Assembly (NCBI GenBank): GCA_964492875.1
Contig: CAZBLD010000007.1
Coordinates: forward strand, 21,949 to 85,948
Reading direction: 5' to 3'
From: an uncultured Planctomycetaceae bacterium
Lineage (GTDB): Bacteria; Planctomycetota; Phycisphaerae; Sedimentisphaerales; UBA12454
Length of the DNA stretch: 64,000 nt
A program made the translations under genes and the position numbers. Positions 1 to 64,000 of the stretch are shown one piece after another. Numbering within the stretch: the first letter of the stretch is position 1; the number at the start of each line of letters is the position of its first letter. A model generated the notes under the pieces. That model searched no databases, was not told the origin of the DNA, and saw only the letters and a program-made list of their open reading frames with translations.

Positions 1-216
1 ATGACGACCAGAAAAGGTTCATTGAAAACACGGACCCTGCATCAGTGGAAAACAACAAATTCGCATGTGGAATGTTCTGGTTTACAAAATAAACTTTATC
101 CCTGTAGAGATATAAATGAGTCAAAAAAACGGAATCACATCAAGAAAATAAGAAAAAATGCAGGAAATTATGAAATTTCAGTACACGGCGTTTAGTCCTT
201 GTTTTATAGCTAAATG

Positions 217-247
217 AAAGGCCGGTTATTTCGGTCGGCCTTTTTGT
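217..247 (+). terminator. Rho-independent terminator-like hairpin
   Basis: Stem AAAGGCCG (217-224) pairs with CGGCCTTT (236-243), followed by a T-run to 245. Confidence 0.45.
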
Positions 248-377
248 CTTTATTGGAGGGACTACTTGTCAGAGGATGCGATGTTCTTTTCCTTCCATCT
301 CACAAAGTATTAAATTCATTCTTGCTTGGCATTTTTTTGTGTGTATAATATTTGAAAATATCTGTCGGGGACCGGAA

Positions 378-872
378 ATGACAAATTCTGATGATGATGT
401 GGAAGAAATTTTGTATTATGCTGTCGGCAGGGAGGTAGAGGCCAATATCTTTTATAATCTTCTTTCTCAGTATATCGATGATGCTCAGGTTCGTGCCATC
501 TGCAATGAGTTCGCCGCTGAAGAGCTTGAGCACAAGGCCCGGCTGGAACTTGAGATAATGAAGCTTGGCAGGATTGTCAAATCCTCTGTTGCTGTTGAAC
601 AAGGCGATAGGGCAGCTCCCAGACCTCTTGATTATATGCTGGATATGGCCAAAGTTATGCGGATGAATCTGCCGGACCTTTTACTTTTTGCGATGGAAAA
701 GGAGAAGGTCTCTTTCCGGCTTTACATCGATTTGCTCAGATTGGTAGAAGACAAGGAGTCTCGTCAGGTACTTCTGGAGCTTGCCGAAGAAGAGGCTCGT
801 CATAAAATGAGATTTGAGATTGAATACGACAGGCTTTTGGCCGGCCGGCGGGAGCCACCGGCTCAGATATAA
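378..872 (+). CDS. Rubrerythrin/ferritin-like four-helix-bundle protein
   Basis: Two ExxH-containing helices (EFAAEELEHKARLE and ELAEEEARHKMRFE) typical of di-iron ferritin-like proteins. ATG 378 is preferred over the track start at 276, whose extra 34 aa look non-coding. Confidence 0.65.
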   Translation: MTNSDDDVEEILYYAVGREVEANIFYNLLSQYIDDAQVRAICNEFAAEELEHKARLELEIMKLGRIVKSSVAVEQGDRAAPRPLDYMLDMAKVMRMNLPDLLLFAMEKEKVSFRLYIDLLRLVEDKESRQVLLELAEEEARHKMRFEIEYDRLLAGRREPPAQI

Positions 873-876
873 GTTC

Positions 877-1599
877 TCAGTTTCGCAGGTCGATTATACT
901 CGCGTTTTTTACATAGCTTCTTATGACAAATTCTGCCAGGTTTACCCATAGTTTTGCCTTGTCTAACACGTCTCCGTCGCTTGTAGCGACGATTTGCTCC
1001 GATTGAATAAGCTCGGCATCAGGGTTATTGAGTAGTTTTACTTGTGTGGGGGGTGTGGGAGTTTTTGTCGCTGTCGATTCTATAATACCCTTGAGTCTTC
1101 CGCTGTTTGAGACAGGTTTGTCTAAAAGCCAGCAGGCGTTTTTTACCTTCAATTCGGTCAGAGCGTCGTTAATCAGTTCTATTGCAGGTATTGTCTCATC
1201 GACCTTTCTGTACGTCCCATGCATACCTGCCAGGTCTCTGACACAGCCGTCTCTGCCGATAAAGAGGAATCCTCCGCTCATTGCTGACTCGATGGTTATC
1301 AGGACGTTATATCCGTCGATAAGAATATCCCGGCCGGCAAGGTCGCCCGGCTGTAGTTGTCGAATCAGTCGTCCTGCAAGTTGCGTATCCGAGCAGCTGC
1401 TTCTCATAACTGCAAGTCTTTGTCTTTCGGTAAGTTCGAATTTGTCGCCGACTAATTTGAGGGCAGCGTTTTGAGGATATTCTTTTGTCAAAAGCATCGA
1501 GTAATCAGCCACAGCCTGCCGCAGAGCGGGGATATTTTCCCGGCAGAACAGGACACTATCCTGCGGATGAGCGCCTCTGTGTTTTCTTTTGTCCGGCAT
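877..1599 (-). CDS. DUF434-like conserved hypothetical protein
   Basis: The N-terminal RGAHPQDSVLF...LLTKEYP...LKLVGDKFELTERQR pattern resembles DUF434-family proteins (from memory). ATG at 1599 (MPDKRKHRG) is preferred over the longer track ORF. Divergent from murE. Confidence 0.5.
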   Translation of the reverse strand: MPDKRKHRGAHPQDSVLFCRENIPALRQAVADYSMLLTKEYPQNAALKLVGDKFELTERQRLAVMRSSCSDTQLAGRLIRQLQPGDLAGRDILIDGYNVLITIESAMSGGFLFIGRDGCVRDLAGMHGTYRKVDETIPAIELINDALTELKVKNACWLLDKPVSNSGRLKGIIESTATKTPTPPTQVKLLNNPDAELIQSEQIVATSDGDVLDKAKLWVNLAEFVIRSYVKNASIIDLRN

Positions 1600-1663
1600 A
1601 ACTTGTATTATATCATTTTTTACTATTGATATTGAATAAAATCGTTTGTTAAAATAGGCCCCT

Positions 1664-3100
1664 ATGACATTGGAGCAGTTATTGAAGCTGATGGATAGGC
1701 CCTTGCTTGAGCGGCCGCGCGTATGTGCCGACTCTCGCAAGCTTCGGCAGGGCGATATCTTTGTAGCGGTAAAAGGTACGCGTATGGACGGCCATGACTT
1801 TATCGGCCAGGCAGTTGTAACAGGCGCCAGATACGTTGTTTCGCAAAAACCGGTTACTGTTGCGTCAGCCGAAGTTATACAAGTTGACGATACAGCCGAA
1901 GCGCTTGGCCTGCTCTCTCAGGCATATTTTGACCAGCCCAACAGCAGGCTTGTTAATCTTGCTGTTACCGGCACAAACGGCAAGACGACGACGACTTATC
2001 TGGTTCGTTCGGTAATTGCCGATGCCGGCAAAAAATGCGGCCTGATAGGAACTGTGGTGATTGACTTTGGCAGCGGTGCAGACGACATCGAAGCTTCGAT
2101 GACGACTCCGGACGCGTTTGAGCTTGCGTCCATTTCAGACAAGATGGTACAAGCAGGCGACCAGTTCCTTGTTATGGAGGCCAGCAGTCATGCGATTGAG
2201 CAGAACCGTCTTGCGGGGATAAATTTCAAGGCCGCTGCTTTTACGAATCTTACAGGCGAACATCTGGATTATCACAAAACGATGGATGCGTATCTGGCCG
2301 CCAAGCTGAAGCTCTTTGAGAAGCTTTCACCTGATGCAACGGCAGTGATAAATATCGATGACCCTGTTTGGGAAAAAGTCGCTGCTGTAACAAAAGCTAA
2401 TAAGCTCTTTTACTCACTCGAAAGACAGGCAGACATAACGGCAGATATCATCTCGATGGATATTAGTGGTACGGTATTTGATTTGAATTTCAGAGGCCGG
2501 ATTATTCGGATAGAAACACCTCTTATAGGCAGACATAATATGAGCAATCATCTCGCTGCAGCGGGTCTGACGATTGCCTGTGGTTTTGACCTTAAGACAG
2601 TTGCAGAAGGTTTGAGTAAGCTCGGTAAGGTGCCCGGCAGACTTCAGAAAGTGCCTTTTTCAGGTGATTTTACGGTAATTGTGGATTATGCCCATACGGA
2701 CGATGCGTTAAAAAATGTCCTTTCAACCTTAAAACCTCTTTGTAAAAATCGCCTGACGCTGGTTTTCGGCTGTGGCGGCGACAGGGACAAAACCAAACGT
2801 CCCCGGATGGCACAGGTTGCCGAACAGTTTGCCGACAATATTTTTGTTACCAGCGATAATCCCAGAACGGAAAGACCCGCCGCCATAATAGAGGATATTC
2901 TCCAGGGTTTTTCAAACCCTTCTGCCGGTAACATAACTGTTCAGCCCGACAGGAAGCTGGCGATTGAGGCAGCGGTCAAAAATGCAAAGGCGGGCGATAT
3001 TGTTCTTATCGCTGGCAAGGGTCACGAAAATTATCAGATTATCGGCACGGAAAAGCTTCACTTCAGCGATATGGAGACCGCCGCAGAAATTTTGCGATGA
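1664..3100 (+). CDS. murE: UDP-N-acetylmuramoyl-L-alanyl-D-glutamate--2,6-diaminopimelate ligase
   Basis: Mur ligase P-loop GTNGKTTT, DYAHTDDAL and a C-terminal DNPR motif. Position upstream of murF-mraY. Confidence 0.93.
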   Translation: MTLEQLLKLMDRPLLERPRVCADSRKLRQGDIFVAVKGTRMDGHDFIGQAVVTGARYVVSQKPVTVASAEVIQVDDTAEALGLLSQAYFDQPNSRLVNLAVTGTNGKTTTTYLVRSVIADAGKKCGLIGTVVIDFGSGADDIEASMTTPDAFELASISDKMVQAGDQFLVMEASSHAIEQNRLAGINFKAAAFTNLTGEHLDYHKTMDAYLAAKLKLFEKLSPDATAVINIDDPVWEKVAAVTKANKLFYSLERQADITADIISMDISGTVFDLNFRGRIIRIETPLIGRHNMSNHLAAAGLTIACGFDLKTVAEGLSKLGKVPGRLQKVPFSGDFTVIVDYAHTDDALKNVLSTLKPLCKNRLTLVFGCGGDRDKTKRPRMAQVAEQFADNIFVTSDNPRTERPAAIIEDILQGFSNPSAGNITVQPDRKLAIEAAVKNAKAGDIVLIAGKGHENYQIIGTEKLHFSDMETAAEILR

Positions 3101-3219
3101 ATCCCGCACCTTCTAAATATTCAGTGTATCACGTATATCTTTTGAAGAGTCGTAAGGATGATAGCTTGTATATTGGATATACCAACGGGAAAATTGAACA
3201 GAAAGAAGGTGCGGGATGA
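3097..3219 (+). pseudogene. 40-codon mini-ORF, relic of the N-terminus of a GIY-YIG (COG2827-like) nuclease
   Basis: The translation is MNPAPSKYSVYHVYLLKSRKDDSLYIGYTNGKIEQKEGAG, with VYLL and LYIGYT matching the GIY and YIG motifs. Its ATG (3097) overlaps the murE TGA (3098-3100) and its TGA (3217-3219) overlaps the murF ATG (3216). Confidence 0.5.
3102..3216. repeat. Perfect 13-bp inverted repeat bracketing the mini-ORF
   Basis: TCCCGCACCTTCT (3102-3114) is the exact reverse complement of AGAAGGTGCGGGA (3204-3216). The right arm covers the murF ribosome-binding region. Confidence 0.85.
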
Positions 3220-4643
3220 AGCCTTTAAGCATAAGGAAACTCGCTGAAGTTATAAAAGCTCAAACCGTCTCCGGCAGCACAGAAATAGTAAGCAGTGTAA
3301 GTATAGACTCTCGTATAGTTCGCCAAGGTAGCGTATTTTTTGCGGTTAAGGGGGCAAATCACGACGGCCACGATTTTGTCAATCAGGCCTTTGAAAACGG
3401 CGCAGCCTGTGCGGTTGTGCAGAAGAAAATTGCTGTTACGACCGATTCGCCGCGGTGCGACCGCCTCGCAACAGGCAAGCTTGTCCTGCTTGTCAGCGAT
3501 ACGATAAAGGCTCTTGGCGAACTGGCAAAGTATGTGCGAAGTATCTCAGCCTGGAAGGTTATCGCAGTTACCGGCTCGGTGGGCAAGACTACGACAAAGG
3601 ATATGCTTCATCATGTTTTAAGCAGTAAGTTTAGATGTTTTGCCGCCCAGAAAAGCTACAATAACAATATCGGCGTGCCTTTGACGGTTTTCGATGCTCC
3701 GGATGATTGTGAATTTATTATAGCAGAGCTCGGCAGCAATCATCCCGGCGAGATTGAATATCTTTCCCGTATAATTGCTCCTGACATAGCTTTGATAACC
3801 ACGATATGCCCCGCACATCTGGAGGGTTTTGGCTCGATTGAAGGTATAATAAAGGAAAAGGTTTCCATCACGGCAGGTCTGAAGCAGGATGGAAAACTTT
3901 TTATCAACGGCGATAAAAAAGAGCTTGTTGATTATTGCAAAGAGAGTCGTTTGGATTTTACCACTTTCGGCACAGCGAAAACCTGCGACATACAGGTAAA
4001 GGATATTGAGTTTTTTGGCGATAAAAGTAAGTTTGTTATTGATGACGTTTTGGTGGAGCTTCCGCTTGCCGGCAGAGCTAACGTGGAGAATGCGGCAGCG
4101 GTCTGGGCGATGTGTAAATATCTTGGCATTCCAGCGGCTCAGCTTGCCCGCTTGATTGCTGACATAAAACCTGTCGGTATGAGGCTGGAGATTATCGAGT
4201 GCCGTCAGGCATCCCTTAGCGGACTTGGTTCGGTAACGGTTATTAACGACTGTTACAATGCAAATCCCGGCTCGATGGAAAATGCCCTTCAGACCCTTTC
4301 TCTGCTGGCGGAGCAGAAGAAGAAAAGACCTGTTTTTATTTTTGGCCGGATGGGTGAACTTGGCGCCCAAAGCGAAAGGCTGCACGCCGAGCTGGGCCAA
4401 AGAATTGCTCATTACAAAATCCCGCTTGTTCTGACGACGAAAGGCGATAGTGCCGTGGCTGCCCAAATGGCGGATAAAAGCGCTGATTTTCATATCTGTG
4501 TGAGGATTTTTGAAAATGTGCGCGAGCTTACCGCTAACCTGCACAAATTTATTGAACCTGACGATATAATATTAGTCAAGGCTTCTCGCAGTGAAAGCTT
4601 TGAAATAATTGTGGATAAACTGAAAGGACTTTTTACCAGATAG
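3216..4643 (+). CDS. murF: UDP-N-acetylmuramoyl-tripeptide--D-alanyl-D-alanine ligase
   Basis: Mur ligase P-loop GSVGKTTTKD, NDCYNANP motif, synteny murE-murF-mraY. Confidence 0.9.
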   Translation: MKPLSIRKLAEVIKAQTVSGSTEIVSSVSIDSRIVRQGSVFFAVKGANHDGHDFVNQAFENGAACAVVQKKIAVTTDSPRCDRLATGKLVLLVSDTIKALGELAKYVRSISAWKVIAVTGSVGKTTTKDMLHHVLSSKFRCFAAQKSYNNNIGVPLTVFDAPDDCEFIIAELGSNHPGEIEYLSRIIAPDIALITTICPAHLEGFGSIEGIIKEKVSITAGLKQDGKLFINGDKKELVDYCKESRLDFTTFGTAKTCDIQVKDIEFFGDKSKFVIDDVLVELPLAGRANVENAAAVWAMCKYLGIPAAQLARLIADIKPVGMRLEIIECRQASLSGLGSVTVINDCYNANPGSMENALQTLSLLAEQKKKRPVFIFGRMGELGAQSERLHAELGQRIAHYKIPLVLTTKGDSAVAAQMADKSADFHICVRIFENVRELTANLHKFIEPDDIILVKASRSESFEIIVDKLKGLFTR

Positions 4644-4696
4644 TAAAAAAAATTCCACAGTTTTGGGTTTTTACTTTTAAGTTTTAAGTTTCTTTT

Positions 4697-5836
4697 ATGC
4701 TGTATCATCTGTTTTCATTTTTGCAGGATTTTGTAACTCGCTCGCTGGGTTTTTACGCCTGGCAGGAGGTGATGTTCCGTTGCATAATGGCGGCGCTCAC
4801 AAGTCTTTTTGTGGCATGGCTTTCCGGCCCGAAGATAATTCGCTGGCTGATGCGCAAAAAAATAGGCGACCGGCCGGAATTTCATCACGAGACGCTTAAT
4901 GAGCTTAACAAAGAAAAGGCCAATACCCCGACTATGGGTGGTCTGATAATTCTTGCTGCGGTGCTGGTAGGTACTCTGCTATGGGCAAAGCTGAACAATT
5001 CGTTTATCCAAAAAGCGATTATTTTGATATTATGGTTTGGCGGCATAGGAGCGGTTGACGACTGGCTCAAGCTTACAAGTAAAATTCGCCATCGCAGCCG
5101 CAACGGCTTAAAGCCGTGGGAGAAGCTGGCGTTTCAGTTTGGCGGTGCGGTGCTGATAGCGACGTTCCTGTATTTTGATATTAAAAATGTGCCGGATGCA
5201 ACGAGGTTTTGGCTGCCTTTTTACAAGTATGGCATACCCATCACCGGCTGGTTGTTTGTATTGATTGCGATACTTTATATTTCAGCGACGAGCAATGCGG
5301 TCAATTTAACTGATGGTATGGATGGCCTGGCAGCTGGTTGTGTTGCGATAGCAAGTCTGACTCTGGCTATTCTCTGTTATGTTGCTTCTGAGTCGATGAC
5401 GAGGACCTCAACGATGACATGGGCCGGCTATCTGCTTTTGCCGCATATACCGCAGTCCGGCGAGCTTAGTATATTTTTCTCGTCTATTCTCGGCGCTTCG
5501 CTGGGGTTTTTATGGTTTAACTGTCATCCGGCGCAAACGTTTATGGGGGATATTGGCTCGCTTCCGCTGGGCGCTGCGATGGGTTATGGCGCTCTGGTTA
5601 CGAGGAATGAAATCCTGCTTTTGGTAATTGGCGGCGTATTTATGGTTGAGCTCTTCAGTGTGGTTTTGCAAATACTGTATTTCCGCTATACCGGCGGAAA
5701 GAGACTATTCCGCTGTGCGCCGATTCATCATCATTTTCATCTTGCCGGCTGGTCTGAGCCGCAGGTGGTGGTAAGATTCTGGCTTTTGGCCGCCGCCTTT
5801 GCAACATTAGCCCTCGCAACTCTAAAAATCCGCTGA
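4697..5836 (+). CDS. mraY: Phospho-N-acetylmuramoyl-pentapeptide transferase
   Basis: Polytopic membrane protein with NAVNLTDGMDGLA and FMGDIGSLPLG motifs and HHHFHL near the C-terminus. Confidence 0.93.
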   Translation: MLYHLFSFLQDFVTRSLGFYAWQEVMFRCIMAALTSLFVAWLSGPKIIRWLMRKKIGDRPEFHHETLNELNKEKANTPTMGGLIILAAVLVGTLLWAKLNNSFIQKAIILILWFGGIGAVDDWLKLTSKIRHRSRNGLKPWEKLAFQFGGAVLIATFLYFDIKNVPDATRFWLPFYKYGIPITGWLFVLIAILYISATSNAVNLTDGMDGLAAGCVAIASLTLAILCYVASESMTRTSTMTWAGYLLLPHIPQSGELSIFFSSILGASLGFLWFNCHPAQTFMGDIGSLPLGAAMGYGALVTRNEILLLVIGGVFMVELFSVVLQILYFRYTGGKRLFRCAPIHHHFHLAGWSEPQVVVRFWLLAAAFATLALATLKIR

Positions 5837-5997
5837 CAGGTTAGCTGCCGATTTGATATCCTGTAGGTACGGATTATGTTTGACAGCGTTTAACAGTCTG
5901 TCTTTTATTTCCTGTCTTGTCATACTCGACAGTTTAAGTCGGCAATTGAAATTTGTCAATATCTATCATTTTCTACCTCAAAAACACACTTTTCTAC

Positions 5998-6026
5998 TTG
6001 ACAACATCTCGCCAATCGGCTATAAT
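5998..6026 (+). promoter_or_regulatory. Consensus sigma70-type promoter
   Basis: TTGACA (5998-6003), exactly 17 nt spacer, then TATAAT (6021-6026), about 55 nt upstream of the GTG at 6081. Confidence 0.55.
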
Positions 6027-6080
6027 CTATTTAAGAATAGACTGCCTTCAGTTGAGTATGTGTTCTGGAGGGAAAGAACA

Positions 6081-7010
6081 GTGAATCATCCCCGTGTGCT
6101 TATCAGGAACCAGAGTAACGAGATGTTGGAGTGCGAATCTCTGGAAAAGTTCGCCGCTCCCTTTGCCGATGTCTTAATCGTATGCGGTCAGGGGGTGTAT
6201 GAAGATGGGATATACTATGGGGAATTTCATGACAGAGATGTCTGCTTCGAGCATTCTCTCAAGTTTCCAGAAATAGCAGGTCGCTTTCGGTATAACATCA
6301 TAGTTTTGTCAGGCGGCTTCACGCAGGAACGCGCTCCATGGCTTTCAGAGGCTGAAAGCTTCTTGAATATTATGAGGGATGCGGGTGTCGAGATTCCCCC
6401 CGTACCGCTCATTTTGGATGAATATGCACTTGATAGCGCTGAGAACATCCTATTAGGACTTATGACGACCAGGCTCGCGTTGTCGAAAACCCCTATTCGG
6501 CGAGTAGGCATTTGGGTGGCTTGGAAGTTCAAGAAATGGAGGTTCAATAGGAATGCGGAGGCTCTTGGTATCGTTGAGCAAACCTATGTTCATGGCTTTG
6601 CTCACGTCTCGGATACTAACATTCAGGTGCCGATAGACGACGCGAAGCAGAGGGATTATAACGAATATATGCAAGACACTGTAGAACATTATCTGCTGCG
6701 AGCAAGCGACAAAGAGGATGAACGACGAAAGAAATGGCAGAATAACCGAAGCGACAAAGACCGAGACCAGGTCTTTAGTCCTTTTATGCGATTTCCGAAC
6801 GACCCGAAGCGGTGGTTTCGCTCCCTCGACCGAAGTGGAGAGCCTCAAATGGTCTGTGATACAAGACCTTTTTCATTCTACAAAAATCGGTTAGACCTTT
6901 TTGCACCTTTCGTGCAGACATGGCAAAGCTTACACTCAATTGAGAGAGGAGTTAAGTTAGAGGACTCGGGTTTAAAAGATGCGTTTAAAGAGGAAGTAAT
7001 GAAGCTGTGA
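6081..7010 (+). CDS. DUF218/YdcF-like (ElyC/SanA superfamily) protein
   Basis: VLIVCGQG...IIVLSGGFT...SEAESF...LDEYALDSAENIL pattern is typical of DUF218. GTG 6081 is preceded by GGAGGG. ATG 6123 is an alternative start. The track start at 5853 lies upstream of the promoter. Confidence 0.55.
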   Translation: MNHPRVLIRNQSNEMLECESLEKFAAPFADVLIVCGQGVYEDGIYYGEFHDRDVCFEHSLKFPEIAGRFRYNIIVLSGGFTQERAPWLSEAESFLNIMRDAGVEIPPVPLILDEYALDSAENILLGLMTTRLALSKTPIRRVGIWVAWKFKKWRFNRNAEALGIVEQTYVHGFAHVSDTNIQVPIDDAKQRDYNEYMQDTVEHYLLRASDKEDERRKKWQNNRSDKDRDQVFSPFMRFPNDPKRWFRSLDRSGEPQMVCDTRPFSFYKNRLDLFAPFVQTWQSLHSIERGVKLEDSGLKDAFKEEVMKL

Positions 7011-7100
7011 TGGGATGCCGAACATTGGCATCCAGACTCGTAGTTGGCATTGCTGTCCCAGCGGCATACAACGCATTATACATGACGAGTATCTATTTTA

Positions 7101-8411
<1,311 letters not shown>

Positions 8412-8490
8412 TTATTCTGGCTTTTGGGATGAAAAAGATAACGTCTGTATGGCATTAAGTCAAGACCTAAAGAGAAATGTCTTTTTCTGC

Positions 8491-9042
8491 TCAAAATTTG
8501 CTGATCAAAGGTGCTACTTGGAGCCAAATGTTATCAGTTTGCTTTTGAATAAAAGCAACCAAATTAAGTGGAACTGCATTTTGCGTGAAAGCCCCTTGGA
8601 GATTATATGCCATCCGTTCTAATGGGCTATTCTTGTAACCAAACTGTAATAGACCAATACCGTATGCAAAAAGAAAATTATCTACTCCTAATCTTTTCCA
8701 CTGTACTACATGAACCAATTCATGAAAATAAAGACTCTCCGTTTGATAAAGATGATGAACAAAGAATGTGTCCATATATGTTATCCCATCAAGTGGCATT
8801 CGCTCCATTTCTGATAGTTCTGGGAGACCCATTTGCCCAATTGGAGGAAATGGCACCTTAGAAACTGTCACTACCTTTGCTTGTTCTAATAAGTCAGAAG
8901 GAAAATGTTTTGCTATATTGGAAAAACCAAGGCTATTTACATTGACAGTTTCATTTTTATGCTTTTCTAATAACTCTTCAATCCATTTTCGGATCGTTGG
9001 TAGAGCAACATGAAATTTGTTGATTGTTTCTGCTACATTCAC
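8491..9042 (-). CDS. Hypothetical protein with HExxH motif (putative zinc metallopeptidase-like)
   Basis: 183-aa ORF with HELVHVVQW. Sampled line is AT-rich (33% G+C at 8701-8760, versus 50% at 8041-8100 in eno). Confidence 0.45.
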   Translation of the reverse strand: MNVAETINKFHVALPTIRKWIEELLEKHKNETVNVNSLGFSNIAKHFPSDLLEQAKVVTVSKVPFPPIGQMGLPELSEMERMPLDGITYMDTFFVHHLYQTESLYFHELVHVVQWKRLGVDNFLFAYGIGLLQFGYKNSPLERMAYNLQGAFTQNAVPLNLVAFIQKQTDNIWLQVAPLISKF

Positions 9043-9191
9043 AATTTATTCCAACAATGATTATGCAGTTTTATACGTCTCTGGCATACTGCATAAAACG
9101 CTAAACACACACATTAGAATACATTCCATCTTCCCCAAAAATCAAGATGAAAAATGTTATAAGTTGTCGTAACTCAGTTATCTATTCCGTC

Positions 9192-11171
9192 TTATTTTCG
9201 CGGCAGCCAGACTCTCATAGTTCCTGCACCGCGATTCGACCAGGCATAATAAGGAATTGCGGTCAGCTTTAATACTGTCTGACTGTTATTGGCTGGAACA
9301 TCACCTGTAATTATATTGACCCCATTGAGCAAATCAGTTCGTTTTTCCAGCTTTAATGCGGCATTGTCGGGCAATGTGAGCTCATCCAATCGGTTATTGT
9401 TATCTATGCCTTCGACACAATAAACAATAGGACCATATTCGAGAGCCGCCATATTCAGGTCGTCCTTTACTTTTTCGTTAGCTATTACATGGCGTATAAC
9501 CATAGGAAAGTTAACTTTAACCCTGTCTCCGACCTTCCATTTTCGAGTAATTGCTGCATAACCAAGACGTGTGCGATATTTTATTTCCCGGCCGTTTATT
9601 GTAATAACGACTTTGTCGCTTATTTTATCCGTATAAATATATAAGTCACTTGGGATAACCTGGTTTTGTGCCCAGCCGGGTATGCGGAGTTTCAGAGTGA
9701 ATTGCCCAGCTTTTTCAGGATTAATTACTATACTGACGTCTCCCTGCCAGGGATAATCCGTTTGTTGTTCAATAGTTACCTGCCTGTTTTCTAAATTCAC
9801 TTTTGCCTTATTGGATGCATAAAGGTTGACATACAACGTGTCTTTTTGTGCAGCATAAATCAAGCCCGGCAGTGAAGGAATAAAGCGAATGAGATTTGTC
9901 GGGCAGCATGAGCAGTCAAACCAGCTCTGGCGTGTTCCTGTCCCCTGATTGAAATTAAATTTACCATCGGCTTCTAAGGGGTTTACGTAAAAGAAGTTTT
10001 TTCCATCGAGTGATATACCCGCAATCAAACCATTGTATAAGGTGCGTTCAATAATATCATAATATTTTGCATCGCCCGAGAGCAGAAACAAACGATGATT
10101 CCAATATACATCGCCTATAGATGCACAGGTTTCGCTGTATGAAGTCAGGTTGCCAAGTTCATAATCTCTGCCTAATGATTCGCCTTCGTGTTTGGCTCCG
10201 ATACCGCCGGTAATATACATCTTGCGCTCTACCAGATTGTTCCAGATATTTTTCACCGCTTTAAGATACGCCGAATTGTTATAGATTGCCGCTATATCGG
10301 TCATACCAGCATACATATACACTGCCCGCACAGCGTGGCCGACAATTTCGGTTTGCTTTGTAACCGGTATATGGTCTTGGCTGTATTCGCCGTAGAGATG
10401 ATGCGTGTTTGGGTCTCCACGCCAATCGAGGAAACATTTGGCCAGTTGAAGGTATTTTTCATTACCGGTAATGCGGTAAAGTTTTACAAGTCCCGTTTCG
10501 ACAATTTGATGTCCCGGCGGAATTGTAAGTTTGCCCGGGCCGAAACTACGAACCAGTAAGTCAGCGTTTTTGATTGCGATATCAAGAAAATTGCGTTTGC
10601 CGGTGGCGATATAATGAGCCGCGGCGGCTTCGAACAGATGGCCGCTGTTATATAGTTCATGATTGCTTGCTTCGCCTGTCCATCGTTTGCCTGTTTTTTG
10701 TGCCCAGGGAGCAGGAGGATTATTGGGGTCGATAGTAAACCATGTCGTAATATAGCCATCAGGCTCCTGACCGATTTTGATAATGGCAATAACCGAATCA
10801 AGGTAAGCATCCAGTTCTTTGTTGGGAGCGATTATCAATGAGTTGGATGCTCCTTCGATAATTTTATACACATCTGAATCGTCAAAAGGCATCTTTCCGC
10901 GTACTTTACCTTTTCTTTTACCTCCGGCAATAAGGAAGTTCTCCATTCGGCCTTCTTTCTCGCATTTATCAAAGCCAAAAGCAATAGTCGTGTTTTGCAC
11001 CGTCCTGATTTTTGGCAGCCAGAAGCTGTCGGTTATCTCTACATTGTTAGGCCCAATCATAGAAATGGGATAATCTTTGTAATTTTTATGCTGCCCATAA
11101 CTTTGAACAGAAATTAAACATAAAAGCATAAACGAACAAAAAGCGTGTTTTTTCATTTTTTTGCCTTTCAT
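9192..11171 (-). CDS. Glycoside hydrolase family 127 (DUF1680, beta-L-arabinofuranosidase-like), secreted
   Basis: N-terminal signal peptide. HELYNSGHLFEAAAAHYIATGKRNFLD and LYRITGNEKYLQLAKCFLDWRG are typical GH127 blocks. Confidence 0.8.
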   Translation of the reverse strand: MKGKKMKKHAFCSFMLLCLISVQSYGQHKNYKDYPISMIGPNNVEITDSFWLPKIRTVQNTTIAFGFDKCEKEGRMENFLIAGGKRKGKVRGKMPFDDSDVYKIIEGASNSLIIAPNKELDAYLDSVIAIIKIGQEPDGYITTWFTIDPNNPPAPWAQKTGKRWTGEASNHELYNSGHLFEAAAAHYIATGKRNFLDIAIKNADLLVRSFGPGKLTIPPGHQIVETGLVKLYRITGNEKYLQLAKCFLDWRGDPNTHHLYGEYSQDHIPVTKQTEIVGHAVRAVYMYAGMTDIAAIYNNSAYLKAVKNIWNNLVERKMYITGGIGAKHEGESLGRDYELGNLTSYSETCASIGDVYWNHRLFLLSGDAKYYDIIERTLYNGLIAGISLDGKNFFYVNPLEADGKFNFNQGTGTRQSWFDCSCCPTNLIRFIPSLPGLIYAAQKDTLYVNLYASNKAKVNLENRQVTIEQQTDYPWQGDVSIVINPEKAGQFTLKLRIPGWAQNQVIPSDLYIYTDKISDKVVITINGREIKYRTRLGYAAITRKWKVGDRVKVNFPMVIRHVIANEKVKDDLNMAALEYGPIVYCVEGIDNNNRLDELTLPDNAALKLEKRTDLLNGVNIITGDVPANNSQTVLKLTAIPYYAWSNRGAGTMRVWLPRK

Positions 11172-11237
11172 ATTGAGAAACCTTTATATAGCTTCCGTCC
11201 AACCCAAAATCAAGATGAAAATTGGTCTAAAAAATCC

Positions 11238-11266
11238 GTGAAATCTGTGTAATCCGCGGTTAAAAT
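11238..11266 (+). promoter_or_regulatory. Promoter-like module GTGAAA-17-TAAAAT inside a dispersed CCGTGAAATC...GGTTAA repeat
   Basis: GTGAAA at 11238-11243, 17-nt spacer, TAAAAT at 11261-11266. The psd GTG start lies 6 nt downstream (11273). Confidence 0.4.
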
Positions 11267-11272
11267 AAACTT

Positions 11273-11956
11273 GTGAGAATTCCAATAACAAAATATGGTT
11301 TGCCGGAGGTTGTGATTTATCCCGGCCTATGTGTCCTTGCGATGGTGATAGCTGTTTTTGCTGTACCGGCTGGTGTATTACTTTGTGTTTTTGAGGCTGT
11401 TTTGGCAATTGTTTTGGTCTGGCTTTTATCTTTTTTCCGTGACCCTAAGCGCAATATCCCGGCGGGGGATAATTTAATTCTTTCGCCTGCTGATGGAACG
11501 GTAACTGATATTGAAGAGGTTGACGAATCTGACTTTATCGGCGGCAGGGTGGTCAGAATTGGAATTTTTTTGAGTATATTTGATGTCCATATAAACCGGA
11601 CACCTTGCGGCGTCAGGATTGAAAAAATCACTTATCGCAGGGGGAAGTTTAAAAATGCCTTAAATCCTGCCAGCGGCGGAGTTAATGAAAGCAATGACAT
11701 AGCGATGACTCGGATTGTCGAGCCGTCTGATAAACTTCTTGTCCGTCAGATAGCTGGTGCCATCGCCCGCAGGATTGTCTGTGATGCAGCGGAAGGTCAG
11801 GAATTTTCTGGCGGAGCGGTTTTGGGTATGATAAAATTTGGTTCCAGGACTGAGCTTTACCTGCTGGCCGGAAGTTCAGCAAAAATAATCGCTAAAAAAG
11901 GCGACAAGGTAAAAGCCGGCATTACGGTGCTTGCAAAATATGACAGAGCTGGTTAG
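11273..11956 (+). CDS. psd: Phosphatidylserine decarboxylase proenzyme
   Basis: N-terminal TM segments, FLSIFDVHINRTP, and a C-terminal FGSRTELYL self-cleavage-type motif. Confidence 0.85.
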   Translation: MRIPITKYGLPEVVIYPGLCVLAMVIAVFAVPAGVLLCVFEAVLAIVLVWLLSFFRDPKRNIPAGDNLILSPADGTVTDIEEVDESDFIGGRVVRIGIFLSIFDVHINRTPCGVRIEKITYRRGKFKNALNPASGGVNESNDIAMTRIVEPSDKLLVRQIAGAIARRIVCDAAEGQEFSGGAVLGMIKFGSRTELYLLAGSSAKIIAKKGDKVKAGITVLAKYDRAG

Positions 11957-12878
11957 CAGATCGGAACGTGCCAAGCGAAGCCTTTTGCGAACCGTTCGCA
12001 GACAAAGGCTCAAGTACATTACCGTTCTTCCCTCGCTGGTAACGCTTATCAATGGTGCCTGCGGTTTCGCTGCGATTGTTTTTGCCTCCAGGGCCGGCCA
12101 GGCTGACCTTGATGGTCTTAACGTTTATCATCATCAGTTCCCGTTCTTTTCTATGGCCTGCTATATGATTTTTTTTGCGATGCTTGCCGATATGCTGGAC
12201 GGCCATTTGGCCAGGATTAGTCAGAACACCAGCAGTTTTGGTGGTCAGCTCGACAGTCTTTGTGATGTAATCAGCTTCGGCGTTGCTCCTGCCTTTTTAA
12301 TGTTGCGTGTGGTTGAGAGCAGTGTTACGTTCAGTCCGGCCTTCGATGTTTTTATATATCGTTTTCTCTGGCTCACCGCCGCCATATATATCAGTTGTGC
12401 CGCCATACGTCTTGCAAGGTTCAACGTTGAAAACGAGGAGGATGAGGCGAGCCATATGAATTTCTCGGGTCTTCCGACTCCTGTCGCCGCAGGCGTGATT
12501 ACCAGTCTTATTATTCTCAATCAGGACATTGTCAAAAAAATCGACGTCACCCAGACTTTCTTTTCTTATATGGGGCACAATATTATTATTGCCGTTTTGC
12601 CTTTTGTTGCGCTGGGCGTGTCGGTTCTTATGGTCAGTAGAATTCGTTATCCGCACATCCTGAATCAGTATCTTCACGGCAGAAAGCCTTTTGCATATCT
12701 TATAAGGGCGATAGCTTTTCTTGTGATAATCATTTTCAGTTTTGAAGTTGCCCTTGTTCTGGTCTTCTGTAGTTTTGCCGCAAGCGGCTTTTTGAGATGG
12801 TTTTATTATCGTGTAATTGCTCACAGGGACGCCCCTGGTGAAGCCCAGGAGCCGCCGCTGCTTACGATTTCGCACTGA
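11931..12878 (+). CDS. pssA: CDP-diacylglycerol--serine O-phosphatidyltransferase
   Basis: CDP-alcohol phosphatidyltransferase signature DMLDGHLARISQNTSSFGGQLDSLCDVISFG. Overlaps the psd 3' end. ATG 11940 is an alternative start. Confidence 0.85.
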   Translation: MQNMTELVSRSERAKRSLLRTVRRQRLKYITVLPSLVTLINGACGFAAIVFASRAGQADLDGLNVYHHQFPFFSMACYMIFFAMLADMLDGHLARISQNTSSFGGQLDSLCDVISFGVAPAFLMLRVVESSVTFSPAFDVFIYRFLWLTAAIYISCAAIRLARFNVENEEDEASHMNFSGLPTPVAAGVITSLIILNQDIVKKIDVTQTFFSYMGHNIIIAVLPFVALGVSVLMVSRIRYPHILNQYLHGRKPFAYLIRAIAFLVIIIFSFEVALVLVFCSFAASGFLRWFYYRVIAHRDAPGEAQEPPLLTISH

Positions 12879-12995
12879 TAGCTGAGTTTTGCGTTCTTCT
12901 TTATTTTTCCTTGCCGTTTTCCTTCAAAATATTATCATTGTTAGTTTATCTTTATTTATTCGGGCCGGCATAGCCGACATTAAAAGGGGCATAAC

Positions 12996-13838
12996 TTGAA
13001 GGAAAGCAAAAAACATATTTCGCGTGAGTTAGGTCTTGAAATCGGCCATATTCTCGGCAAAGGCGTGCTCAAACTTGAGCATCTGCATTACGGCCTGTGG
13101 AAAAAGGGCTTGGAGCCGGACCTTCTCAATCTTCACACCGCTCAGGAAGAGTACTGCAGGTTTGTAGTTTCGCACATTCCTGCAGAGGTAAAGTCAATTC
13201 TTGATGTGGGCTGCGGCACAGGTGCATTTTCAAAGCGGCTTATAGATTTGGGTTATAAGGTGGACTGTGTTTGTCCTACTGAGTATCAGAATGAGCTTGT
13301 CGAAGGGCTGCTCGGCGGCAGCAGCGAAATCTTCAAGTGCAAATTTGAGGATATTCAAACCGGCAAAAAATACGATATGGTGATGTTCTGCGAGAGCTTT
13401 CAGTATATCGACCTTGACCGCGTAATTGATATAGCAGCGTCTCTTGTAAGGCAGGGTGGTTTTCTGTTAATCTGTGATTTTTTCAAAAAGCATTCTGCTG
13501 TCCCCGGCGGTCTCAAGGGCGGCCACAAGCTCGACAAATTTATGAATCTTCTCGGACAGTCGCCTTTTAAAATAATTGAGGATATTGATATCACCGAACA
13601 AACCGCTCCGAATATGGACATTTTGGACAGAGCCACAAAAGAGGTAATGATACCGGTTGTCAACGCTGCAGAGCGATTCTTTAAAAGTCGTCATCCGATT
13701 GTTTTGAAGATTTTAAAATGGAGATACAAAAAGAAGATTGAAAAGACCGAGCAAAAGTATCTCAGGGGCAGCCGCACCGGCAAAGACTTTGCAGAACACA
13801 AAACCTACAGACTCTTTGTCTGCCGCAAAGCAAAATAG
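12996..13838 (+). CDS. Class I SAM-dependent methyltransferase
   Basis: Motif I ILDVGCGTGAFSKRL, HYGLW block, DMVMFCESFQY. TTG start per the ORF track. Confidence 0.75.
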   Translation: MKESKKHISRELGLEIGHILGKGVLKLEHLHYGLWKKGLEPDLLNLHTAQEEYCRFVVSHIPAEVKSILDVGCGTGAFSKRLIDLGYKVDCVCPTEYQNELVEGLLGGSSEIFKCKFEDIQTGKKYDMVMFCESFQYIDLDRVIDIAASLVRQGGFLLICDFFKKHSAVPGGLKGGHKLDKFMNLLGQSPFKIIEDIDITEQTAPNMDILDRATKEVMIPVVNAAERFFKSRHPIVLKILKWRYKKKIEKTEQKYLRGSRTGKDFAEHKTYRLFVCRKAK

Positions 13839-13844
13839 AGGAAT

Positions 13845-15593
13845 TTATTCAAATTGAATATCGTTTAAGACAAGCTGGACGGAATTTTGGCCGTAGAAGT
13901 TGTCTATTTGCGGCTCAAAAGCGATACTGAAAAATTCATTTTCCAAAAGCTTTTTTTCCAGATGAGCCATATTAAAGCCGATACATCGTGCATTTGCGCC
14001 GCTGTCGCAGACGGCTAATTGCAGATGTTCGCCGCCCTGGCCTACTCTTCTCGGCGAGGCAATCAATCTTATGCCTCTTGCTGCGAAAGTCGGTGAAGGA
14101 TTGCCTCTTCCGAACGGGCCGAGCATCGCCAGCGATTTTATAAGAGGCACGCTCAAATCCGAAAGTCGGCAGACCGCGTCGATTTCGAGTCTATTGACGA
14201 ATTCGTCGGCGTTCCAGTTTTCAGCGGCATAGTTTTCGAAGGCTGCTGCGAAGCTGCTTATTTTATCGACATCGATTGTCAGTCCTGCCGCCATAGTATG
14301 TCCGCCGAATGAAATTAGTTCGTTGCTGCAGGCGGTAATAGCTTCGAGGATGTCGAATCCTTCGATTGAGCGTGCCGAGCCTTGGGCTTTGTCGTTTGCA
14401 ATGTTGAACAGGATGGCGGGTTTGTAGTATTTATCGACGAGTCTTGATGCGACTATGCCGATTACGCCGGTATGCCAGTCGCTGCTTGCAAGGACGATTG
14501 TCTTCTTGTCGGCTTGGTCGAGGCCGGCGCTGCTTATCATATCGCAGGCATGTTTGTATATTTTCTTTTCGAGCAGTTGTCGTTGTTTGTTCTGCTGTTT
14601 AAGGTATTCTGCAATTCGGATTGCCCTGATATCATTATCGCACGTTAGCAGCTCGACGGCCAGTCTGGCGTGTCCCATTCTGCCGGCTGCGTTGAGCATC
14701 GGCGCAAGGCAGAAGCCTATATGGAAGCTGTCGATTGTCTGGGTTGTGAGATTTGCGGCATTGACTAATGCCTTCATTCCCGGCAGGTTGGACTCGGCGA
14801 AGGCCCGCAGGCCGAAGCTGCTGATGATTCTGTTTTCGCCGCGCATATCGATTACGTCTGCGATTGTGCCCATCGCGGCGAAAATCGTGGCGTTAATCAG
14901 GAATTGCCTGAGATGTTGCGGCGTAGTGCCGCTGCCTTTGAAGCGGTTGATAACAGCCCATGCAAGCTTAAAGGCCACAGTAGAACCGGCACTTAATTGT
15001 GCAGGATAGTTTTCATCAAGGTTCGGATGCACAATCGCAATCGCCTGCGGCAATGAGCCGTCCGGAGATAATCTATGATGGTCTGTGATAATCAGGTCGA
15101 TATTATTAGCTTTGGCAGCCAGTGCCGATTCAAAGGCTGTTATGCCGCAATCGACGCTGATAATCAGTTTTGCGCCTGACTGAGCGATTTGCTCAACCGC
15201 CTCGATATTCAGGCCGTAACCTTCATCTATTCTGTGCGGGATGTAATAATCTACGTCAGCCGCCAGCAACTTAAAAAGTCCCAGCAGAATTGTAACAGCA
15301 GTTATTCCGTCAACGTCATAATCGCCGTAGATGGTGATTTTTTGTTTGTCTTTTATTGCTTTTTCAATTCGCTCGATAGCCGTGCCGATGCCGGGCATCA
15401 ATTCAGGTTCGACAAGTTCATTGAGTTTGGGGTTGAGGAAGTTTTTCGCTTCATCGGGATTTTTGACGCCGCGGTTTATAAGCACCTGTGCAAGCAGGGG
15501 CGGTATTTTCAGTTCGTTCGCCAGTTGCCCCGCCAAACTGTCAGCGGGTAAAATGTGCCATTGTTTCTTTTGCATCCTTGCCGCCAGACGCAT
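13845..15593 (-). CDS. recJ: Single-stranded-DNA-specific exonuclease RecJ
   Basis: DHH motifs (YGDYDVDGIT, DCGI, ITDHH) and the DHHA1 block GGHTMAAGL. Confidence 0.9.
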   Translation of the reverse strand: MRLAARMQKKQWHILPADSLAGQLANELKIPPLLAQVLINRGVKNPDEAKNFLNPKLNELVEPELMPGIGTAIERIEKAIKDKQKITIYGDYDVDGITAVTILLGLFKLLAADVDYYIPHRIDEGYGLNIEAVEQIAQSGAKLIISVDCGITAFESALAAKANNIDLIITDHHRLSPDGSLPQAIAIVHPNLDENYPAQLSAGSTVAFKLAWAVINRFKGSGTTPQHLRQFLINATIFAAMGTIADVIDMRGENRIISSFGLRAFAESNLPGMKALVNAANLTTQTIDSFHIGFCLAPMLNAAGRMGHARLAVELLTCDNDIRAIRIAEYLKQQNKQRQLLEKKIYKHACDMISSAGLDQADKKTIVLASSDWHTGVIGIVASRLVDKYYKPAILFNIANDKAQGSARSIEGFDILEAITACSNELISFGGHTMAAGLTIDVDKISSFAAAFENYAAENWNADEFVNRLEIDAVCRLSDLSVPLIKSLAMLGPFGRGNPSPTFAARGIRLIASPRRVGQGGEHLQLAVCDSGANARCIGFNMAHLEKKLLENEFFSIAFEPQIDNFYGQNSVQLVLNDIQFE

Positions 15594-15698
15594 TTGTATG
15601 CCTTAAATACGATAAGCTTTTTATCCGTTTCAGTGATAGATTATAACAGAGAGTCAGGCTTTGTCAAAGTCTGTCATTGGCGCAAAGGGTTTGTTTAG

Positions 15699-15719
15699 CC
15701 CCGAAGCCTGTCTTCGGGG
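15699..15719. other. GC hairpin CCCCGAAG-n5-CTTCGGGG downstream of the 15756-16832 gene
   Basis: Perfect 8-bp stem. No clear U-tract on the minus strand, so a terminator role is uncertain. Confidence 0.3.
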
Positions 15720-15755
15720 TTATTTCTCACTAATTCTTGACCCTCAGAACTGGTT

Positions 15756-16832
15756 TTACTTGGCTGTTGTATTTGGTGTCGGCACTGCTGGTGCTGCCGG
15801 TGCTGTGGCTGGTTGTGGTACATAGTGCAGCATAATATCATTGTTGCCTGTGCCGCCTTTATAGGTCAGCGTATAATTATAGTTATTTCCACCAAAATTC
15901 AGAACCACACCAGTGCCTTCCGGTGCAGGATTGCCGTTGACCGTATCGAAAGTGCCGTTAACGGGACTGCTGCCCTGATTCTCGATAAGAAGAATATCAG
16001 CCTTTGGCGGTTCGCCGATGGCACTGACAATCAGCCTGGCTGTAACATCTGCGTTGGCTAAGTCAATGGAAATACCGTCCGAAACCCGAATCGGGCTTAC
16101 GCCTGTTGGACCAATCTTGAATTCAAGGGTACCTTTGCAGCCAATGCTGCCATTGCTTGCGACACAGAGTCTTTTAAGGTTAATATTGGCGGCACTGCCT
16201 GCTATGGTAAATGTTCCTTCGGTTGGCCCTCTGCCTCCGATTCCCGCTATATACAGGCCTGCATTGTCGTTTGTAGGATTATACGTAATGGTCCCGCCGC
16301 TGATGGTATAAAAGCCTTTGCCCTCATTGGGGTTTTTCTCGCTGGTTCCGTAGCGTCCTACTACAAGATTATCAGACAGATTTACCGTTCCTCCTGTCTG
16401 GTTTACGCGCCCGTAAGGGCCGCCGGTTGTAGAGCCGCCGCAGCCGACGCGGAATTCACCTATGCCGAGGATTCCGCCGGGTGCGATTTCCAGTCTTGGT
16501 GCGTTTGACTCTTCGGACCCGCCGGCTATACTGAGTTTGCACAGGTAATTTCCTGCGTTGCTGTCAAGTGTGCACACCGTTTTAGCTCTGATGATTTTTA
16601 TTTCATCTTTACTTATGCTTGGCCCCGGCGGAAGATGGACTGGCGGGCTATTCCAGTAGGCTTCTTTCCATGGGCCTGTCCCTGGGGTACATGCAGGCCG
16701 GTTCGCATCCGTTGGCAGGTTGGGGTCTGGTGCGGGACAGCCGTACCAGTTGCCGATAGTAACCGAAAATCCATTCCCAGCCGTGAAGATGGTTATTATG
16801 GCAATTACAATTAGCAGCATTTTGAGTCTCAT
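15756..16832 (-). CDS. Secreted Gly/Thr/Asn-rich beta-strand-repeat protein, function unknown
   Basis: Signal peptide MRLKMLLIVIAIITIFTA. Repeated GGT(V/I)-type beta-helix-like segments. Pro/Ala/Thr-rich C-terminus. Confidence 0.55.
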   Translation of the reverse strand: MRLKMLLIVIAIITIFTAGNGFSVTIGNWYGCPAPDPNLPTDANRPACTPGTGPWKEAYWNSPPVHLPPGPSISKDEIKIIRAKTVCTLDSNAGNYLCKLSIAGGSEESNAPRLEIAPGGILGIGEFRVGCGGSTTGGPYGRVNQTGGTVNLSDNLVVGRYGTSEKNPNEGKGFYTISGGTITYNPTNDNAGLYIAGIGGRGPTEGTFTIAGSAANINLKRLCVASNGSIGCKGTLEFKIGPTGVSPIRVSDGISIDLANADVTARLIVSAIGEPPKADILLIENQGSSPVNGTFDTVNGNPAPEGTGVVLNFGGNNYNYTLTYKGGTGNNDIMLHYVPQPATAPAAPAVPTPNTTAK

Positions 16833-16871
16833 TTTTTGTCTCCTTAAAACTTAACTAATTTAAATAATTAT

Positions 16872-16924
16872 AAATCTTTGTGTCTTTGTCCTTAGGACTC
16901 CTAACGGAGTGTCTTCGTGGCTAA
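16872..16924 (+). repeat. Dispersed element AAATCTTTGTGTCTTTGTCCTTAGGACTCCTAACGGAGTG-CTT-GTGGCTAA, copy 1
   Basis: Near-identical copy at 17764-17807. Its core recurs in reverse orientation at 23792-23821 and 32163-32190. Short versions occur at 43199-43230 and 46607-46672. Confidence 0.85.
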
Positions 16925-17047
16925 TTTTCGTACGCTTGCAGGCAAAAGGCAAGACAATTCTATCCGCCGTAGCCTTGGCGAAGGAGGATTTTACGCAATA
17001 TGATAGTTTGTTTTGCGCAAGCCTGTCCTGAGATACTAATTTTGAAT

Positions 17048-17632
17048 TTATTCAAAATTAAGCGCTGCGAACCTCCCTCTGTACTTCTTTGCCGCTTCAT
17101 CGTATGCCCTTGCTGCCTCTTCCTCGCTGTCGAAATAGCCTAAATGTTTTGGTTTTAAGTCGGTATGGATATACGCACGCCATTTCCCGCGTTTTTCATC
17201 CCTGCAGACTCCTCTGTATTTTGACCCGCTTGGCCTTCCTCTTTTTGTGCAGTTTAGCGCGTTTTGTCTATGGTCAGCGAATTGCAGATTAGCTTTTCTG
17301 TTATCAAGGCCGTTGCGGTTTTTATGGTCAACGATAGTTCCCGCCGTTGCCTGCATTATTTCCCTGTGCATATATATAATCTTCCATTTCCCGTCTTCCA
17401 GCAGCATCCGCCACGCATAACAGGTATTTTTGCATTCTTTAAGCAGCCACTCGCACCGGCAGAGTTGCGCATAATCTTCAGGGTCAACTATTGCGTACTG
17501 TCCGCCGACAAGTCTGATTTTACGAAACGCAAATCCATATTGTTTCCGCCGGTACCAAAGCAGTATCGCCGCGCCGATGGTTTCTAACCAATTCGGAACA
17601 GCAATAGGAATATGAAGATGATGTATTTTCAT
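17048..17632 (-). CDS. HNH endonuclease fused to an AP2 DNA-binding domain
   Basis: HNH_3-like IVDHKNRNGLDNRKANLQFADHRQN, followed by the AP2 block SKYRGVCRDEKRGKWRAYI...LGYFDSEEEAARAYDEAAKKYRG. Confidence 0.8.
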   Translation of the reverse strand: MKIHHLHIPIAVPNWLETIGAAILLWYRRKQYGFAFRKIRLVGGQYAIVDPEDYAQLCRCEWLLKECKNTCYAWRMLLEDGKWKIIYMHREIMQATAGTIVDHKNRNGLDNRKANLQFADHRQNALNCTKRGRPSGSKYRGVCRDEKRGKWRAYIHTDLKPKHLGYFDSEEEAARAYDEAAKKYRGRFAALNFE

Positions 17633-17701
17633 CGGAATTTAAAAATTATTTAGGTATTTTTAATTAGTTTTGAACTTGTCTGCCGATATCGTTTTTGACA
17701 T

Positions 17702-17757
17702 TTGAATTTTGGTTATTCGAATTTGTTTAGGATTTAGAAATTAGGATTTAGGATTTT
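17702..17757 (+). repeat. TTGAA...TTTAGGATTTAG low-complexity element, copy 1
   Basis: Related copies at 17952-18015 and 25433-25466, and a reverse-complement-like copy at about 23430-23465. Confidence 0.7.
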
Positions 17758-17763
17758 TCTTTC

Positions 17764-17807
17764 TGTCTTTGTCCTTAGGACTCCTAACGGAGTGCCTTTG
17801 TGGCTAA
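17764..17807 (+). repeat. Dispersed GTCCTTAGGACTCCTAACGGAG element, copy 2
   Basis: Direct repeat of 16881-16924, in the same orientation, on the other side of the HNH-AP2 gene. Confidence 0.85.
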
Positions 17808-17951
17808 ATTTATTCACTTTTCACTTAATAATACCGGTATTTTACCATATTTACAACAAAAAGTCAAGGAAAATCCGCTTTTTTTACTTAAAAAAGTGGT
17901 TTTTCTTTCACCGTTTCACGCTTGTCCTGAACAATGTTGAAGGGGCGGGTT

Positions 17952-18015
17952 TTGAACTTTTGGTAATTGGTATTTAGGATTTGTTTAGAATTTAGGATTT
18001 AGTGCTTAGGATTTT
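17952..18015 (+). repeat. TTGAA...TTTAGGATTTAG low-complexity element, copy 2
   Basis: Aligns by eye with 17702-17757. Confidence 0.7.
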
Positions 18016-18062
18016 CTTCTCTCTACTCTCGATTTTCGATTATCTCGCCCTTGGCGCGGTTT

Positions 18063-18184
18063 AGCCCCGCCTGCCCCGCACATATTTAATATTCTTATTC
18101 TACTCATTTTTATACTTATTGAATGAATAGGTGCGGGGTCGATTTTCTGCCCTTGCAGGGGCAAGGGCGGGGATAGGTGCGGGG
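18063..18184. repeat. Cluster of GC-rich CCCCGCAC / GGTGCGGGG motifs around an AT-rich core
   Basis: CCCCGCAC at 18074-18081. GGTGCGGGG at 18130-18138 and 18176-18184. Palindrome CCCTTGCAGGGGCAAGGG at about 18149-18166. Confidence 0.7.
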
Positions 18185-18242
18185 TTCCGGTCTGTCTTTT
18201 GCCATTTACCGCAACACCTCATAGTATCAATATATAAAATTC

Positions 18243-19337
18243 TTAATCTATATCTGCGTTAACAAGTTTTTCCGGCAAACCAAGATGTTCTTTAATCTCT
18301 TTCTGTCTCAGACCGTCTACAAAATCACCTATTTTACCAAAGTCAAGTTGCCACATTTCTCGTACACCTGTACTGTACTTGTCGGCAAAAAACCCCTGTA
18401 CTGTCGGGTACTCGATATGTATATCATCGTGGATTGAACGGAGTAAGTAGCTTCCAATTGTCTGCATTTTGCTTCCGGTAGGTGCAAGAATTATACGATG
18501 AGTACCTGAAAATTTCCAATATAAACTAGTAAGAAGTTCATAAGTTTCATTATAGTAAAGGGTGCTAGTTACTTTGATGGGATTGTTATCATCTTCGATA
18601 GTCCATTCTCGGCGCAAAAACTGATGAACATAGGCTGTAGCCTCTTCTCGCCATTTTAATTCTCCTCGTGGTGGACGGCCATTGATAAGTATGAAACGTG
18701 ATGGCTTGATAACATTAACTAAAGCCTGGCATAAAGCTTCATTGAAAGAGTCAAAGGCTATTAGCAATGTTGCCTGATTTTGCATTCGAATACTTGAGAG
18801 TCTGGAAACATGCAGCACATCGTAAACACCGGTATGTATGAAAGATGTAGGTAAATGTTGCTCTTCTTTTGATTTTGCTGTCTCAAACTGGGCTTGGCTT
18901 GGCGCGTATTCACAAGCTTCAGCATACACTATACGTAATGGCAAATTCAATTCGCGTACTACGTCAAGGATAATCATAATTGCCAGTCTTGACATGCCGG
19001 ATATATCAAGGCATACCGCCTTGGCTTGAGAATTAATCAGAATATCCTTAAAACAAATATCAAAGTCAAAAGGTAAATGCAAATTGTATTCCACAGGCAC
19101 AACCTTGCAACCTTTCTTATTTAGTAAAGACATAATCTCTTCAAATCTATTTTCTGGTTTATAGGGCAAGTAGTTCAGAAGTACCGCAATATTGTTGGTT
19201 GAGCTGGAAAATTCGAGAATTTCAGAAAACTTGCATGCGCGTTCCTCAAATCCTCCTGCTGCCACAAATAATTCATCATTATGAAGCACAAGTTTATCGA
19301 TAGATGTGAGTTTAGGTATGATCATGGCTACTTTCAT
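18243..19337 (-). CDS. Hypothetical protein, third gene of the MTase/kinase-ATPase operon, with possible Rossmann/CARF-like motifs
   Basis: Long AT-rich ORF whose start (ATG 19337 or 19325, TTG 19340) overlaps the stop of the upstream gene (19312). Motifs AAGGFEERA, LDISGMSRL and APTGSKMQ. No family recognised. Confidence 0.7.
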   Translation of the reverse strand: MKVAMIIPKLTSIDKLVLHNDELFVAAGGFEERACKFSEILEFSSSTNNIAVLLNYLPYKPENRFEEIMSLLNKKGCKVVPVEYNLHLPFDFDICFKDILINSQAKAVCLDISGMSRLAIMIILDVVRELNLPLRIVYAEACEYAPSQAQFETAKSKEEQHLPTSFIHTGVYDVLHVSRLSSIRMQNQATLLIAFDSFNEALCQALVNVIKPSRFILINGRPPRGELKWREEATAYVHQFLRREWTIEDDNNPIKVTSTLYYNETYELLTSLYWKFSGTHRIILAPTGSKMQTIGSYLLRSIHDDIHIEYPTVQGFFADKYSTGVREMWQLDFGKIGDFVDGLRQKEIKEHLGLPEKLVNADID

Positions 19338-21840
19338 CAAACAATCTCATTTGTTTAGTGTTAAACCGCTCTCTATCTTTTTTCCACTTTTGGGCAAAAT
19401 CTGCTGGGTTTAAAAGTAAATCCCTAAAATCTACTGCTTTCATAAAAATGCTATCAATTTTGGAAAATGTCAATGTACAAAACGGAATAAGTAATCGCCG
19501 TAAATATAGTCTGGGAATTATAGCCCCTCTAATACTTTTTCCTCTGTCATCCCTCAGGAACACTCCATAACGTACAAGATCTTCATATATTTCCCTACAG
19601 ACACCTTCCAAGGAAAACTTATCTACTATTTCTATTCGAAAAGCCTGTTTAGGTTCATTCTGTCGATCTTTTCTGCCGCTATTCAGTTTTCGTAAATCAT
19701 ATAAACTAACTTCCTTAAAAGCTTCAGCAATCTTAACCAAATGTTCACCCCATGAAACTATATGGCGAGGAAGGGGAGTTTTACCATCTCTTGCTGTTCT
19801 GGCACAGGCTTTAAGAAAATGCAGAAATTCCCCTCCTGCACGCCTGAATTCCTTGTTTTGTATATCTGGTTGTATTGGAAGATTCAAAGGTTGTTTATCT
19901 GGAATTTGTTCCAAGAGATTCTGAGCAAGTTTAACCATTGATCTTGTGTCTCCAGACCACATGCTCACAAAAACTTCTCGACCATAATAAAGAACCTGAG
20001 GTTTTGGTTTTTGTATAGGTTGCAAGTCATCATTCTCCGGCCCTACCTCTTTCCGAATTCCTCTTGCAAGTTCTGCCCAGGATTTATCAAATCTGCCAAG
20101 CACCTCAATGAGATTTTTGCCTTGAAACTTGTCTTCTCTTGCGAGACGACGACAAAACACATCATCAAGAAATGTTTCGCGTTTTTCGTCTGGCAAATCG
20201 ATTGTTACAGAACCTAAATCTGTAAGTTCAAAGTCGTGAGGCTCATCGAGGACCTTTTTAGTATAATCTTCGCGATATAAAGTTGAAGGTGATTCTGTGG
20301 AAATTTTGAAGAAAAAACAATCTGATCTTTGAAAAATAACCGAATTGAGAATTTTCTGAAGTGATTTGCCAACCTTGGGAAGAGAATAGTCATCAAGAAA
20401 AAAATATAATGGTCTATCGCCTATCCAAGGTACTATTTGCTGCAATTTTGGAACAAAACGTTTAAGCCAATCATTTTGCGCCATTTCCGAAAGACAAGAG
20501 ATGGGCTCTTTTGCATTTCGTACTCTGTCTTTAGCAGTCTCTACTAACGAGGCTGCAACCTGCATTTCAAGCCTGGGGCCTGGATATAAAGTCTTAGGAT
20601 CAATTTTCGTGATAATCAAATTAAATAACTGACGGTTTGATTCATCAAGTACAGTTTGTTGTCCATCCGCACCTTTTTCTCTGGCAGTTGATGCAATCCG
20701 TATAATCTCTGACAACAGCGAAAGATGAAAAAACTGAATTATACGCATAGCAAGGTTTTTATCTGGCGACTTCTCTTGGTCAAACAGAAACGCATCAGCA
20801 ATATCGTTCATATTAAGATATATGCCAACCAACTCTCCTGCCGCACCATCATCTACAGGACCAACCTCAAGAGTAAGAAGCTTTGAAAGACGTCTGAATA
20901 CCATTGTTTTGCCACAACCTCTTGTTCCAGTCAAGACCGTGATATTTCGACTGACGATATCTTCGTAGCCGGGAAAACTTGAAACAAAAAGTTCTTTCCA
21001 TTCTTTCCATCTATTCCCTAATTGTTCGCCTACCAAATAGTCACCAAATCTGGAATGACCCATTTGTGTAATTTGTGGCATGCTTGTTCGTTGACGTATA
21101 CGAATCAATTCCCCTACTATATTTTCAACGACATTTTTTTCATCCCCTCTTTCCAATGGCGATTGCTCTCTGAGACTCTTTATGGCAGATCCGCCGCAAA
21201 TTTCATCATAAAAAAATCTATCACCTTGCGTTAATTGTTCTCGAGTAATTGACTGAAGCATCAATGTGGTTATCAGGCCAATTTGCTCTATATCTTTTTT
21301 AGGTTGTAATATAGCCCCAGTATCACCCATCCCAAAATCTGTTATCATAACCTCGTATGCACGAGGACCTCCCATCTCAGGTTTTCTCAGAATAATATTT
21401 CCCGGATGTAAGTCTCCATGCTGTAAGTTCTTTTTTTGCAGACAATCTCGACGAAAAAATAATAAGTTTTCCAATATGTGTTGAACGTCGCTGATGGTTA
21501 ACTTGCGATTTATAACATGTTCTTTAAGTGTTTGGCCTTCGATGAAATCAAAGACCATCACAGCATAATCTTTATACCAAAAAAGTCCATGAAATCTTAC
21601 GGTGTTTGGTTGCTGTTCAAGTTGATGCGCTTTGAGAGCTTCTTGTTCCCAACCATGTTTTAATTTGTTTTGAGATATAAATTTTAAAGCTCGCTCACGC
21701 CCGTATTGATTTTTAGCTTTAAAAACATGCGCTCTTTTTCCACTTCCAATATAACTTATTATCTCGTATTCGTATTCTTTGTCCTTGTTAACTGTATTAC
21801 CTACTAAATCTTTTAATTGGTCTGGTAGAGAAAGAGTCAT
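19312..21840 (-). CDS. Fusion protein: Ser/Thr-type protein kinase core (aa about 24-200) plus P-loop NTPase (aa about 295-520) plus uncharacterised C-terminal region
   Basis: Kinase: G-loop IGSGKRAHVF, ALK (K53), HGDLHPGNIIL (D143), ITDFG (168-170). NTPase: Walker A GTRGCGKT (305-312), Walker B-like LYFFLDD (478-484). Confidence 0.85.
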   Translation of the reverse strand: MTLSLPDQLKDLVGNTVNKDKEYEYEIISYIGSGKRAHVFKAKNQYGRERALKFISQNKLKHGWEQEALKAHQLEQQPNTVRFHGLFWYKDYAVMVFDFIEGQTLKEHVINRKLTISDVQHILENLLFFRRDCLQKKNLQHGDLHPGNIILRKPEMGGPRAYEVMITDFGMGDTGAILQPKKDIEQIGLITTLMLQSITREQLTQGDRFFYDEICGGSAIKSLREQSPLERGDEKNVVENIVGELIRIRQRTSMPQITQMGHSRFGDYLVGEQLGNRWKEWKELFVSSFPGYEDIVSRNITVLTGTRGCGKTMVFRRLSKLLTLEVGPVDDGAAGELVGIYLNMNDIADAFLFDQEKSPDKNLAMRIIQFFHLSLLSEIIRIASTAREKGADGQQTVLDESNRQLFNLIITKIDPKTLYPGPRLEMQVAASLVETAKDRVRNAKEPISCLSEMAQNDWLKRFVPKLQQIVPWIGDRPLYFFLDDYSLPKVGKSLQKILNSVIFQRSDCFFFKISTESPSTLYREDYTKKVLDEPHDFELTDLGSVTIDLPDEKRETFLDDVFCRRLAREDKFQGKNLIEVLGRFDKSWAELARGIRKEVGPENDDLQPIQKPKPQVLYYGREVFVSMWSGDTRSMVKLAQNLLEQIPDKQPLNLPIQPDIQNKEFRRAGGEFLHFLKACARTARDGKTPLPRHIVSWGEHLVKIAEAFKEVSLYDLRKLNSGRKDRQNEPKQAFRIEIVDKFSLEGVCREIYEDLVRYGVFLRDDRGKSIRGAIIPRLYLRRLLIPFCTLTFSKIDSIFMKAVDFRDLLLNPADFAQKWKKDRERFNTKQMRLFDESSHDHT

Positions 21841-21844
21841 GACA

Positions 21845-22957
21845 TTAACTCTTCTTTCGTAGCACTATAATAGTTTCTTCACGAGTTGAATGGCAGTTGA
21901 CTCGTGCGCGGCGAATGTCAGGAATAGCATTTTTGCATATAGCAGTGGGTTTTAAATAACAATCTTTGCGTGAAGTAATTCTCAATATTTCTTCCGGTAA
22001 ACGATGATACTTACCATTTCGACGTACTGCTCCCAACACAAGAATACACACACCATTCCGCACTAAAAGCTTTGACCATATATCCATCAATGCTTCCATC
22101 ATATTTAGAAATTGTGTCTTGTGTGGCGAAAGCACAGGTTCCAATATTGTGTGATCCTTAATTCCTAAGAACCATAGTCTCAAACGATTATCACGAGCAT
22201 AAGAAAGCGAATTCATATATGGCGGACTTGTTATAATAGCTGAAACCTTCTGACAAACCAACTTTGAGTCTGGCTTCATTGCGTCCGACTGTACAACATT
22301 CCTAATCAATTGCCGATCCACCTCAGACGTTCTTTTGTAAGCACGGCGTACTTTAGCAAGCAATCGTGGATACACCGCTCTATAAGCATATAGTTCAGGG
22401 TATTTTGTACGTGGATAAAGCTTATCTTTCAAATATGGAACTGTATGGGAGGATGGATATGACAAAAAACCTGGTCTCCAATGATGAAGTATTCCGAGCA
22501 GACAGCTGAGCAAAAAATATTGACGGTGACGTAGCATAACATTTCTAATTGCAAGAGTATCCCGAAGAGTCTCCGGTTGGAAAAAATTGCGTACCCACTC
22601 TGGAATTTTTCTGAGATCAATCGTTTTACGTTCTTTAGTTGCTTCTTGCCAACATTCATTGAGTCTATTCTCGGCATCTTTAAAATTTTTAGGAGGATTC
22701 ATTTTGGCTTTTGAAAGCACATAAGCATAAGGACTGAGATCTCCTGCAAACACGTGTCTCTTGGTAAGCCATCCTTCTAATGCTATCGTTCCTGCTCCCG
22801 AGAAGGGATCGTATATGGTATCCCCCGGCTCAGTAAACTGTGTGATTAAACTTCTGGCCATTGAGGATTTCATCCTACCAATGTATGGAGACAGTTGGTG
22901 CCAGCTACATTCTGAATTAAGAGTACCTTTTCTCCAATCAATCCGTATTTTATCCAT
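21845..22957 (-). CDS. DNA methyltransferase (N6-adenine or N4-cytosine type)
   Basis: SAM-binding DPFSGAGT (aa 50-57) and catalytic TSPPY (aa 243-247). Its stop lies 4 nt from the next gene's ATG. Confidence 0.85.
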   Translation of the reverse strand: MDKIRIDWRKGTLNSECSWHQLSPYIGRMKSSMARSLITQFTEPGDTIYDPFSGAGTIALEGWLTKRHVFAGDLSPYAYVLSKAKMNPPKNFKDAENRLNECWQEATKERKTIDLRKIPEWVRNFFQPETLRDTLAIRNVMLRHRQYFLLSCLLGILHHWRPGFLSYPSSHTVPYLKDKLYPRTKYPELYAYRAVYPRLLAKVRRAYKRTSEVDRQLIRNVVQSDAMKPDSKLVCQKVSAIITSPPYMNSLSYARDNRLRLWFLGIKDHTILEPVLSPHKTQFLNMMEALMDIWSKLLVRNGVCILVLGAVRRNGKYHRLPEEILRITSRKDCYLKPTAICKNAIPDIRRARVNCHSTREETIIVLRKKS

Positions 22958-23004
22958 TTCAGCATCTTATTTTTGAATATACTTTGGTTCAGACGTAGTG
23001 AGAA

Positions 23005-23032
23005 ATTATACTATTCGTAAGTTAACAGGCAA
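23005..23032 (-). promoter_or_regulatory. Candidate sigma70-type promoter of the three-gene operon
   Basis: On the minus strand, TTGCCT (23032-23027), 16-nt spacer, TATAAT (23010-23005), about 45 nt upstream of the ATG at 22957. Confidence 0.35.
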
Positions 23033-23478
23033 GCCATTTCCCAGTGAAGCCGGTTCATAAAATCTTCATTCTTCAATTTTGCGACAGTAGTTCTCCGCTT
23101 CGCAAAAACGCGCAAGCACAAGTTGCGCAAATTCATCGAAAACTTGCCAAAAACTCAAAAAAACCCCTCATTTTTTTTAATTTCCGTGTAATCTGTGTAA
23201 TCTGTGGTTAATTTCCACCCCATTTTTACCCCCTTTTTTGAAGTTTACCCGCCACCGGCGGTCGGTTAGCCCTGCCAACGAAGTTTACCCTCGCGCAGTG
23301 CCTGCCCTCGAGTAGTCGGGGGCGGGGGGCAGGGTTTTCATTGCGACCCCTTAGGCCGTAGCAATCCGTCGTAAGGCGTCCCGAGCGAAGTAATGTCACC
23401 CCTGCGCAGGCAGGGGCGAGGGTTCTATTTAAATTTCTAATCTGCAATCTCAAATCCCGAATTTCTCCCTCACCTTGA

Positions 23479-23492
23479 TTGATAATTATCAA
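23479..23492. promoter_or_regulatory. Perfect 14-bp palindrome TTGATAATTATCAA (operator-like), copy 1
   Basis: Self-complementary. An identical copy lies at 23696-23709 within a duplicated block. Confidence 0.3.
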
Positions 23493-23695
23493 GTATCGAT
23501 TTTCAGCCCCAAAAACTCATAAAAACAGTGTAAATCTGCGAAATCTGCGGTTAAAAACAGCAACTTTAACTTGTCCGCCTATGGCGGACGGCAACGCCGT
23601 CTCCGCCCCCCGCCGCTTCTCAATTTTTAACTTTTCACTTTTGGCTTTGAGCTTTTAGCTTTAACTTTTAAACTCTTGTCTCTCCCTCACCTTGA

Positions 23696-23709
23696 TTGAT
23701 AATTATCAA
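23696..23709. promoter_or_regulatory. Perfect 14-bp palindrome TTGATAATTATCAA (operator-like), copy 2
   Basis: Identical to 23479-23492. Confidence 0.3.
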
Positions 23710-24082
23710 CTACCGATTTTCAGCACAAAAACTTGTAAAAACCTGTAAAAAGTCGTCAAAAAATTGTAATTTGTGTCAATTCGTGTTCATTCTCCGTAAG
23801 GAGTCCCAAGGACGTGGTTAATTAAAATCAATTTAATCTGCGTAATCTGTGATTAAAAGTACCCTCATTTTTAGCGTAATCCGCTGGGGGATGCCTGACG
23901 GCATTTTTAAAACTCTTGTCCGTTCGACTTGTCCGCTCGTAGCCTTGGCGGAGACGGAAGCCTTAGCGACCTGTCCTCCGTAGTCCATCTTGGTGGACGA
24001 AGGATGGAAGACGGATGCCCGCTTTTGACGAATTTTTTATCTCCTCAAATTACCTAAAAATCGTTTATCCCGCACCTACTTG

Positions 24083-24137
24083 CCCCGTTAGATGCGTTAG
24101 TTAGCTGCTTGGGGACACTTTAGCTATCTAACCGGGG
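24083..24137. repeat. CCCCG-TAGAT...ATCTA-CGGGG hairpin-family element
   Basis: CCCCGTTAGAT (24083-24093) pairs with ATCTAACCGGGG (24126-24137). Same family as 33069-33103 and 53039-53115. Confidence 0.6.
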
Positions 24138-24405
24138 TTTGCTATTCAATCGTTTACTTGGTGCGGGGTCAATCCCGCACCAAACTTATTATTCTTTACT
24201 CGGTGCGGGGTTCATAACTCCTTATTTTTCATTGCCGGTTTTTACCTGTTCTACTATTCACTGTTCACTATTCACTGTCCCCCTTTTTCTACTTCCCCTG
24301 ATTTGCCTTTCAGTCTTTTATTTCGTATATATTTATATGGAGTCGATTAAAGAAGGCCGAGGGGCCTATAAGTATTTAATTTGGGGGGGTTTAAGGAGTT
24401 TTTTT

Positions 24406-24726
24406 ATGGGTTGGAGAAGCAAATTCATATTTTTGTTGATTGTTTATTTCGCGGGTTTTGCGACCGCGATTTACTATCTTGCTCCTTCTGATAGGGGCCA
24501 GTGCCAGGCCGCCAGTTTCTTAAGTAGTTTAGACAGCGGTTCGCAGGGCAATGCAAGTGCTTTATGTAAAGGGTATTACGACAAGGCCTATGCGAAGGCT
24601 TCTGAGAGTTTTTCTCAGGTAGATTGGCAGGATTTGAAGGAAAGGTTTAATCGTGGCCTGCAGAAGCTGATGGAAATGGCTAATAAAAACAGCCAGAATG
24701 CAGCTGAAGGAGCTGAAGATAAGTAA
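24406..24726 (+). CDS. Small membrane-anchored protein (106 aa), function unknown
   Basis: ATG 24406 is preceded by AAGGAG at a 7-nt spacing. One N-terminal TM (FIFLLIVYFAGFATAIYYL) followed by a hydrophilic tail. The track's upstream extension runs through repeat DNA. Confidence 0.45.
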   Translation: MGWRSKFIFLLIVYFAGFATAIYYLAPSDRGQCQAASFLSSLDSGSQGNASALCKGYYDKAYAKASESFSQVDWQDLKERFNRGLQKLMEMANKNSQNAAEGAEDK

Positions 24727-25080
24727 CGCATCCACCGAGGGATAGGGATAGGTCTCTTTGCTGGAGCTTGTGGAGTTGAGCTGTTTTTGGGGGGGTGTTT
24801 ACTATAGAATATCAGAAAATAGGACTTGACAAAACTGTAAAGATAGAGGTAAAATAACAGGTTAGATAAAATTTGGAATAGCTGAAGGGCTGGCAAAGGA
24901 AGTCTTAGCGCGTGCCTTTGCAGAAAGTGGTAGATGCGCATGAGCGACACTTTATTGCCTGAGGGACTGTTAGCCTGCCTGACAGAACCGATTGAAATTC
25001 GGTGCTGTGCTCGTGTGCATTGATATATAGACGGGCAAAGAGTATCCGTAAAGGTACAAAGGGTTTTAATTTTTCATAGT

Positions 25081-25108
25081 GGCTGACCGAAAGTGGGCAG
25101 CCTTTTTT
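25081..25108 (+). terminator. Rho-independent terminator-like hairpin
   Basis: GGCTGACC (25081-25088) pairs with GGGCAGCC (25095-25102) with one mismatch, followed by TTTTTT (25103-25108). Confidence 0.4.
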
Positions 25109-25199
25109 ATTGAGTTGTCCAGCTGTCTCTTTACTCCTTTCTCATTTGTCGGCAGCGAAAATATGTCGTTTGCCATGAACACGCGAAAGCGATACATCC

Positions 25200-25409
25200 G
25201 GAACCCGGTGGTTTGCTGCCCAAAAACTCAAGGAGCTTGTGGAAAGACGACGGCTGAATTATAATCACAGACGGCAGCATAGTTCGCCTGGCTGTATGAC
25301 CGCCGGCGTGTTTCCGCTGCGATGTAATTCTTCGGCTTCGCTTATGGCTCAGCCTCAGGAATACGGAACGGGAAAGATGGATAGTTCTCTAATTCAGAGT
25401 GGTACATAA
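25200..25409 (+). pseudogene. C-terminal relic of an IS3-like (rve/DDE integrase) transposase
   Basis: Translation ...TRWFAAQKLKELVERRRLNYNHRRQHSSPGCMTAGVF...LIQSGT* matches the conserved ...W...YN..RPHSSLGY.TP..F tail of rve-domain transposases. The upstream frame is broken by a stop (about 25170). Confidence 0.6.
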
Positions 25410-25432
25410 AGCGGCATCAAGGCAGACTGTTT

Positions 25433-25466
25433 TGAAGATTCAGATTTAGGATTTCGGATTTTTTCT
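25433..25466 (+). repeat. TTGAA...TTTAGGATTT element, copy 3
   Basis: GTTTTGAAGATTCAGATTTAGGATTTCGGATTTTTTC resembles 17702-17757 and 17952-18015. Confidence 0.55.
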
Positions 25467-25494
25467 TTTTTATTGGATATTACTGTAGGTTCAA

Positions 25495-27831
25495 ATGGTA
25501 TTTTCTTCAGAAAACAGTCTGTTTGACATTTCGGGAAACGAGAAAATTCCCTGCGGGAAAATTGTAACTGTTGCTCCGGATACGGGTGTTGATAATGTCT
25601 TTGATTATCTTCTGCCCGACCGATTAGGGGAAGTTCGACCCGGCCGACGCCTTGAAGCGCCTTTCGGCAGGGCAAATAAGCTTATAACAGGATTCTGTAT
25701 AGAAATAAAAAATGCCGAAGCAGATGAAATACAAAAAAGAAAATTGAAATTTGTGAAAAAGGTGCTCGATACTGAACCACTGCTCGACAGCAGACAGCTT
25801 GAGTTCGGCAAATGGATAAGCGATTTCTATGTTTGTCCATTGGGGCAGGTTTTAAGTGCGATGGTTCCTGCTGCCGTCAAAAAAGGTGCGGGTGTGAAAA
25901 AGCTCAAACACGTTTTTCTTGCGGCTGATGAAAAAAACCTCGGTGAACCGCGCGGCAAAAAACAAAAGCAGATTATTCAAGCTCTGAGGGAGACAGGCGC
26001 ATTTGACGCCAAATCAGCAGTTGAGTTGAAGGGCCTTCTTGGGCGGTTAAGCATTGGCGGTTCACCTTTGAACAAACTTGTTCAGGCAGGCATCGTCAAA
26101 TTAACAAGCCAAACTTTCCTGCGAGAACTGCCGGTTGTTCCGAAAGGATTATTATTAAAAACAGATGCCGTGATATTGAATAACGACCAGCAGAAGGTCC
26201 TGGCCGAGATTGAAAAGAGAGTAAATTCCAACAGCTTTTCCGTTGTGCTTTTGCACGGCGTAACTGACAGCGGCAAGACCGAAGTGTATATCAGGGCAAT
26301 TGAAAAGGCTGTCGAAAAGGGCAAAAGCGCAATAGTACTTCTGCCCGAAATTACACTGACCGCTCAGACTGTTCAGCGTTTCGGCAGCAGATTCAAAAAT
26401 GTCGCTGTTATGCATTCTCAGCTTACCGCCTCGCAGCGAAATGCACAGTGGCAGAAGATAAAAACCACATCGCCGATAGTTGTTATCGGTGCCAGAAGCG
26501 CGATTTTTGCGCCGGTTTCAAATCCCGGAATAATTGTAGTAGATGAAGAACACGAGCCGAGCTACAAACAGGATACGGTCCCCAGATATAACGGCAGAGA
26601 TGCTGCAATAAAACTTGCACAAATGGCAAATGCCGTCTGCGTTCTGGGCAGCGCAACTCCTTCGCTTGAAACGCTTTACAATTGCAGGACAAAAAAACAT
26701 TTTACACGCCTGACTTTGCCGAATCGCGTGATGAACCTTCCAAGACCGGAAATGAAAATCATCGACATGGCACAGCAGCATTTCGAAGGTCGCGGCATAA
26801 ATCTCATCAGTTCCGAACTTCTTGGGGCACTGGTGCAAACCCTGCAGAAAAAGGAACAGGCGATTCTACTCCTGAATCGCAGAGGCTACAGTAATTTTAT
26901 TTATTGTCCGAGCTGCAGATATTCGCTCAAGTGTAAAAACTGTGATGTAACTCTGACTTTTCACAAGTCCGAAAAACATCAGAAGACGACGGACCTGACG
27001 GGCAGACTCAAAGGCGGTTTTGCAATGTGCCATTATTGTCTGGCGCAGACACTTGTGTCTAAGAATTGTCCGCTGTGCGGCAAGGCGGTTACGATGATTG
27101 GTCTTGGCTCGCAGCGACTCGAAGACGAACTTGAAGCGAAACTTCCCGATACACGTGTAGTCAGGGTTGACAGCGACTCGATGCAGCACCACGATTATTA
27201 CCGCTTGCTATCGGATTTCGATGCGGGCAGAATCGACATTCTTGCCGGCACACAGATACTTGCAAAGGGACTGCATTTTCCAAATGTTACGCTTGTCGGA
27301 ATAATAAGCGCAGATACATCGCTGCAGCTTCCAGATTTCCGTTCCAATGAAAGAACCTATCAGCTTATCTGTCAGGTCGCAGGCAGAGCCGGCAGAAGCA
27401 GCAAAGGCGGAAAAGTTTACATTCAGACATTTTTGTCGAACCAGCCGGCCATTAAATTTGCGGTTAATGACGATTTTGAAGGTTTTATAAAAGAAGAGCT
27501 AAAACACCGACAGGCCTGTCTGCTGCCGCCTTTCGGCAGAGTGGCTCTGGTACGAATGAGAGATACAAAATATGACCGGTTGATGGGAGCTGCCGATGTT
27601 ATTGCACAGCAGTTAAACAATATTATTTCTTCGCTCAAGCTGGATATAAAACTTACCGGCCCGATGCCAGCTGTTATCGGGCGTATTCAGCGTTTTTACA
27701 GGATGCAGATTATATTGCGGACCGGCAATCCCAATAACTTTGCGGAGCTTTTCAGGACATTTCGCCGACTCAAAATAGCGGTTTCTACCGTTGAAGTGCA
27801 GGTTGATGTCGACCCCGTTAATTTATTATAA
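25495..27831 (+). CDS. priA: Primosomal protein N' (replication restart helicase PriA)
   Basis: Walker A GVTDSGKTEVY, DEEH box, Cys-rich zinc-binding insert (CPSC...CKNC...CHYC...CPLC), C-terminal PriA domain. Confidence 0.9.
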   Translation: MVFSSENSLFDISGNEKIPCGKIVTVAPDTGVDNVFDYLLPDRLGEVRPGRRLEAPFGRANKLITGFCIEIKNAEADEIQKRKLKFVKKVLDTEPLLDSRQLEFGKWISDFYVCPLGQVLSAMVPAAVKKGAGVKKLKHVFLAADEKNLGEPRGKKQKQIIQALRETGAFDAKSAVELKGLLGRLSIGGSPLNKLVQAGIVKLTSQTFLRELPVVPKGLLLKTDAVILNNDQQKVLAEIEKRVNSNSFSVVLLHGVTDSGKTEVYIRAIEKAVEKGKSAIVLLPEITLTAQTVQRFGSRFKNVAVMHSQLTASQRNAQWQKIKTTSPIVVIGARSAIFAPVSNPGIIVVDEEHEPSYKQDTVPRYNGRDAAIKLAQMANAVCVLGSATPSLETLYNCRTKKHFTRLTLPNRVMNLPRPEMKIIDMAQQHFEGRGINLISSELLGALVQTLQKKEQAILLLNRRGYSNFIYCPSCRYSLKCKNCDVTLTFHKSEKHQKTTDLTGRLKGGFAMCHYCLAQTLVSKNCPLCGKAVTMIGLGSQRLEDELEAKLPDTRVVRVDSDSMQHHDYYRLLSDFDAGRIDILAGTQILAKGLHFPNVTLVGIISADTSLQLPDFRSNERTYQLICQVAGRAGRSSKGGKVYIQTFLSNQPAIKFAVNDDFEGFIKEELKHRQACLLPPFGRVALVRMRDTKYDRLMGAADVIAQQLNNIISSLKLDIKLTGPMPAVIGRIQRFYRMQIILRTGNPNNFAELFRTFRRLKIAVSTVEVQVDVDPVNLL

Positions 27832-27873
27832 GTTGCAAAAAGAATAAAAATTTCGTAAAATAGCATTTTTCGG

Positions 27874-27949
27874 CGGGGTGTAGCTCAGCTTGGATTAGAG
27901 CGCTTGGTTCGGGACCAAGAGGCCGCTGGTTCAAATCCAGTCACCCCGA
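27874..27949 (+). tRNA. tRNA-Pro (anticodon CGG)
   Basis: Manual cloverleaf. Acceptor arm CGGGGTG pairs with CACCCCG (C1:G72, as in bacterial tRNA-Pro). D arm GCTC/GAGC. Anticodon stem CTTGG/CCAAG with loop TTCGGGA. T arm GCTGG-TTCAAAT-CCAGT. Discriminator A. No encoded CCA. Confidence 0.9.
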
Positions 27950-27976
27950 TTTTTTGCGACAAAGTCGCAAAAAATA
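27950..27976. terminator. Bidirectional terminator-like hairpin
   Basis: TTTTTTGCGAC-AAA-GTCGCAAAAAA, a perfect palindrome with flanking T and A runs, directly after the tRNA. Confidence 0.5.
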
Positions 27977-28041
27977 GAGCAGTGGAGCAGGTGATAAGAT
28001 GATATGCGGTCAGTTTTCTTATAATTTGCTTTCAAAAATTT

Positions 28042-29550
28042 ATGTCTAAGTATATGAAGAGATTTGGGCGGTTTCTGACTAGAAAATGGCTGGTAAGAGG
28101 AGTAGCCATAGTCATTGTTGTATTTATTGGGATTAAGGCAGTTCACTTTTTTACCGCCAAACCTGTACCACAAATAGATTATGTGGCAATGTTTAACGAA
28201 TTAAGCTGCCCCGGCAATTTCATAAATTACCAGGAAGACCCGAACAATGCGTATAAGGAATATCAAAATGCCTTCGATTATTTTGTGGAGTTTCCCAGGA
28301 TTTTCCAGGATATCCCTTGTCCTTATATAGACTGGCCGGGTGATTTTAACGAAGTCCAGCAAAAACGACTTGAAAGCTGGTTGGTATTGAACGAAGTTAG
28401 CTTTGAAGCATTTCAAAGAGCAGTGCATAAGCCATATTACTGGCGGCATTACTATTCAGGGAATAGTAATATGATGGGTATTGGACTCTATGGATTATCA
28501 GAATTAAGAGAGCTTATCAAAGCGGAATGCTGGCAGGCAAAATGGCAGGCTTGGCGAGGAAATTATACCGGAGCTGTAGATATTATTCTTGACTGTTATA
28601 AAGCAGCAAAACATCTTACAGATGGCAGAAGAATGCTATGTGAGACCCTTAATGGATGTGAACTGAGGAATTTGGCTGTTTCAAGCGGTTTTTTGATTAT
28701 ATCTCAGAGCCATATTGATAGTCGGTCTCTCGAAATTTTTCAGCAACGGTTGGAAAAACTCCTTAAAAATGATTCGGTGAAAATAGATTTTGGAGTAGAA
28801 AAACTCTTTCTCTATGATGTTGTCCAGCGAATGTTTCACCAGAATAAAGACGATGATGGGAAACTTGCATTTCGCTATTTCCCTAGTATGGACTGTTTGT
28901 GTGATGAGGGGAAATACCGGATGCGTCGTTATATTATACAGAGTTTTCTGGGACCGACCAGTAGCGAGACGAAGCAGAAAATCAGCGAATATCTAAGCAA
29001 GTTTAAATGCGTGGCTGATTTGACTCCATACCAAGTTTTTGCCAAAGCCCCGCAATATTTTGAAAAGCTCGAATCTGAACGAAAAAGGGATTTGCTCCTT
29101 GACTTGGTGGCAACTAATTATGAAAAAAGTTCAGCACAGATATATGAAACCAAATTAAGGGCGGAGGCTCTTATTACGACAATAGGTATTTTGCGGTTTA
29201 AGAAAGATAAAGGGCATTTACCGAAAAGCCTGGAAGAGTTAAAGGAGAAAAATTATATCAGCGAAATATATCTTGACCCTTTCAGTGACAAGACGTTGGT
29301 TTACAAACTACTTGATAGTGATTTTGCTCTATACAGCGTGGGTAAAAATTTCAAAGATGACGAAGGTGAACCAGGTTTTAGGCCGAGTATCTATCCGGCA
29401 TCCTGTTTTCCATTAGGGCAGAAAGGTGATGATATAGTGCTCTGGCCGATAAAGACATCATATACTTATTATGAGGAAAGAAAAAATAATTTTAAATCCC
29501 AACCCCCTTTATTTCGCAACTTACCCCAACACGAAATCCCTGAGCAGTAA
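28042..29550 (+). CDS. Membrane-anchored hypothetical protein
   Basis: N-terminal TM (VAIVIVVFIGIKAVHFF). The C-terminal stretch LPKSLEEL...YLDPFSDKTLVYKL...FALYSVGKNFKDDEG resembles the C-terminal region of type II secretion pseudopilin-like proteins (weak, from memory). Confidence 0.5.
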   Translation: MSKYMKRFGRFLTRKWLVRGVAIVIVVFIGIKAVHFFTAKPVPQIDYVAMFNELSCPGNFINYQEDPNNAYKEYQNAFDYFVEFPRIFQDIPCPYIDWPGDFNEVQQKRLESWLVLNEVSFEAFQRAVHKPYYWRHYYSGNSNMMGIGLYGLSELRELIKAECWQAKWQAWRGNYTGAVDIILDCYKAAKHLTDGRRMLCETLNGCELRNLAVSSGFLIISQSHIDSRSLEIFQQRLEKLLKNDSVKIDFGVEKLFLYDVVQRMFHQNKDDDGKLAFRYFPSMDCLCDEGKYRMRRYIIQSFLGPTSSETKQKISEYLSKFKCVADLTPYQVFAKAPQYFEKLESERKRDLLLDLVATNYEKSSAQIYETKLRAEALITTIGILRFKKDKGHLPKSLEELKEKNYISEIYLDPFSDKTLVYKLLDSDFALYSVGKNFKDDEGEPGFRPSIYPASCFPLGQKGDDIVLWPIKTSYTYYEERKNNFKSQPPLFRNLPQHEIPEQ

Positions 29551-29565
29551 AACAGGTAAGCAGAT

Positions 29566-30690
29566 ATGAAAGAAATTAAAAAGGTTATCTGCGTATTAAT
29601 AATGATTGCTATGCTAGCTTTTTTACAAACACTCTTTTCTCAATCTGATTCAGAAAATGCGCGACAAATCAGTTTCAGAGACCGGCTATTGCCTGCTCCG
29701 CTCGATGGCGGATTCAAGATGGAAGGTTACTGGGTCTGGTGTGGTTCGGTTATCAAGGGAGAAGACGGGAAATATCATATGTTCGCGTCACGCTGGCCGA
29801 AGGGGCTGCCGTTTAGTCCACACTGGTTGACGAATTCCGAAGTTGTCAGAGCGGTTTCCGATAAGCCAGCCGGCCCATACAAATTTGAGGAGGTGGTTTT
29901 GCCGCCGCGAGGTGAAGAATACTGGGACGGGAAAATGACCCACAATCCGGTTATCTGCAAATCCGGCGATACCTATTTACTGTATTACACCGGAACAACT
30001 TATCACGGCGATATGCCGACGCCGGAAAATCCGACCAAAGAGGATTCGCCGTTGAAACTGGAAGCCCATCAACATGAGAGAGTAGGATTGGCTACTTCAA
30101 AGTCTGTCTATGGTCCCTGGGAAAGAAGAGACAAGCCGATTTTAGATGTCCGGCCGAACAGCTGGGAGCAGTATTTAATAAGCAATCCAGCTCCCATTGT
30201 AATGCCGGACGGCAGGATTTATTTATTTTATAAAGGAGTGGAGAGACTCAAGAAACATGCCATTGGACTTGCGGCGGCGAAAAGTTACGAGGGGCCTTAT
30301 GTGCGTGTTTTTGATAAGCCCTTTGAACTTGGAGTGGATGCCGAGGACCCGACTATCTGGTTTGAAAATGGGAAATATCATATGCTGCTGCTTGATTGGG
30401 CGCATAAATATTCTGATAAGGAAATATATTATATTGTTTCGGATGATATTTTGCATTGGAAAGCCCAGCCGAATCCGGTGGCAATCACCAAAAATATTCT
30501 TTGGCAGGATGGCAAGTACAGAAAAATGGATAGTACCGAACGGCCACAGATTTTAATGGAAAATGGAAGAGCAACATACGTGTTTTTTGCTACCGGACAA
30601 ACAATTAATGGAGAGAAATCAACCTGGTGTATGTCGATTCCATTGAAGCCCCAAGAGGAGGTTAAGAGTTCTCCTGCCGTTAAGAATTGA
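29566..30690 (+). CDS. Secreted beta-propeller glycoside-hydrolase-like protein (GH43/32-clan-like)
   Basis: Signal peptide. Repeated blade-like segments (GKYHMFAS, DTYLLYYTG, GRIYLFYKG, GKYHMLLL). Family assignment is tentative. Confidence 0.45.
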   Translation: MKEIKKVICVLIMIAMLAFLQTLFSQSDSENARQISFRDRLLPAPLDGGFKMEGYWVWCGSVIKGEDGKYHMFASRWPKGLPFSPHWLTNSEVVRAVSDKPAGPYKFEEVVLPPRGEEYWDGKMTHNPVICKSGDTYLLYYTGTTYHGDMPTPENPTKEDSPLKLEAHQHERVGLATSKSVYGPWERRDKPILDVRPNSWEQYLISNPAPIVMPDGRIYLFYKGVERLKKHAIGLAAAKSYEGPYVRVFDKPFELGVDAEDPTIWFENGKYHMLLLDWAHKYSDKEIYYIVSDDILHWKAQPNPVAITKNILWQDGKYRKMDSTERPQILMENGRATYVFFATGQTINGEKSTWCMSIPLKPQEEVKSSPAVKN

Positions 30691-30699
30691 TACAATCTT

Positions 30700-32298
30700 T
30701 TATTTTTGCCGGAGAGCGTTAAGCGTTGCTTTGCGAAGAATTTCCATAGGACAGTCTTTGTGTGTAAATAATTTGAACTGTTCAGCGGCCTGGTTGATAA
30801 ACATCTCGGCTCCGCTGACGGTTTTTGCGCCGACCTGTTTTGCCCCCTTTAAAAGGGGAGTTTCCATCGGGTTATAAACCGTATCAAATACGACCATTGA
30901 TGATTTCAGGCACTTTATCGGCACAGGACTTGCATCGGTTTTGGGATACATCCCGATACTCGTGCAGTTAATAATAATTTCCGCGTCCATTTGCTCAATT
31001 GCATCGAGGCCGGCAGAATGACAGCCAAATTCCAGAGCAAGATTGTGAGCCTTCGAGACAGTGCGATTATATATCGTAACCTTTGCTCCGGCATCGGCCA
31101 GGCCGGCAACGATTGCTCTTGCCGCGCCGCCTGCGCCGATAACAGCCACAGTTCTATTGTGAAGCTGCTTTCTCCTGATACCTAAAGCTGTTGTTAATGC
31201 GTCCATCGCACCGGCATAATCGGTGTTGTAGCCGGTTATTCTTTCGTTAAATCCAATTGTCAGCGTATTAACCGCGCCGATTTTTACCGCTAAAGGCTCG
31301 ATATATTCGCCTTTTGCCCTTGCATATTCGAGAGCATCGGTCTTGTGCGGAATTGTTACGCTGAAACCTCTGAAATCAAGCCAGGGCCTTGCAGTTACAT
31401 TATCGAGAAATTCATTGAATTCTCTTTGCCCACCCGATACGAGCAGAGGCAGAAAAAGGCTGTTCATTTTTTCAGCCTCAAAACAAGCATTATGTACAGC
31501 GGGGCTGATTGAGTGTTTCACCGGGTCGGCAATTACGCCGAAAAGTTCGGTTTTGCTGTTTATTGTGTCGAACCGGTATAGTTCCTTCATTTTTTTTATT
31601 GTCAACTGTCCTGGTGCAGTAGAGTCATTTTCCTCGATGTTCGCAAAAGTCAGGAATGCGTCGAGTTTTTTTGCAATTATTCTGCTGATAACGCCGGCCT
31701 GGCCCATACAGATTGCAATTGCCTTTTTGCCATGCTTTTTGAGGATGTCGAATGCCGCAAAGCAATCGTTTATATGGCCAGCCTGGTATGCGGTTTTGGC
31801 TATTGCTGAGGGGAAAGCAGCAAAAATCTGTTCATAGATACTGCTTAAATCTTCAAACGTGCCGGTAAAATTATGTGCTGAAAGTATGAGTTTTGTTTTA
31901 TTATTTTCCGGCAGCGTTTTTCTCAAGCAATCGCTGAAATCGTTTTTTTGAAAATTTACATATTCACAGTCGATGAAATCCGCACCGAGTTTGACAGCTT
32001 CAGTCAGAATCTGTCTGCGAACAGAAGAATTTAGGTTGTTTTGTCCGCCTTCTGCGGCATCTCGGCAGGTAACAATTATCGGCAGGCTGGTTTTTTTTGC
32101 AAATCCGATGACTTCCCGCAGTGGCATAAGCCATCTTGACGAATTATCGGCATTAAGCCCTTCTCCGTTAGGAGTCCCAAGGACGAGGTAATCTGTCCGC
32201 AATTCGAGCATTTCCGCACCAGCTCTATGAGCTGTGGTTATTTGCTCCTTACAGTCTTCCAAATTTTTTCCTGAGATTGGAATGGCCAGATAGGTCAT
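30700..32298 (-). CDS. aroDE: Bifunctional 3-dehydroquinate dehydratase (type I) / shikimate 5-dehydrogenase
   Basis: N-terminal AroD-like region (ELRTDYL...PIIVTCR...SAHNF...AKTA). C-terminal AroE-like region (SISPAVHN, SVTIPHK, NTDYAG, GAGGAARA). Confidence 0.85.
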   Translation of the reverse strand: MTYLAIPISGKNLEDCKEQITTAHRAGAEMLELRTDYLVLGTPNGEGLNADNSSRWLMPLREVIGFAKKTSLPIIVTCRDAAEGGQNNLNSSVRRQILTEAVKLGADFIDCEYVNFQKNDFSDCLRKTLPENNKTKLILSAHNFTGTFEDLSSIYEQIFAAFPSAIAKTAYQAGHINDCFAAFDILKKHGKKAIAICMGQAGVISRIIAKKLDAFLTFANIEENDSTAPGQLTIKKMKELYRFDTINSKTELFGVIADPVKHSISPAVHNACFEAEKMNSLFLPLLVSGGQREFNEFLDNVTARPWLDFRGFSVTIPHKTDALEYARAKGEYIEPLAVKIGAVNTLTIGFNERITGYNTDYAGAMDALTTALGIRRKQLHNRTVAVIGAGGAARAIVAGLADAGAKVTIYNRTVSKAHNLALEFGCHSAGLDAIEQMDAEIIINCTSIGMYPKTDASPVPIKCLKSSMVVFDTVYNPMETPLLKGAKQVGAKTVSGAEMFINQAAEQFKLFTHKDCPMEILRKATLNALRQK

Positions 32299-32317
32299 AA
32301 AATCAACTCAAAACTTT

Positions 32318-32899
32318 TCATTCGAGCTGCTGATAGATTCTGTCCAGTACAATGTTGATTGCTGTCAGGTATGCCTTTGCCGTTGCCTCGAACATATCAA
32401 TTGAACAGGCCGTTGTTCTGACCTGTTTGTTGTGATATTCGATTGTCATACTTGCCTGTCCGAGGGAACTTGCGCCGCTGCTTATCATACTGAAATTAAA
32501 ATCCTTTAGAAAGACCCTTATACCTGTTGCCTGGCTGATTGCCGAAAATATTGCGTCAGTAGAGCTGTAGCTGGCCGCTTCGGATGTTATTTGTTTTCCG
32601 TCCAGCGTCCTGAGCACTACTATTGCCGCCGGCAGGATGCTTGGCCCAATGGTGGTTTTAAGCGACACAAGGCTCCATCCCTCCCCGGGTTGGATATGGA
32701 TTTCCTCCACAATAGCTGCAATTTCCTCGGTAAAGATTCTTGCTTTCAGCTCATAGAGGTCGTAAATCCGCTGAAAAAGCTGCTCGAATTGTTTGGCCGT
32801 AAGCTCCCTGCCCATTGCAGCAATCTGCGCGTGTACGATTTCGCGGATTGGAGGGTTATTGTCGTTAAATACCGGATTGTCTGGGTTTTGCAAAACCAT
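32318..32899 (-). CDS. Stand-alone LeuA-dimer (isopropylmalate-synthase regulatory)-like domain protein
   Basis: The block SSTDAIFSAISQATGIRVFLKDFNFSMISSGASSLGQASMTIEYHNKQVRTTACSIDMFEATAKAYLTAIN resembles the LeuA allosteric domain. ATG 32899 is preferred. The track ORF extends to 33010. Confidence 0.45.
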   Translation of the reverse strand: MVLQNPDNPVFNDNNPPIREIVHAQIAAMGRELTAKQFEQLFQRIYDLYELKARIFTEEIAAIVEEIHIQPGEGWSLVSLKTTIGPSILPAAIVVLRTLDGKQITSEAASYSSTDAIFSAISQATGIRVFLKDFNFSMISSGASSLGQASMTIEYHNKQVRTTACSIDMFEATAKAYLTAINIVLDRIYQQLE

Positions 32900-33068
32900 A
32901 TTTAGAATCTCGAATTCCGGAAGATAATCTATCAAAAGAATTCTGCAATTGCGACTAAAAAACCATATCTTTTTGTTGTCCTTAAATTTCTTGCCCGAAT
33001 TGCCATTCAATCGTAAAATGGAATTATTAGAATATAGAAGTTAAATAATCCGTGTAAATCTGTGCCTG

Positions 33069-33103
33069 CCCCGTGAGATGCCGTTTCTGCTATCTCATCG
33101 GGG
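33069..33103. repeat. CCCCGTGAGAT...ATCTCATCGGGG hairpin-family element
   Basis: Arms at 33069-33079 and 33092-33103. It sits inside an interrupted CCGTGTAAATCTGTG...GTTAA module. Confidence 0.6.
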
Positions 33104-33131
33104 TTAATCCGTGTCTTAAAAAGGTTTACAA

Positions 33132-34112
33132 GTGCAGATTATAGAAACACTTGAAAAAATCGATAGTGAACTTAAGGGCTGTTGTCTGACGATAGGCAAT
33201 TTTGATGGCGTCCATCTGGGCCATAAGAAAATTATTGCTGCTGCCCGCCGAACCGCTAAAAAATTCGGCAATTGTCCCGTTACAGCTATGACTTTTGACC
33301 CGCATCCGGTGGTCATTCTGCATCCGGAAAAGATTCCTCAGGTTTTAACACCTCTGCCGTTAAAAACCGCTCTGCTCGAAGCAGCAGGCATTGATTATCT
33401 GATTATCCTGAAGGACAGTTACAAACTCCTGACTCTTTCGCCGACAGATTTTATCGATGATTTCCTGATAAAAACCATTGCACCAAAGGTTGTAGTTGAA
33501 GGCGATGACTTCCATTTCGGCTACGGCCGCAGCGGCAACGCTCAATTTCTCCGCCAGCTCGGAAAACAGCTGGGCTTTGATGTTGTTATTATCGAACCAG
33601 AAATTATAAATCTTGGAGGCAATGCCGCAAAGGTTTCGAGCACGCTCATCCGTCATTTGCTCCAGGCCGGCAATGTTGCTGGTGCTGCAAAGGTGCTCGG
33701 CAGACCTTATCGTCTTATGGGCAGGGTTATCAAAGGCAGAGGCAAAGGCACTCAGCTTGGTTTTCCGACAGCAAATATTGACCCGCATGAGCAGATAATA
33801 CCTGCTGAAGGCGTTTATGCGGGTTTTGTTTCTATTGCGGAAAGTATCGAAAAACTCTGTAAGCTTAATCAACAAATCCCTGCTGTATTCAGTCTCGGCA
33901 GGGCAAAGACGTTTATTTCCGCTCATCCTCTGATGATTGAAGCTCATATACTCGACGGCAAAGTTGAAGATTTGTATAATAGCTATCTGGCAATGGATTT
34001 TGTTGATTTTATCCGCCATCAACAGCGGTTTGAAACTGAAGAAAAATTGAAGGAACAAATCGAAAAAGATTGTAGGAAGGCGAAAGGTGCTTTAGAAACT
34101 CACAGAGCCTGA
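33132..34112 (+). CDS. ribF: Bifunctional riboflavin kinase / FMN adenylyltransferase
   Basis: GNFDGVHLGH, then a C-terminal riboflavin kinase block (GRVIKGRGKGTQLGFPTANI...IEAHILD). Confidence 0.9.
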   Translation: MQIIETLEKIDSELKGCCLTIGNFDGVHLGHKKIIAAARRTAKKFGNCPVTAMTFDPHPVVILHPEKIPQVLTPLPLKTALLEAAGIDYLIILKDSYKLLTLSPTDFIDDFLIKTIAPKVVVEGDDFHFGYGRSGNAQFLRQLGKQLGFDVVIIEPEIINLGGNAAKVSSTLIRHLLQAGNVAGAAKVLGRPYRLMGRVIKGRGKGTQLGFPTANIDPHEQIIPAEGVYAGFVSIAESIEKLCKLNQQIPAVFSLGRAKTFISAHPLMIEAHILDGKVEDLYNSYLAMDFVDFIRHQQRFETEEKLKEQIEKDCRKAKGALETHRA

Positions 34113-34184
34113 AGCGAAAACGACAGGAGGAATTCCCCCCTGTGCTATCGCTTGGGCTCTGATAACTGATTAAGAAGGATTTAT

Positions 34185-35192
34185 ATGATTACAGCCGATG
34201 ATTTTAAAAAAGCAATTGATTTAATCAACCGCACAAACAATTGGCTTGTAACTTCGCACACAAGACCTGATGGGGACAGCATCGGGTGTATGAAAGTATT
34301 TTGTGAAGTTGCCAAACAGCTTGGCAAAAAGGCAAAGCCGCTTTTGCTTTCGCCGATGGCAGAATGGTATAAATTTATTTTTGCTGAACCGGTGCCTGTG
34401 CTTGGAAACGATGTAAAACTTGACCAGCTCAAAGCCGGCTCGTTCGGCTCACTTGACCTCGTCGTAATAGTTGATACCAATAGCTATGTTCAGCTTGTCG
34501 AATTTGATAAATGGCTCAAGGCATCAAACGTTCCTGTGCTTGTTATCGACCATCATCTGATAGGAGACAGACTTGGTACTGTTGAAATTATCGATTCAAC
34601 CGCAGCAGCCACCGGCGAAATAGTCCTTGACCTGCTCGAGTTTGCCGGCTGGGAAATTACCGAACAGATTGCCGAGGCTCTTTATATCGCTATTTCAACC
34701 GATACAGGCTGGTTCAGATTCGATAATACCGACGCCAGAGTGATGCGCAACGCATCGAAACTTATCGAACTCGGGGCCAGGCCATCCGAAATTTATCACA
34801 AAATGTACCAAAGTTATTCACCTGCGAGACTTAAACTCCTCGGCAAAATGCTCGAAAGTCTCGAACTTCATCACGCTGACAGAATCGCTTTGATGTTTAT
34901 TTTACGCTGCGATTTTGATGCGACCGGTGCAACAGGGACGGATACCGAAGAATTTGTCAATGAATCGCAGCGTATCAGCTCCGTTGAGGCATCAGCCTTG
35001 TTTGTTGAATTGAAGGACGGCGGTTTTCGATGCTCGCTGCGGAGCAACGGCAAAGTTGATGTTCAGAGAATCGCCGCCAAACTCGGCGGCGGCGGCCATA
35101 AGGTCGCTGCAGGCGTGAACCTCAAAGGCCCACTGGCGCAGGCAAAGAAACTTATCCTCGACGAACTGGAAAAAGCGTTATCGGAGGCTTGA
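34185..35192 (+). CDS. nrnA: DHH/DHHA1 phosphoesterase (NrnA-like oligoribonuclease/pAp phosphatase)
   Basis: TSHTRPDGDSIG, DTN, VIDHH, STDTGWF and the DHHA1 block GGGGHKVAAG. Confidence 0.8.
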   Translation: MITADDFKKAIDLINRTNNWLVTSHTRPDGDSIGCMKVFCEVAKQLGKKAKPLLLSPMAEWYKFIFAEPVPVLGNDVKLDQLKAGSFGSLDLVVIVDTNSYVQLVEFDKWLKASNVPVLVIDHHLIGDRLGTVEIIDSTAAATGEIVLDLLEFAGWEITEQIAEALYIAISTDTGWFRFDNTDARVMRNASKLIELGARPSEIYHKMYQSYSPARLKLLGKMLESLELHHADRIALMFILRCDFDATGATGTDTEEFVNESQRISSVEASALFVELKDGGFRCSLRSNGKVDVQRIAAKLGGGGHKVAAGVNLKGPLAQAKKLILDELEKALSEA

Positions 35193-37725
35193 AGGTTTTT
35201 ATTTTGATTCGGCCGGTCCGGTTTATCGAAACGGTTATAGCACCGTCTTTACAGGTATAATAACTTTGTCCAAAATCCGTTATTTCCCTGCTGATACTGC
35301 CAAGCCGGGCCTCTGAACAACTTGTTATTAAAAATTCGGGTTTAAAGGCGTTCAAAAAGAGCGGTTCAAGGGTTCTACCTGAGCCGTGATGAGGGGTAAC
35401 AATCAAATCAACATCCAATTGCGGATATAAATTCATTAACTGTCTCTGTGCCTCGGCGGTTATGTCGGAACACAGCAGAATTTTTCTGCCGGCATATTCG
35501 AGCAAAAGCACAAGCGAAGCCTCGTTATCTGACAATGGGATTTCGGTTGAGGTTTCCTTCGGCCATAAATGAGTAATTACGGTTTTGCCGAGCGAGATTT
35601 TTTCAGGTGTAATACAAAGAGGAAGATTCTTCGACCTGATAAACTCACTTAACTTCGCGTCAGTTGCTGAAGTTGCAGCACTTTGTATAAACTGCGGGGT
35701 TGAATAAACATTTTGGCAGTTGTGCTTGTTCAGGATTTCAGGCAGGCCATTATAATGGTCAATATCATCGTGGCTGATGAATATGGAATGAATTTTATCG
35801 GCTGCGGTATAGTCGAGGAAGGGATTTACAATCCTATCTCCAACATCGTTTTTTGACATTGAGCCGGCGTCGATAATGAAATTCCTGTTATCAGGTGTCT
35901 TGACATAAATTGCCTGGCCGTGGCCGACCGACAAAATAGTCAATTGCAGATTATTAAATTTTTCGAGTCTGTTTACAAATACGGCGAGGAGAAGCAGAAA
36001 TATCATTACTGTGGGATAAACGAAATTTAAAACAGGTTTTTTCCGAAAAGGAAAGAATCGCCACAGGAAAATCAGCAGGTAAAAGAGTACAACAAAATGA
36101 ATTCCCGGTTTGCCGATGATTATATAAGTAAACGAGACTTTGGCGAAGATTGTTACAAGATACGAAAGAATTTTCGCTGAAAAATCGAGTATAACTGCCA
36201 AACCGGCAGCAAGGGTCGGCAGGAGGGGATTTAATAGAATTTTAAGTGTGCCGAGGATGAGGATAACCGCTACGGGAATAGAGGCGGGGACCGTCCATAG
36301 GGCGGTAAGCAACTGGAATTGATAGAAATGGTAGGCAATTATAGGCACAACGGCTATCCACGCAGCAAGACCTAACGCAAACATATCGAGAGGCATTCGC
36401 AGAGGCGAATACAAAAAGGTTTTCTTAAGAGGTTCGATGGGCTGACTGATAAATATGCTTATTGGATACATAAAAAACAGCATCCCCAGCACTGCCGCAA
36501 AGGATAACTGAAAACCGGGATTTAAAAAATCCATCGGTCTTATGAGCAAAAGCAAAATCGCTGAAACGGCAAGACTGTTTACGGCCTTTGATTGGCGGCT
36601 CAGCAGCGGACCCAGACAAAAAATGATAAACATTATTCCTGCACGAAGGGTCGATGATGTGGCGGGGACTACCAGAAGAAAAATAATCGTCGCAATAATG
36701 CAGGCAATGGAGCGGCCTTGATGCAGGAGGCCGAACTTTTTTGAAAGCCACCAGAAAAAACCGGCTAAAATTCCGACATTCAGGCCGGAGAGGGCGACCA
36801 AATGAACAAGGCCTGTTTTTATAAAGTCATCATAGAGTTTTCTGTCAATTTTAGTCCGGCTGCCTAATACGAGAGCTTCAACAAGGCGCATATTATCATA
36901 TTGCTCGGTATCTTCGAGCAAAGCAGCAATGGCAAGCTGGCGCAGTTTTGCTTTTATGTCAAATGGTGATTTTAGTTTTTCAGAACTAAGCACTGTTATA
37001 GCATTTGCGGATTTGATGGAAGCTGAAAGGAAGACACCATTGCGGTTCATATATCTGGCGGTGTTAAACTGGCCGGGGTTATCGGCAGCAGAAAATTTTC
37101 CCAGTCGACAAAAAGCCTGAATTTCATAGCCGGCATTTACATCCTTGACAGCTTCTAAGATGTAAAATTTTATTGTGCCTGTTGCTTTTGTCCAGCCTGC
37201 AGCGGTTTTTACATCAGTAACCTTTGCATAAAAGCTTGTATAAGGCAGAGATTGAGAAAATTTTGAAAAGAGCCAGTCATTTTCGTCTGCAACTACGACC
37301 ACAGGTTTGGAAATAATTTTGGCTTTTATATGGGCAAAAGTGAAATTTTCAAGTGCGATATTGCGAATATCATTCGAAGCCGGCCTGTTATACGCTATCA
37401 GTCTGATTCCGCCGAGACAGGCAAAACATAAGAAAATAATAACGAGTATGAGATTTGTGGGGACTTTTTTGGGAAATTGTTGTATCAGATATACAATCGT
37501 ACACAGGATTAAAATAGCAAGCCAGATAAGCAGTGAAAGAGCGAAATAGAACTGTACGACAAGGCCGATGATTAAGCCGATGGCGGGCAAAAGAGCAGGG
37601 CAGGTCAATAGGGTTTGTTTCAGCAGTGTTTGTTTCGGTATGAGCTGACTTTGGAGATCCTCGATTTTTTGCTGTATTTCGTCCACGATAATAAACCCCG
37701 CCAAAGTGTTGGCGGGGCTAACCAA
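35152..37725 (-). CDS. comEC: ComEC/Rec2 DNA internalisation channel protein with metallo-beta-lactamase domain
   Basis: Polytopic competence domain (LVHLVALSGLNVG). C-terminal MBL motifs (SHDDIDHYNG, VTPHHGS). Confidence 0.85.
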   Translation of the reverse strand: MVSPANTLAGFIIVDEIQQKIEDLQSQLIPKQTLLKQTLLTCPALLPAIGLIIGLVVQFYFALSLLIWLAILILCTIVYLIQQFPKKVPTNLILVIIFLCFACLGGIRLIAYNRPASNDIRNIALENFTFAHIKAKIISKPVVVVADENDWLFSKFSQSLPYTSFYAKVTDVKTAAGWTKATGTIKFYILEAVKDVNAGYEIQAFCRLGKFSAADNPGQFNTARYMNRNGVFLSASIKSANAITVLSSEKLKSPFDIKAKLRQLAIAALLEDTEQYDNMRLVEALVLGSRTKIDRKLYDDFIKTGLVHLVALSGLNVGILAGFFWWLSKKFGLLHQGRSIACIIATIIFLLVVPATSSTLRAGIMFIIFCLGPLLSRQSKAVNSLAVSAILLLLIRPMDFLNPGFQLSFAAVLGMLFFMYPISIFISQPIEPLKKTFLYSPLRMPLDMFALGLAAWIAVVPIIAYHFYQFQLLTALWTVPASIPVAVILILGTLKILLNPLLPTLAAGLAVILDFSAKILSYLVTIFAKVSFTYIIIGKPGIHFVVLFYLLIFLWRFFPFRKKPVLNFVYPTVMIFLLLLAVFVNRLEKFNNLQLTILSVGHGQAIYVKTPDNRNFIIDAGSMSKNDVGDRIVNPFLDYTAADKIHSIFISHDDIDHYNGLPEILNKHNCQNVYSTPQFIQSAATSATDAKLSEFIRSKNLPLCITPEKISLGKTVITHLWPKETSTEIPLSDNEASLVLLLEYAGRKILLCSDITAEAQRQLMNLYPQLDVDLIVTPHHGSGRTLEPLFLNAFKPEFLITSCSEARLGSISREITDFGQSYYTCKDGAITVSINRTGRIKIKTFKPPITLFPVRRG

Positions 37726-37732
37726 CCAAATA

Positions 37733-39004
37733 TTATTTTGTGATTTTTTCCATACCGTTCATATAAGACTGCAAAACCTTCGGTATATTGACTGAGCCGT
37801 CTTTGTTCTGATTAAGTTCGAGAATCGGTATCAAAATCCGCGGCGAAGCAATAACAGTATTATTAAGTGTATGGCAGAAAAGGTTCTTTTTTGTTTTGCT
37901 ATCTTTGTAGCGAAGATTTAATCTCCTTGCCTGAAAATCATAAAATTTGCTTGCGCTGTGCGTCTCGCCGAAGCTGTTTCGGGATGGCATCCAGGCTTCG
38001 ATATCGTATTTTTTCGCCTGCCCTCTGCCGAGGTCGCCTGTGCAGACCTTCACAACACGATGGGGGATACCAATCGCCTGCATAACGGCTTCGGCATTTG
38101 CGAGGATTTCCTCGTGAAATTTTGCACTTCGTTCAGGGTCGTTTTCGCAGATGACTACCTGCTCGACCTTGTCGAACTGGTGAATTCTATAAAGGCCATA
38201 GGTATCCTTGCCTGCCGCGCCGGCCTCTCTGCGATAACAGGTGCTAAGACCGACGAATTTCTGCGGCAGAGTTTCCTGCGGGATGATTTCGCCCATAAGA
38301 TAGGCGGTCAGAGGCACTTCGGCAGTGCCGGCAAGATTCAATTCATCCTGCTCCATACGGTAGGTCTGCTCTTCAAAACCCGGGAAAAAACCTGTGCCGA
38401 CCATTGCCTCGTTGCGAATGAGCATCGGCACGGAAAAAGGCACATAGCCTTTTTGAATCATAAAATCCATCGCAAAACGAAGGACAGCCCAATGCAGCAT
38501 TGCCCCTGCGCCCTTTAGAAAATAATTTCTTGTTCCGGCAAGTCTGACGGCTCTTTCAATGTCGATTATGTTGAGTGCGAGACCGAGCTGGACATGGTCT
38601 TTTAGTTCAAAGTCGAATTTGCGGATTTTACCCCAGCGGGAAATTTCGACATTTTCCGTCTCGTCTTTGCCTTCCGGCACATCCTCATCCGGCGGCTGAG
38701 GAACGGCAAGCATCAGCGCATCAAATTCGGGCTGAAGATTTTTAAGCTGCTCGCTAAGGGTGATTTCTTCGTTTTTAAGTTCAGTGAGCTTGTTGAGAGT
38801 CTTTTGTTTTTCGTCGACGGAAAGTTTCGGGATTGATTTACCCAGAGAATTTTTTTCAGTTGTTATTTCCTGCAGGCGAGTTTTTGCCTTTCGCAGGTCT
38901 GAATCGAGCTGGAGTAATTTATCGATATCGACGCAAAAGCCTTTTGTTTTGCAGGCTTTTTTGAAGATTTCGGGATTTTCGCGAATAATTTTTATATCTA
39001 TCAT
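37733..39004 (-). CDS. serS: Seryl-tRNA synthetase
   Basis: N-terminal coiled-coil tRNA-binding arm and class II core motifs (YRREAGAAGKDTYGLYRIHQFDKVE, GETHSASKFYDFQARR). Confidence 0.95.
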   Translation of the reverse strand: MIDIKIIRENPEIFKKACKTKGFCVDIDKLLQLDSDLRKAKTRLQEITTEKNSLGKSIPKLSVDEKQKTLNKLTELKNEEITLSEQLKNLQPEFDALMLAVPQPPDEDVPEGKDETENVEISRWGKIRKFDFELKDHVQLGLALNIIDIERAVRLAGTRNYFLKGAGAMLHWAVLRFAMDFMIQKGYVPFSVPMLIRNEAMVGTGFFPGFEEQTYRMEQDELNLAGTAEVPLTAYLMGEIIPQETLPQKFVGLSTCYRREAGAAGKDTYGLYRIHQFDKVEQVVICENDPERSAKFHEEILANAEAVMQAIGIPHRVVKVCTGDLGRGQAKKYDIEAWMPSRNSFGETHSASKFYDFQARRLNLRYKDSKTKKNLFCHTLNNTVIASPRILIPILELNQNKDGSVNIPKVLQSYMNGMEKITK

Positions 39005-40320
39005 TGGTTAAATCTTTTCACTATAACCACGTTATTTTGGCCGCCAAAGCCGAAAGACTCATTTAACGCAATATCGACCTGTGCCTTTCGAGGCTTGTTC
39101 GGCACATAATCCAAATCGAGGTTCGGGTCAGGGTCGTTGAGATTTATTGTCGGCGGTAATATATTATCACGAATCGCAAGGATACAGGTAATCAATTCTG
39201 CAGTGCCGGCTGCGCCGATTAAATGCCCCATCATACTTTTAACGCTGCTTGCGGGAATATTTTTCGCTTCTTCCTTAAAGACCTTTTTTAAAGCAAGAGT
39301 TTCAATCGAGTCATTTTCAGCAGTGCTTGTGCCGTGTGTGCTCACATAGTCTATATCCTTATAGGATAATTTTGCATCTTTCAAGGCAGCTTCAATGGCC
39401 TGAATTGCGCCGCGAGCTTCTTCGTGCATATCGGTTACGCGAAAGGCATCGTTGCTGCTGCCGTAGCCGATGATTTCAGCGAGGATTTCAACGCTGCGTT
39501 TCTTTGCTGATTCGAGCGTTTCAAGAATAACAATCGCTGCGCCTTCGCCAATGACGAAGCCATCCCGGCTCGCAGTGAAAGGACGTGATGCTGTCTGCGG
39601 ACTGCCGTTTCTTGTTGAAAGGGCTGTAAGACGATTAAAACCGGTGATGCCTAATGGATGTATCATCGAATGAGCGCCGCCGGCAATCATTATGTCGGCC
39701 TGTCCGCTCTGGAGCATTTTAAATGCTTCGCCGACAGCCTGTGTGCTTGCGGCACAGGCTGTAAGGCAGCTTCTTACCGGTCCGCGGGCGCTGGTAAAAA
39801 TCGCGATGTGTGCTGCCGGCATATTCGGCTCCTGCTCAAGCTCGCAATATGGCTGCATTCTGCCAAAAGCAACCGAAGCCCATTTCTTCCAGTCCATTTT
39901 TGCTGCAGTGTCGTCCCAGCCCTGAACTATCGCGTTAAAGAAATTTTCATTGTCAACAGAGCCCTCGCCTGCACCGAGATATATGCCCATTCTTCTGCGG
40001 TCTATGCCGTTTTCAGGATTTTCCGTTTCAACTTCGATTTTTGCCTGTCTGCAAGCTTCGGCAGCTGCACCTATTACAAAACCACTATGGCGGTTGCTGT
40101 GTTTATGCAGTTCAGGATGTTTTGTATATTTTGTGATGTCGTAATTTTTGACTTCGGCGCAGAATTTCGTCGGGTATCCGGAAGCGTCGAATATTGTGGT
40201 CGCGGCCATTCCACTGCGGCAATTGAGGATGTTATCCCACATTGTTTTGACATCATTGCCGAGCGGGCAAACGATGCCCATACCGGTTATGACAACGCGA
40301 TTTTTAGTTTTCTCGTTCAT
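39001..40320 (-). CDS. fabF: Beta-ketoacyl-ACP synthase II-like (Cys-His-His)
   Basis: Active-site context LTACAAST, HGTSTAENDSIE and KSMMGHLIGAAG. Its stop overlaps the serS start (39001-39004). Confidence 0.85.
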   Translation of the reverse strand: MNEKTKNRVVITGMGIVCPLGNDVKTMWDNILNCRSGMAATTIFDASGYPTKFCAEVKNYDITKYTKHPELHKHSNRHSGFVIGAAAEACRQAKIEVETENPENGIDRRRMGIYLGAGEGSVDNENFFNAIVQGWDDTAAKMDWKKWASVAFGRMQPYCELEQEPNMPAAHIAIFTSARGPVRSCLTACAASTQAVGEAFKMLQSGQADIMIAGGAHSMIHPLGITGFNRLTALSTRNGSPQTASRPFTASRDGFVIGEGAAIVILETLESAKKRSVEILAEIIGYGSSNDAFRVTDMHEEARGAIQAIEAALKDAKLSYKDIDYVSTHGTSTAENDSIETLALKKVFKEEAKNIPASSVKSMMGHLIGAAGTAELITCILAIRDNILPPTINLNDPDPNLDLDYVPNKPRKAQVDIALNESFGFGGQNNVVIVKRFNQ

Positions 40321-41626
40321 ATTTTTTCAGTACCAATGCCGCTGTCTGGCCGCCATAAGTATAACTGCAGCAAAGGATATAATTGATGTTTTTTTTTATC
40401 TGTTTAGTAATAATATTCAATTTACAATCTTTATTTTTTCTTTCGCAGTTTTTGGCTGCGGGAATGACGGCGTCTTTCATTGCACAGCAGGCGGCAACGA
40501 CATCAACAGCGCCTGCTGCGGCGCCGGTATTGCTCGTCATACTCTTTGTCGGAAGTACAGGTACCTTATCAATAGCGCCGCCGAGAGCTTTTTCAATTCC
40601 TCTTGCCTCAGCAATATCGTCAGACGGCACTCCTGTACCGTGAGGAATAATCAAATCAATTTGTTCTGGTTTTATCTTTGCCTCGTCTAAAGCCATTTCG
40701 ATTGCGTACCGGACGCCTTTGCCGTCCGGTTCGAGATATTCATATTTGGGATTTATGCTGCAGCTTTGGCCGAAACCCGCAATCTGTGCGTAGACTTTTG
40801 CGCCGCGCTGTTTTGCGTTTTCAGGATTTTCCATAATCAGACAAGCTGCCGCTTCACCGAAGACCGAGCTTTTTGCATCAGCATCGAATGGACGGCAGGC
40901 GTCTTTAGGGTTATCGTTGTAATCTGCCGTAGCTCTTTTGAGCAGGCATTGTCTGAGATGAACAATCGGATTTACCTTTGCCTCTCCGCCGCCGGCAAGC
41001 GCGGTGTCTGCGTCGCCGCGGGCGATTATCTGCATAGCTTCGCCGATGGCAAGATGGCCGGCCGCTTCGGCACAGGTTATCGAATTGCTCGGCCCCTGAA
41101 TATCGTGAATTATGCCGATATGGCAGGCGAGCATATTAGGCAGATATTTGAGCAGCCACAGAGGAGTGAGCAGTTCTATGCCCTGCGAACCCCATTTTTT
41201 TATGTCAAACTTTCCATCTGTAATACTTTTTGCAACGGCAGGGGCAAGCTCGACAAGGTCGCAGCTTATCAAACCTGCTCCAAGAATTATTGCTGTCCGT
41301 TCGGGATTTATGGAAATGTCTTGTTCTTCTGATGCCTTAGTCTTCAGACCTGCATCTTTAAAGGCTTCATTTGCGGCGACAACGGCAAGTTCTATATCAC
41401 GCGACATCAGCTTGGTTGTTTTACGCATTGATTTGGGGACATAATCTCGAATGTTGAATTCCGGCACCTGTCCTGCAATCTGACAGGTAAAACCTGAAGG
41501 GTCGAAGGCGGTGATTTTGTCAATTCCGCATCTGCCCTGACAAAGTCCCGACCATAAGTCTTTATAACTTAATCCCAGAGGGGTGATTGCTCCCAGACCT
41601 GTTATGACCGGCAAGGCAACCGTCAT
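40304..41626 (-). CDS. Beta-ketoacyl synthase paralog with a Cys-His-Asn arrangement
   Basis: Active-site context ITCAEAAG and PHGTGVPSDD, but TKSMTSNTGAAAG where FabF-type enzymes have GH..GAAG. Overlaps both neighbouring genes. Confidence 0.8.
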   Translation of the reverse strand: MTVALPVITGLGAITPLGLSYKDLWSGLCQGRCGIDKITAFDPSGFTCQIAGQVPEFNIRDYVPKSMRKTTKLMSRDIELAVVAANEAFKDAGLKTKASEEQDISINPERTAIILGAGLISCDLVELAPAVAKSITDGKFDIKKWGSQGIELLTPLWLLKYLPNMLACHIGIIHDIQGPSNSITCAEAAGHLAIGEAMQIIARGDADTALAGGGEAKVNPIVHLRQCLLKRATADYNDNPKDACRPFDADAKSSVFGEAAACLIMENPENAKQRGAKVYAQIAGFGQSCSINPKYEYLEPDGKGVRYAIEMALDEAKIKPEQIDLIIPHGTGVPSDDIAEARGIEKALGGAIDKVPVLPTKSMTSNTGAAAGAVDVVAACCAMKDAVIPAAKNCERKNKDCKLNIITKQIKKNINYILCCSYTYGGQTAALVLKKYEREN

Positions 41627-42114
41627 TGTGTTTGCTCCGGTGCAGGAGCGGGAATACCCGAAGCTCTTAAGACAACGCCGAACAAGTCGGTAAATACAAA
41701 ATTCTCTTTAGGAAACCGCTTTCCTGCAAGGTTCTGGTCGATATGGCTGAACATCAAATCAATTTCAGCGATTGTTTCATCATTGAGTGTGATTTTGCCT
41801 GTCGTTGAAGCGGCTTCGTCAGTGATTGATTCAATTTTGGCGTGAATCTTGATTGTATCGCCGGGACGGACGAAATTGAAAAAAACAGCCTTGTTGATTT
41901 TTGCGAGGATTACCTTTTCTTTATAATTTCTGGCCTGTCCGACAAGTATTCCTGCGGTCTGGGCCATTGCCTCAATCATCAGACATTCCGGCATAATGGG
42001 AAAGCCGGGGAAATTATCGTGCAGATACTCCTCGGCCATAGTGATATTTTTTATGGCAACGGCGTTCGAGCCGCTGTTGAACTCGATAAATTTATCAATC
42101 CATATCCAACGCAT
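41623..42114 (-). CDS. FabA/FabZ-like hot-dog dehydratase
   Basis: MRWIWIDKFIEF...HDNFPGFPIMPECLMIEAMAQTAG. ATG 42114 is chosen by analogy with the paralog's MRFILIDKI start. The track's longer ORF runs through a hairpin repeat. Confidence 0.7.
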   Translation of the reverse strand: MRWIWIDKFIEFNSGSNAVAIKNITMAEEYLHDNFPGFPIMPECLMIEAMAQTAGILVGQARNYKEKVILAKINKAVFFNFVRPGDTIKIHAKIESITDEAASTTGKITLNDETIAEIDLMFSHIDQNLAGKRFPKENFVFTDLFGVVLRASGIPAPAPEQTQ

Positions 42115-42156
42115 AAGTAAATTAAAAATCAAAAATAAAAAATCAAAATTGTGGAG

Positions 42157-42226
42157 TCCCGCACCTGTTTGCCCGGTTTTACCGATGGATTTTTTATCTG
42201 TTGCCACAGTGCAAACAGGTGCGGGA
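42157..42226. repeat. Long hairpin with 16-bp perfect stem carrying the CCCGCACC core
   Basis: TCCCGCACCTGTTTGC (42157-42172) is the exact reverse complement of GCAAACAGGTGCGGGA (42211-42226). On the minus strand it is followed by a T-rich tract. It lies between the ACP and dehydratase genes. Confidence 0.8.
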
Positions 42227-42241
42227 CGGTTTTATTTTGTT

Positions 42242-42634
42242 TTATGAATTAAGTTTTGCATCAACGTAGTTAACCAGAACATCGACAGTAAACAAGTCGC
42301 CGATTTTGTTGACGTTTGGGTCGTTAGCAAATTCAGAAAAGTCGGTATGCGGCATACGTTTTTTGAGCTCTTCCAGACCCTTTTGTGTAAGTTTTCCGTT
42401 GCTGACGTAGTCTTTGCTGCTTAGAAGATTTTCAGCGGGGAAGAGCTCCTCGCGGGGGATTTTTATTCCAAAGGTTTTTTCCAGTCGGAAGACGATGTCG
42501 AGAAAGTCTATGCTTTCAGCGCCAAGGTCGGTCATAAGAGTTGCATCCGGCGTAACCTCATCCTCATCGACTCCGAGAGCGTCGGTAAGCACGCCCTGAA
42601 CTTCCTGTAAAATCTGCTGTCGTGTCATAGCCAT
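42242..42634 (-). CDS. Acyl carrier protein with C-terminal extension (130 aa)
   Basis: Phosphopantetheine-site context DLGAESIDFLDIVFRLE, plus about 50 extra C-terminal residues compared with a typical ACP. Confidence 0.75.
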   Translation of the reverse strand: MAMTRQQILQEVQGVLTDALGVDEDEVTPDATLMTDLGAESIDFLDIVFRLEKTFGIKIPREELFPAENLLSSKDYVSNGKLTQKGLEELKKRMPHTDFSEFANDPNVNKIGDLFTVDVLVNYVDAKLNS

Positions 42635-42670
42635 AAATAAGACCTCCGGTTACAAAAAAATTGCAATCCT

Positions 42671-43144
42671 TTAAAAATTATTACGTAAAAGTTTCCAGCG
42701 CTCTTTTAATTTTTCAATAATATAGGCATCTTCGGCAGCAAGTTTTGAATCCTTCTCGGCAAGATTAAAGTGTCTGAGACTAAATCTTGCTTCGACAATA
42801 GTATCCGAGCCGCAGGTGCCTGTGCCTGAAAACGAACTTATGCTTTCTTCTATTGTTTTTGCCGTTACGGCATATTGAATGTTCATACCCGGTGCGGCAA
42901 AACTTTTGTATTTTACATTTTTTGCCTGAGCAAGCAACACCATACTGTGGGCAAAATTTTCAGTCTCTCTGACAAGCCAGCAGGCCGATTCTACCAGCCC
43001 TTGAAGCAAAAAAACGCCCGGCAGGACAGGAAAAGTCGGAAAATGGTCCGCCAAGTATTCCTCAGAAAGAGATACATTCTTGACAGTAATTATCTCTTTG
43101 CCGGGCTCTATTTTAACTATCTTATCAATCAATATAAATCTCAT
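42671..43144 (-). CDS. FabA/FabZ-like hot-dog dehydratase
   Basis: MRFILIDKIVKIEPG...ADHFPTFPVLPGVFLLQGLVESACWL. Confidence 0.75.
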   Translation of the reverse strand: MRFILIDKIVKIEPGKEIITVKNVSLSEEYLADHFPTFPVLPGVFLLQGLVESACWLVRETENFAHSMVLLAQAKNVKYKSFAAPGMNIQYAVTAKTIEESISSFSGTGTCGSDTIVEARFSLRHFNLAEKDSKLAAEDAYIIEKLKERWKLLRNNF

Positions 43145-43198
43145 AATGGCCGGTATTGTAGTGATTAGATTCCGGTTTTCCAGCTTTTTTTCTGTAAA

Positions 43199-43230
43199 TT
43201 AGCCACAAAGGCACCAGGACACAAAGATTT
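43199..43230 (-). repeat. Short form of the AAATCTTTGTGTC...GTGCCTTTGTGGCTAA element
   Basis: TTAGCCACAAAGGCACCAGGACACAAAGATTT is the reverse complement of the ends of the 16872-16924 element without its central palindrome. It lies in a divergent intergenic region. Confidence 0.7.
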
Positions 43231-43294
43231 TTTTCTGGACAAAAATAGGACTTTTTATATAATGAGAAAATAGGAAATACAGGAGGATATAAAG

Positions 43295-45028
43295 TTGATT
43301 TATACTGAAGAGGTTTTGAAGAATTGCCTTGTTAAGCTCCTTTTCATTGGCCTGTTAGTTTCAACGGCTTTTGCCTACTCCGGCGGAAGCGGCACAGAAT
43401 CTGACCCATACCAGATTGCCGCAGTCTCCGATTGGAACGATTTAATGAATACCGTATCAGATTGGAACAAGCATTTCATTATGACTGCTGATGTAAACTT
43501 GCAGGGCGTTGCGCTGACGCCGGTCGGCATTGACTACGTGGTAGGCTTCACTGGTGTATTTGACGGCAACAGCCATATTATCCGCAATGTGTATATAAAT
43601 AACCCAACCGGTCATTTTATTGGCCTGTTTGGTACTATTATTGACGGCCAGGTCCGCAATTTAGGCGTGGAGAATGTCAATATAGTCAATGTAAATATAA
43701 GCGACTACAGTTGTGTTGGCGGCCTGGTTGGATGGAATTATGGTTATACCGGCACCATCAGCAACTGTTACGTCACAGGTTCAGTCTGCGGAGATGACAT
43801 GGCCGGCGGTTTAGCAGGGGAAAATAACGGCTTCATTACTGATTGTTTCGCCACTGGCGATGTCAACGGAATCACTGATGTAGGCGGTCTGGTAGGTGGC
43901 AACACTGGCACAATTGAAACATGTTACGCTACCGGCTCAGTCAACGGCAGCAATTATGTCGGTGGTTTGGCGGGAAGTCAGTATCAAGGCTCTGAAACCA
44001 TTATCGCAAGTTACGCTACCGGCACAGTTACAGGCAACACTTGCGTCGGCGGCCTGGTAGGATGGAATTCCTATTCCGCTATCAATGGCTGTTACTCCGT
44101 CGGCCAAGTCATTGGAGACACCGATGTCGGCGGCTTGGTGGGATATAGTTATAATGGAACTATCGACGCCTCTTTCTGGGATGTCAACACATCCGGCCAG
44201 CCGACCAGTGCCGGCGGGACGGGAAAAACCACAGTTGAAATGAAAACACTTTCGACATTTACATCAGCAGGCTGGGATTTTGTCAGTGAGACCGCCAATG
44301 GATATTTAGATACCTGGCAGATGTGTGTCGATGGGCTGTATTATCCAAAACTTTCCTGGCAATTTCCACTGGGTGATTTTGTCTGTCCGGATGGAGTCGA
44401 TTTTTATGATTTTGCTGTTTTTGCAGGCCAGTGGTTACTTGAGAAACTGTCTTATGACGTTGCTTCCGGCAAAGGCGATGGCATTGTGAACTTTCTGGAC
44501 TGGGCGGTCTTTGCGAACAACTGGCAGGGCGATATGGCCCAGTTATCGGAATTTACTTCTCAGTGGCTAAAATCGAGTGCTTATAATGCAGATATTGCCC
44601 CTGAACCTGACGGCGACGGCGTGGTCAATTTTATAGATTTTGCGCTATTTGCCGAAAACTGGCTGCAAAACTGCGGTCCGTATGTGCGTCAGCTTAATGT
44701 TCAGCCGTGCGATATGAACGACAGCCTGTTAACTCTGGATTCAAATGGTACCCGCTTCAGCATAATAGTGCAGGGCAATAACCTTTATTTTGAGGATATG
44801 ATTGAAGCGAACTGCTGCAAGGATGAAATCAGGCTGGATATGTCGGTTGAAGGCAATAAGATTAACATTTATGAGATAGAGATAACTACAAATCCCTGCT
44901 ATTGTTTGTGTGATTTCCCGACCACCGCTTTGCTGGGCCCATTTGAATCTGGCGATTATATTGTTGAAGTTTTTGATGTTGGGGGAAATTCTCTCGGAAC
45001 AGTTGAAGTTTCTATACCATCACAATAA
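43295..45028 (+). CDS. Secreted GLUG-motif repeat protein with dockerin-like repeats
   Basis: Signal peptide. About six GGLVG/GGLAG repeats of GLUG type. Three DG(I/V)VNF(L/I)D(W/F)A(V/L)FA.NW dockerin/EF-hand-like repeats. Confidence 0.7.
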   Translation: MIYTEEVLKNCLVKLLFIGLLVSTAFAYSGGSGTESDPYQIAAVSDWNDLMNTVSDWNKHFIMTADVNLQGVALTPVGIDYVVGFTGVFDGNSHIIRNVYINNPTGHFIGLFGTIIDGQVRNLGVENVNIVNVNISDYSCVGGLVGWNYGYTGTISNCYVTGSVCGDDMAGGLAGENNGFITDCFATGDVNGITDVGGLVGGNTGTIETCYATGSVNGSNYVGGLAGSQYQGSETIIASYATGTVTGNTCVGGLVGWNSYSAINGCYSVGQVIGDTDVGGLVGYSYNGTIDASFWDVNTSGQPTSAGGTGKTTVEMKTLSTFTSAGWDFVSETANGYLDTWQMCVDGLYYPKLSWQFPLGDFVCPDGVDFYDFAVFAGQWLLEKLSYDVASGKGDGIVNFLDWAVFANNWQGDMAQLSEFTSQWLKSSAYNADIAPEPDGDGVVNFIDFALFAENWLQNCGPYVRQLNVQPCDMNDSLLTLDSNGTRFSIIVQGNNLYFEDMIEANCCKDEIRLDMSVEGNKINIYEIEITTNPCYCLCDFPTTALLGPFESGDYIVEVFDVGGNSLGTVEVSIPSQ

Positions 45029-45075
45029 TAGATGTTTTTGTTGCAAAAACGCTTGATGGGGTTATATTTCATATT

Positions 45076-45543
45076 ATGATTGTCAGAAATGCTACAGTTA
45101 AAGATGTTGAAGTAATTTATGCGCTGATAAGCCGTTATGCCCAGCTTGACAAGATGCTGTTCAGGTCAAAGGCATATATATTTGACAATCTGCAGATGTT
45201 CGGTGTAGCAGAAGTTGACGGCAAAGTTGTCGGCTGCTGTGCATTGCAGGTAATCTGGTCCGACCTTGCAGAGATAAAATCCCTTGCCGTTATGGATGGG
45301 TATAAAAATATCGGGATAGGTAAGGCACTACTCGAAAATGCTATCCGGCAGGCTAAAGACCTTGGAGTTAATAAAGTTTTTGCTTTGACTCTCGAACCGG
45401 CTTTTTTCGAAAAACGGGGTTTTGTAGTTGTGGATAAAAAAACGCTTCCTATGAAGGTCTGGAGCGATTGTGCCCGCTGTCCAAAACAGGAAAACTGTGA
45501 CGAAACGGCGGTAGAGAAAGTATTTGATATTGAAAATCGATAA
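45076..45543 (+). CDS. GNAT family N-acetyltransferase (ArgA C-terminal-like)
   Basis: Acetyl-CoA binding block IKSLAVMDGYKNIGIGKALLENAI and a C-terminal KVWSDCARCPKQENCDE tail. Confidence 0.75.
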   Translation: MIVRNATVKDVEVIYALISRYAQLDKMLFRSKAYIFDNLQMFGVAEVDGKVVGCCALQVIWSDLAEIKSLAVMDGYKNIGIGKALLENAIRQAKDLGVNKVFALTLEPAFFEKRGFVVVDKKTLPMKVWSDCARCPKQENCDETAVEKVFDIENR

Positions 45544-45625
45544 TCGAAATTAGACCGCAATCGAGAATTTGCCGACCTTAATTTTCGACTTTCGACTCTC
45601 GATTGCTCTGTTGGCCTACGGCCAA

Positions 45626-46594
45626 CTACCCGACTTGTCTTCTTTCAAAGAGGGCTATTGCAATCAGGATAAAGGCGGTAGTGTAAATCAACCCATAAAT
45701 GCCGCAGGAGGCTATGTAGCTGGCTGTTATTCTACTGCTCTGCTCGTAAATGGCATCGCTAATCCAGAATACCTGAAGGCTGGGGATTATTATTTTGCCT
45801 ATTTTCGCCCACAGGTGGCTTTCGGCAAATCTTCCAAACACATAATCGCTTATAAGGCCGAGGAGAAACAGGCCTATACAACAGCTGAGGGTTACAAGGA
45901 CATTGAAGCGTGCCGAGAACATCAGGGCCGCTGCTGTTAAAATAAAAAGTGCAATCAGGAGTAATATTGAGCCAGATATGTCAAATAAATAAATCCCGTT
46001 TCCAGCAGGATTGAATTTCCAGTTCCTGTCGATAAAGGAAAGAAACACGACAGTCCCAGTCGCAAAAATCGAAATCAAGACTATTGCCGTTGAGGTGAAT
46101 TTCCAGTCATAAGAGTAGTTTAGGAAAGCGGTTATAGCAAGTGGAAGACATATAGTGATAGCAGCCGATATAATAACAGTCATATCATGAGTGTCAGAGG
46201 CTGTCGATAATACACCGTGGCGTATTGTCATCAGCATAGCGATAGTGAAGATGTAATGAGCCAGGATAACGGCGGCGATTACACCTATGAATTTTCCGAG
46301 GATAAAAACGTATCGTGGAATTGGTTTGGAAAGGGTGGTCAGGATAGTTTTTGTTTCAATTTCCTCTGTGATTGCCGCAGCAGCGGAAAAAGTTGCTATG
46401 AACAAACCGGCAATAAAAAGCGTAGATAACCCTAATTCTCTCAAGAGTTTGTTGTCATCTTCCATTGTGTACATCGTCAATGACGGACTGATAAAGAACA
46501 GAAGCACAGCGGCGACAACAATAACCGCATAAACCGGCTGTCGAATTGTCTCAGTGAAAGTGTTTTTCGCTATTGAAAACAGTTTATAGAACAT
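45626..46594 (-). CDS. ABC-2-type transporter permease-like membrane protein
   Basis: Six or more TM segments with an N-terminal FTETIRQPVY...EEIETKTILTTLSKPI block. ATG 46594 is preferred because the track start at 46624 lies in repeat DNA. No ATPase partner is adjacent. Confidence 0.6.
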   Translation of the reverse strand: MFYKLFSIAKNTFTETIRQPVYAVIVVAAVLLFFISPSLTMYTMEDDNKLLRELGLSTLFIAGLFIATFSAAAAITEEIETKTILTTLSKPIPRYVFILGKFIGVIAAVILAHYIFTIAMLMTIRHGVLSTASDTHDMTVIISAAITICLPLAITAFLNYSYDWKFTSTAIVLISIFATGTVVFLSFIDRNWKFNPAGNGIYLFDISGSILLLIALFILTAAALMFSARFNVLVTLSCCIGLFLLGLISDYVFGRFAESHLWAKIGKIIIPSLQVFWISDAIYEQSSRITASYIASCGIYGLIYTTAFILIAIALFERRQVG

Positions 46595-46606
46595 TTTTCT
46601 ATACCA

Positions 46607-46672
46607 TAGCCACGAAGGCACCAAGGCACGAAGAAAAAGATGAATTATTTTAAATCTTTGTGTCTTTGTGGC
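46607..46672. repeat. Inverted pair of the GTGCCTTCGTGGCTA-type element ends
   Basis: GCCACGAAGGCAC (within 46607-46633) can pair with GTGTCTTTGTGGC (46660-46672), giving 13 bp including two G-T wobbles. Divergent intergenic region. Confidence 0.65.
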
Positions 46673-46820
46673 AGAAAGTTTGCCGATTATATTAACTTCT
46701 TTTATACTTGTAGTAAAGCAACTTTCTTGTATACTTTGGGTGCGGGCGGAGGTTCATAATGCAAAAGCCTGTTAAGGTTTCTATGAGACAACATAAATAA
46801 GGAATATCAGGAAACAATAA

Positions 46821-48863
46821 ATGCAGACAGAGGTGAAAAAGGCGGGGATTGTAAGCCTTTCGGCACTTGTTTTAAGCGCAATATTTTTTCTCGGCAGTTT
46901 GATTTTAAGCAAGGTAACGGGGGTTTTTGCCGTATATGCGCTTAGCTGGCAGATACTCGCCGCGGCAGTAATCTGGGCTGTTCTTGCAATACAGTTCTAT
47001 CAAATGGCGCTGGCCCAGCAGGAAAAACTCGATATGGCTGTACTTGGGCGCAGCAGCGGCGATACGATATTTGAGGCGCAAAAAAGCCATAGCGAGCTTT
47101 TTGCGGTCGCCCAGAACAGATTAAGAATCTTTGAAAAGTGGATTCTGCCTGTTTTTTCCGTATCTTTGGCCGCATACGAGATGACGATGGGTGCGGTGTT
47201 TATAAGGTATCTTCTGCGGCGTCAGGAGGCTGGTGAGCCGGGCCATTTGCTTGTTGGTGCGGTGCTAACCGTCTCTATTGCTTTTTTAAGTTTTCTGTTT
47301 TCTCTATTTGCCACGGGGATGTCGAGCCAGCAGCAGTGGCGGCCATTGCGAGCGGGGGGAAGTTATTTACTTGCCACGGCGATTTTGTCGTTTGCCGCTG
47401 CTTCAGGGATGGCTTTTGCTCAATTTAAGATGCTGGTGCTTATAGCGGTTCTCGATTGGGTTGTGCCGATAGTGATTCTTGTTCTCGGACTCGAAACCGC
47501 TCTTAATTTTGTGCTTGATATATACCGGCCGAGATTAAAGGGACAGTACAGCAGCAGTGCTTTTGACAGCAGGCTGCTGGCGATAATAGCATCGCCCGGA
47601 GATATTTTACGGACTGCCGCAAGCGCCATCGACTATCAGTTCGGCTTTAAGGTATCGCAGACGTGGTTTTACAGGATAATGGAGCAGGCGGTAGTGCCGT
47701 TGATAATTGCCTCGGCGGTAATACTTTATCTTTTGAGCTGTATTGTAATTGTCGGGCCAGGGTCGGAAGCGATAATTGAGCATTTCGGCTCAGCGTTTGA
47801 TTCGCAGGGCGATGTGCGGCTCATCGGACCGGGACTTACATTCAAGCTGCCTTGGCCTTTCGAGACGGCAAGAAAATTTCCAACAAAGGAAATTCAGGAG
47901 ATACATATAGGTTATGTGCCCGAAGATGACCCTGATAAACAAAAGGCCGCTCTGCTGTGGGGTAAAGAACATTACAAAGCGGAGTATAATCTTCTGGTTG
48001 CCACTGAAAGTATCAGCTCACAGGAAAAAGGCGCGGTGCCTGTAAGCATTATAAGAGCGGCTATTCCCGTTCAGTATCGTGTGGTGGATTTATACAAATA
48101 TCTTTACGGACACGGCGACAGCCGCAAGGTTCTTGAGGCTTTATGTTATCGCGAGGTAATAAAATTTGCCGCAGGAGCCAGAATTGAGCCTGAATCTGAG
48201 AGCGGAGGCGGCCAGGAAAGTCTGCTGGGGGCAGGCAGGGCAAAGGCTGCCGCAGAACTTGTAGAGATAATCCAGAAGCAGGCCGACCAGATGGGCCTTG
48301 GAGTCGAGATAGTCTTTATGGGTCTGCAGGGTTTTCATCCTCCACCCGGTGTCTCGCCGGATTTTCAGGCTGTTACAGGCGCCGTGCAGAAAAAACAGGC
48401 TGTTGTCCTTGAAGCCATCGCCCAGCGGGATAAACTTTTTACTACCAATGTTGGTTCGGTCAAACAGGCCGAGACTCTTTACGAACTTGCGGAAAAGTAT
48501 ATGCAGACAGAGCAGTCCGGTAGGCAGAAGCAACCGGACAAAATCAAGATAGAGCTTGATAGTGCCTTTTCACAAGCCAGTGGCGAATTGTTTGCCAAGC
48601 TTCGCCAGGCACAGAGTTACGCCTATGAGAAAGCCACGCTTGCCAAAGCGACCGGCAAAAGGTTTGGCCAACAGCTTGAGGCTTATCGAGCTTCAAAGCA
48701 GATTTATAGACATGAATTGAAAATGGATATGCTGGAGGAGGCCCTTGAAAAAATCAGAAAATATATCGTTGTGGCCGAAGGTGATAAGCAGGTAACGATA
48801 ATAGACCTTCAGGAAAAACTTGTGCCGAGCCTGTATGATATTGAGCCGGTAAAAGAACGATAA
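46821..48863 (+). CDS. Polytopic membrane protein with C-terminal SPFH/band-7 domain
   Basis: N-terminal multi-TM region, then an SPFH-like block (IIEHFGSAF...LIGPGLTFKLPWPFETARKF) and a coiled-coil tail. Confidence 0.7.
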   Translation: MQTEVKKAGIVSLSALVLSAIFFLGSLILSKVTGVFAVYALSWQILAAAVIWAVLAIQFYQMALAQQEKLDMAVLGRSSGDTIFEAQKSHSELFAVAQNRLRIFEKWILPVFSVSLAAYEMTMGAVFIRYLLRRQEAGEPGHLLVGAVLTVSIAFLSFLFSLFATGMSSQQQWRPLRAGGSYLLATAILSFAAASGMAFAQFKMLVLIAVLDWVVPIVILVLGLETALNFVLDIYRPRLKGQYSSSAFDSRLLAIIASPGDILRTAASAIDYQFGFKVSQTWFYRIMEQAVVPLIIASAVILYLLSCIVIVGPGSEAIIEHFGSAFDSQGDVRLIGPGLTFKLPWPFETARKFPTKEIQEIHIGYVPEDDPDKQKAALLWGKEHYKAEYNLLVATESISSQEKGAVPVSIIRAAIPVQYRVVDLYKYLYGHGDSRKVLEALCYREVIKFAAGARIEPESESGGGQESLLGAGRAKAAAELVEIIQKQADQMGLGVEIVFMGLQGFHPPPGVSPDFQAVTGAVQKKQAVVLEAIAQRDKLFTTNVGSVKQAETLYELAEKYMQTEQSGRQKQPDKIKIELDSAFSQASGELFAKLRQAQSYAYEKATLAKATGKRFGQQLEAYRASKQIYRHELKMDMLEEALEKIRKYIVVAEGDKQVTIIDLQEKLVPSLYDIEPVKER

Positions 48864-48895
48864 GAAATAGAATATAAAATTAAGGATAGAGCGAA

Positions 48896-49786
48896 ATGAA
48901 AAATATTGCGGTAGTGGTTCTTGTTGTTTTGATTGTTGCCGTTATGCTGCTTTATCTTGTATCGTTTCAGGTTCGCCAGACGGAATCAGCACTGGTTTTG
49001 ACGTTTGGTGAGCCAACGAAACAGATTACAGAACCGGGCTGGAACTGGAAATGGCCCGCGCCGGTTCAGACGCTGGTAAAATACGATTCAAGGCCGACAA
49101 TCTTTGAAGGCGTGGAGGAAGAGACGACAACAAAAGGCGGCGAGCCGATAATTGTGCAGAGTTATCTTATCTGGCGAATAGCTGAACCTAAGAAGTTTCG
49201 TGAAGCCGTAAGGGATGCCGAGGGAGCCGAGAAACTTCTCAGAAGCCGGCTTCGAGACGCTCAGAATAAAGTGGTAGGCAGACACTATTTCAGTGAGTTT
49301 GTAAATACCGACCGTTCACAGATAAAGTTCGGCGAGATTGAAGATGAAATGGTTTCGGTTATTGGCGAGCCTGTAAAAGAAGCCTACGGCATAAAGGTTG
49401 AATCTGTCGGTATAAAGATGCTCAAGGTAAGCGAGAAGGTTACCGAGGATGTCTTTGCGAGGATGAGGGCCGACAGGAAGCGCAAAACCGAGGCAATTTT
49501 AGCGCAGGGAAATGCTGAGGCGATGCGAATTAAGAGCGATGCAGACTCGAAGATTACCGAACTTCTGGCAGCAGCGGAAGCGAGGGCGAAGGCGATACGC
49601 GGCAGCGGCGATGCCGAAGCCGCGCAGTATTACAAGATGCTCGATGCTGACCCGGAATTTGCAATGTTCCTTCGTGAGATTGAAACTCTGAAAAAGACGT
49701 TAAAGGAACGTACAACGGTAGTTCTGCCTGCCGATGCGGAGCCGTTTAAGCTTCTTAAGCAGATGCCGCAGATTGAGCCTAAATAA
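48896..49786 (+). CDS. hflC: HflC-like SPFH/band-7 protein
   Basis: Single N-terminal TM. ALVLTFGEPTKQITEPGWNWKWP, then an Ala/Glu-rich coiled coil. Confidence 0.7.
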   Translation: MKNIAVVVLVVLIVAVMLLYLVSFQVRQTESALVLTFGEPTKQITEPGWNWKWPAPVQTLVKYDSRPTIFEGVEEETTTKGGEPIIVQSYLIWRIAEPKKFREAVRDAEGAEKLLRSRLRDAQNKVVGRHYFSEFVNTDRSQIKFGEIEDEMVSVIGEPVKEAYGIKVESVGIKMLKVSEKVTEDVFARMRADRKRKTEAILAQGNAEAMRIKSDADSKITELLAAAEARAKAIRGSGDAEAAQYYKMLDADPEFAMFLREIETLKKTLKERTTVVLPADAEPFKLLKQMPQIEPK

Positions 49787-49801
49787 TAACCGGGAATAAT
49801 T

Positions 49802-51034
49802 ATGAGTGCGATTCAAAATGACGATAAAACAGATTTGCAGGCTGATATTCCAGCCGGCGAACTCGATGCGGGCAGTAAAAGCCTTGCTGATGCTCTGCGA
49901 ATCAGCTTTTTTGTTTTGAAGATTGTAATGGCTGTGCTTGTGATACTGTTTTTCAGCTCAGGTGTTTTTACGGTTGGGCCTGACGAGCGGGCGATGGTTT
50001 TAAGATTCGGTCGAATACGCGGTGATACCGGCGAGAGAAGGATACTTGGCCCTGGTCTGCACTGGGCAGTGCCTTATCCGATAGAAGAAGTGATAAAGTT
50101 TCCCGGCAAAAATACCGTCCAGCGGGTCTCTGTGGATGCCTTCTGGTACGATGAGACGAAAAAAAGTGCTTCGCCGTCGCTCGACCCTGTGATGGATGGC
50201 TATTGTATTACGCGAAATGATACCGTTGCAGATTTGAAAGGAGGCAGCGATTACAACATCGTACATTCAAAATGGCTTCTGACCTACAAGATTTCCGACT
50301 GTGAGCTGTTTTTCAAAAATGTTTATGTAAAACCCGCCCCGGCCGGTCAGAATTATATTGATGTGATATCACAGAGTGTTGAACCTTTTTTAAAAGCTCT
50401 TGCCTGTGATGCGATTGTTGCCACGATGGTTCAGTTCAGCATTGACGAGGCGATAAAGAGTGATGTCCGGATAAGCCGACAGGCCCAGAAACTTCTGCAG
50501 GAAAAACTTGATGAAATAGAAGGCGGCATAGAAATTGATTCGATGCAGATTACGCAGATTACCTGGCCGCGGCAGGTGGAAGATGCCTTCGTTGCCTCGA
50601 TAAAGGCGAGCAATGAGGCCGACAAGCACATCCGCGAAGCAAAAGGCTATGCCGAGAGCAAAATCAATGAGGCCGGCGGCATCGAAATAATCAATGCACT
50701 AACCGAGCCGAATATAACAGAACAGCAGATGGAGAATTTGCTGGTAAATGCTTCAGGACAGGTTCGCCAGACAATATCGCAGGCGCGAGCTTATCGAACA
50801 AAGGTGGTTGAATCCGCAAAGGCAAGCGCCGATTATCTTGCAAAACTTCTGCCTGAATACCGTAAAAGGCCAAAGCTTGTGCTTGAAAGGATTTATCAGG
50901 AGGCAATGGAAGATATTCTGAGCCATACTCAGGAGACTATAATTGCCCAGCCCGGTTCAGGCGTAAAAAGCACGGAGTTCAGAGTTATGGTAAACAGAGA
51001 CCCGATGCTCGAAAAGGAAAAAAGTAAAAAATAA
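49802..51034 (+). CDS. hflK: HflK-like SPFH/band-7 protein
   Basis: TM followed by ERAMVLRFGRIRG...ILGPGLHWAVPYPIEEV. Confidence 0.7.
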   Translation: MSAIQNDDKTDLQADIPAGELDAGSKSLADALRISFFVLKIVMAVLVILFFSSGVFTVGPDERAMVLRFGRIRGDTGERRILGPGLHWAVPYPIEEVIKFPGKNTVQRVSVDAFWYDETKKSASPSLDPVMDGYCITRNDTVADLKGGSDYNIVHSKWLLTYKISDCELFFKNVYVKPAPAGQNYIDVISQSVEPFLKALACDAIVATMVQFSIDEAIKSDVRISRQAQKLLQEKLDEIEGGIEIDSMQITQITWPRQVEDAFVASIKASNEADKHIREAKGYAESKINEAGGIEIINALTEPNITEQQMENLLVNASGQVRQTISQARAYRTKVVESAKASADYLAKLLPEYRKRPKLVLERIYQEAMEDILSHTQETIIAQPGSGVKSTEFRVMVNRDPMLEKEKSKK

Positions 51035-51093
51035 AAAGTAAAAAAGCATCCGCCGAAGGCGGGTTCAATAATTTTTAATTTTTAATTTCCTAT

Positions 51094-53031
51094 ATGGCAC
51101 ATAGAGCATTGCAGTTGACGGCACATGAGGTCGATGTTGAAAAAACACATCGAAAGCAGGTAACGGTCAGTCTGGCGCTGGTAGGCACGCTTCTTGGCGG
51201 GACGCTTCTTTTAAATAGTTTGCTTTCGCCGATTTTTTACGGCAGGACAGCGGAAGTCGGACAGATACTTGCTATGCTTGCAGCGATACTGCTGGGAGCG
51301 CCGGTTGTTATCCATTCGATAAAATCCGTCATAAAAAACCAGATGCATATGGATGAGCTGGTGGCACTGGCCATAATCGCCGCCTTTGCTACCGGCAATT
51401 ATGTTGCGGCCAGCATTGTAGCGTTTTTCCTGCTGCTCAGCGAACTTGTTGAAACAAGGACCGCACTGGGTGCAAGGGCTGCTATTGAGACGCTGATAAA
51501 ACTTACTCCAACAAAGGCTTGTCTTGTTGAGCGCAGCGGTGAGGAAAAGGAGATTGATGTCGGCCGCTTAAACAGGGGCGATATAATTCGTGTAAGACCC
51601 GGTGATAACATTGCAGCCGACGGCGAAGTCGTAACTGGTTTGAGTTCTGTAAACGAAGCGACAATAACGGGTGAGTCTCTTCCTGTGGACAAGATGCCTG
51701 GAACGCGGGTTTTTGCCGGTACCAGTAACCTTACCGGCGCTCTCGATATCAGGGTAACCCGCGTCGGAGAGGATACGACGCTGGGTAAAGTGCAGGCCCT
51801 TATCCTGCAGGCTGAACAAACCAAAATACCAATAATGCGGATTATCGACAGGTATGTGAAGTGGTACATACCGACAATATTGATGATATCTGCGATAATA
51901 TGGTTTTTTACGCGGGACATAAATCGTGCGATAGGTGCGATTGTTGTTTCCTGCCCCTGTGCGCTGATACTTGCTACGCCAACGGCAATGGTAGCGGCAT
52001 TGTCGGCTTCTGCGAGACTCGGTATTCTGATAAAGAAGGTTGCCGACCTTGAACTTGCCGGCAGGATAACTGCAATGGTCTTTGACAAGACCGGCACTCT
52101 TACCACCGGCCAGCTTTATGTGACTAAACTAACGCCTGCCAAAGATACTGAACCGGCAGAGCTTTTGAAACTTGCGGCCTCAGCAGAACAGATGAGTAAG
52201 CACCCGGCCGCACGAGCTCTGCAAATGGTTGCAAAAGAAGCAAAACTGACACTTTCGAATGCAGATAATTTTGCTGAGACGCCGGGGAAAGGCGTTTCTG
52301 CTAAAGTTAATGGTATAAAAGTTCTGGTAGGCAGAGATACATTTTTGCACGAGCAGAATATCGATACATCTGTTGTGCCTGACCCCGCACTGCACGAGGA
52401 GCAGGGTTTCAGCACTCTGTACGTTGCTTCCGGCACGAAATGTATCGGCTGGATAGGTTTACAGGACAAAACCCGGCCGGAAGCCAGACAGGCAGTTGAC
52501 CAGTTGCTTGATGCGGGCATAAAGCGTTTGACTATGCTCACCGGCGACAGGGAAGAAGTTGCCCACAGAGTTGCGGCGGAGCTCGGCTGTACGGATGTGA
52601 AAGCCAAATGTTTTCCGCAGGATAAACTTGCGATAGTGGAACGAATGAAAAAAGACGGCCATATTGTGGCAGTGATTGGCGACGGCATTAATGATGCGCC
52701 TGCCCTTGCAAGCGGCGACCTCGGAATAGCGATGGGAGCGGCAGGCAGCGATGTGGCCATAAATTCTGCATCTATAGCGCTGATGAGCAATGATTTGAAA
52801 AGACTGCCGTTTTTGGTCAGGCTGTCGCGAAAAACAAGGGCTGTAATCAATCAAAACCTTCTTTTCGGCATTCTTTTTATAATTCTCGGCGTCTCAGCAT
52901 CGGCTGCGGGCTGGCTGCCGTTGATTTACGCTGCCGTGCTGCACTTTACCGGTTCGCTTGTCGTGGTTTTCAACAGTGCAAGATTAGTGCGTTTCGGCGA
53001 GGAGCTTGAGCCGCACGGCGAAACAGAATAG
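51094..53031 (+). CDS. Heavy-metal-translocating P1B-type ATPase
   Basis: TGES, CPC motif (VSCPCALILATP), DKTGTLT, SKHPAARAL, GDGINDAPAL. No N-terminal CxxC metal-binding domain is visible. Confidence 0.9.
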   Translation: MAHRALQLTAHEVDVEKTHRKQVTVSLALVGTLLGGTLLLNSLLSPIFYGRTAEVGQILAMLAAILLGAPVVIHSIKSVIKNQMHMDELVALAIIAAFATGNYVAASIVAFFLLLSELVETRTALGARAAIETLIKLTPTKACLVERSGEEKEIDVGRLNRGDIIRVRPGDNIAADGEVVTGLSSVNEATITGESLPVDKMPGTRVFAGTSNLTGALDIRVTRVGEDTTLGKVQALILQAEQTKIPIMRIIDRYVKWYIPTILMISAIIWFFTRDINRAIGAIVVSCPCALILATPTAMVAALSASARLGILIKKVADLELAGRITAMVFDKTGTLTTGQLYVTKLTPAKDTEPAELLKLAASAEQMSKHPAARALQMVAKEAKLTLSNADNFAETPGKGVSAKVNGIKVLVGRDTFLHEQNIDTSVVPDPALHEEQGFSTLYVASGTKCIGWIGLQDKTRPEARQAVDQLLDAGIKRLTMLTGDREEVAHRVAAELGCTDVKAKCFPQDKLAIVERMKKDGHIVAVIGDGINDAPALASGDLGIAMGAAGSDVAINSASIALMSNDLKRLPFLVRLSRKTRAVINQNLLFGILFIILGVSASAAGWLPLIYAAVLHFTGSLVVVFNSARLVRFGEELEPHGETE

Positions 53032-53038
53032 ATGAGCA

Positions 53039-53115
53039 CCCCGATGAGATAACTAAAGTATCTCACGGGGTAAAGATGAGCCCCGATGAGATAGCCTAAG
53101 AGACATCTGGCGGGG
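53039..53115. repeat. Two tandem CCCCGATGAGAT...GGGG hairpin-family elements
   Basis: Hairpins at 53039-53070 and 53081-53115, each preceded by GATGAGC and followed by GTAAA. They lie in a convergent intergenic region. Confidence 0.7.
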
Positions 53116-53227
53116 TAAACAGGGGATAAAAGGGATTTAGGAACATTGCTAATTAGTCCAGAATTTCTCTGCCCCCTTTAATTCCTCTAATTCCTCTAAG
53201 TGTAAGAACACCGGTTATTGCAGCAGT

Positions 53228-54550
53228 TTATTTTCTTCGAATCAGCAATCCTGCAATTGCGAACAGGACTAACGTGGCTGGTTCCGGAATATAATTTTGC
53301 GACATATTGCCTGTAGTGATACCGGCCATTGTGAAGACTACAGGTTCTCCTGTCCGGAAGTTAAAAATCCCGACGCTGTTGTTGGTTTGCAGATTGGCGA
53401 TGTCGTTCGCGTCAAGGGCAAACTTGTACAGATAGCCTGTGCCGGTAGCGGTGTGGTCGGCTACACTAAGAAAGGCCAGCGGCTCGTTATTCAATACTAC
53501 GGCCAGGTCCGCCAACAGGTCCGGAGCGATGACCAGAAAGTCGGGTTCTCCACTAATAACATAATTAATAAAGTCAACCGTTAGGTTTATTGTTCCAGGG
53601 TTAGGATACTGTATGCCTTCGAGCGCCATGCCGTGACAAATATTGCTCCAATAGTAAACCTGGGTGTTGGCATCGGTTTGGTTCTTCATCCAGTTCCAGG
53701 CATCTTTCATATCCTGATATGTGGTGCCATCATCGACTACCCAATCGTCAGGAAGAGGAGTAATGCCGTCCGGCATTTTCTTGGCTGGATCCGGATACAT
53801 CAGATAGATTTCGCTATCGTCATATCCGCGGGCTTTGAGGTTACTATAAATCCGAGAGAGGCTGTTGTAATTAGCCCAAGCATCAGGTTCGACGGCAGAA
53901 TATATAACAGAACCTCCAAAAAGAATGGCTCGGTATTTATCCGGGGTATCGCCACCTCCCTGGTTTGTGCGATACAGTGTTACGTCGGTTTTGTCCGTTC
54001 CCTCGTAGGTAAATTTGTACTGCGGGTGCTCCTTCAGCGGATTGTTAACTACCGGGCCTACCAAGTCTTTGTTGTATCCGTACTCGGCGGCTTCGGCGTG
54101 CGTGTTGACATCTGTGCCTCCGGCCCTTTGTGCATAAGGGAAGTTGTAATAAGATTCCGATAGGTTGCCGGTTGTTCCACCGATAGGACCATACCAAGCT
54201 AACTCATAGTACCGCGAGGCCGAAGTGAACGAGGATACGTCTGAACTTGTGCCGACGGAATATGTCAGTTGGTCAATCATTCCGCCGCCGTAACATTCCA
54301 TAAATGCAAAGGCAGTTTCCGCGTAATTTTTCTGCCCCTGAGCATTTATCAAAGCATTTTTGACCATCTGGGCAAATTCACCATCCAAGATGAACTTGCC
54401 GTCACTGGTGCAAATACCAGAGAGCCTGATTGTGGGACCGCTGTTTTGATTGGCATCATATTCTGGGAATTCTGCCCGGCTTTGCCCGCCGAAAACAGCG
54501 ATGAACACTATCGCCCCCAGTATTATTGAAAGAGACTTAACCGGTTTCAT
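53228..54550 (-). CDS. PEP-CTERM-anchored secreted protein, paralog A
   Basis: Signal peptide. C-terminal IPEPATLVLFAIAGLLIRRK (PEP-CTERM sorting signal). Confidence 0.8.
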   Translation of the reverse strand: MKPVKSLSIILGAIVFIAVFGGQSRAEFPEYDANQNSGPTIRLSGICTSDGKFILDGEFAQMVKNALINAQGQKNYAETAFAFMECYGGGMIDQLTYSVGTSSDVSSFTSASRYYELAWYGPIGGTTGNLSESYYNFPYAQRAGGTDVNTHAEAAEYGYNKDLVGPVVNNPLKEHPQYKFTYEGTDKTDVTLYRTNQGGGDTPDKYRAILFGGSVIYSAVEPDAWANYNSLSRIYSNLKARGYDDSEIYLMYPDPAKKMPDGITPLPDDWVVDDGTTYQDMKDAWNWMKNQTDANTQVYYWSNICHGMALEGIQYPNPGTINLTVDFINYVISGEPDFLVIAPDLLADLAVVLNNEPLAFLSVADHTATGTGYLYKFALDANDIANLQTNNSVGIFNFRTGEPVVFTMAGITTGNMSQNYIPEPATLVLFAIAGLLIRRK

Positions 54551-54582
54551 TTTCTCCCTTCTCCATTTATAACTATACCAGT

Positions 54583-55932
54583 TTATTTTTTTCGAATCAG
54601 CAATCCTGCAATTGCGAACAGGACTAACGTGGCTGGTTCCGGAATAGGGTTGGCCATATCACCTGTGGTGACGCCGGCCATCGTAAAATCTACAGGCCCC
54701 CCTGTCCAGTTGAACTCGAAACTATTACTGGTTATCTGCAGATTGGCGATGTCAATCTCATCAAGAGCAAACTTGTACAGATAGTCTGAGCCTACGCCGG
54801 CAAGGTCTGTTACCTCGAGAAAAGTCAGCGGTTTGTGATTCAATATTACGGCCAGGTCCGTGAGCATATCCGGAGCAATGACCTGAAAGTAGGGTGTTCC
54901 GGAGATTGCACCAGTTCCCTCACCATAGAAGTAAAACAGGTCTCTAACCTGATCAATAAATTCGCCTGTCAGGCCAAAGTCATATTCTACTCCGACCTCG
55001 ATGAGCTCATTGAGGTCGTCCCAGACCGCCCCGACGATATCATACGTCCGGTTGCCATGACAAATACTGCTCCAATAGTAAATCTGAGTGGTGGCAGTGC
55101 TTTGGTTCTGCATCCAAGTCCAGGCACTGAGCATATCCCTGTATGTAGTGCCATCGTCAACTGTCCAACTGGCAGGAAGTGCAGCACCGTTCGGCTTCGT
55201 ATTGGCCGGATACATCAGGTAGATTTCAGCGTCGGTATATCCACGGGCTTTAAGGTCGCCATAAATCCGGGACACGCTGTTGTAATTGGCCCATTGGTTG
55301 GTGGAACCTCCAAAAACAATGGCTCGATATGCGTCCGGCGTATCGCCGCTTATGTTTGCACGATGCAGTGTTACATCGGTTTTGTTCGGCAGCAGGCAGG
55401 GAAATTTATATTGGGGGTGCTCCCAGACCACATTTCCATCCTGATTTTTCACTACGGGGCCTACAAAGTCATTGTCGTATCCATACTGACCGGCTGCGCC
55501 ATGATTGTAGACAGTTGCGCCTCCGGCCCTCTGAGAATAGTATTTGTTGTAATAAGATTCATTGTTGTTGGATGCATCATAACTACTCCAATAGTAGGCC
55601 GGCTTATCGTGCTTCGAGGCCGAAGTGAACGAGGTTACGTCTGAACTTTTGCCGATAACGGGCAGGAGTTCGTCAATCATACCGCCGCCAAAACATTCCA
55701 TAAACGCAAAGGCAGCTTCCTGATTAGTGAGACCCAAAGGATTTGTAACCATCCAGGCAAATGCCGAGTCCCAGACAACCTTGCTGTCGCTGGTGCAAAT
55801 ACCGGAATGCCAGTTTGTGGAACAGCTGTCCTGACTGGTATATTCCGGGAATTCTGCACGGCTTTGCTCGCTGAAAACAGCGATAAACACTATCACCCCG
55901 AGTGTGATTGAGAAAAACTTAACCGCTCTCAT
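54583..55932 (-). CDS. PEP-CTERM-anchored secreted protein, paralog B
   Basis: Collinear with paralog A (shared blocks SRAEFPEY, AFAFMEC.GGGMID, HPQYKF, YRAI.FGGS, EIYLMYP, VIAPD.L.DLAV.LN, YLYKFALD). PEP-CTERM tail. ATG 55932 with GGGAGG upstream. Confidence 0.8.
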   Translation of the reverse strand: MRAVKFFSITLGVIVFIAVFSEQSRAEFPEYTSQDSCSTNWHSGICTSDSKVVWDSAFAWMVTNPLGLTNQEAAFAFMECFGGGMIDELLPVIGKSSDVTSFTSASKHDKPAYYWSSYDASNNNESYYNKYYSQRAGGATVYNHGAAGQYGYDNDFVGPVVKNQDGNVVWEHPQYKFPCLLPNKTDVTLHRANISGDTPDAYRAIVFGGSTNQWANYNSVSRIYGDLKARGYTDAEIYLMYPANTKPNGAALPASWTVDDGTTYRDMLSAWTWMQNQSTATTQIYYWSSICHGNRTYDIVGAVWDDLNELIEVGVEYDFGLTGEFIDQVRDLFYFYGEGTGAISGTPYFQVIAPDMLTDLAVILNHKPLTFLEVTDLAGVGSDYLYKFALDEIDIANLQITSNSFEFNWTGGPVDFTMAGVTTGDMANPIPEPATLVLFAIAGLLIRKK

Positions 55933-56119
55933 CTTCTTCCTACCTCCCTTGTCCATTTATACTTACTACCCCATTATAGACATTTCCTACTGACTGTCAA
56001 GTAAAAAAAGTCTGCCAAATCGGAGAACAGGAGAAATGGAGTATAGAATAATGTAGAACAGGCACAGAGGGGAAAGAATAAAAGAATATCGAATACTGAA
56101 TAGTGAAGTTAAATAATCC

Positions 56120-56148
56120 GTGAAATCCGTGAAATCAGTGGTTAATAT
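56120..56148 (+). promoter_or_regulatory. Promoter-like module GTGAAA-17-TAATAT inside a CCGTGAAATCCGTGAAATCAGTGGTTAA repeat
   Basis: GTGAAA at 56120-56125, 17-nt spacer, TAATAT at 56143-56148. The uvrB ATG lies 7 nt downstream (56156). Confidence 0.4.
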
Positions 56149-56155
56149 TAGAAAT

Positions 56156-58150
56156 ATGGCGAAATTTAAGTTAGTAAGCAGTTTTGTGCCGAAGGGTGAC
56201 CAGCCGGAGGCGATAAAAACTCTTGCCGACGGACTAAAAGCCGGCAGGCAATACCAGGTACTCTACGGCGTTACCGGCAGCGGAAAAACTTTCACTATGG
56301 CTAACGCCATCGCTCAATACCAAAGACCTACCCTCGTAATCAGCCATAATAAGACATTAGCCGCTCAACTCTACGAGGAATTCAGAGAGCTTTTTCCAAA
56401 CAACGCTGTTGAGTACTTCGTCAGCTATTATGATTATTACCAGCCGGAGGCGTATATCCCGCAGCGAGATATATATATCGAAAAAGACGCTTCGCGGAAC
56501 GATGAATTAGACAGGCTCCGCCTTGCTGCTACAACAAGTCTTACGAGCAGGGATGATGTGATAATCGTTGCATCGGTTTCGTGCATTTTCGGATTAGGTT
56601 CGCCTGAGGATTACAAGGCAAGCGTTGTTGCCGTCAAAATCGGCGATACTGTTGAACGCAACGAACTTTTAGGCAGATTTGCTGATTTGCAGTATGCAAG
56701 AAACGACATTGATTTTCATCGCGGCACTTTCCGTGTTCGCGGCGATGTCGTGGAGTTGTGGCCGAGCTATGAATCTTTTGCCGTGAGATTAGAATTTTTC
56801 GGCGATGAAATAGAAAAAATAAATTATATTAACCCGACAAGCGGGGAAATCCTGGCGACCGAGCAGCAATTGTTTGTTTATCCGGCAGGTCATTATGTAA
56901 TGCCTGCCGACAGGATTGAGCTGGCAATTGGGAGTATAAAAATCGAACTCCAGCAGCAGCTTATGAAACTAAGGCAGGAAGGGAAACTGTTAGAAGCACA
57001 ACGATTACAAGCGAGGACGCTCTACGATATAGAAATGCTCAAGGAAGTCGGGTTTTGCAGCGGGATTGAAAATTATTCAAGGCATTTGAGCGGACTGCCG
57101 GCAGGGGCGAGGCCTTATACGCTGATTGATTATTTTCCTGACGATTTTCTTTTGTTTATTGACGAATCGCATGCAACAATACCACAGATTCGGGCGATGC
57201 CCGCAGGAGACAGGAGCAGAAAAGAGGTTCTGGTTGAACACGGATTCAGGCTGCCGAGCGCACTTGATAACAGGCCGCTAAGGTTCGATGAATTTCAGCA
57301 GGATTGGCGGAATGTAATATTTGTTTCGGCAACGCCGGCGGAATTTGAACTGAACCTGAGCAAAGGAGCGGTTGTAGAGCAGATTGTAAGGCCGACGGGG
57401 CTGCTCGACCCGGAGATTTTTGTCCATCCTGCTTCAAATCAGGTGCCTCATCTGCTCGATTTGATTGACAGGCACGTCCAGGTAAAGCAGCGGGTGCTTG
57501 TTATAACACTCACAAAGAGGCTTGCAGAGGATTTGTCTTCATATATAACGAAAAAAGGCTACCGCTGCAGATACCTGCACAGTGAAATCAAGACGCTTGA
57601 ACGTGTGGATATTCTGCGCGATTTGCGCAGGGGCGAATTTGACGTGCTGGTGGGCATAAACCTTCTCCGTGAGGGGCTTGATTTGCCTGAGGTTTCACTT
57701 GTTGCGATTCTCGATGCCGACAAGGAAGGCTTCCTGAGAAGCCAGACCTCACTGATTCAGACCATCGGCAGAACCGCAAGAAACGTTGACGCAAAGGTCT
57801 TTCTGTATGCCGATAAGGTTACCGAATCGATGCAAAAAGCAATTGACGAAACGAACCGGCGGCGTAAAATACAGATGCAGTACAATAAAGAGCATAACAT
57901 TACGCCTGAGACGATAAAAAAGCAGATTTATACAGGCCTGCAGGATAAATTAAAGGCAAGAGAGGTTGCCCGCCAGGCAATCAGCCTGAGCGATGACGAA
58001 TATGATGCTGCTGAAATCGCTGCACAAATTGAGAAAGAGATGTTGGAAGCTGCCCAGAGGCTTGATTTTGAACGAGCAGCTTATTTAAGAGACCAGCTAA
58101 AAGAATTAAAAGAAATGCCGCAGATTACACAATCTCAAAAAAGCAGATAA
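56156..58150 (+). CDS. uvrB: Excinuclease ABC subunit B
   Basis: [20 protein letters not shown] matches the canonical UvrB N-terminus. Walker [13 protein letters not shown] box, C-terminal UVR domain. The track's GTG at 56120 lies in repeat DNA. Confidence 0.95.
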
Positions 58151-58160
58151 GGAATCAAAA

Positions 58161-59033
58161 ATGAAAAGTCTGAACCTTAGAAGTATAAACAAGCTTATAG
58201 ATATGGCGATTGAGGAAGATTACGGCGGGAAAGACCCATCGAGTGAGCTTATGATACCTGCACGCGCAAGGGGCAAGGCGTATATTGTAACGCGCGAGGA
58301 AATCGTTGTTGGAGGTATGGCTATTGCAAAAATGGTTCTGAAAAGATATGACGGGCGGCTTAAATTAAAGATTCTCAAACACGATGGTCAGCAGGCCAAA
58401 GTCGCCGACAGACTCGCCGTGATTGAAGGACCTATACGGTCGATGTTGACAGCTGAACGCGTTGTGCTCAATTTTCTTCAGAGGCTCTGTGGAATAGCAA
58501 CTATGACTTATAAATATGTTCACGCCGTCCGCGGCACAAAGGCCAAAATATATGACACAAGAAAAACTATTCCCGGCTGGCGCGAGCTTGAAAAATATGC
58601 CGTCCGCTGCGGGAAAGGGTATAACCACCGCTACAGCCTCAGCGAAGCGGTGATGTTCAAGGACAATCATATTGCACAGTTAGGTAAAAATTTGACGCCG
58701 AAACTTAAAAAGTTCGTCGAAAAGGCAAGAAAAATCGAGGGTGTAAAATTTATCTGTGTCGAGGTTGACCATGTGGACGACCAGCTTAATTATGTTCTGA
58801 AAGTGCCCGGCATTGACGTTGTGCTGCTCGATAATATGGGCCAGTGGCAGTATAAACACGCTGTCGAGATGAGAAACAGGATGTGCGGCAATAAACCTCT
58901 GCTTGAGGCAAGCGGCGGGATTACGCTTAACAATGTAAGACAAATCGCACTTTGCGGTGTTGACAGGATTTCCATAGGAGCAATAACCCACAGTGCAGTT
59001 TCGGTAGATATTGGTCTCGATAGAGAATTTTAG
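58161..59033 (+). CDS. nadC: Nicotinate-nucleotide pyrophosphorylase (quinolinate phosphoribosyltransferase)
   Basis: ERVVLNFLQRLCGIAT, DTRKTIPG, GKGYNHRYSLSEAVMFKDNH, and the LDNM block. Confidence 0.9.
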   Translation: MKSLNLRSINKLIDMAIEEDYGGKDPSSELMIPARARGKAYIVTREEIVVGGMAIAKMVLKRYDGRLKLKILKHDGQQAKVADRLAVIEGPIRSMLTAERVVLNFLQRLCGIATMTYKYVHAVRGTKAKIYDTRKTIPGWRELEKYAVRCGKGYNHRYSLSEAVMFKDNHIAQLGKNLTPKLKKFVEKARKIEGVKFICVEVDHVDDQLNYVLKVPGIDVVLLDNMGQWQYKHAVEMRNRMCGNKPLLEASGGITLNNVRQIALCGVDRISIGAITHSAVSVDIGLDREF

Positions 59034-59037
59034 ACAG

Positions 59038-59844
59038 ATGCCCGGAAAACATGTTTCGCTTGACGCTGATTTTATAAAAGCAAATCTCGGTACAATCCGA
59101 ATCGGCAACAGAATAGTCATTTACAAAAGCACTTCAAGCACGAATGATATTGCTGCAGAATATGCCAAAGGCGGCAGAAAAAACGATGGACTTGTTATCT
59201 TTGCTGAGTACCAGGCCGCAGGCAGAGGCAGAAGAGCAAATAAATGGCTCAGCCCTGCCGGAAAAAGCATTCTCTGTTCAATCCTTTTGTACGAACCTGA
59301 TATTAAACCTGATGCACTTATCCTCGCCTGCGCTGTTGCTGCTGCCGAGACTATAGGTCGATGCGGCAAAACTGATGCAAAAATCAAATGGCCCAATGAC
59401 ATCCTGTTGAATGATAAAAAAGTTGCAGGAATTCTTGTCGAAGGCATATCAGTAAAAAAACAAAAATTTTTCATTATCGGCATCGGCATCAACTGTCATC
59501 AGAAAAAAAAAGATTTTCCCGATGAGCTGAGCCGAACAGCCACAAGCATTGATGTTCAAAGCGGTACTGTTTGCGACAGAAACAGAATTGCCAAAAGACT
59601 GCTCGTAAATCTTGACCACTGTCTTGCTATCGAACTGAAAAATCCCGACGAAATCGTTGAAAAGTGGCGCAGTCAGAGCATCCTTTTGGGAAAGCACATT
59701 ACCGTGGAGCATAACGGCAGAGAGTTTACGGGAAATTGTATCGGCATCGAACCAACCGAAGGACTTATCGTTCAACTTGAGCGCGGCGGAGTCAGAATCT
59801 TTGATGCAGCCTCTACTACTATAGTGCAAAATCAGTTCAAATAA
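59038..59844 (+). CDS. birA: Biotin--[acetyl-CoA-carboxylase] ligase (no N-terminal HTH)
   Basis: QAAGRGRRANKW, KWPNDILLNDKKVAGILVE. The ATG at 59038 lies immediately after the nadC stop. Confidence 0.85.
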   Translation: MPGKHVSLDADFIKANLGTIRIGNRIVIYKSTSSTNDIAAEYAKGGRKNDGLVIFAEYQAAGRGRRANKWLSPAGKSILCSILLYEPDIKPDALILACAVAAAETIGRCGKTDAKIKWPNDILLNDKKVAGILVEGISVKKQKFFIIGIGINCHQKKKDFPDELSRTATSIDVQSGTVCDRNRIAKRLLVNLDHCLAIELKNPDEIVEKWRSQSILLGKHITVEHNGREFTGNCIGIEPTEGLIVQLERGGVRIFDAASTTIVQNQFK

Positions 59845-59875
59845 ATTATACTGCTGCCTGTGTGGAGATAAAAAA

Positions 59876-61258
59876 ATGGTGGAAAAGTTTGATATTGCTG
59901 TAATCGGTTCAGGCCCCGGAGGGTATGCTGCTGCGATAAGATGCGCACAAAGAGGCGCCGCGGTTGCAATTATTGAGAAAGATAATGTCGGCGGCGTATG
60001 TCTTAACCGCGGATGTATTCCGTCAAAGGCTCTTCTTGCCTCGGCTCATATTTTGACAATCACAAGAAATGCAAGATTTTTAGGCGTTGAAGTCGAAAAC
60101 CCGAAAGTAAACTGGCCGAAGATGCAGAACCGCAAGGATGTGGTTGTTGCAGGATTCAGAAAGGGGCTGACCGACCTGATTCAGAGCAACAAAATAAAAA
60201 TCATTCAGGGCACAGGTATTGCTACAGCAAAAAATAAAATCGCTGTTCAAAGCGATGATTCTGAGGAAATTGAAGCTGGAAAAGTCATTATCGCTACCGG
60301 CTCAGTGCCGATTGAAATTCCATCTGTTCCATTTGACGGGAAAGATATAATAAGCAGCACCGAGGCGTTAAACCTCAATCATATACCCGAATCAATGGTT
60401 GTAATCGGCGGCGGCGTTATCGGTTGTGAGATGGCTTGTATCTATGCGACTGTCGGCTCAAAGATTACTATTGTCGAGGCATTGCCAAGTATCCTGCCGT
60501 TTGAAGACGAATGGGTCGGACGATTATTAACAAGAGAATTCAAAAAACTTTGTATAGATGTCATTACAGGCAATAAAGTCATCGCTTCTGCAAAATCAGA
60601 CTCAAAGATAAAACTTTCTCTCGAAGATGGCGAATCAATTGAGACTGAAAAGGTTCTGGTTTCTGTCGGCAGAAAGGCCTTTTGCGACAGCCAGACTATT
60701 AAGGCTCTTTCACTCCAGATGAATGGCTCAGCGATAAAGGTCAACGAAAAAATGCAGACAAATGTTGCCGGCGTTTATGCGATTGGAGATGTTGTCGGGA
60801 CAACCTATCTTGCTCACGGTGCATTTCTTGAAGCCCAAGTCGCTGCTGAAAATGCAACAGGTGGTGATGTCTGTATAAAAGATTATTCGCTTGTGCCCAG
60901 AGCGGTCTATACGTTTCCTGAAGTTACTTCGGTTGGGAAAAACGAAACCAGATGTAAGCAGATGGGCATTGATTACACAATCGGCAGGGCGTTCTTCAGG
61001 GCAAACGGCAGGAGTCTTGCGTATAATGAAACGGCTGGTGAAGTAAGAGTTGTGCGGGACAAAAAAACAAATAAAGTTCTCGGCGTAACAATGGTTGGAG
61101 CCGCTGTTACTGAAATGATTGCTTCAGCAAGGGCTCTTTTAGGCAGCCAGGAACCAATCTGTGAGATTTCGTTTGCTCATCCAACTGTTTCTGAGGTGCT
61201 AAAAGAAGCCTGGGAAGATACCTTCGGTTTCGCCTTGCATGTTCCGCCAAAAGCTTAA
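59876..61258 (+). CDS. lpdA: Dihydrolipoyl dehydrogenase
   Basis: FAD-binding GSGPGGYAAA, redox-active GGVCLNRGCIPSK, NAD-binding GGGVIGCE, C-terminal dimerisation HPT motif. Confidence 0.9.
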   Translation: MVEKFDIAVIGSGPGGYAAAIRCAQRGAAVAIIEKDNVGGVCLNRGCIPSKALLASAHILTITRNARFLGVEVENPKVNWPKMQNRKDVVVAGFRKGLTDLIQSNKIKIIQGTGIATAKNKIAVQSDDSEEIEAGKVIIATGSVPIEIPSVPFDGKDIISSTEALNLNHIPESMVVIGGGVIGCEMACIYATVGSKITIVEALPSILPFEDEWVGRLLTREFKKLCIDVITGNKVIASAKSDSKIKLSLEDGESIETEKVLVSVGRKAFCDSQTIKALSLQMNGSAIKVNEKMQTNVAGVYAIGDVVGTTYLAHGAFLEAQVAAENATGGDVCIKDYSLVPRAVYTFPEVTSVGKNETRCKQMGIDYTIGRAFFRANGRSLAYNETAGEVRVVRDKKTNKVLGVTMVGAAVTEMIASARALLGSQEPICEISFAHPTVSEVLKEAWEDTFGFALHVPPKA

Positions 61259-61437
61259 ACAGCTCATCGGTTTGATAGGATAATCGCAGGTTACTTTTTT
61301 GTTGACGGGCAATGCTGCATAAAGTACAGTGGCTGGCAGATTTGACTAAATTTTGTCCGGTTTTTAAGGTTTTTACGAAGTTAACGGCCGATTACGGGTC
61401 GAAGCAAAAATAATAAAAGGATTGTAAGTCAGGGGAA

Positions 61438-62259
61438 ATGCAGGTTTTACGAAATTTTAAAACCTACTTTTTCAGGGGTTTGGCCGCACTTTTGCCGACT
61501 ATTTTGACGGTCTGGATTTTTGTCCAGCTATACCTGTTTATCCAACATAACATAAGTGCACATATTAACCGCGGAGTAGTCAGAATTCTGGTGTATGCTG
61601 TCCCACACTATCCATACATAAGTGAGGACAATTTGTCGGCTTATGTCAAAGAAAATTATCCTGCCGCGGCTGATAACCCACAGATGCTGGCTGAAAAGAT
61701 GAATGACCCTAATGTGAAAAGAACGGCCAGAATTGAAAAGGCTGAGAGTTTCTGGGTTCATGGCAAAGGACAAATAACAGGTTTTATAGCAGCATTTCTG
61801 ATAGTGATTTTTGTCGGGGCTTTTCTGGCCAGCGTTATCGGCAGAGCAGTATGGCGGATGTTTGAACATACGTTTATGAAGACGCCGCTGCTTCGAAGTA
61901 TTTATCCATATATTAAACAGGTAACGGATTTTTTTCTTGCCAGCAAAAAAATATCATTCAGCAAGGTAGTTGCAGTTGAGTTTCCCCGAAAGGGTATGTG
62001 GGCCGTAGGAATGGTTACCGGACCAGGACTGAAGAAACTGGCTCCGGAGGGAACGGAATTATTAACTGTTTTTGTTCCCACGGCACCATCGCCGATTACC
62101 GGCTTTGTGCTTATTGTTCCCAAATCGGAAGTTGTCGAACTGGATATTTCCATTGAAGAAATTTTGAGATTTATCATGAGCGGAGGCGTAATAGCTCCCG
62201 GGGATATTGTTAGCGGGAAATTGTCGGAAGATGAAAGCCATACATTGAAAAGCGAATGA
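61438..62259 (+). CDS. DUF502 family membrane protein
   Basis: Two TM segments plus the PTAPSPITGFVLIVPKSEVVELDISIEE block typical of DUF502. Confidence 0.65.
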   Translation: MQVLRNFKTYFFRGLAALLPTILTVWIFVQLYLFIQHNISAHINRGVVRILVYAVPHYPYISEDNLSAYVKENYPAAADNPQMLAEKMNDPNVKRTARIEKAESFWVHGKGQITGFIAAFLIVIFVGAFLASVIGRAVWRMFEHTFMKTPLLRSIYPYIKQVTDFFLASKKISFSKVVAVEFPRKGMWAVGMVTGPGLKKLAPEGTELLTVFVPTAPSPITGFVLIVPKSEVVELDISIEEILRFIMSGGVIAPGDIVSGKLSEDESHTLKSE

Positions 62260-62281
62260 ATATTTTTTAAGGAGCGGAAAG

Positions 62282-62602
62282 TTGGACGTAAGAATCATTG
62301 GTAAACACATGGATATGACGGATGCCATCAAGGCAAAAATTGAAGGGGAAATCTCCCGGCTTCCCAAGTTTTACAACATCATAGAAAATGTGGAGGTTAT
62401 CGTCGAAGGCAGCAAAGACGGGGCAACAAGCAGCGTAGAGATAATCGTAAGGGCCCGGCATAATCATATATTTGTTGCCAAGCAGGTCGGTCAGGATATA
62501 TATGGATGTGTGGATGAAGTCATAAGAAAAGTTGAACGTCAGCTTAAAAAACAGAAACAGAAAGAACGGGACAACAAGCATACAGACAAAGCAGGAACAT
62601 GA
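62282..62602 (+). CDS. hpf: Ribosome hibernation promoting factor (HPF/RaiA family)
   Basis: IIGKHMDMTDAIKAKIE...VEVIVE...A..Q.GQDIYGCVDEVIRKVERQLKK. TTG start with AAGGAG upstream. Confidence 0.85.
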   Translation: MDVRIIGKHMDMTDAIKAKIEGEISRLPKFYNIIENVEVIVEGSKDGATSSVEIIVRARHNHIFVAKQVGQDIYGCVDEVIRKVERQLKKQKQKERDNKHTDKAGT

Positions 62603-62702
62603 TGAGTTTATGCTTTTGCTGTTTGTTTTGTTCTGCATAAATAAAGAGACAGGAATGGTTAAAAACTGATATAGCTATGTTTTAGGATGTTCGGGAGCCA
62701 AT

Positions 62703-63173
62703 ATGAAAATAGCTGATTTTGTTTGTGCCAAGGCTATTATACCGAGGCTTGAAGCGGTGAAGAGAGATGATGCAATAAGGGAACTTATCGGGGCCCTTGA
62801 CAGGGCCGGAAAACTTGGCAAGGACAATGCTGCGGATGTTGCGAAGGCTGTTATCAAGAGAGAAAATGAGGCCAGCACAGGCATCGGAAAAGGAGTAGCT
62901 GTGCCGCATGTCAAGCACAAGGCTGCAAAAAAAGTCGTTGCCGCTATCGGAATAAGCGCAACAGGAATTGATTTTTCCGCCCTCGACAAGCAGCCGGTTT
63001 ATACCGTCATTCTGCTTATCAGCCCAACCGAAGGCGACCAGCATCTGCAGGCTATGGAGGCCGTCTTTGAACATTTGCAGAATGATAATTTCAGAAAGTT
63101 TCTCAGACAAAGTGAAACTGTCGAACAGATAAAAGAATTACTGGTTGAAGCCGACCAGAATCCTTCGTGGTAG
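62703..63173 (+). CDS. ptsN: PTS EIIA(Ntr)-type regulatory protein
   Basis: REN-EASTGIGKGVAVPHVK, containing the phospho-histidine context. Confidence 0.85.
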   Translation: MKIADFVCAKAIIPRLEAVKRDDAIRELIGALDRAGKLGKDNAADVAKAVIKRENEASTGIGKGVAVPHVKHKAAKKVVAAIGISATGIDFSALDKQPVYTVILLISPTEGDQHLQAMEAVFEHLQNDNFRKFLRQSETVEQIKELLVEADQNPSW

Positions 63174-63213
63174 GCCGGATTGGAAGACTTGGCAGAAGGT
63201 AGCTTTAAAAAAT

Positions 63214-63540
63214 ATGGGAGTTGAACCATTGTCTGATTCAGTCAGTCAGACCGAGGTCGAGATCAAAAATGCCAACGGCCTGCACTTGAGGCCGGCGATG
63301 CAGCTTGTCGATACCGCCAGCCGATTTATAAGCGATGTCAAAATCAGCAACGGCAAAACCACGGTCGACGGGAAAAGCATTATGCAGGTTACAATGCTTG
63401 CCGCCTCGGCAGGTACAAAACTAACTATAACTGCCACGGGCTCTGATGCTCAGATGGCAACCGAAGCCTTGAAAGACCTTATTGAAAATAAACTTTTTGG
63501 CGAACAGGACCGGCAGGTAGAGAAAAGAACTGCCGGCTGA
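63214..63540 (+). CDS. ptsH: HPr/NPr phosphocarrier protein
   Basis: NANGLHLRPA (His15 context) and GKSIMQV (Ser46 context). ATG 63214 is preferred over the track start at 63145. Confidence 0.85.
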   Translation: MGVEPLSDSVSQTEVEIKNANGLHLRPAMQLVDTASRFISDVKISNGKTTVDGKSIMQVTMLAASAGTKLTITATGSDAQMATEALKDLIENKLFGEQDRQVEKRTAG

Positions 63541-63554
63541 TTGGCGTAAAACAG

Positions 63555-64000
63555 ATGGAAATAAAAAAAGGAATAGCTGTTTCGCCGGGCATTGCGATAG
63601 CAAAACCCATTGTTATTGATGCGGAAGATTACCGGATACCCAGACGCTCCATTTTGCCTTCGGCAAAAGTTGCAGAGGTCAAAAAGGTAAGGGATGCTTT
63701 TCGCAAAGCAGTGGCAGAGCTTGAAAAGATTGACTCGGATGACAAGATTGCTGAAGGTAATATCAAGGATATTTTTGCCGTTCATCTGCGGTTTCTAAAG
63801 GACAAAAATCTGAGAAAAAAAATCACCGACCTTGTTTATAACGACCTTCTGACTGCCGAATATGCCGTTTCCACGACTTTGAGAGATATCGCTAACCATT
63901 TCGCCTCTGTGCAGGACAGATATATCAGCGAGCGAGCAACGGACATCTATGACATTGAAAAACGCTTATTGCGGCATCTGCTCGGTAGAAAAAGGGAGGA
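63555..64000 (+). CDS. ptsI: Phosphoenolpyruvate-protein phosphotransferase (Enzyme I), 5' partial
   Basis: My own translation from the ATG at 63555 gives MEIKKGIAVSPGIAIAKPIV...ISERATDIYDIEKRLLRHL, a typical EI N-terminus. The ORF runs off the window. Confidence 0.8.
   Translation, partial: MEIKKGIAVSPGIAIAKPIVIDAEDYRIPRRSILPSAKVAEVKKVRDAFRKAVAELEKIDSDDKIAEGNIKDIFAVHLRFLKDKNLRKKITDLVYNDLLTAEYAVSTTLRDIANHFASVQDRYISERATDIYDIEKRLLRHLLGRKRE

What the first reader, a model, noticed from the sequence alone, without database searches (positions are those of the whole stretch)
3097..3219. GIY-YIG relic mini-ORF coupled by ATGA overlaps at both ends between murE and murF
The murE-murF spacer is not empty. 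A 40-codon ORF starts at the ATG at 3097, overlapping the murE TGA (ATGA). It ends with the TGA at 3217-3219, overlapping the murF ATG at 3216 (ATGA). Its peptide (…KYSVYHVYLLKSRKDDSLYIGYTNGKIEQ…) matches the first roughly 30 residues of small GIY-YIG/COG2827 nucleases, covering both the GIY and the YIG motif, then stops. The ORF is flanked by a perfect 13-bp inverted repeat (3102-3114 / 3204-3216) whose right arm covers the murF ribosome-binding region. It may be the stump of a GIY-YIG element that invaded the dcw operon and was retained because it relays translation from murE to murF and/or gates the murF RBS through the long-range stem.
Basis: partly seen in the sequence, partly recalled or inferred. 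Interest (0 to 1): 0.6.

Follow-up and report, generated by a model that had tools for sequence, protein, structure and literature searches.

The report
Decayed GIY-YIG mini-transposon between murE and murF
The 40-codon reading frame between the cell-wall genes murE and murF is a gutted copy of a tiny mobile DNA element that lands on gene start codons and rebuilds the stop and start signals it splits. It is selfish DNA rather than a purpose-built regulator, and I found no published description of this element family.

Summary
In detail: the ORF at 3097-3219, the ATGA overlaps at both ends and the perfect 13-bp inverted repeat are all present.

It is not a one-off relic. It is one of about 25 copies in this 2-Mb genome of a roughly 110-bp family with terminal inverted repeats (TIRs) and a miniature-transposon (MITE-like) layout: ATGAA|TCCCGCACCTTCT...AGAAGGTGCGGGA|TGAA. 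Fifty-eight distinct copies were examined. Almost all follow an A (ATGAA), and 50 of 58 have a right-end ATG that opens a long ORF.

Three of five congeners have an empty murE-murF site, one of them a plain ...GCGATGAAacc... overlap. The insertion therefore duplicated TGAA and regenerated murE's stop and murF's start.

Relatives carry full-length 306-337-bp elements with the same TIR and an intact 95-aa GIY-YIG gene. The window copy is their left ~92 nt plus right ~30 nt, and the catalytic core is deleted.

The idea that it is kept as a translation relay or RBS gate is not supported family-wide (bridging frame open in 6/18 junction copies versus 9/40 others). It cannot be excluded at this locus.

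The closest published system is Ssn/NTS (Chenal 2025), but its repeat motif is not met. This scan has met the same element class before on other DNA: notes from at least 77 genomes match a word search.

The parts
1664..3100 (+). murE (478 aa). Its stop TGA at 3098-3100 lies in the left copy of the duplicated target.
   Evidence: NCBIfam NF001126, 558 bits against a cut-off of 373; ORF list.
3098..3101 (+). Left copy of the 4-bp target-site duplication TGAA, preceded by A3097, so the target read ATGAA.
   Evidence: The empty site in congener G005 reads ...TTTTTGCGATGAAACC.... 56 of 58 family copies have A before TGAA.
3102..3114 (+). Left terminal inverted repeat TCCCGCACCTTCT (imperfect extension to 3123).
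   Evidence: The same 14-mer occurs 40 times in this genome and 0 times for the reversed control.
3097..3219 (+). 40-codon bridging ORF: the borrowed host ATG, the 5' remnant of the nuclease gene, the 3' tail of the element and the TGA of the right target copy.
3127..3186 (+). Remnant of the GIY-YIG N-terminus (YHVYLLKSRKDDSLYIGYTN), carrying both Tyr motifs. The Arg/His/Glu catalytic part is missing.
   Evidence: 18/20 identical to the full-length copy G101:C105. BLASTP to full-length P0003 gives E 4e-11.
3187..3188 (.). Internal-deletion breakpoint. About 185 nt of the full-length element are missing here.
   Evidence: MAFFT alignment with five full-length elements.
3199..3201 (+). CAG (Gln35) at the position of the nuclease gene's natural TAG stop (ATTGAATAGAAAG in full-length copies). 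This change lets the frame run on to the TGA at 3217.
   Evidence: Alignment and translations.
3204..3216 (+). Right terminal inverted repeat AGAAGGTGCGGGA. It contains the Shine-Dalgarno-like GAAGGTG (3205-3211), and its last base A3216 is the A of the murF ATG.
   Evidence: Most ends reading ...GAAGGTGCGGG-ATGAA open a long ORF.
3217..3220 (+). Right copy of the target-site duplication TGAA. It supplies the TG of the murF start and the stop of the bridging ORF.
3216..4643 (+). murF (475 aa).
   Evidence: NCBIfam TIGR01143, 384.9 bits against a cut-off of 288.6.

Best explanation
The 115-bp stretch 3102-3216 is a non-autonomous, internally deleted (MITE-like) copy of a roughly 300-bp mobile element. 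The only gene of the full-length element is a ~95-aa single-domain GIY-YIG nuclease bounded by terminal inverted repeats (TIRs).

Shown:
- The element inserted into the ancestral murE/murF ATGA overlap (...GCG-ATGAA-GCC...) and duplicated TGAA.
- Because the target holds both a stop (TGA) and a start (ATG), the left copy keeps murE's stop and gives the element's frame a start. The right copy, together with the TIR's terminal A, rebuilds murF's ATG behind an SD-like GAAGGTG carried in the TIR.
- The 40-codon ORF is the nuclease gene's first ~30 codons fused to the element's 3' tail. The catalytic core is deleted, so it cannot be a nuclease. It reads through to the TGA only because the natural TAG is CAG in this copy.

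Inferred:
- Copies are moved in trans by the GIY-YIG nuclease of full-length elements. By analogy with Ssn nucleases, the enzyme would recognise the hairpin that the TIRs form in single-stranded DNA and cut at its base.
- murF is translated either by termination-reinitiation through the bridging ORF, which would also melt the 14-bp stem over the SD, or directly from the TIR's SD.
- The element is tolerated because it is nearly neutral at such junctions, not because it was recruited.
For: Dispersed family:
- About 25 paired copies in the genome have ATGAA/TGAA flanks, and their interior orientation is fixed relative to TGAA.
- TIR 14-mer counts are 40, 40, 28, 12, 7 and 4 in the six congeners, with 0 for the reversed control.

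Insertion polymorphism:
- G003, G004 and G005, and all 24 genomes searched from other genera, lack the element at murE-murF. G005 reads ...GCGATGAAACC....
- On the flank-identity matrix the occupied genomes (G000+G002, and G001) lie in two different clades, each next to empty relatives.

Full-length partners with the same TIR ATCCCGCACCTTCT:
- They are G101:C105, G101:C80 and G077:C14 (306-337 bp), a copy in congener G004, and a metagenome copy at the coaX start.
- Of the three partners scored against Pfam (both G101 copies and G004), each reaches 57-63 bits on GIY-YIG against a cut-off of 22.6.
- The alignment shows the window copy is the left ~92 nt plus the right ~30 nt of these elements.
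- A full-length copy in G004 is orthologous to a decayed copy in G000, which shows decay in place.

Target preference:
- 56/58 copies are preceded by A, and in 50/58 the right-end ATG opens an ORF of at least 60 codons.
- 18/58 copies sit at stop/start junctions (ORFs of at least 60 codons on both sides). Only 1.1% of all ATGAA sites do so at an 80-codon threshold.

The TIR stem is predicted to form in RNA (-47 kcal/mol, z -4.06) and in single-stranded DNA on both strands (z -4.1 and -4.4).
Against: - No full-length family-A copy was found in this genome, which is 87.6% complete. The resident full-length GIY-YIG elements carry other TIRs, so this copy may be immobile now.
- No experiment links a GIY-YIG nuclease to transposition, and hydrolytic nucleases do not join DNA, so the integration chemistry is unknown.
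- The start-codon bias could come from selection against disruptive insertions rather than from targeting.
- The G000 and G002 copies are 113/115 identical while the flanks are about 87% identical. This needs recent or repeated insertion, transfer or constraint, and I could not tell which.
- The G001 copy has its interior inverted and a 3-bp flank repeat, which breaks the orientation rule.
Confidence: 0.82

Rival explanations
1. Exapted relay or gate. The insertion is retained at murE-murF because its mini-ORF passes ribosomes from murE to murF, and/or because the long-range stem regulates the murF ribosome-binding site.
For: - The bridging frame is open in all three occupied congeners. This includes G001, where the interior is inverted and a different 36-codon frame is still open. 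Shuffles are open 12% of the time, times 1/3 for being in frame, giving about 4% by chance.
- A stable stem buries GAAGGUG.
- The empty sites show no obvious SD for murF, so coupling was probably ancestral.
Against: - The same architecture occurs in every copy at unrelated genes.
- The frame is open in only 6/18 junction copies against 9/40 others (p=0.52).
- Both G000/G002 substitutions change the amino acid.
- In G002 murE now stops 22 nt upstream of the mini-ORF ATG.
- The element is absent from 3 of 5 congeners and from all other genera searched.
- There is no terminator-like site and no credible Rfam match.
Confidence: 0.2
2. The repeats are mobilised by some other enzyme, such as a Y1/RAYT-type or an unrecognised transposase. 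The GIY-YIG gene would then be only a passenger or an addiction-type cargo of the full-length form.
For: - GIY-YIG enzymes are not known transposases.
- The genome encodes one Y1_Tnp-like protein (C16:6838-7341, 26.2 bits).
- This genome holds many copies without a matching full-length element.
Against: - The Y1 gene is flanked by its own, different REP hairpins (CCCCCACTnAAAGTGGGGG), not by CCCGCACCT.
- No IS-sized unit is bounded by the family TIRs.
- The only gene found between these TIRs in five independent full-length copies is the GIY-YIG gene.
Confidence: 0.15
3. Homing-type spread. The nuclease cuts unoccupied ATGAA sites and the element is copied in by repair or recombination, as with free-standing homing endonuclease genes, rather than by cut-and-paste or copy-out transposition.
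For: - GIY-YIG is a classical homing-endonuclease fold.
- The element copy in G000 and G002 is more similar (98%) than its flanks (87%).
- The same site is hit in two clades of the genus.
Against: - The target sites share only ATGAA, and the flanks of the copies are unrelated, so there is no homology to template the repair.
- A consistent 4-bp duplication points to staggered-cut insertion.
- The protein has no DNA-binding domain beyond the roughly 95-aa core.
Confidence: 0.1

Closest known systems
Ssn nucleases with NTS/SRM hairpin repeats (Chenal et al. 2025, Nat Commun, PMC11893778)
   Same: - A small (~94-aa) single-domain GIY-YIG protein whose gene is flanked by inverted-repeat DNA that is also dispersed through the genome in many copies.
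- A TCCCGC...GCGGGA-type core in the repeat.
- The authors note that NTS-ssnA-NTS looks like an insertion sequence, and they show hairpin-specific ssDNA cleavage.
   Different: - There, each flank is its own short hairpin (loop of 0-5 nt). Here the two arms pair across the whole element.
- The published SRM search pattern finds nothing in this element or around its full-length partners, and finds only chance numbers in this genome (7, against 6-20 in shuffles).
- That paper reports no target duplication, start-codon targeting or internally deleted derivatives, and proposes a role in transformation control.
- Clade membership (cd10448) could not be tested here. The nearest solved structures are UPF0213 proteins.
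Bacterial MITEs and their parent insertion sequences (e.g. Neisseria Correia elements, ERIC, Rickettsia RPEs; from my own knowledge and as named in earlier scan notes)
   Same: - Roughly 100-bp non-autonomous elements with TIRs and a short target duplication.
- Many dispersed copies, derived by internal deletion from a gene-carrying parent.
- They can supply expression signals to neighbouring genes or sit inside reading frames.
   Different: - The parent is only about 300 bp and encodes a GIY-YIG nuclease instead of a DDE, serine or tyrosine transposase.
- The target ATGAA is asymmetric and coincides with start codons and ATGA overlaps.
- The element takes its own start and stop from the duplicated target.
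REP/RAYT (REPIN) systems and IS200/IS605
   Same: Hairpin-forming dispersed repeats associated with one small nuclease-type gene, with action on single-stranded DNA hairpins proposed.
   Different: - No Y1 (HUH) enzyme is associated. The one Y1-like gene in this genome has different REPs.
- IS200/IS605 elements make no target duplication and have subterminal hairpins rather than TIRs (my own knowledge).
ATGA stop/start overlaps and termination-reinitiation coupling (Huber et al. 2019, PMC6728339; title and abstract seen)
   Same: The ancestral murE/murF junction is such an overlap, and the element recreates one at each of its ends.
   Different: Here the overlaps are by-products of a transposon's target duplication, not evolved operon features.

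Membership tests
MITE-type non-autonomous transposable element | Terminal inverted repeats | tested here: met
   Perfect 13 bp, extending to 23 nt at 83%. The same TIR is present in all family copies.
MITE-type non-autonomous transposable element | Target-site duplication, shown by comparing filled and empty sites | tested here: met
   TGAA lies on both sides. The empty allele in G005 reads ...GCGATGAAACC..., and G003 and G004 are also empty.
MITE-type non-autonomous transposable element | Many dispersed copies, small size and no functional transposase gene | tested here: met
   About 25 copies of 50-245 bp in 2.03 Mb. The ORF lacks the catalytic core.
MITE-type non-autonomous transposable element | A related gene-carrying element with the same ends | tested here: met
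   L092, L110, L093, L094 and L050 carry the ATCCCGCACCTTCT-type TIR plus an intact GIY-YIG gene. None was found in this genome itself.
MITE-type non-autonomous transposable element | Mobilisation in trans demonstrated | not testable with these tools
   Only indirect evidence: the site is occupied in two clades of the genus with empty relatives beside each, and copy number varies 4-40 among congeners.
Ssn nuclease / SRM repeat system (Chenal 2025) | Single-domain GIY-YIG protein of about 90-100 aa | tested here: not met
   The window ORF keeps only about 30 N-terminal residues (16.6 bits against a cut-off of 22.6). The full-length partners in relatives do meet this feature.
Ssn nuclease / SRM repeat system (Chenal 2025) | Flanking repeats match the SRM motif HGTCWYN(0-2)YYVSBRHN(0-5)WNVSBRGN(0-2)RNCYNB | tested here: not met
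   A regex scan gave 0 matches in window 3060-3260 and none at the elements in L092, L110, L093, L094 or L050. The genome total of 7 equals the shuffled controls (6-20). The positive control NTS matched.
Ssn nuclease / SRM repeat system (Chenal 2025) | Protein belongs to the CDD clade cd10448 | not testable with these tools
   No CDD library and no SsnA sequence were on hand. PDB neighbours are UPF0213 proteins BH0048 and EF2693 (E 3e-6 and 4e-4). No NCBIfam model passes its cut-off.
Ssn nuclease / SRM repeat system (Chenal 2025) | Site-specific cleavage of hairpin ssDNA | not testable with these tools
   Only the predicted ssDNA hairpin on both strands is available.
REP/RAYT (REPIN) | Repeats flank, and are associated with, a Y1 (HUH) transposase gene | tested here: not met
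   The single Y1_Tnp-like gene (C16:6838-7341) is flanked by different hairpins, CCCCCACTnAAAGTGGGGG.
GIY-YIG homing endonuclease (free-standing or intron-encoded) | Nuclease domain joined to a DNA-binding domain, with a long specific target and homology-templated copying | tested here: not met
   The full-length partners scored (91-96 aa) match only the GIY-YIG domain and overlapping related models (T5orf172, MUG113), with no separate DNA-binding domain. The insertion sites share only ATGAA.
Conserved translational-coupling or leader ORF | ORF conserved and under purifying selection across relatives | tested here: inconclusive
   The ORF is open in all 3 occupied congeners. It is absent from the other relatives searched, both substitutions between G000 and G002 are non-synonymous, and there is no family-wide enrichment.

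The most novel reading that the evidence does not exclude
The family represents an undescribed class of autonomous bacterial transposable elements of only about 300 bp. Its sole gene would be a single-domain GIY-YIG (Ssn-like) nuclease acting as the mobilising enzyme. The elements would specifically target ATGAA start codons and ATGA stop/start overlaps, and would be built to be translationally transparent: they borrow the host start and stop and hand back an SD plus ATG. They have spread across Phycisphaerae and into Omnitrophota. The murE-murF copy would be one of their trans-mobilised deletion derivatives, inserted at this junction at least twice independently within one genus.
Probability: 0.5. 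Interest if true: 0.85.

Novelty: new variant of a known kind. Interest (0 to 1): 0.62.

Why it matters
If the GIY-YIG nuclease really moves these elements, they would be among the smallest self-contained mobile elements in bacteria, and the first bacterial transposon type driven by this nuclease fold. That would give a biological rationale (selfish spread) for the IS-like architecture that the Ssn paper noted but did not explain.

Their design shows how selfish DNA can sit inside essential, translationally coupled operons such as the cell-wall (dcw) cluster without polar damage. The element inserts on the start codon, duplicates a stop-plus-start tetranucleotide, and carries a ribosome-binding site in its terminal repeat.

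There is also a practical consequence. Such copies create spurious small ORFs and 'regulatory hairpins' in front of many genes in uncultured Planctomycetota. They can mislead annotation, and they can mislead searches for regulatory RNAs or leader peptides.

Tried and rejected
- A pattern search for a full-length element with the exact TIRs spaced 235-265 nt apart, in 301 genomes of the order, found only one decayed composite copy, in G018. The full-length partners were found instead through a protein search seeded with a longer relic.
- All 41 loci from the species-genome collection that hold the 25-mer element end contained only miniature copies.
- My first DNA alignment of full-length loci used wrong coordinates and was uninformative. 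It was redone.
- NCBIfam gave no family above cut-off for the nucleases.
- Rfam gave only a meaningless 22-bit hairpin match to a plant miRNA precursor. No terminator-like site was found, and promoter-like matches were at chance level.
- An IS-sized parent bounded by the family TIRs in this genome: none found.
- RAYT as the mobiliser: rejected, because it has its own REPs.
- Chance resemblance to GIY-YIG: rejected by the alignment to full-length copies.
- Six literature searches found no description of start-codon-targeting GIY-YIG elements in the held library. This does not prove that none exists.
Full report
**1. Observation**

The sequence is as described.
- murE (1664-3100) ends with TGA at 3098-3100.
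- An ATG at 3097 overlaps that stop and opens a 40-codon frame, MNPAPSKYSVYHVYLLKSRKDDSLYIGYTNGKIEQKEGAG*.
- The frame's TGA (3217-3219) overlaps the murF ATG (3216).
- A perfect 13-bp inverted repeat (3102-3114 / 3204-3216) brackets the frame and extends imperfectly to 23 nt.

murE, murF and mraY pass their NCBIfam cut-offs. On its own, the peptide reaches only 16.6 bits on Pfam GIY-YIG against a cut-off of 22.6.

**2. It is a repeat family, not a unique relic**

A DNA search of the window's own assembly (2.03 Mb, 20 contigs, 87.6% complete) found about 20 further near-full-length matches and many matches to the ends alone.
- The core CCCGCACCT occurs 159 times against about 15 expected, and 8 times in the window against 0.28 expected.
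- Pairing the ends gives about 25 'family A' copies of mostly 105-115 bp.
- These copies have the layout (A)TGAA|TCCCGCACCTTCT-AAATATTCA...AGAAGGTGCGGGA|TGAA.
- The flanks are a direct repeat, not an inverted one. The interior has a fixed orientation relative to that asymmetric repeat in nearly all copies.
- Related subfamilies have co-varying arms (CCCCGC.../...GCGGGG with TTGA flanks, and ...CCTATTTGC... types). They also occur in the genome and in the window.

**3. It is an insertion, and the ATGA overlaps are its footprint**

I fetched the murE-murF junction from 30 relatives.
- None of the 24 genomes from other genera for which a junction could be read carries this element. Most have murE and murF overlapping or a few bases apart.
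- Within the genus, G005 reads ...TTTTTGCGATGAAACC..., a plain ATGA overlap. G004 has TAATG and G003 has GTGA. All three are empty.
- G002 carries the same element in the same orientation.
- G001 carries it with the interior inverted and TGA rather than TGAA on the left.

The filled site therefore equals the empty site plus the element plus a second TGAA. The duplicated tetranucleotide contains a stop. Preceded by A, from the host on the left and from the TIR's last base on the right, it also makes a start. Every insertion at such a site automatically yields 'ATGA overlaps at both ends'.

On a flank-identity matrix (767 shared columns) the genomes group as (G000,G002)+G003 and (G001,G005)+G004. 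The occupied genomes therefore lie in two clades, each next to empty relatives. Two independent insertions are more parsimonious than one gain with three precise losses. I could not exclude hairpin-stimulated precise excision.

The G000 and G002 copies are 113/115 identical, while their flanks are about 87% identical. This points to recent or repeated insertion, transfer or constraint, and it is not resolved.

**4. What it derives from**

The genome holds six full-length small GIY-YIG genes.
- Two of them (C3 ~61.3-61.7 kb, C5 ~57.0-57.4 kb) are bounded by a different TIR (TCCCGTTAGACCT). They sit between ATGAA repeats with the same stop/start arrangement, one of them directly in front of a trpB-like gene.

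Partners with exactly the family-A TIR were found in the following steps.
- I used a longer relic (C16) as a protein query restricted to its N-terminal 41 residues.
- That search returned P0003, a 125-aa frame on a metagenome contig. It starts MNPAP... in the left TIR, ends ...KGAG* in the right TIR, and abuts the coaX start codon.
- Searching P0003 in the family's genomes found 306-337-bp elements in G101 (two copies) and G077, and a slightly longer copy in congener G004, all with the ATCCCGCACCTTCT-type TIR.
- The three of these proteins that I scored (both G101 copies and G004) reach 57-63 bits on Pfam GIY-YIG.

The alignment shows that the window element is the left ~92 nt (about 90% identical to G101:C105 by my count) joined to the right ~30 nt.
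- About 185 nt that encode the catalytic Arg/His/Glu region are missing.
- The natural stop TAG (ATTGAATAGAAAG) is CAG here (3199-3201), which is why the frame runs on to the TGA of the target copy.

At another locus, a full-length copy in G004 is orthologous to a decayed copy carrying a nested insertion in G000 (C10:29074-29304). Copies therefore also decay in place.

**5. Target preference**

I examined 58 distinct family-A copies, drawn from this genome plus loci from related MAGs.
- 56 are preceded by A.
- In 50, the right-end ATG opens an ORF of at least 60 codons.
- 18 sit at true stop/start junctions, with ORFs of at least 60 codons on both sides.

As background, 27% of the 5,513 ATGAA sites in the genome open an ORF of at least 80 codons, and 1.1% are junctions at that threshold. 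The data do not say whether this bias reflects targeting or survival of harmless insertions.

Each insertion regenerates ATGAA at both ends. This fits the tandem and nested pile-ups seen at C12, C13, C5 and C16.

**6.

The TIR stem is predicted to form in RNA (14 bp, -47 kcal/mol, z -4.06), and it buries GAAGGUG. It forms equally in single-stranded DNA on both strands, and it is a property of every copy.

Evidence against a general relay role:
- The bridging frame is open in 6/18 junction copies and 9/40 others (Fisher p=0.52). A translatable bridge is therefore not generally required.
- Both substitutions between the G000 and G002 copies change the amino acid (H12L, G31E).
- In G002 a 23-nt insertion makes murE stop 22 nt before the mini-ORF start.

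Evidence for a local role:
- All three occupied murE-murF sites have an open bridge.
- This includes G001's inverted copy, where an unrelated 36-codon frame is open. That has about a 4% chance under shuffling. It is one case and only suggestive.

No terminator-like site and no credible Rfam match were found, and promoter-like matches were at chance level.

**7. Who moves it**

- No IS-sized unit is bounded by these TIRs.
- The only Y1/RAYT-like gene has its own, different REP hairpins.
- The only gene found between these TIRs is the GIY-YIG gene.

By analogy with Ssn nucleases, which bind a hairpin in ssDNA and cut next to it, I infer that the full-length element's nuclease recognises the TIR hairpin. 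How the DNA is rejoined is unknown. This genome lacks a matching full-length copy, so the murE-murF copy may now be stranded.

**8. Comparison with what is known**

Closest published system: Ssn/NTS (Chenal 2025). It shares a small single-domain GIY-YIG gene flanked by dispersed inverted repeats with a TCCCGC/GCGGGA core, and the authors remark on its IS-like architecture. Differences:
- Their SRM search pattern does not match this element or its full-length partners, and is at chance level in this genome.
- Their repeats are self-contained short hairpins on each side of the gene.
- They report no target duplication, no start-codon targeting and no deletion derivatives.
- CDD clade membership could not be tested here. 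The nearest solved structures are UPF0213 proteins.

In mechanics of spread and decay the family behaves like a MITE/IS pair, and it meets every sequence-level criterion I could test.

Six full-text searches found no description of such elements.

The scan itself has met this class many times. A word search returned 90 notes from at least 77 genomes, including look-alike copies at carB-carA, coaX, pheS-pheT and others. I reached the MITE/full-length reading, before opening those notes. The lead to the Chenal paper came from them.

**9. Organism and spread**

The exact 25-mer element end occurs in MAGs labelled Phycisphaerae or Sedimentisphaerales (Planctomycetota), one of which carries the orthologous murE-murF copy. 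It also occurs in three Omnitrophota MAGs from different studies. The window's genome is therefore most likely a Sedimentisphaerales-type planctomycete. The element has either crossed phyla or some contigs are mis-binned. TIR counts vary from 4 to 40 among six congeners.

**10. Verdict**

- 'Stump of an invading GIY-YIG element' is supported.
- 'Retained as relay or gate' is not supported as a general feature and is untested locally.
- The copy itself is an ordinary member of its family. The family is an apparently undescribed variant of MITE/IS biology with an unusual nuclease and a striking start-codon design.

Noticed in passing
window 18081-18139, 18168-18185, 24067-24185, 42156-42228: Further hairpin-ended repeats of the wider CCCGCACCT superfamily (arms such as GTCCCGCACCTGTTTGC...GCAAACAGGTGCGGGAC). 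They are about 60-105 bp with variable interiors and no ATGAA flanks. In the genome this 'family B' has a near-constant length of about 103 bp but very different interiors, which I cannot explain.
   Followed up: partly
G000:C16:6838-7341 (outside the window): A Y1_Tnp/RAYT-like gene flanked by tandem copies of its own REP hairpin, CCCCCACTnAAAGTGGGGG. This is a separate REP/RAYT-type system in the same genome, lying next to a run of N.
   Followed up: partly
G000:C3:~61300-61700(-), C5:~57000-57400(+), C14:7229-7498(-), C5:102979-103188(+): Other full-length mini GIY-YIG elements. Two have TIR TCCCGTTAGACCT at ATGAA sites: one lies in front of a trpB-like gene and one is in a tandem array. 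One has a 16-bp TIR CCCTCACACCAATGGT with TAGA direct repeats. One sits behind a tRNA gene with a 15-bp duplication of the tRNA 3' end.
   Followed up: partly
L042 (G027) murE-murF spacer; L094 (G004) near position 513: True Neisseria-type dRS3/NTS-like hairpins occur in relatives: ATTCCCGCGTAAGCGGGAAT, and TGTCATTCCCGCGAATGCGGGAATCCAT, which matches the published SRM pattern. One of them lies in the murE-murF spacer of a different family of the same order.
   Followed up: no
L052, L059, L062, L089 (Omnitrophota MAGs): The identical 25-mer element end, with the same start-codon placement, occurs in three Candidatus Omnitrophota MAGs as well as in Phycisphaerae MAGs. This means either horizontal spread between phyla or binning errors.
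   Followed up: no
G000:C10:29074-29304 versus L094 (G004:C1:~227.5 kb): The same gene start carries a full-length GIY-YIG element in G004. In G000 it carries a decayed copy with a nested family-B insertion. This shows in-place decay and nesting.
   Followed up: yes
G000:C4:23254, 47470, 48460, 48676; C14:37453; C15:42919; C17:321: Copies of the TTGA-flanked subfamily (CCCCGCACC...GGTGCGGGG) whose outward reading frame stays open for 329-1155 codons.
   Followed up: no
L020 (G002) murE 3' end: A 23-nt insertion (CCTGTGGTGAGCTTGCCGAACCA) just upstream of the element truncates murE by a few codons and uncouples its stop from the mini-ORF start.
   Followed up: partly

Follow-up and report, generated by a model that had tools for sequence, protein, structure and literature searches.

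Organisation of the locus

Three tightly packed genes lie on the minus strand at 18243-22957 of the window, by which we mean the whole stretch of 64,000 nucleotides of DNA that was analysed, and they encode a methylase (P1), an 842-aa fusion of a kinase and a P-loop ATPase (P2) and a 364-aa protein (P3); the coordinates of these features are collected in Table 1. The earlier note on this DNA had described three packed open reading frames (21845-22957, 19312-21840 and 18243-19340), with a 4-nt gap between methyltransferase and kinase and with the stop of the kinase/ATPase overlapped by the third gene. All three frames were found at these coordinates, and rereading of the junctions in the sequence gave 4 nt for the first (the TAA of the methyltransferase, then tgtc, then the ATG at 21840) and -26 nt for the second, where the ATG of P3 at 19337 overlaps the P2 stop (19312) by 26 nt. 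The third frame amounts to 365 aa if started at the TTG and to 364 aa from ATG 19337, and public data contain an identical 364-aa protein starting at this ATG (P0121). The NCBI gene call for the methyltransferase is 338 aa long and is, to judge from residue conservation, too short, because W8, H20, Q21, P24, Y25 and G27, which lie upstream of the called start, are conserved.

Table 1. Features of the three-gene cassette in the window
Feature	Position	Strand	Description
P1	21845..22957	-	370-aa exocyclic-amino DNA methyltransferase
P2	19312..21840	-	842-aa fusion: protein-kinase-fold domain, ORC/Cdc6-like P-loop ATPase and conserved C-terminal region
P2 kinase domain	21076..21798	-	residues ~15-255; K53, E67, H141-G-D143-L-H145, N148, D168-F-G
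P2 ORC/Cdc6-like AAA+/STAND-type ATPase	20092..20994	-	residues 283-583; PF24389
P2 C-terminal region	19315..20091	-	residues 584-842; no family match
P3	18243..19337	-	364-aa stand-alone tandem CARF-like protein with two Rossmann-like lobes; start ATG 19337
P3 N-terminal Rossmann-like lobe	18843..19310	-	residues ~10-165; G29-F-E-x-R33 after strand 1
P3 C-terminal Rossmann-like lobe	18333..18842	-	residues ~166-335
Candidate sigma-70-type promoter TTGCCT-16-TATAAT	23005..23032	-	48 nt upstream of the methyltransferase ATG; score 10 of 12

The promoter that had been suggested for the operon, read at 23032-23005, is indeed the best-scoring promoter-like site in the region; the total of such sites (22, compared with 15.6 +/- 4.4 in shuffled controls) shows no excess, so that the site is weak evidence and counts as a candidate only. 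A low G+C content of the operon had also been claimed from spot counts, and here the direction was right and the size overstated: the operon has 38.7% G+C and the remaining window 45.6%, while the lowest value of any equal-size window elsewhere is 42.6% (sd 1.6%). The third codon positions give the same picture, with a GC3 of 29-33% in the operon genes and 47.6 +/- 4% (about 48%) elsewhere in the window. As outliers in both measures, the genes agree with the horizontal acquisition that the earlier note had proposed.

The surroundings of the operon bear out the earlier description in part. The HNH-AP2 gene is present as an HNH_3+AP2 neighbour and dispersed short repeats occur in the flanks, but the supposed IS relic was not recognisable: a repeat search found no IS remnant, and neither inverted repeats nor target-site duplications bracketing the operon. 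Rfam families across the window were limited to tRNA-Pro. No other clear defence genes were found among the 40 other proteins of the window, and the "defence islet" setting claimed before is thus weak here.

The methyltransferase P1

Residues 50-57 of P1 form motif I (DPFSGAGT) and residues 243-247 form motif IV (TSPPY); D50, P51, G54, G56 and S244-P-P-Y247 are invariant across 29 homologs. P1 matches the Pfam families N6_N4_Mtase and UPF0020 and the PADLOC model MTase_II (1.6e-21), and a profile search against the PDB returned 2zie, the N4C methyltransferase 8s9n, DpnA, MboIIA, RsrI and CcrM, with the order of motifs I and IV swapped between P1 and these matches. By sequence, P1 is best described as a permuted relative of the beta-class N4C/N6A methyltransferases. 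Its product may well be m4C, which is favoured because the motif reads SPPY, with m6A also possible.

The same methyltransferase family is found in other company. All five of the P1 homologs sampled for this purpose (48-51% identity) belong to other compact cassettes, in which they are paired with GmrSD_N/DUF262 proteins (PADLOC NsnA at 4e-38, PD-T4-2_A, REase_II) or with ParB_N proteins, and in a crude neighbour-joining tree the DUF262- and ParB-linked methyltransferases nest among the kinase-linked ones. This is modular exchange: one methyltransferase family pairs with kinase-ATPase and CARF partners, with DUF262 partners or with ParB partners. The kinase-ATPase and CARF genes therefore occupy what in the other cassettes is the "restriction" slot.

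The kinase-ATPase P2

P2, for which at least 247 full-length homologs were collected, matches Pfam Pkinase at 2.5e-14 (53.7 bits, cut-off 31.7) and the ORC-CDC6-like family PF24389 at 2.9e-27 (96.1 bits, cut-off 27), and the PADLOC model CARF6--CARF_STK_AAA covers its residues 93-674 at 7e-21, spanning both kinase and ATPase. Further PADLOC matches of the kinase include mad6, PD-T4-6 and PglW. The AF2 model aligns with eukaryote-like kinases over 260-290 columns at a probability of 1.00, and an alignment of 25 homologs shows no variation at K53, E67, H141, D143, N148 and D168-F-G. This confirms a eukaryote-like protein kinase fold at the N-terminus, with the catalytic lysine, the alphaC glutamate, the HxD...N loop and the DFG motif intact. 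The catalytic loop itself reads HGDLHxGN, not HRDLKxxN, and together with Pfam matches to ABC1 and APH and with Bud32 labels it points to a position near the atypical end of the fold. As the loop resembles those of RIO, Bud32, ABC1 and APH-type kinases, the substrate may be non-protein.

In the ATPase the Walker A motif reads G305-T-R307-G-C-G-K311-T, in which the arginine R307 lies within the P-loop, and the Walker B residues are D483-D484; R307, K311, T312, D483 and D484 are invariant in the alignment of P2 homologs. With kinase catalytic residues and Walker motifs all invariant, both halves of P2 look active, and every motif that the earlier note had singled out (DPFSGAGT and TSPPY in P1; K53, D143 and K311 in P2) is present and conserved without exception in the homolog alignments. 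In the C-terminal region, modelled as mixed helix and strand with moderate confidence, a basic motif (D764-x-R766-G-K-S769 ... P776-R-L ... R782) is invariant, and from it we infer no more than a potential role in DNA binding. A PDB sequence search with the ATPase and C-terminal part returned no relatives, and the Foldseek matches of the full P2 model were so dominated by kinase domains that they were uninformative for the ATPase and the C-terminus.

The CARF-like protein P3

The third protein, which had been called unplaceable in any family, turns out to be CARF-like. PADLOC CARF6--CARF_CARF_CARF matches residues 14-333 at 1.6e-15, and ten further CARF6 models match as well. The AF2 model (pLDDT 89.7, pTM 0.91) has two alpha/beta lobes, in keeping with the CARF superfamily, whose fold is Rossmann-like with a core of six strands. 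Foldseek gives a probability of 1.00 for the CARF domains of TtCsm6 (5fsh, 8jbb), Cam1 (8t66) and Cad1 and 0.98 for Actinomyces procaprae Csm6 bound to cA6 (9w3v); the matches are local, and global TM-scores against solved CARF proteins are low (0.2-0.35). Following a core strand of the N-terminal lobe is the sequence D111-I-S113-G-M-S-R117, that is, D111-x-S113-x-x-x-R117, which corresponds to the CARF signature given as [DN]X[ST]XXX[RK] in a survey of these domains (PMC4012209); in 47 P3 homologs D111 is invariant and S113 at least 90% conserved. On profile matches, fold model and signature motif taken together, we assign P3 as a tandem CARF-like protein.

Other searches returned little. The Pfam family HFX_2341_N weakly matches 15 of the 47 homologs and P3 of the window has no Pfam match; the P3 profile gave nothing significant against PDB sequences (best E 0.35), and a viral structure library gave no match at or below 1e-3. 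Comparison of the two lobes by hhalign showed no significant similarity (E 0.27) that would indicate an internal duplication. Rare relatives join the P3 domain to other modules (histidine kinase, TIR or metallophosphoesterase), a swap of outputs as expected for a sensor domain. The C-terminal lobe has further invariant stretches (N219-G-R-P-P223, P286-x-G-S-K290 and D305-x-H307-x-E309-Y-P), and the polar residues D305, H307, E309 and K290 among them could alternatively serve catalysis and not sensing.

A signal synthase for the sensor was looked for in two places. Among the 40 other window proteins there was no match to Cas10, CD-NTase or mCpol, and in the 47 loci described below no cyclic-nucleotide synthase is conserved, ThyX being the only conserved fourth family. 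The CARF ligand is therefore without a known source.

Distribution, synteny and linked genes

The order methyltransferase, kinase-ATPase, CARF gene is shared by 47 genomic loci, which represent at least 13 phyla and one of which is archaeal (Methanoperedens); the phyletic distribution is patchy. Cultured carriers include Flagellimonas taeanensis JCM 17757 (L017) and Bradyrhizobium sp. Oc8 (L013), the latter with ThyX. That the three genes form one conserved operon, as had been supposed, is borne out by this strict synteny. The CARF gene starts -35 to +75 nt from the kinase-ATPase stop in 45 of the 47 loci; the methyltransferase lies within 8 kb in 42 of the 47 and no more than 100 nt upstream in 32, and the median intergenic gaps are 1.5 nt on the methyltransferase side and 4 nt on the CARF side. 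One copy of the cassette sits on a predicted viral contig. The cassette has spread horizontally, as is seen from the G+C and GC3 outliers, the patchy phyla and the viral-contig copy. Some related loci adjoin genes of BREX, DISARM, type I R-M or PD-Lambda-4, or integrase or transposase genes; in a descriptive, family-level census of the flanks the apparent enrichment in defence genes was modest.

An improbable first alternative is that the genes are purely a signalling or abortive-infection module, in which P3 would sense a second messenger made elsewhere, for instance by type III CRISPR or CBASS in trans, or else a nucleotide of phage origin, and would switch on the P2 kinase, while the methyltransferase would be no self mark but a regulatory or epigenetic passenger, or else a target or effector. 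For a related fused family, Makarova et al. (2014) put forward signal transduction by way of the kinase, and the passages concerned do not invoke methylation (PMC4012209). The CARF fold and signature of P3 and the fusion of its relatives to TIR and histidine-kinase outputs are in line with such a module, as are six loci (L010, L019, L025, L029, L036 and L037) that have a displaced or divergent methyltransferase or lack one. Against it, a methyltransferase homolog was found in 42 of the 43 loci with available flank, usually translationally coupled; a cyclase is neither conserved nearby nor present in the window; and the family of P1 also partners restriction-type DUF262 modules, which speaks for a genuine function in modification.

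A subclade has ThyX as an additional gene of the operon; ten loci carry ThyX in this way, and in L015 and L027 it stands between the CARF gene and the methyltransferase. Canonical ThyA directly follows the CARF gene in three further loci, which brings the ThyX/ThyA total to 13, and dCTP-deaminase-like genes occur at two. A simple R-M-like model does not explain this linkage, which suits another reading: the cassette might control nucleotide or DNA modification or DNA metabolism outside immunity, for instance as a hypermodification pathway or a regulator of thymidylate supply. The kinase would then phosphorylate a nucleotide or DNA base derivative, P3 would bind or process a pyrimidine nucleotide, and P1, with ThyX where present, would modify nucleotides or DNA. 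The atypical HGDLHxGN loop with its ABC1/APH matches and the many invariant polar residues of P3 also fit. We nevertheless regard it as a doubtful reading, given that some 33 of the 47 loci have no thymidylate synthase adjoining the cassette and that the whole window has none. The ThyA loci carry thyA fragments in their flanks, which suggests integration at thyA and not a shared function, and patchy horizontal spread, low G+C, nearby integrases, transposases and defence genes and a methyltransferase shared with DUF262 modules fit conflict systems better.

A mobile cassette of R-M-like organisation, linked to an essential-type gene in the ten loci with in-operon ThyX, could also be a selfish addiction module, with the methyltransferase as antidote and the kinase-ATPase, together with P3, as toxin; post-segregational killing would be its business and phage protection incidental. 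Disrupted or split kinase-ATPase genes beside intact neighbours (L006/L007, L037 and L047) speak against this, and the regulatory input of a CARF sensor would be superfluous for simple addiction, so that we hold it to be very unlikely. One cassette could serve both addiction and defence.

Proposed mode of action

Most likely, the trio is an uncharacterised, nuclease-free anti-phage system. The explanation we lean towards, as probably but by no means certainly correct, is that the operon is a mobile, nuclease-free, R-M-like immune cassette with P1 providing the self mark, P2 the switch and effector and P3 the gate. P1, a DNA amino-methyltransferase of the R-M type, would mark the host genome as self. 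P2 would act as both sensor-switch and effector: its ORC/Cdc6-like ATPase and basic C-terminus would engage DNA or another infection cue, and ATP binding or hydrolysis would drive switching or oligomerisation. The switched protein would then activate its N-terminal kinase, which would phosphorylate phage or host targets and stop either the infection or the cell. P3, a single-chain tandem CARF protein, would bind a nucleotide-type ligand and gate P2 allosterically. Coupling of P2 and P3 is favoured because a fused family with kinase, AAA+ domain (arginine in the P-loop) and CARF domain is on record (PMC4012209) and because a PADLOC model of 1187 positions joins the same parts. Elsewhere the same kinase-ATPase and CARF domain form one polypeptide. 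PglW and MADS are precedents for kinase-based, methylation-linked defence. Counting against the immune cassette are the absence of a nuclease or another obvious killing domain, a window that is not a defence island, a CARF protein with no synthase nearby, the unaccounted ThyX/ThyA linkage, a kinase substrate that is perhaps non-protein, the polar invariants of P3 and its low global TM-scores (0.2-0.35).

A more specific version is tentative, and we would not expect it to hold in full: here the ORC/Cdc6-like ATPase would read the methylation of incoming DNA and pass it on as kinase signalling, gated by a CARF protein that works without a cyclase, making the cassette an analogue of R-M systems free of a restriction enzyme. 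Lacking a dedicated cyclase, the CARF protein would sense a host- or phage-derived nucleotide, and in view of the recurrent ThyX/ThyA linkage this ligand could be a pyrimidine or a metabolite of the thymidylate pathway.

If functional, the cassette would amount to compact, portable immunity, spread over more than a dozen phyla, in which invaders are restricted with no nuclease involved and the kinase output is regulated by a CARF sensor lacking a cognate cyclase. It would join three subjects that as a rule are investigated separately: epigenetic self-marking as in R-M, BREX and MADS, ATPase switches of the STAND/ORC type and nucleotide sensing by CARF domains. At about 4.7 kb it would offer a tractable model for how BREX/Pgl-type systems block phages without cutting DNA, and the same small model would bear on what CARF domains sense outside CRISPR. 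Should the methylation-reading, CARF-gated version be true, CARF signalling would extend beyond CRISPR and CBASS, and epigenetic mark and metabolite sensing would converge on phosphorylation in a new immune logic. The methyltransferase family of P1 may yield new specificities, and the variety of its partners, which may be DUF262, ParB or kinase modules, illustrates the exchange of "restriction" slots.

Comparison with known systems

The earlier note had found no fit to R-M, BREX, DISARM or Dnd, and this holds: the defining components are missing from operon and window, and the same is true of MADS. It is on this ground that assignment to BREX, to the BREX-related DUF499 systems, or to MADS, DISARM or Dnd/Ssp was rejected. 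NCBIfam likewise places none of P1, P2 and P3 above any curated cut-off.

One likeness among these is to BREX type 2/Pgl, which is methylation-linked and nuclease-free and in which PglW has a kinase followed by an ORC/Cdc6-like STAND domain in one polypeptide. Unlike BREX type 2, however, operon and window have no PglZ, PglY/BrxC, BrxA, BrxB, BrxD or BrxHI; P1 is a permuted, beta-like enzyme of 370 aa, whereas PglX has roughly 1200 aa; and the PglW ATPase is described as inactive, whereas P2 has intact Walker motifs and a CARF partner. The profile scores agree, with 24.6 bits for P2 against NCBIfam BREX_PglW (cut-off 990) and only 1.4e-4 for P1 against PADLOC PglX. MADS (mad1-8) shares a kinase, in that P2 matches mad6 at 1.4e-17, and P1 matches mad2 weakly. 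The MAD6 model, however, covers no more than the N-lobe of the kinase and scores 43.9 bits where the cut-off is 460; MAD6, MAD7 and MAD8 are mandatory for detection (bioRxiv 10.1101/2023.03.30.534895), and mad7 and mad8 have no matches in operon or window.

With type II R-M systems the cassette appears to share a DNA methyltransferase whose AdoMet motif DPFxGxGT and catalytic SPPY are both invariant; a cognate restriction endonuclease was looked for with Pfam, PADLOC and NCBIfam, and no nuclease family was found in P2 or P3. The cassettes of methyltransferase and DUF262 or ParB_N have the same methyltransferase family as the first gene of a packed two- or three-gene operon, but their other members are unrelated to P2 and P3 and resemble known restriction or NTPase modules. 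Csm6, Cam1, Cad1 and Can1 of type III CRISPR and CBASS have the sensor fold and signature motif in common with P3, and its two lobes in one chain are reminiscent of Can1, which has two CARF domains, and of SAVED, described as two CARF-like domains (PMC9704534). In contrast to those effectors P3 has no fused effector and is partnered by a kinase-ATPase, and neither Cas10 or CD-NTase in operon or window nor a CRISPR link was found.

Closely related to P2 and P3 is the family described by Makarova et al. (2014), in which a Zn ribbon, a Ser-Thr-Tyr kinase, an AAA+ domain, a CARF domain and a wHTH are fused, and in which an arginine within the P-loop is a hallmark (PMC4012209). The order is the same here: kinase, then an ATPase with the Walker A arginine (R307), then CARF. 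PADLOC names two models for this combination, 'CARF6--CARF_STK_AAA' and 'CARF6--CARF_CARF_CARF', and the first, at 1187 positions, is about the size of P2 and P3 combined. By this match in architecture, then, the window contains a catalogued module whose parts are split over separate genes. It differs from the 2014 family in that CARF is a separate gene encoding a two-lobe tandem with no recognisable wHTH, that no Zn ribbon was detected in the cassette, and that a dedicated methyltransferase is strictly linked, a gene which the passages on the 2014 family do not mention. Of the earlier claim of an undescribed system, one part thus gives way, as kinase-ATPase and CARF were already in PADLOC and in the 2014 survey (PMC4012209), and another stands, since a search of the accessible literature found no paper on the three-gene methyltransferase/kinase-ATPase/CARF system. 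What is new is the trio of methyltransferase, kinase-ATPase and CARF gene with its recurrent synteny, the exchange in its "restriction" slot and its ThyX-bearing subclade.

Organisation and setting of the operon

The three minus-strand genes described in the earlier note were all confirmed, with the tight packing claimed for them: the TAA of the methyltransferase P1 is followed, after 4 nt, by the ATG of the kinase-ATPase P2, and the third gene, P3, counted from its ATG, overlaps the end of P2 by 26 nt. A 364-aa protein in public data (P0121) is identical to P3 translated from this ATG. The NCBI gene call for the methyltransferase on this contig gives 338 aa, a start that is too late because conserved residues (W8, H20, Q21, P24, Y25 and G27) lie upstream of it; they favour the start at 22957, which yields 370 aa, as the correct one. 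The proposed promoter is indeed the best site in the region, but promoter-like sites as a class are no more frequent there than in shuffled sequence (22 against 15.6 ± 4.4).

The operon is a compositional outlier, with a G+C content of 38.7% against 45.6% in the rest of the window, where no segment of equal size falls below 42.6%. GC3 is 29-33% in the operon genes as compared to 47.6 ± 4% in 25 other genes. The low G+C had thus been read in the right direction, although spot counts of single lines had exaggerated the contrast.

Among the neighbours, the HNH-AP2 gene is present (HNH_3+AP2), lying between two direct repeats; its protein falls into a 90% identity cluster of 13 member sequences from many different contigs, and the gene looks like a small mobile unit of the homing-endonuclease type that is independent of the operon. 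Short dispersed repeats are also there, but a repeat search did not find the IS relic. Some of these repeats lie in a stretch of sparse coding sequence between the operon and priA, which also holds a 195-aa ORF without assigned function. The remainder of the window consists of housekeeping genes (recJ and priA, judged from translations, and a tRNA-Pro directly after priA, the sole RNA gene detected in the window). PADLOC matches in this remainder are weak and generic, with none to Cas10, CD-NTase or PglZ.

Coordinates of features in the window and in related loci (L numbers)
Feature	Location	Coordinates	Strand	Remark
Methyltransferase P1	window	21845-22957	minus	370 aa
Kinase-ATPase P2	window	19312-21840	minus	842 aa
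Third ORF, P3	window	18243-19340	minus	ATG start at 19337 gives 364 aa
Promoter candidate	window	23032-23005		TTGCCT-16-TATAAT
HNH_3+AP2 gene	window	17048-17632		
Direct repeats	window	16875-16928; 17758-17811		54 nt, 93% identical
Sparse coding sequence	window	22958-25494		~2.5 kb
Dispersed repeats in that stretch	window	23464-23534; 23681-23751		e.g. 71-nt copies
Further copies of its AGGATTT-type repeats	window	17733-18028; 25431-25468		
ORF	window	24139-24726		195 aa
tRNA-Pro(CGG)	window	27874-27949		
P1-family methyltransferase	L050, L053, L055, L057, L059	6001-7160 in each		first in compact cassette
Whole cassette	L061	4703-9748		IMG/VR UViG 3300035696_002290
ThyX	L011, L013, L015, L025, L027, L029, L030, L032, L036, L041	e.g. 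L013: 10741-11664		
ThyA	L018	6066-7463		
ThyA	L028	11790-12584		
ThyA	L044	5444-5857; 12613-13864		

The methyltransferase and its alternative partners

P1 matches N6_N4_Mtase and UPF0020 in Pfam and MTase_II in PADLOC (1.6e-21). DPFxGxGT and S244-P-P-Y247 are invariant in 29 homologs, as is a block specific to this family, G155..H158-H159-x-R-x-G-F-L-S-x-P-x-S-H171. The SPPY form is characteristic above all of m4C enzymes, m6A also being possible. A profile search of the PDB returned beta-class N4C/N6A DNA methyltransferases (2zie, the N4-cytosine enzymes 8s9n/8s9m, DpnA, MboIIA, RsrI and CcrM), in which motif I of P1 pairs with the C-terminal part and motif IV with the N-terminal part; this swapped alignment makes P1 a circularly permuted relative of the beta class.

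The P1 family is far bigger than those of P2 and P3 (3895 hits against about 250). None of five homologs looked up at 48-51% identity adjoins a kinase-ATPase. Downstream of three of them lie a GmrSD_N/DUF262 protein, matching NsnA (4e-38), PD-T4-2_A (3e-19) and REase_II (8.5e-18) in PADLOC, and a small ORF; downstream of the other two lie a ParB_N protein and a 470-547-aa protein without known family. At one of the latter loci (L050) neither downstream protein has a PADLOC match, so the ParB_N cassette could represent a further R-M-like system yet to be described. The DUF262- and ParB-linked methyltransferases nest among the kinase-linked ones in a crude neighbour-joining tree. One modification module with interchangeable 'restriction' modules is the R-M pattern; since the P1 family combines with differing partners, P2 and P3 would occupy the restriction slot, and this sharing supports self-marking of DNA by P1.

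A split kinase-AAA+/CARF module

P2 joins a kinase (Pkinase, residues 25-172, 53.7 bits) to an ORC-CDC6-like ATPase (PF24389, residues 283-583, 96 bits against a cut-off of 27) and a C-terminal region of ~260 aa with no family match. Its AF2 model has a complete bilobal kinase fold, of which 260-290 columns align to eukaryote-like kinases. Across 25 homologs at 33-85% identity, K53, E67, H141-G-D143-L-H145, N148 and D168-F-G of the kinase are invariant, as are G305, R307, G308, G310, K311 and T312 of Walker A, D483-D484 of Walker B and a basic C-terminal motif (D764, R766-G-K-S769, P776-R-L, R782). With their catalytic residues thus preserved, both kinase and ATPase look active. The HGDLHxGN catalytic loop, Pfam matches to ABC1 and APH and 'Bud32' source labels place the kinase near atypical kinases; its substrate is likely a protein.

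The earlier note could place the third protein in no family. Although P3 has no Pfam or NCBIfam match, it proves to be CARF-like: eleven PADLOC 'CARF6--CARF_CARF_CARF' models match it (best 1.6e-15, residues 14-333), and its AF2 model, built on a 47-sequence alignment (pLDDT 89.7, pTM 0.91), comprises two tandem Rossmann-like lobes and a C-terminal helix. In Foldseek searches of the PDB, local matches to CARF domains reach probability 1.00 for Cam1 with cA4/cA6 (8t65, 8t66) and for Thermus thermophilus Csm6 (5fsh, 8jbb), and 0.98 for Actinomyces procaprae Csm6 with cA6 (9w3v); Cad1 was also matched, and global TM-scores are low (0.2-0.35). In the N-lobe, the classical CARF signature [DN]X[ST]XXX[RK] is present as D111-I-S113-G-M-S-R117. 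Weak matches to Pfam HFX_2341_N occur in 15 of 47 P3 homologs; HFX_2341 regulates transcription in haloarchaea and acts as a repressor of cas genes. Among 1.84 billion representative proteins a profile search found 1035 relatives (603 at ≤1e-10), nearly all stand-alone proteins of ~350 aa. Rare fusions to a HisKA+HATPase_c histidine kinase (P0275), TIR (P0292) or a calcineurin-like metallophosphoesterase (P0316) are what is expected of a sensor domain whose output can be exchanged; in P0298 the P3-type domain is fused to a 380-aa region without family.

The best PADLOC match of P2, across kinase and ATPase, is 'CARF6--CARF_STK_AAA' (7e-21), a model whose 1187 positions roughly equal P2 and P3 combined in length. 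The name 'CARF6' probably comes from a 2020 CARF census. The existence of fused kinase-AAA+-CARF proteins is evidence, of the Rosetta-stone kind, for joint action of P2 and P3. For this architecture Makarova et al. (2014; PMC4012209) propose kinase-mediated signal transduction and name an arginine inside the P-loop as a hallmark of the family, which the invariant R307 of P2 matches. The window cassette is consequently a split form of a catalogued architecture, for which our literature search found no experimental test.

The claim of an undescribed system therefore stands in part. No paper describing the three genes together was found, in a literature coverage that is incomplete and does not prove absence, but kinase-AAA+/CARF proteins were noted in 2014 and are modelled in PADLOC. 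What is new is the coupling of a split kinase-AAA+/CARF module to a dedicated R-M-type methyltransferase, and its wide spread. The operon is less unprecedented than the earlier note took it to be, yet uncharacterised and unusual.

Conservation of the trio

With one genome per GTDB species, and gene order determined by phmmer searches of six-frame ORFs with the three window proteins as queries, 47 loci were obtained from Planctomycetota, Acidobacteriota, Bacteroidota, Verrucomicrobiota/Kiritimatiellota, Nitrospirota, Gemmatimonadota, Alpha- and Betaproteobacteria, Desulfobacterota, Clostridiales, Spirochaetota, Patescibacteria, Desantisbacteria and the archaeon Methanoperedens. The expected co-occurrence was borne out: in 45 loci the kinase-ATPase gene is immediately followed by the CARF gene, the exceptions being a 1.8-kb contig (L039) and a locus with only the N-terminal half of the kinase-ATPase gene (L006). 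The methyltransferase is inside the flank in 42, and in 32 it shares the strand of the kinase-ATPase gene and stops ≤100 nt from where that gene starts. The median gap between methyltransferase and kinase-ATPase is 1.5 nt (n=34), and that between kinase-ATPase and CARF gene is 4 nt (n=45). All-against-all clustering of flanking genes gave no further widely conserved partner. A 26-kb predicted viral contig (L061) carries the whole cassette; this copy may belong to a prophage or to an island misclassified as viral. Together this is strong evidence that the trio is a single, horizontally mobile functional unit; the operon is real, conserved and horizontally acquired.

Some flanks contain PglZ, BrxL, DrmMI, type I R-M, type IIG, PD-Lambda-4, PDC-S02, integrases or transposases, which is suggestive. 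The kinase-ATPase gene is interrupted or truncated in L037 and L047. In the Planctomycetota MAG PPR_0503 (one 5.97-Mb scaffold) it is in two pieces, the methyltransferase and N-terminal half at ~1.67 Mb (L006) and the C-terminal half and CARF gene at ~5.39 Mb (L007), through either rearrangement or misassembly.

In ten loci, mostly Acidobacteriota with one Gemmatimonadota locus and Bradyrhizobium, the CARF gene is directly followed by ThyX (Pfam Thy1, 8e-50), whose C-terminus bears a conserved extension of ~90 aa. The kinase-ATPases of these loci have ~900-930 aa, although the one in L027 was called with 1012. ThyX is convergent in L029; in L015 and L027 the methyltransferase comes after it, which puts ThyX inside a four-gene operon. 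Canonical ThyA is convergent, directly after the CARF gene, in three more loci. L018 and L044 also have thyA fragments near the cassette, which they bracket in L044, as if an island had inserted at thyA. No thymidylate synthase is encoded in the window. A plain R-M-like model does not explain this linkage, which leaves room for a connection to nucleotide metabolism, e.g. through what the CARF protein binds or what the kinase acts on.

Proposed mechanism and comparison with known systems

We propose that P1 would methylate host DNA, while the ATPase and C-terminal region of P2 would recognise unmodified, foreign DNA or some other cue; ATP-dependent switching would then turn on the kinase, whose phosphorylation of phage or host proteins would block infection, with P3 binding a nucleotide ligand and gating P2. 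These functions are all drawn by analogy from PglW/BREX-2, MADS, the PD-T4-6 and Stk2 kinases and CARF effectors. The observed basis is the domain identities, the intact motifs, the synteny and coupling, the horizontal spread and the sharing of the methyltransferase module. A methylation-linked defence cassette seems to us slightly better than an even bet, its mechanistic details less so, and as a candidate nuclease-free defence system the operon is credible.

As the earlier note maintained, the trio does not fit BREX, DISARM or Dnd, whose defining components are missing by PADLOC and NCBIfam, and DUF499 BREX-related systems were likewise rejected. MADS has MAD7 and MAD8 among its mandatory components (bioRxiv 10.1101/2023.03.30.534895); neither is present here, and the MAD6 score falls far short of its cut-off. 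For BREX type 2, PglZ and PglY are missing, and P2 reaches 24.6 bits with the PglW model, whose cut-off is 990. PglW nevertheless combines a kinase with an ORC/Cdc6-like STAND ATPase, and is in this respect analogous to P2.

Follow-up and report, generated by a model that had tools for sequence, protein, structure and literature searches.

A protein kinase-like domain joined to an ORC/Cdc6-like ATPase in a rare cassette with methyltransferase and CARF-like genes

In the window (the whole 64,000-nt stretch of DNA that was analysed), three genes on the same strand encode, in order, an SPPY methyltransferase (gene 1), a kinase-ATPase protein (gene 2), and a tandem CARF-like protein (gene 3), with a gap of 4 nt between genes 1 and 2 and an overlap of 26 nt between genes 2 and 3 (Table 1). 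The cassette is located between recJ and priA, and the GC content is 35–42% over 17.2–23.2 kb, compared with 44–52% in the flanks. A homing-endonuclease-like gene adjoins the cassette. RefSeq annotates every product except the methyltransferase as 'hypothetical protein'. The promoter-like site upstream of gene 1 is a weak candidate defined by consensus match only, and the scan returned 22 such sites versus 15.6 expected.

Table 1. Coordinates of the cassette genes, domains, and motifs in the window
Feature	Position	Strand	Description
Promoter-like site	23005..23032	(-)	10/12 consensus matches, ~50 nt upstream of gene 1
Gene 1	21845..22957	(-)	370 aa; predicted SAM-dependent amino-methyltransferase
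Gene 2	19312..21840	(-)	842 aa, ATG start; kinase, ORC/Cdc6-like ATPase, and winged helix
Kinase domain, aa 16–253	21082..21795	(-)	N-lobe, catalytic loop, DFG, very short activation segment, compact helical C-lobe
K53	21682..21684	(-)	Putative ATP-anchoring lysine (VAIK equivalent); K in 113/114 homologues
Catalytic loop HGDLHPGN, aa 141–148	21397..21420	(-)	Catalytic D143, N148
DFG (aa 168–170), G172, and hydroxyl residue 174	21319..21339	(-)	D168, F169, G170 invariant
Inter-domain linker, aa 254–290	20971..21081	(-)	Contains conserved GDYLxxExLGxRxxEW lead-in to the ATPase
ATPase core, aa 291–541	20218..20970	(-)	PF24389 match and model secondary structure
Walker A GTRGCGKT, aa 305–312	20905..20928	(-)	G305, R307, G308, C309, G310, K311, T312 invariant
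Walker B LYFFLDD, aa 478–484	20389..20409	(-)	F481, D483, D484 invariant; on model strand 478–483
Helical lid, aa 542–730	19651..20217	(-)	Model helices at 542–718; within PF24389 match
Winged-helix-like C-terminal domain, aa 731–810	19411..19650	(-)	Strand/helix pattern at ~735–800 in model
Gene 3	18243..19337	(-)	364 aa; two tandem CARF-like Rossmann domains (aa ~20–140, ~190–335)

The gene 2 product is one polypeptide in which a protein-kinase domain is joined to an ORC/Cdc6-like ATPase. The preliminary description of this DNA had proposed a kinase core joined to a P-loop NTPase in a single chain, and profile searches bear this out (Pfam Pkinase, E 2.5e-14; Pfam PF24389, E 2.9e-27). The motifs that it listed, i.e. 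IGSGKRAHVF (aa 31–40), ALK (aa 51–53) with K53, HGDLHPGNIIL (aa 141–151) with D143, ITDFG (aa 166–170), GTRGCGKT, and LYFFLDD, lie exactly where it placed them, and the motif set is far above chance expectation. The family has more than 200 homologues. The conservation of catalytic residues was assessed over 114 of these, with identity as low as ~33%, and the invariant positions are G34, E67, H141-G-D143-L-H145, N148, and D168-F-G170 in the kinase part (H141, G142, D143, L144, H145, and N148 are kept in 114/114), and G305, R307, G308-C-G-K311-T312, and D483-D484 in the ATPase part. In the Bradyrhizobium plasmid homologue, the protein is encoded by two ORFs, with the split inside the inter-domain linker.

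The Pkinase profile matches aa 25–172 of the gene 2 product with 53.7 bits (cut-off 31.7). The domain had been said to end early, which holds for the profile match but not for the fold: in the AlphaFold model (pLDDT 83), a helical C-lobe spans aa 183–253, and the supposed ~100-aa linker is mostly this C-lobe, as judged from the model and Foldseek. The linker proper contains a low-pLDDT stretch at aa 256–260. Foldseek aligned 243–290 columns with complete kinase domains, among which CaMKII, PknB, Mnk1, and DAPK match with probability 1.0 and TM(target) of 0.5–0.69; the top matches are all protein kinases, with both lobes covered. Similarly, the best PDB sequence matches are the Ser/Thr kinases PknB of S. 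aureus (4eqm, E 3.6e-15), CaMKII, and ULK1. The activation segment comprises only 7–10 residues, with pLDDT below 50 at residues 172–178, and neither an APE motif, as had been noted before, nor a P+1 loop is present in the domain. Position 174 is always a hydroxyl residue (S in 75/114 homologues and T in 39/114; T here) and is a candidate autophosphorylation site. The domain is also related to kinases of defence systems, with PADLOC matches to mad6 (E 1.4e-17) and PD-T4-6 (E 4e-13). The N-terminal module thus appears to be a Hanks-type protein kinase with a complete set of catalytic residues, apparently active, and the profile and Foldseek checks agree with the kinase core proposed in the preliminary description.

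The C-terminal module matches the Pfam ORC-CDC6-like profile PF24389 over aa 283–583 (96.1 bits, cut-off 27). The core follows the order β1–Walker A, β2, a ~125-aa helical insert (aa 344–469), β3/Walker B, β4, and β5. Searched alone, aa 581–842 match profile positions 407–567 of 571, so that the ~350 residues previously left unassigned form part of this module, as its lid and winged helix. In particular, aa 751–780 form the most conserved block of the gene 2 product (mean 0.81), and the wing carries the invariant basic residues R757, R766, K768, R771, R777, and R782; the winged helix probably binds nucleic acid. The ORC/Cdc6 assignment is based on the Pfam profile and secondary-structure order only, as the Foldseek output was dominated by kinases, and a profile search found no solved relative of the ATPase part. 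With its motifs intact, the module appears to be an active ORC/Cdc6-like ATPase of the AAA+ type.

Directly upstream, gene 1 encodes motif I (DPFSGAGT, aa 50–57) and motif IV (SPPY, aa 244–247) of an amino-methyltransferase, in keeping with a methylation-linked operon. The product matches Pfam UPF0020 (E 7.5e-9), Pfam N6_N4_Mtase (E 1.7e-8), and PADLOC MTase_II (E 1.6e-21). A DNA or RNA target cannot be assigned from the sequence, and the scores for N6_N4_Mtase and for the RNA methyltransferase family UPF0020 are similar. Among 29 homologues, a His-rich insert (aa 155–171) is conserved and the C-terminus (aa 262–370) is variable, while the stretch that separates motif I from motif IV, where the alpha class would have its target-recognition domain, is strongly conserved rather than variable.

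Gene 3 starts at an ATG at 19337, in agreement with an identical 364-aa database protein (P0121). Its product carries the CARF-type loops LDISGMSR (D111, S113, S116) and APTGSK (aa 285–290) and matches PADLOC CARF6--CARF_CARF_CARF (E 1.6e-15). The predicted model (pLDDT 89, pTM 0.90) gives local Foldseek matches to the CARF domains of Csm6 (8jbb) and Csa3 (6wxq), both with probability 1.0, and to the Sso2081 ring nuclease (7ygh, 0.97). In similar cassettes, the third gene has gained HisKA/HATPase_c, calcineurin-like phosphoesterase, or TIR domains, and it behaves like a modular sensor. The PADLOC profile PDLC01925 ('CARF6--CARF_STK_AAA', 1187 positions) matches gene 2 over profile positions 125–691 (E 7e-21), and the score rises from 71.7 bits for gene 2 alone to 87.8 bits (1e-25), in two stretches, when the products of genes 2 and 3 are joined; positions 873–1179 of the profile match a CARF6 domain. 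PDLC01925 represents genes 2 and 3 in naturally fused form, which is Rosetta-stone evidence of their partnership.

In all of the ~30 related loci where the flanks are present, a methyltransferase homologue is found upstream and a CARF-like homologue directly downstream of the kinase-ATPase, all on one strand; the methyltransferase is directly upstream except in one locus (L017), which has a ~1.3-kb insert. The analysis directly supports the identities of the domains, the integrity of the active sites, the strict linkage of the genes, and the gene 2–gene 3 fusion. The hosts include Planctomycetota, Nitrospirota, Bacteroidota, Verrucomicrobiota, Gemmatimonadota, Betaproteobacteria, Clostridia, Acidobacteriota, three archaeal lineages, and one Bradyrhizobium plasmid. 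A pattern scan that covered representatives of 185,579 species returned only 32 loci, the kinase-ATPase family is on 1 of 72,556 plasmids, and neither phages nor viral contigs carried any relatives. The flanking genes differ at every locus. Most neighbours are housekeeping genes, and recognised defence genes adjoin a minority of loci only: one cassette (L006) directly follows BREX PglZ-BrxL, the plasmid cassette is two genes from an Mrr-type endonuclease, and a caspase-like gene, type I RM-like genes, and PDC-S41 are near others. The cassette is rare and horizontally mobile, and its patchy distribution among phyla, its position in a low-GC island, and the swapping of effector domains in gene 3 are observed directly. 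No nuclease, other classical effector, or nucleotide cyclase to feed the CARF-like protein was recognised in the cassette.

Taken together, the kinase-ATPase is probably the central component of a methylation-associated, nuclease-free anti-phage or anti-plasmid cassette with the kinase as its output. Beyond the observations above, we infer that the cassette acts in defence and that DNA is what the methyltransferase modifies, as well as the signalling direction and the substrates of the kinase. In the proposed mechanism, the methyltransferase would mark self nucleic acid, while the ATPase and winged helix would bind nucleic acid and, through ATP-dependent assembly, report unmarked or foreign DNA. 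This report would switch on the fused kinase, which may phosphorylate itself (with S/T174 as the candidate site), its partners, or proteins of the host or phage, and would thereby halt replication or growth. The CARF-like protein would bind the kinase-ATPase and, upon binding of a nucleotide-type ligand, gate or relay the response.

It is possible, though doubtful, that the N-terminal domain is instead a small-molecule or nucleotide kinase or an ATP-driven switch, as are Rio, Bud32, and UbiB, in which case it might make or modify the ligand of the CARF-like partner. The HGDLHPGN loop, for which a non-protein substrate had been suggested, does resemble the ABC1/UbiB and Bud32/Rio types (Pfam ABC1, E 4.3e-6; NCBIfam Bud32, E 1e-3, and UbiB, E 1.8e-3), a few homologues also match APH (PF01636), the ~10-residue activation segment lacks an APE or P+1 loop, and the cassette has no cyclase as a source of CARF ligand. 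The Hanks-type matches are the stronger ones, however, with a Pkinase score about twice that of ABC1, true Ser/Thr kinases (PknB 4eqm, CaMKII, and ULK1) as the top PDB sequence matches, and protein kinases as the top Foldseek matches over both lobes; moreover, a constant Ser/Thr lies six positions past the DFG aspartate, as an autophosphorylation site would, and Haspin, a true protein kinase, carries HRDLHWGN.

An unlikely reading is that the cassette is a selfish addiction or epigenetic regulation module, simply maintained after horizontal transfer, whose methyltransferase protects against or tunes a growth-arresting kinase-ATPase. The patchy, transferred distribution with low GC, the usual occurrence as a lone three-gene unit among housekeeping genes, and the adjoining homing-endonuclease-like gene in the window would fit such a module, as would a 2015 paper by Hoskisson et al. 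(cited in PMC12839542) whose title describes Pgl as toxin/antitoxin-like. For RM-like systems, however, addiction and defence are compatible; fusions to TIR and metallophosphoesterase domains, as in gene 3, typify immune effectors, some loci are adjacent to BREX, Mrr, and RM genes, and phages and viral contigs yielded no relatives. A chromosomal housekeeping role, in which an ORC/Cdc6-like DNA binder, a CcrM-like methyltransferase, and a kinase act in replication or the cell cycle, is very improbable. Archaeal replication initiators are indeed ORC/Cdc6-type ATPases with winged helices, and the genes in the window sit between recJ and priA, but the scarcity of the cassette among species and plasmids, its scatter over unrelated phyla, its atypical GC, and its different flanking genes at each locus argue against such a role. 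Equally improbable is that gene 2 is a divergent member of BREX type 2/Pgl (PglW), the comparison drawn in the preliminary description, or of MADS (MAD6). Both systems are methylation-associated, and matches exist in PADLOC (mad6, as above; PglW, E 5.5e-5) and NCBIfam (MAD6, E 1.2e-11; PglW, E 4.7e-6), but the NCBIfam scores are 43.9 bits versus a cut-off of 460 for MAD6 and 24.6 versus 990 for PglW, the matches reach only from the kinase N-lobe to DFG, and the partner genes PglX, PglZ, BrxC, and MAD7/MAD8 are absent from the cassette, both in the window and in ~30 related loci. These sub-cut-off scores and missing partners refute membership of gene 2 in either family.

The favoured reading, a defence cassette with kinase output, has parallels in several known systems. 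PD-T4-6-type kinases have related kinase domains (PADLOC E 4e-13 to 1e-8) and offer a precedent for a kinase as immune output, but they are stand-alone proteins of 300–560 aa without an ATPase, methyltransferase, or CARF partner. MAD6, the best named PADLOC kinase match, is likewise the kinase component of a methylation-based operon; the match is confined to aa 18–171, and MADS is an eight-gene operon whose detection needs MAD6, MAD7, and MAD8 (bioRxiv 10.1101/2023.03.30.534895); neither MAD7 nor MAD8, both mandatory, is present here. BREX type 2/Pgl (PglW, BrxC/PglY, and BrxD) also pairs a kinase of the Hanks type with ATPase modules resembling ORC/Cdc6 and, like the cassette, is methylation-associated without an obvious dedicated restriction nuclease. 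[quoted passage not shown] Gene 3 shares the Rossmann-like CARF fold and the loops after core strands with the CARF sensors of type III CRISPR-Cas (Csm6, Csa3, and Crn1/Sso2081), its two domains within one chain resembling a CARF dimer, but the version here has no HEPN or nuclease effector, no CRISPR-cas genes or cyclase lie nearby, and the window contains no tandem repeats.

The closest parallel to genes 2 and 3 shows that the architecture of the kinase-ATPase fusion had been seen before. Makarova et al. (2014) described fused proteins with a kinase, an AAA+ ATPase with an arginine inside the P-loop, and a CARF domain, represented by PDLC01925, and R307 corresponds in sequence to that arginine. 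The architecture has therefore been known computationally since 2014, while the kind is experimentally uncharacterised, and no experiments on the kinase-ATPase family were found in the searchable literature. Both the 2014 fusions and gene 2 have the unusual P-loop G-x-R-G-x-G-K-T, both are known from sequence alone, and the module order, i.e. kinase, ATPase, and CARF-like, is the same. No description of an attached methyltransferase gene was found in the accessible literature, which did not include the 2020 CARF classification. The similarity to PDLC01925 is modest (72–88 bits), and the two arrangements differ in several respects: the modules are split over two overlapping genes here but form a single protein in the 2014 fusions, gene 2 has no Zn ribbon (no N-terminal cysteine cluster), the winged helix precedes the CARF-like part here but follows CARF in the 2014 fusions, and the cassette here always includes a methyltransferase gene of its own.

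The open reading frame at 19312–21840 of the window (gene 2) lies on the minus strand, because translation of the plus strand gives stops throughout, and comprises 842 codons from an ATG start. Its product is matched by the Pfam profile PF00069 (Pkinase) over residues 25–172, at 53.7 bits and E 2.5e-14 (threshold 31.7 bits), and by PF24389 (ORC-CDC6-like), at 96.1 bits (threshold 27 bits). Since these profile searches score above their cut-offs, chance is irrelevant to the motifs. The positions that the preliminary description assigned to the kinase motifs (IGSGKRAHVF, 31–40; K53; HGDLHPGNIIL, 141–151; ITDFG, 166–170) and to the ATPase motifs (GTRGCGKT, 305–312; LYFFLDD, 478–484) are exact, and the fusion of a kinase and an NTPase in a single chain that it reported is real, as judged by the Pfam profiles and the intact, invariant active sites. 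Its observation is confirmed, while its interpretation is supported in part.

A homologue search with the gene 2 protein retrieved 248 relatives at E ≤ 0.001. Nearly all of the 120 relatives listed are ~830 aa long and carry both Pfam domains, and 114 of them, with identity down to ~33%, were aligned to assess conservation. In the kinase domain, residues G34, K53, E67, H141-G-D143-L-H145, N148 and D168-F-G170 are invariant or nearly so, and the Hanks catalytic set is complete (G32-x-G34, K53, the αC glutamate E67, D143, N148 and D168). In the ATPase domain, residues G305, R307, G308-C-G-K311-T312 and D483-D484 are invariant; Walker A (GTRGCGKT) and Walker B (hhhhDD) are intact in gene 2 and invariant across the family. 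The invariance of the catalytic residues among the 114 homologues indicates that the kinase and ATPase active sites are both under selection. A single chain thereby combines two catalytic modules, both intact, and it also carries a conserved basic winged helix.

The AlphaFold model of the gene 2 protein, computed from a 70-sequence alignment (mean pLDDT 83, pTM 0.66), predicts a Hanks-type bilobal kinase fold that includes a helical C-lobe. In a Foldseek search against the PDB, the model aligns over 243–290 columns with complete Ser/Thr kinase domains at probability 1.0, including those of CaMKII, S. aureus PknB, Mnk1, DAPK and ULK, with TM(target) up to 0.69. Thus, profile and structure searches, which bear on whether the N-terminal region could be something other than a kinase or carry a dead site, found a kinase fold with intact catalytic residues. 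The domain had also been described as ending early and lacking an APE motif. The absence of APE stands, but the early end does not, because Foldseek aligns both lobes of whole kinase domains. The sequence lacks the long activation loop and the P+1 region as well, with only ~10 residues between DFG and the next helix in the model. Both features are also absent from some true kinases, so that their absence limits inference about the substrate rather than membership of the fold.

The missing substrate-binding loop speaks for the main mechanistic rival, which gives the kinase domain a small-molecule substrate or the role of an ATP switch. The HGDLHPGN catalytic loop and weak matches to ABC1, Bud32 and UbiB point in the same direction, but the top matches, in sequence and in fold alike, are protein kinases. 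Position 174, which lies six residues past the aspartate of DFG, is a candidate autophosphorylation site, because all 114 aligned sequences carry a hydroxyl residue there (Ser in 75, Thr in 39).

The remainder of the protein can be attributed to one ATPase module. PF24389 aligns its positions 18–317 with residues 283–583, and residues 581–842, scanned alone, match positions 407–567 of the same 571-position profile, which argues that residues 283 to ~800 form a single ATPase–lid–winged-helix module. The ~350 C-terminal residues that had been left unassigned are thereby accounted for. Among the features used to define the AAA+ ORC/Cdc6 clade (strand order 51432, sensors 1 and 2, a lid, then a winged helix), the model is compatible in the succession of its secondary-structure elements, its lid and its C-terminal winged helix. 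The Foldseek lists for the full-length model against the PDB and BFVD are both filled by kinases, leaving the ATPase part unmatched, and a search of the PDB with an ATPase-only profile gave no solved relative. Conservation across the protein peaks in a block on the wing of the winged helix, comprising residues R757, D764, R766, G767, K768, S769, R771, G772 and R777.

Genes flanking gene 2 (window coordinates) and elements of the gene 2 protein (residues)
Feature	Position	Basis or context	Remark
Gene 1, 370-aa methyltransferase	21845–22957	upstream of gene 2, 4-nt gap	motifs DPFSGAGT (I) and SPPY (IV)
Gene 3, 364 aa	18243–19337	downstream of gene 2, 26-nt overlap	PADLOC CARF6 match
Kinase N-lobe	aa 16–104	AlphaFold model	
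Catalytic loop	aa 141–148	AlphaFold model	
DFG	aa 168–170	AlphaFold model	
Activation segment	aa 172–178	AlphaFold model	~10 residues, low confidence (pLDDT <50)
Compact helical C-lobe	aa 183–253	AlphaFold model	
Inter-domain linker	aa ~254–290	AlphaFold model	
Walker A	aa 305–312	AlphaFold model	after strand 301–304
Strand 2	aa 338–343	AlphaFold model	
Helical insert	aa 344–469	AlphaFold model	
Walker B strand	aa 478–483	AlphaFold model	
Two further strands	aa 509–514, 537–540	AlphaFold model	
Helical lid	aa 542–718	AlphaFold model	
Winged-helix-like domain	aa ~735–800	AlphaFold model	

In the methyltransferase encoded by gene 1, motifs I and IV are separated by a His-rich insert that is strongly conserved, and the last 100 aa vary. 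The UPF0020 and N6_N4_Mtase profiles score alike on this enzyme, and the stretch from motif I to motif IV is conserved, not variable; on these sequence grounds, the substrate could be RNA. Within the insert, GILHHxRPGFLSxPxSHxxPYL (aa 155–179, window 22420–22495) is almost invariant in 29 homologues and sits where an alpha-class enzyme would carry its variable target-recognition domain.

Gene 3 has no match in Pfam and is matched by the PADLOC 'CARF6--CARF_CARF_CARF' models at E 1.6e-15. Its predicted structure (pLDDT 89, pTM 0.90) consists of two tandem Rossmann-like domains, and its local Foldseek matches include the CARF domains of Csm6 (8jbb) and Csa3 (6wxq), both at probability 1.0, as well as the ring nuclease Sso2081 (7ygh), at 0.97. 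Members of the gene 3 family match Csa3_N (E 9.9e-6) and HFX_2341_N (E 4.4e-5), and two CARF-type loops are conserved, D111/S113/S116 and P286-T-G-S-K290. By modelled fold and by loops, gene 3 belongs to the CARF superfamily. A profile search with the family retrieved 1039 representative proteins at E ≤ 0.001, 202 of them below 1e-30. Effector-type domains have been added to a few of these proteins at the C-terminus, namely HisKA/HATPase_c (database protein P0266), a calcineurin-like phosphoesterase (P0308) and TIR (P0280), and a fourth (P0289) has an unassigned extra C-terminal domain of 380 aa; for all four, the directly upstream gene is a gene 2 homologue. There is no recognisable cyclase or nuclease among the three genes of the cassette.

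The linkage of gene 2 to the methyltransferase and the CARF-like protein is obligatory. A pattern scan that covered a single genome for each species yielded 32 loci with gene 2 relatives, the closest of which (55–62% identity) are in Planctomycetota, with more distant ones in Nitrospirota, Bacteroidota, Verrucomicrobiota, Gemmatimonadota, Undibacterium, Clostridia, Acidobacteriota and Aminicenantes and, among archaeal lineages, in Thermoplasmatota, Methanoperedens and Methanophagales. Wherever flanks exist, the gene 2 relative is preceded by a methyltransferase homologue (E 1e-77 to 1e-173) and directly followed by a CARF-like homologue (E 1e-46 to 1e-162), all on one strand. The only exception to upstream adjacency is a locus in a Chthoniobacter MAG (L017), where a ~1.3-kb insert intervenes at 4617–5974; this insert contains many stops in the frame tried. 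In the Planctomycetota MAG scaffold JBGLNR010000001.1 (5.97 Mb), two halves of a gene 2 homologue lie ~3.7 Mb apart, the N-terminal half with a methyltransferase (L010) and the C-terminal half with a CARF-like gene (L011), reflecting either a gene-disrupting rearrangement or insertion, or a mis-assembly.

The cassette is horizontally acquired and patchily distributed. The genes around it differ locus by locus and are mostly housekeeping genes, with defence-gene neighbours in only a minority of the related loci. In particular, one Planctomycetota MAG locus (L006; 178–4589) has BREX type 1 PglZ (E 0) and BrxL (E 3.9e-291) immediately upstream of the cassette, and neighbours elsewhere match caspase-like, PDC-S41 and mad2/mad3/mad8 models, the last probably representing type I RM-like genes. 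One plasmid among 72,556 carries the cassette, Bradyrhizobium quebecense pBq66S1MBc (L044, NZ_CP088025.1; 6739–11754), with an Mrr-type endonuclease two genes away and with its three non-methyltransferase ORFs annotated as 'hypothetical protein' in RefSeq. There, kinase and ATPase are annotated as separate ORFs of 246 and 652 aa, which overlap by 4 nt in different frames and part in the linker; the arrangement reflects either a true split or a frameshift. A phage or viral origin was considered and rejected: no cassette relatives were found on IMG/VR contigs or in GenBank phages.

Of the gene 2 homologues upstream of the four CARF-like genes with added domains, one lacks the kinase: at L043 (301–4427), a 645-aa kinase-less ORC-CDC6-like ATPase, 37% identical to residues 266–823 of the gene 2 protein, is followed by a CARF6-like protein with an extra 380-aa C-terminal domain that has no Pfam match. 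That the kinase might be a swappable effector is not borne out, since ~113 of the 120 proteins most closely related to this kinase-less ATPase have a kinase; the kinase–ATPase fusion is the rule, and its loss or splitting is sporadic. No extra domains were found in the gene 2 homologues of 897–919 aa.

In the window, the three cassette genes have a GC content of 38–40% against 45% for the window as a whole, and the dip spans 17.2–23.2 kb. At the edge of this low-GC island, beside the cassette, an ORF of 194 aa (17048–17632, minus strand) encodes a homing-endonuclease-like protein with HNH_3 and AP2 domains; a 54-nt direct repeat flanks it on both sides, its two copies (16875–16928 and 17758–17811) sharing 93% identity, and the unit at 16875–17811 looks like a small mobile insertion. 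Upstream of the methyltransferase, an ORF-poor stretch of 1.2 kb (22958–24138) holds two copies of a 71-nt repeat (23464–23534 and 23681–23751, 82% identity) and a terminator-like hairpin (23109–23129, minus strand), with no tRNA and no Rfam family detected in it. Degenerate TTTAGGATTTAGGATTT-type repeats (68–83% identity) at 17733–18028 and 25431–25468 lie on both sides of the 18.0–25.4 kb interval, within which the cassette falls; they may mark former insertion borders or be a coincidence of low sequence complexity. A tRNA-Pro (CGG) gene at 27874–27949 follows just after priA, ~5 kb from the low-GC island. No CRISPR or tandem arrays were found in the window.

We propose that the cassette is a clean, compact candidate for a defence system with a kinase output and a CARF sensor, without a cyclase. 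The BREX genes adjacent to the cassette in L006, the TIR and phosphoesterase variants of gene 3 and the Mrr gene near the plasmid-borne cassette provide the context for such a role. In this scheme, the methyltransferase would mark self, and the ATPase and winged helix would bind nucleic acid, with ATP-dependent assembly reporting unmarked DNA. The kinase would be the output or a transducer, acting by autophosphorylation at S/T174 and by phosphorylation of partner, host or phage proteins, and the CARF-like protein would gate or relay the response upon binding a ligand. That these parts together constitute a new class of CRISPR-independent, nuclease-free immunity, with the methyltransferase defining self, the ATPase and winged helix sensing the invader, the kinase as output and the tandem-CARF protein gating through a nucleotide made without a dedicated cyclase (possibly by the kinase or ATPase, or derived from the phage), we regard as unlikely. 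The weak points of the defence mechanism are the lack of a nuclease or cyclase, the possible RNA substrate and the association with defence islands in only a minority of loci.

If the defence role is correct, the unit would unite the epigenetic self-marking of RM, BREX and MADS, sensing by an ORC/Cdc6-like or STAND-like ATPase and CARF sensing outside CRISPR, with a protein kinase rather than a nuclease as output. It would then offer a tractable model both for the trigger of kinase-based immunity (Pgl, MADS, PD-T4-6) and for CARF sensing without Cas10 or a cyclase. Concrete targets for mutation are K53, D143, D168, S/T174, R307, K311 and D483/D484 in gene 2 and SPPY 244–247 in gene 1. If the defence role is wrong, gene 2 would encode a well-conserved signalling ATPase that is labelled only 'hypothetical' or 'protein kinase family'.

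The preliminary description had compared gene 2 with BREX/Pgl, but membership of that system is rejected. The PglW profile (NCBIfam NF033442) gives 24.6 bits against 990, and PglX, PglZ and BrxC/PglY are absent from the cassette, which consists of gene 2 with only the methyltransferase and the CARF-like protein, as it does in ~30 related loci. Membership of MAD6, the kinase of MADS, is likewise rejected: NF047741 gives 43.9 bits against 460, and there are no MAD7 or MAD8 matches in the cassette, both of which belong to the mandatory MADS set (bioRxiv 10.1101/2023.03.30.534895). A kinase joined to an ORC/Cdc6-like module in a methylation-linked system does have precedent. The kinase–CARF links of the CoCoNuT paper do not describe the cassette and concern TerY-P triads instead.

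The closest architecture is that of 'a small family' of large kinase–AAA+–CARF proteins described by Makarova, Anantharaman, Grishin, Koonin and Aravind in 2014, in which a Ser/Thr/Tyr kinase is followed by an AAA+ ATPase with an arginine inside the P-loop, and for which a role of the CARF domain in a kinase-mediated signalling pathway was proposed (PMC4012209). The fusion is thus not unprecedented, its architecture being already known computationally. R307 in G-T-R-G-C-G-K-T is the same P-loop arginine and is invariant in the gene 2 family. In contrast to the 2014 family and to the PADLOC model 'CARF6--CARF_STK_AAA' (PDLC01925, 1187 positions), the CARF protein here is encoded by a separate, overlapping gene, and, unlike the 2014 family, gene 2 has no N-terminal Zn ribbon (no cysteines in residues 1–30). 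PDLC01925 aligns its positions 125–691 with residues 93–674 of the gene 2 protein (E 7e-21) and its positions 873–1179 with a CARF6 domain, and the products of genes 2 and 3 placed end to end score 87.8 bits in two stretches, against 71.7 bits without joining. By these three results, PDLC01925 represents a natural fusion of gene 2 with gene 3, their order unchanged, and gene 2 is a split version of the kinase–AAA+–CARF architecture; fusions of this kind are a classical indication that the two proteins act together. The CARF6 names of the PADLOC models presumably derive from the later CARF classification. The open literature, the 2020 CARF classification apart, yielded no description of the split, methyltransferase-linked cassette and no test of any member. 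What is new here is the split-gene, methyltransferase-linked form of a kinase–AAA+–CARF architecture whose computational description dates from 2014.
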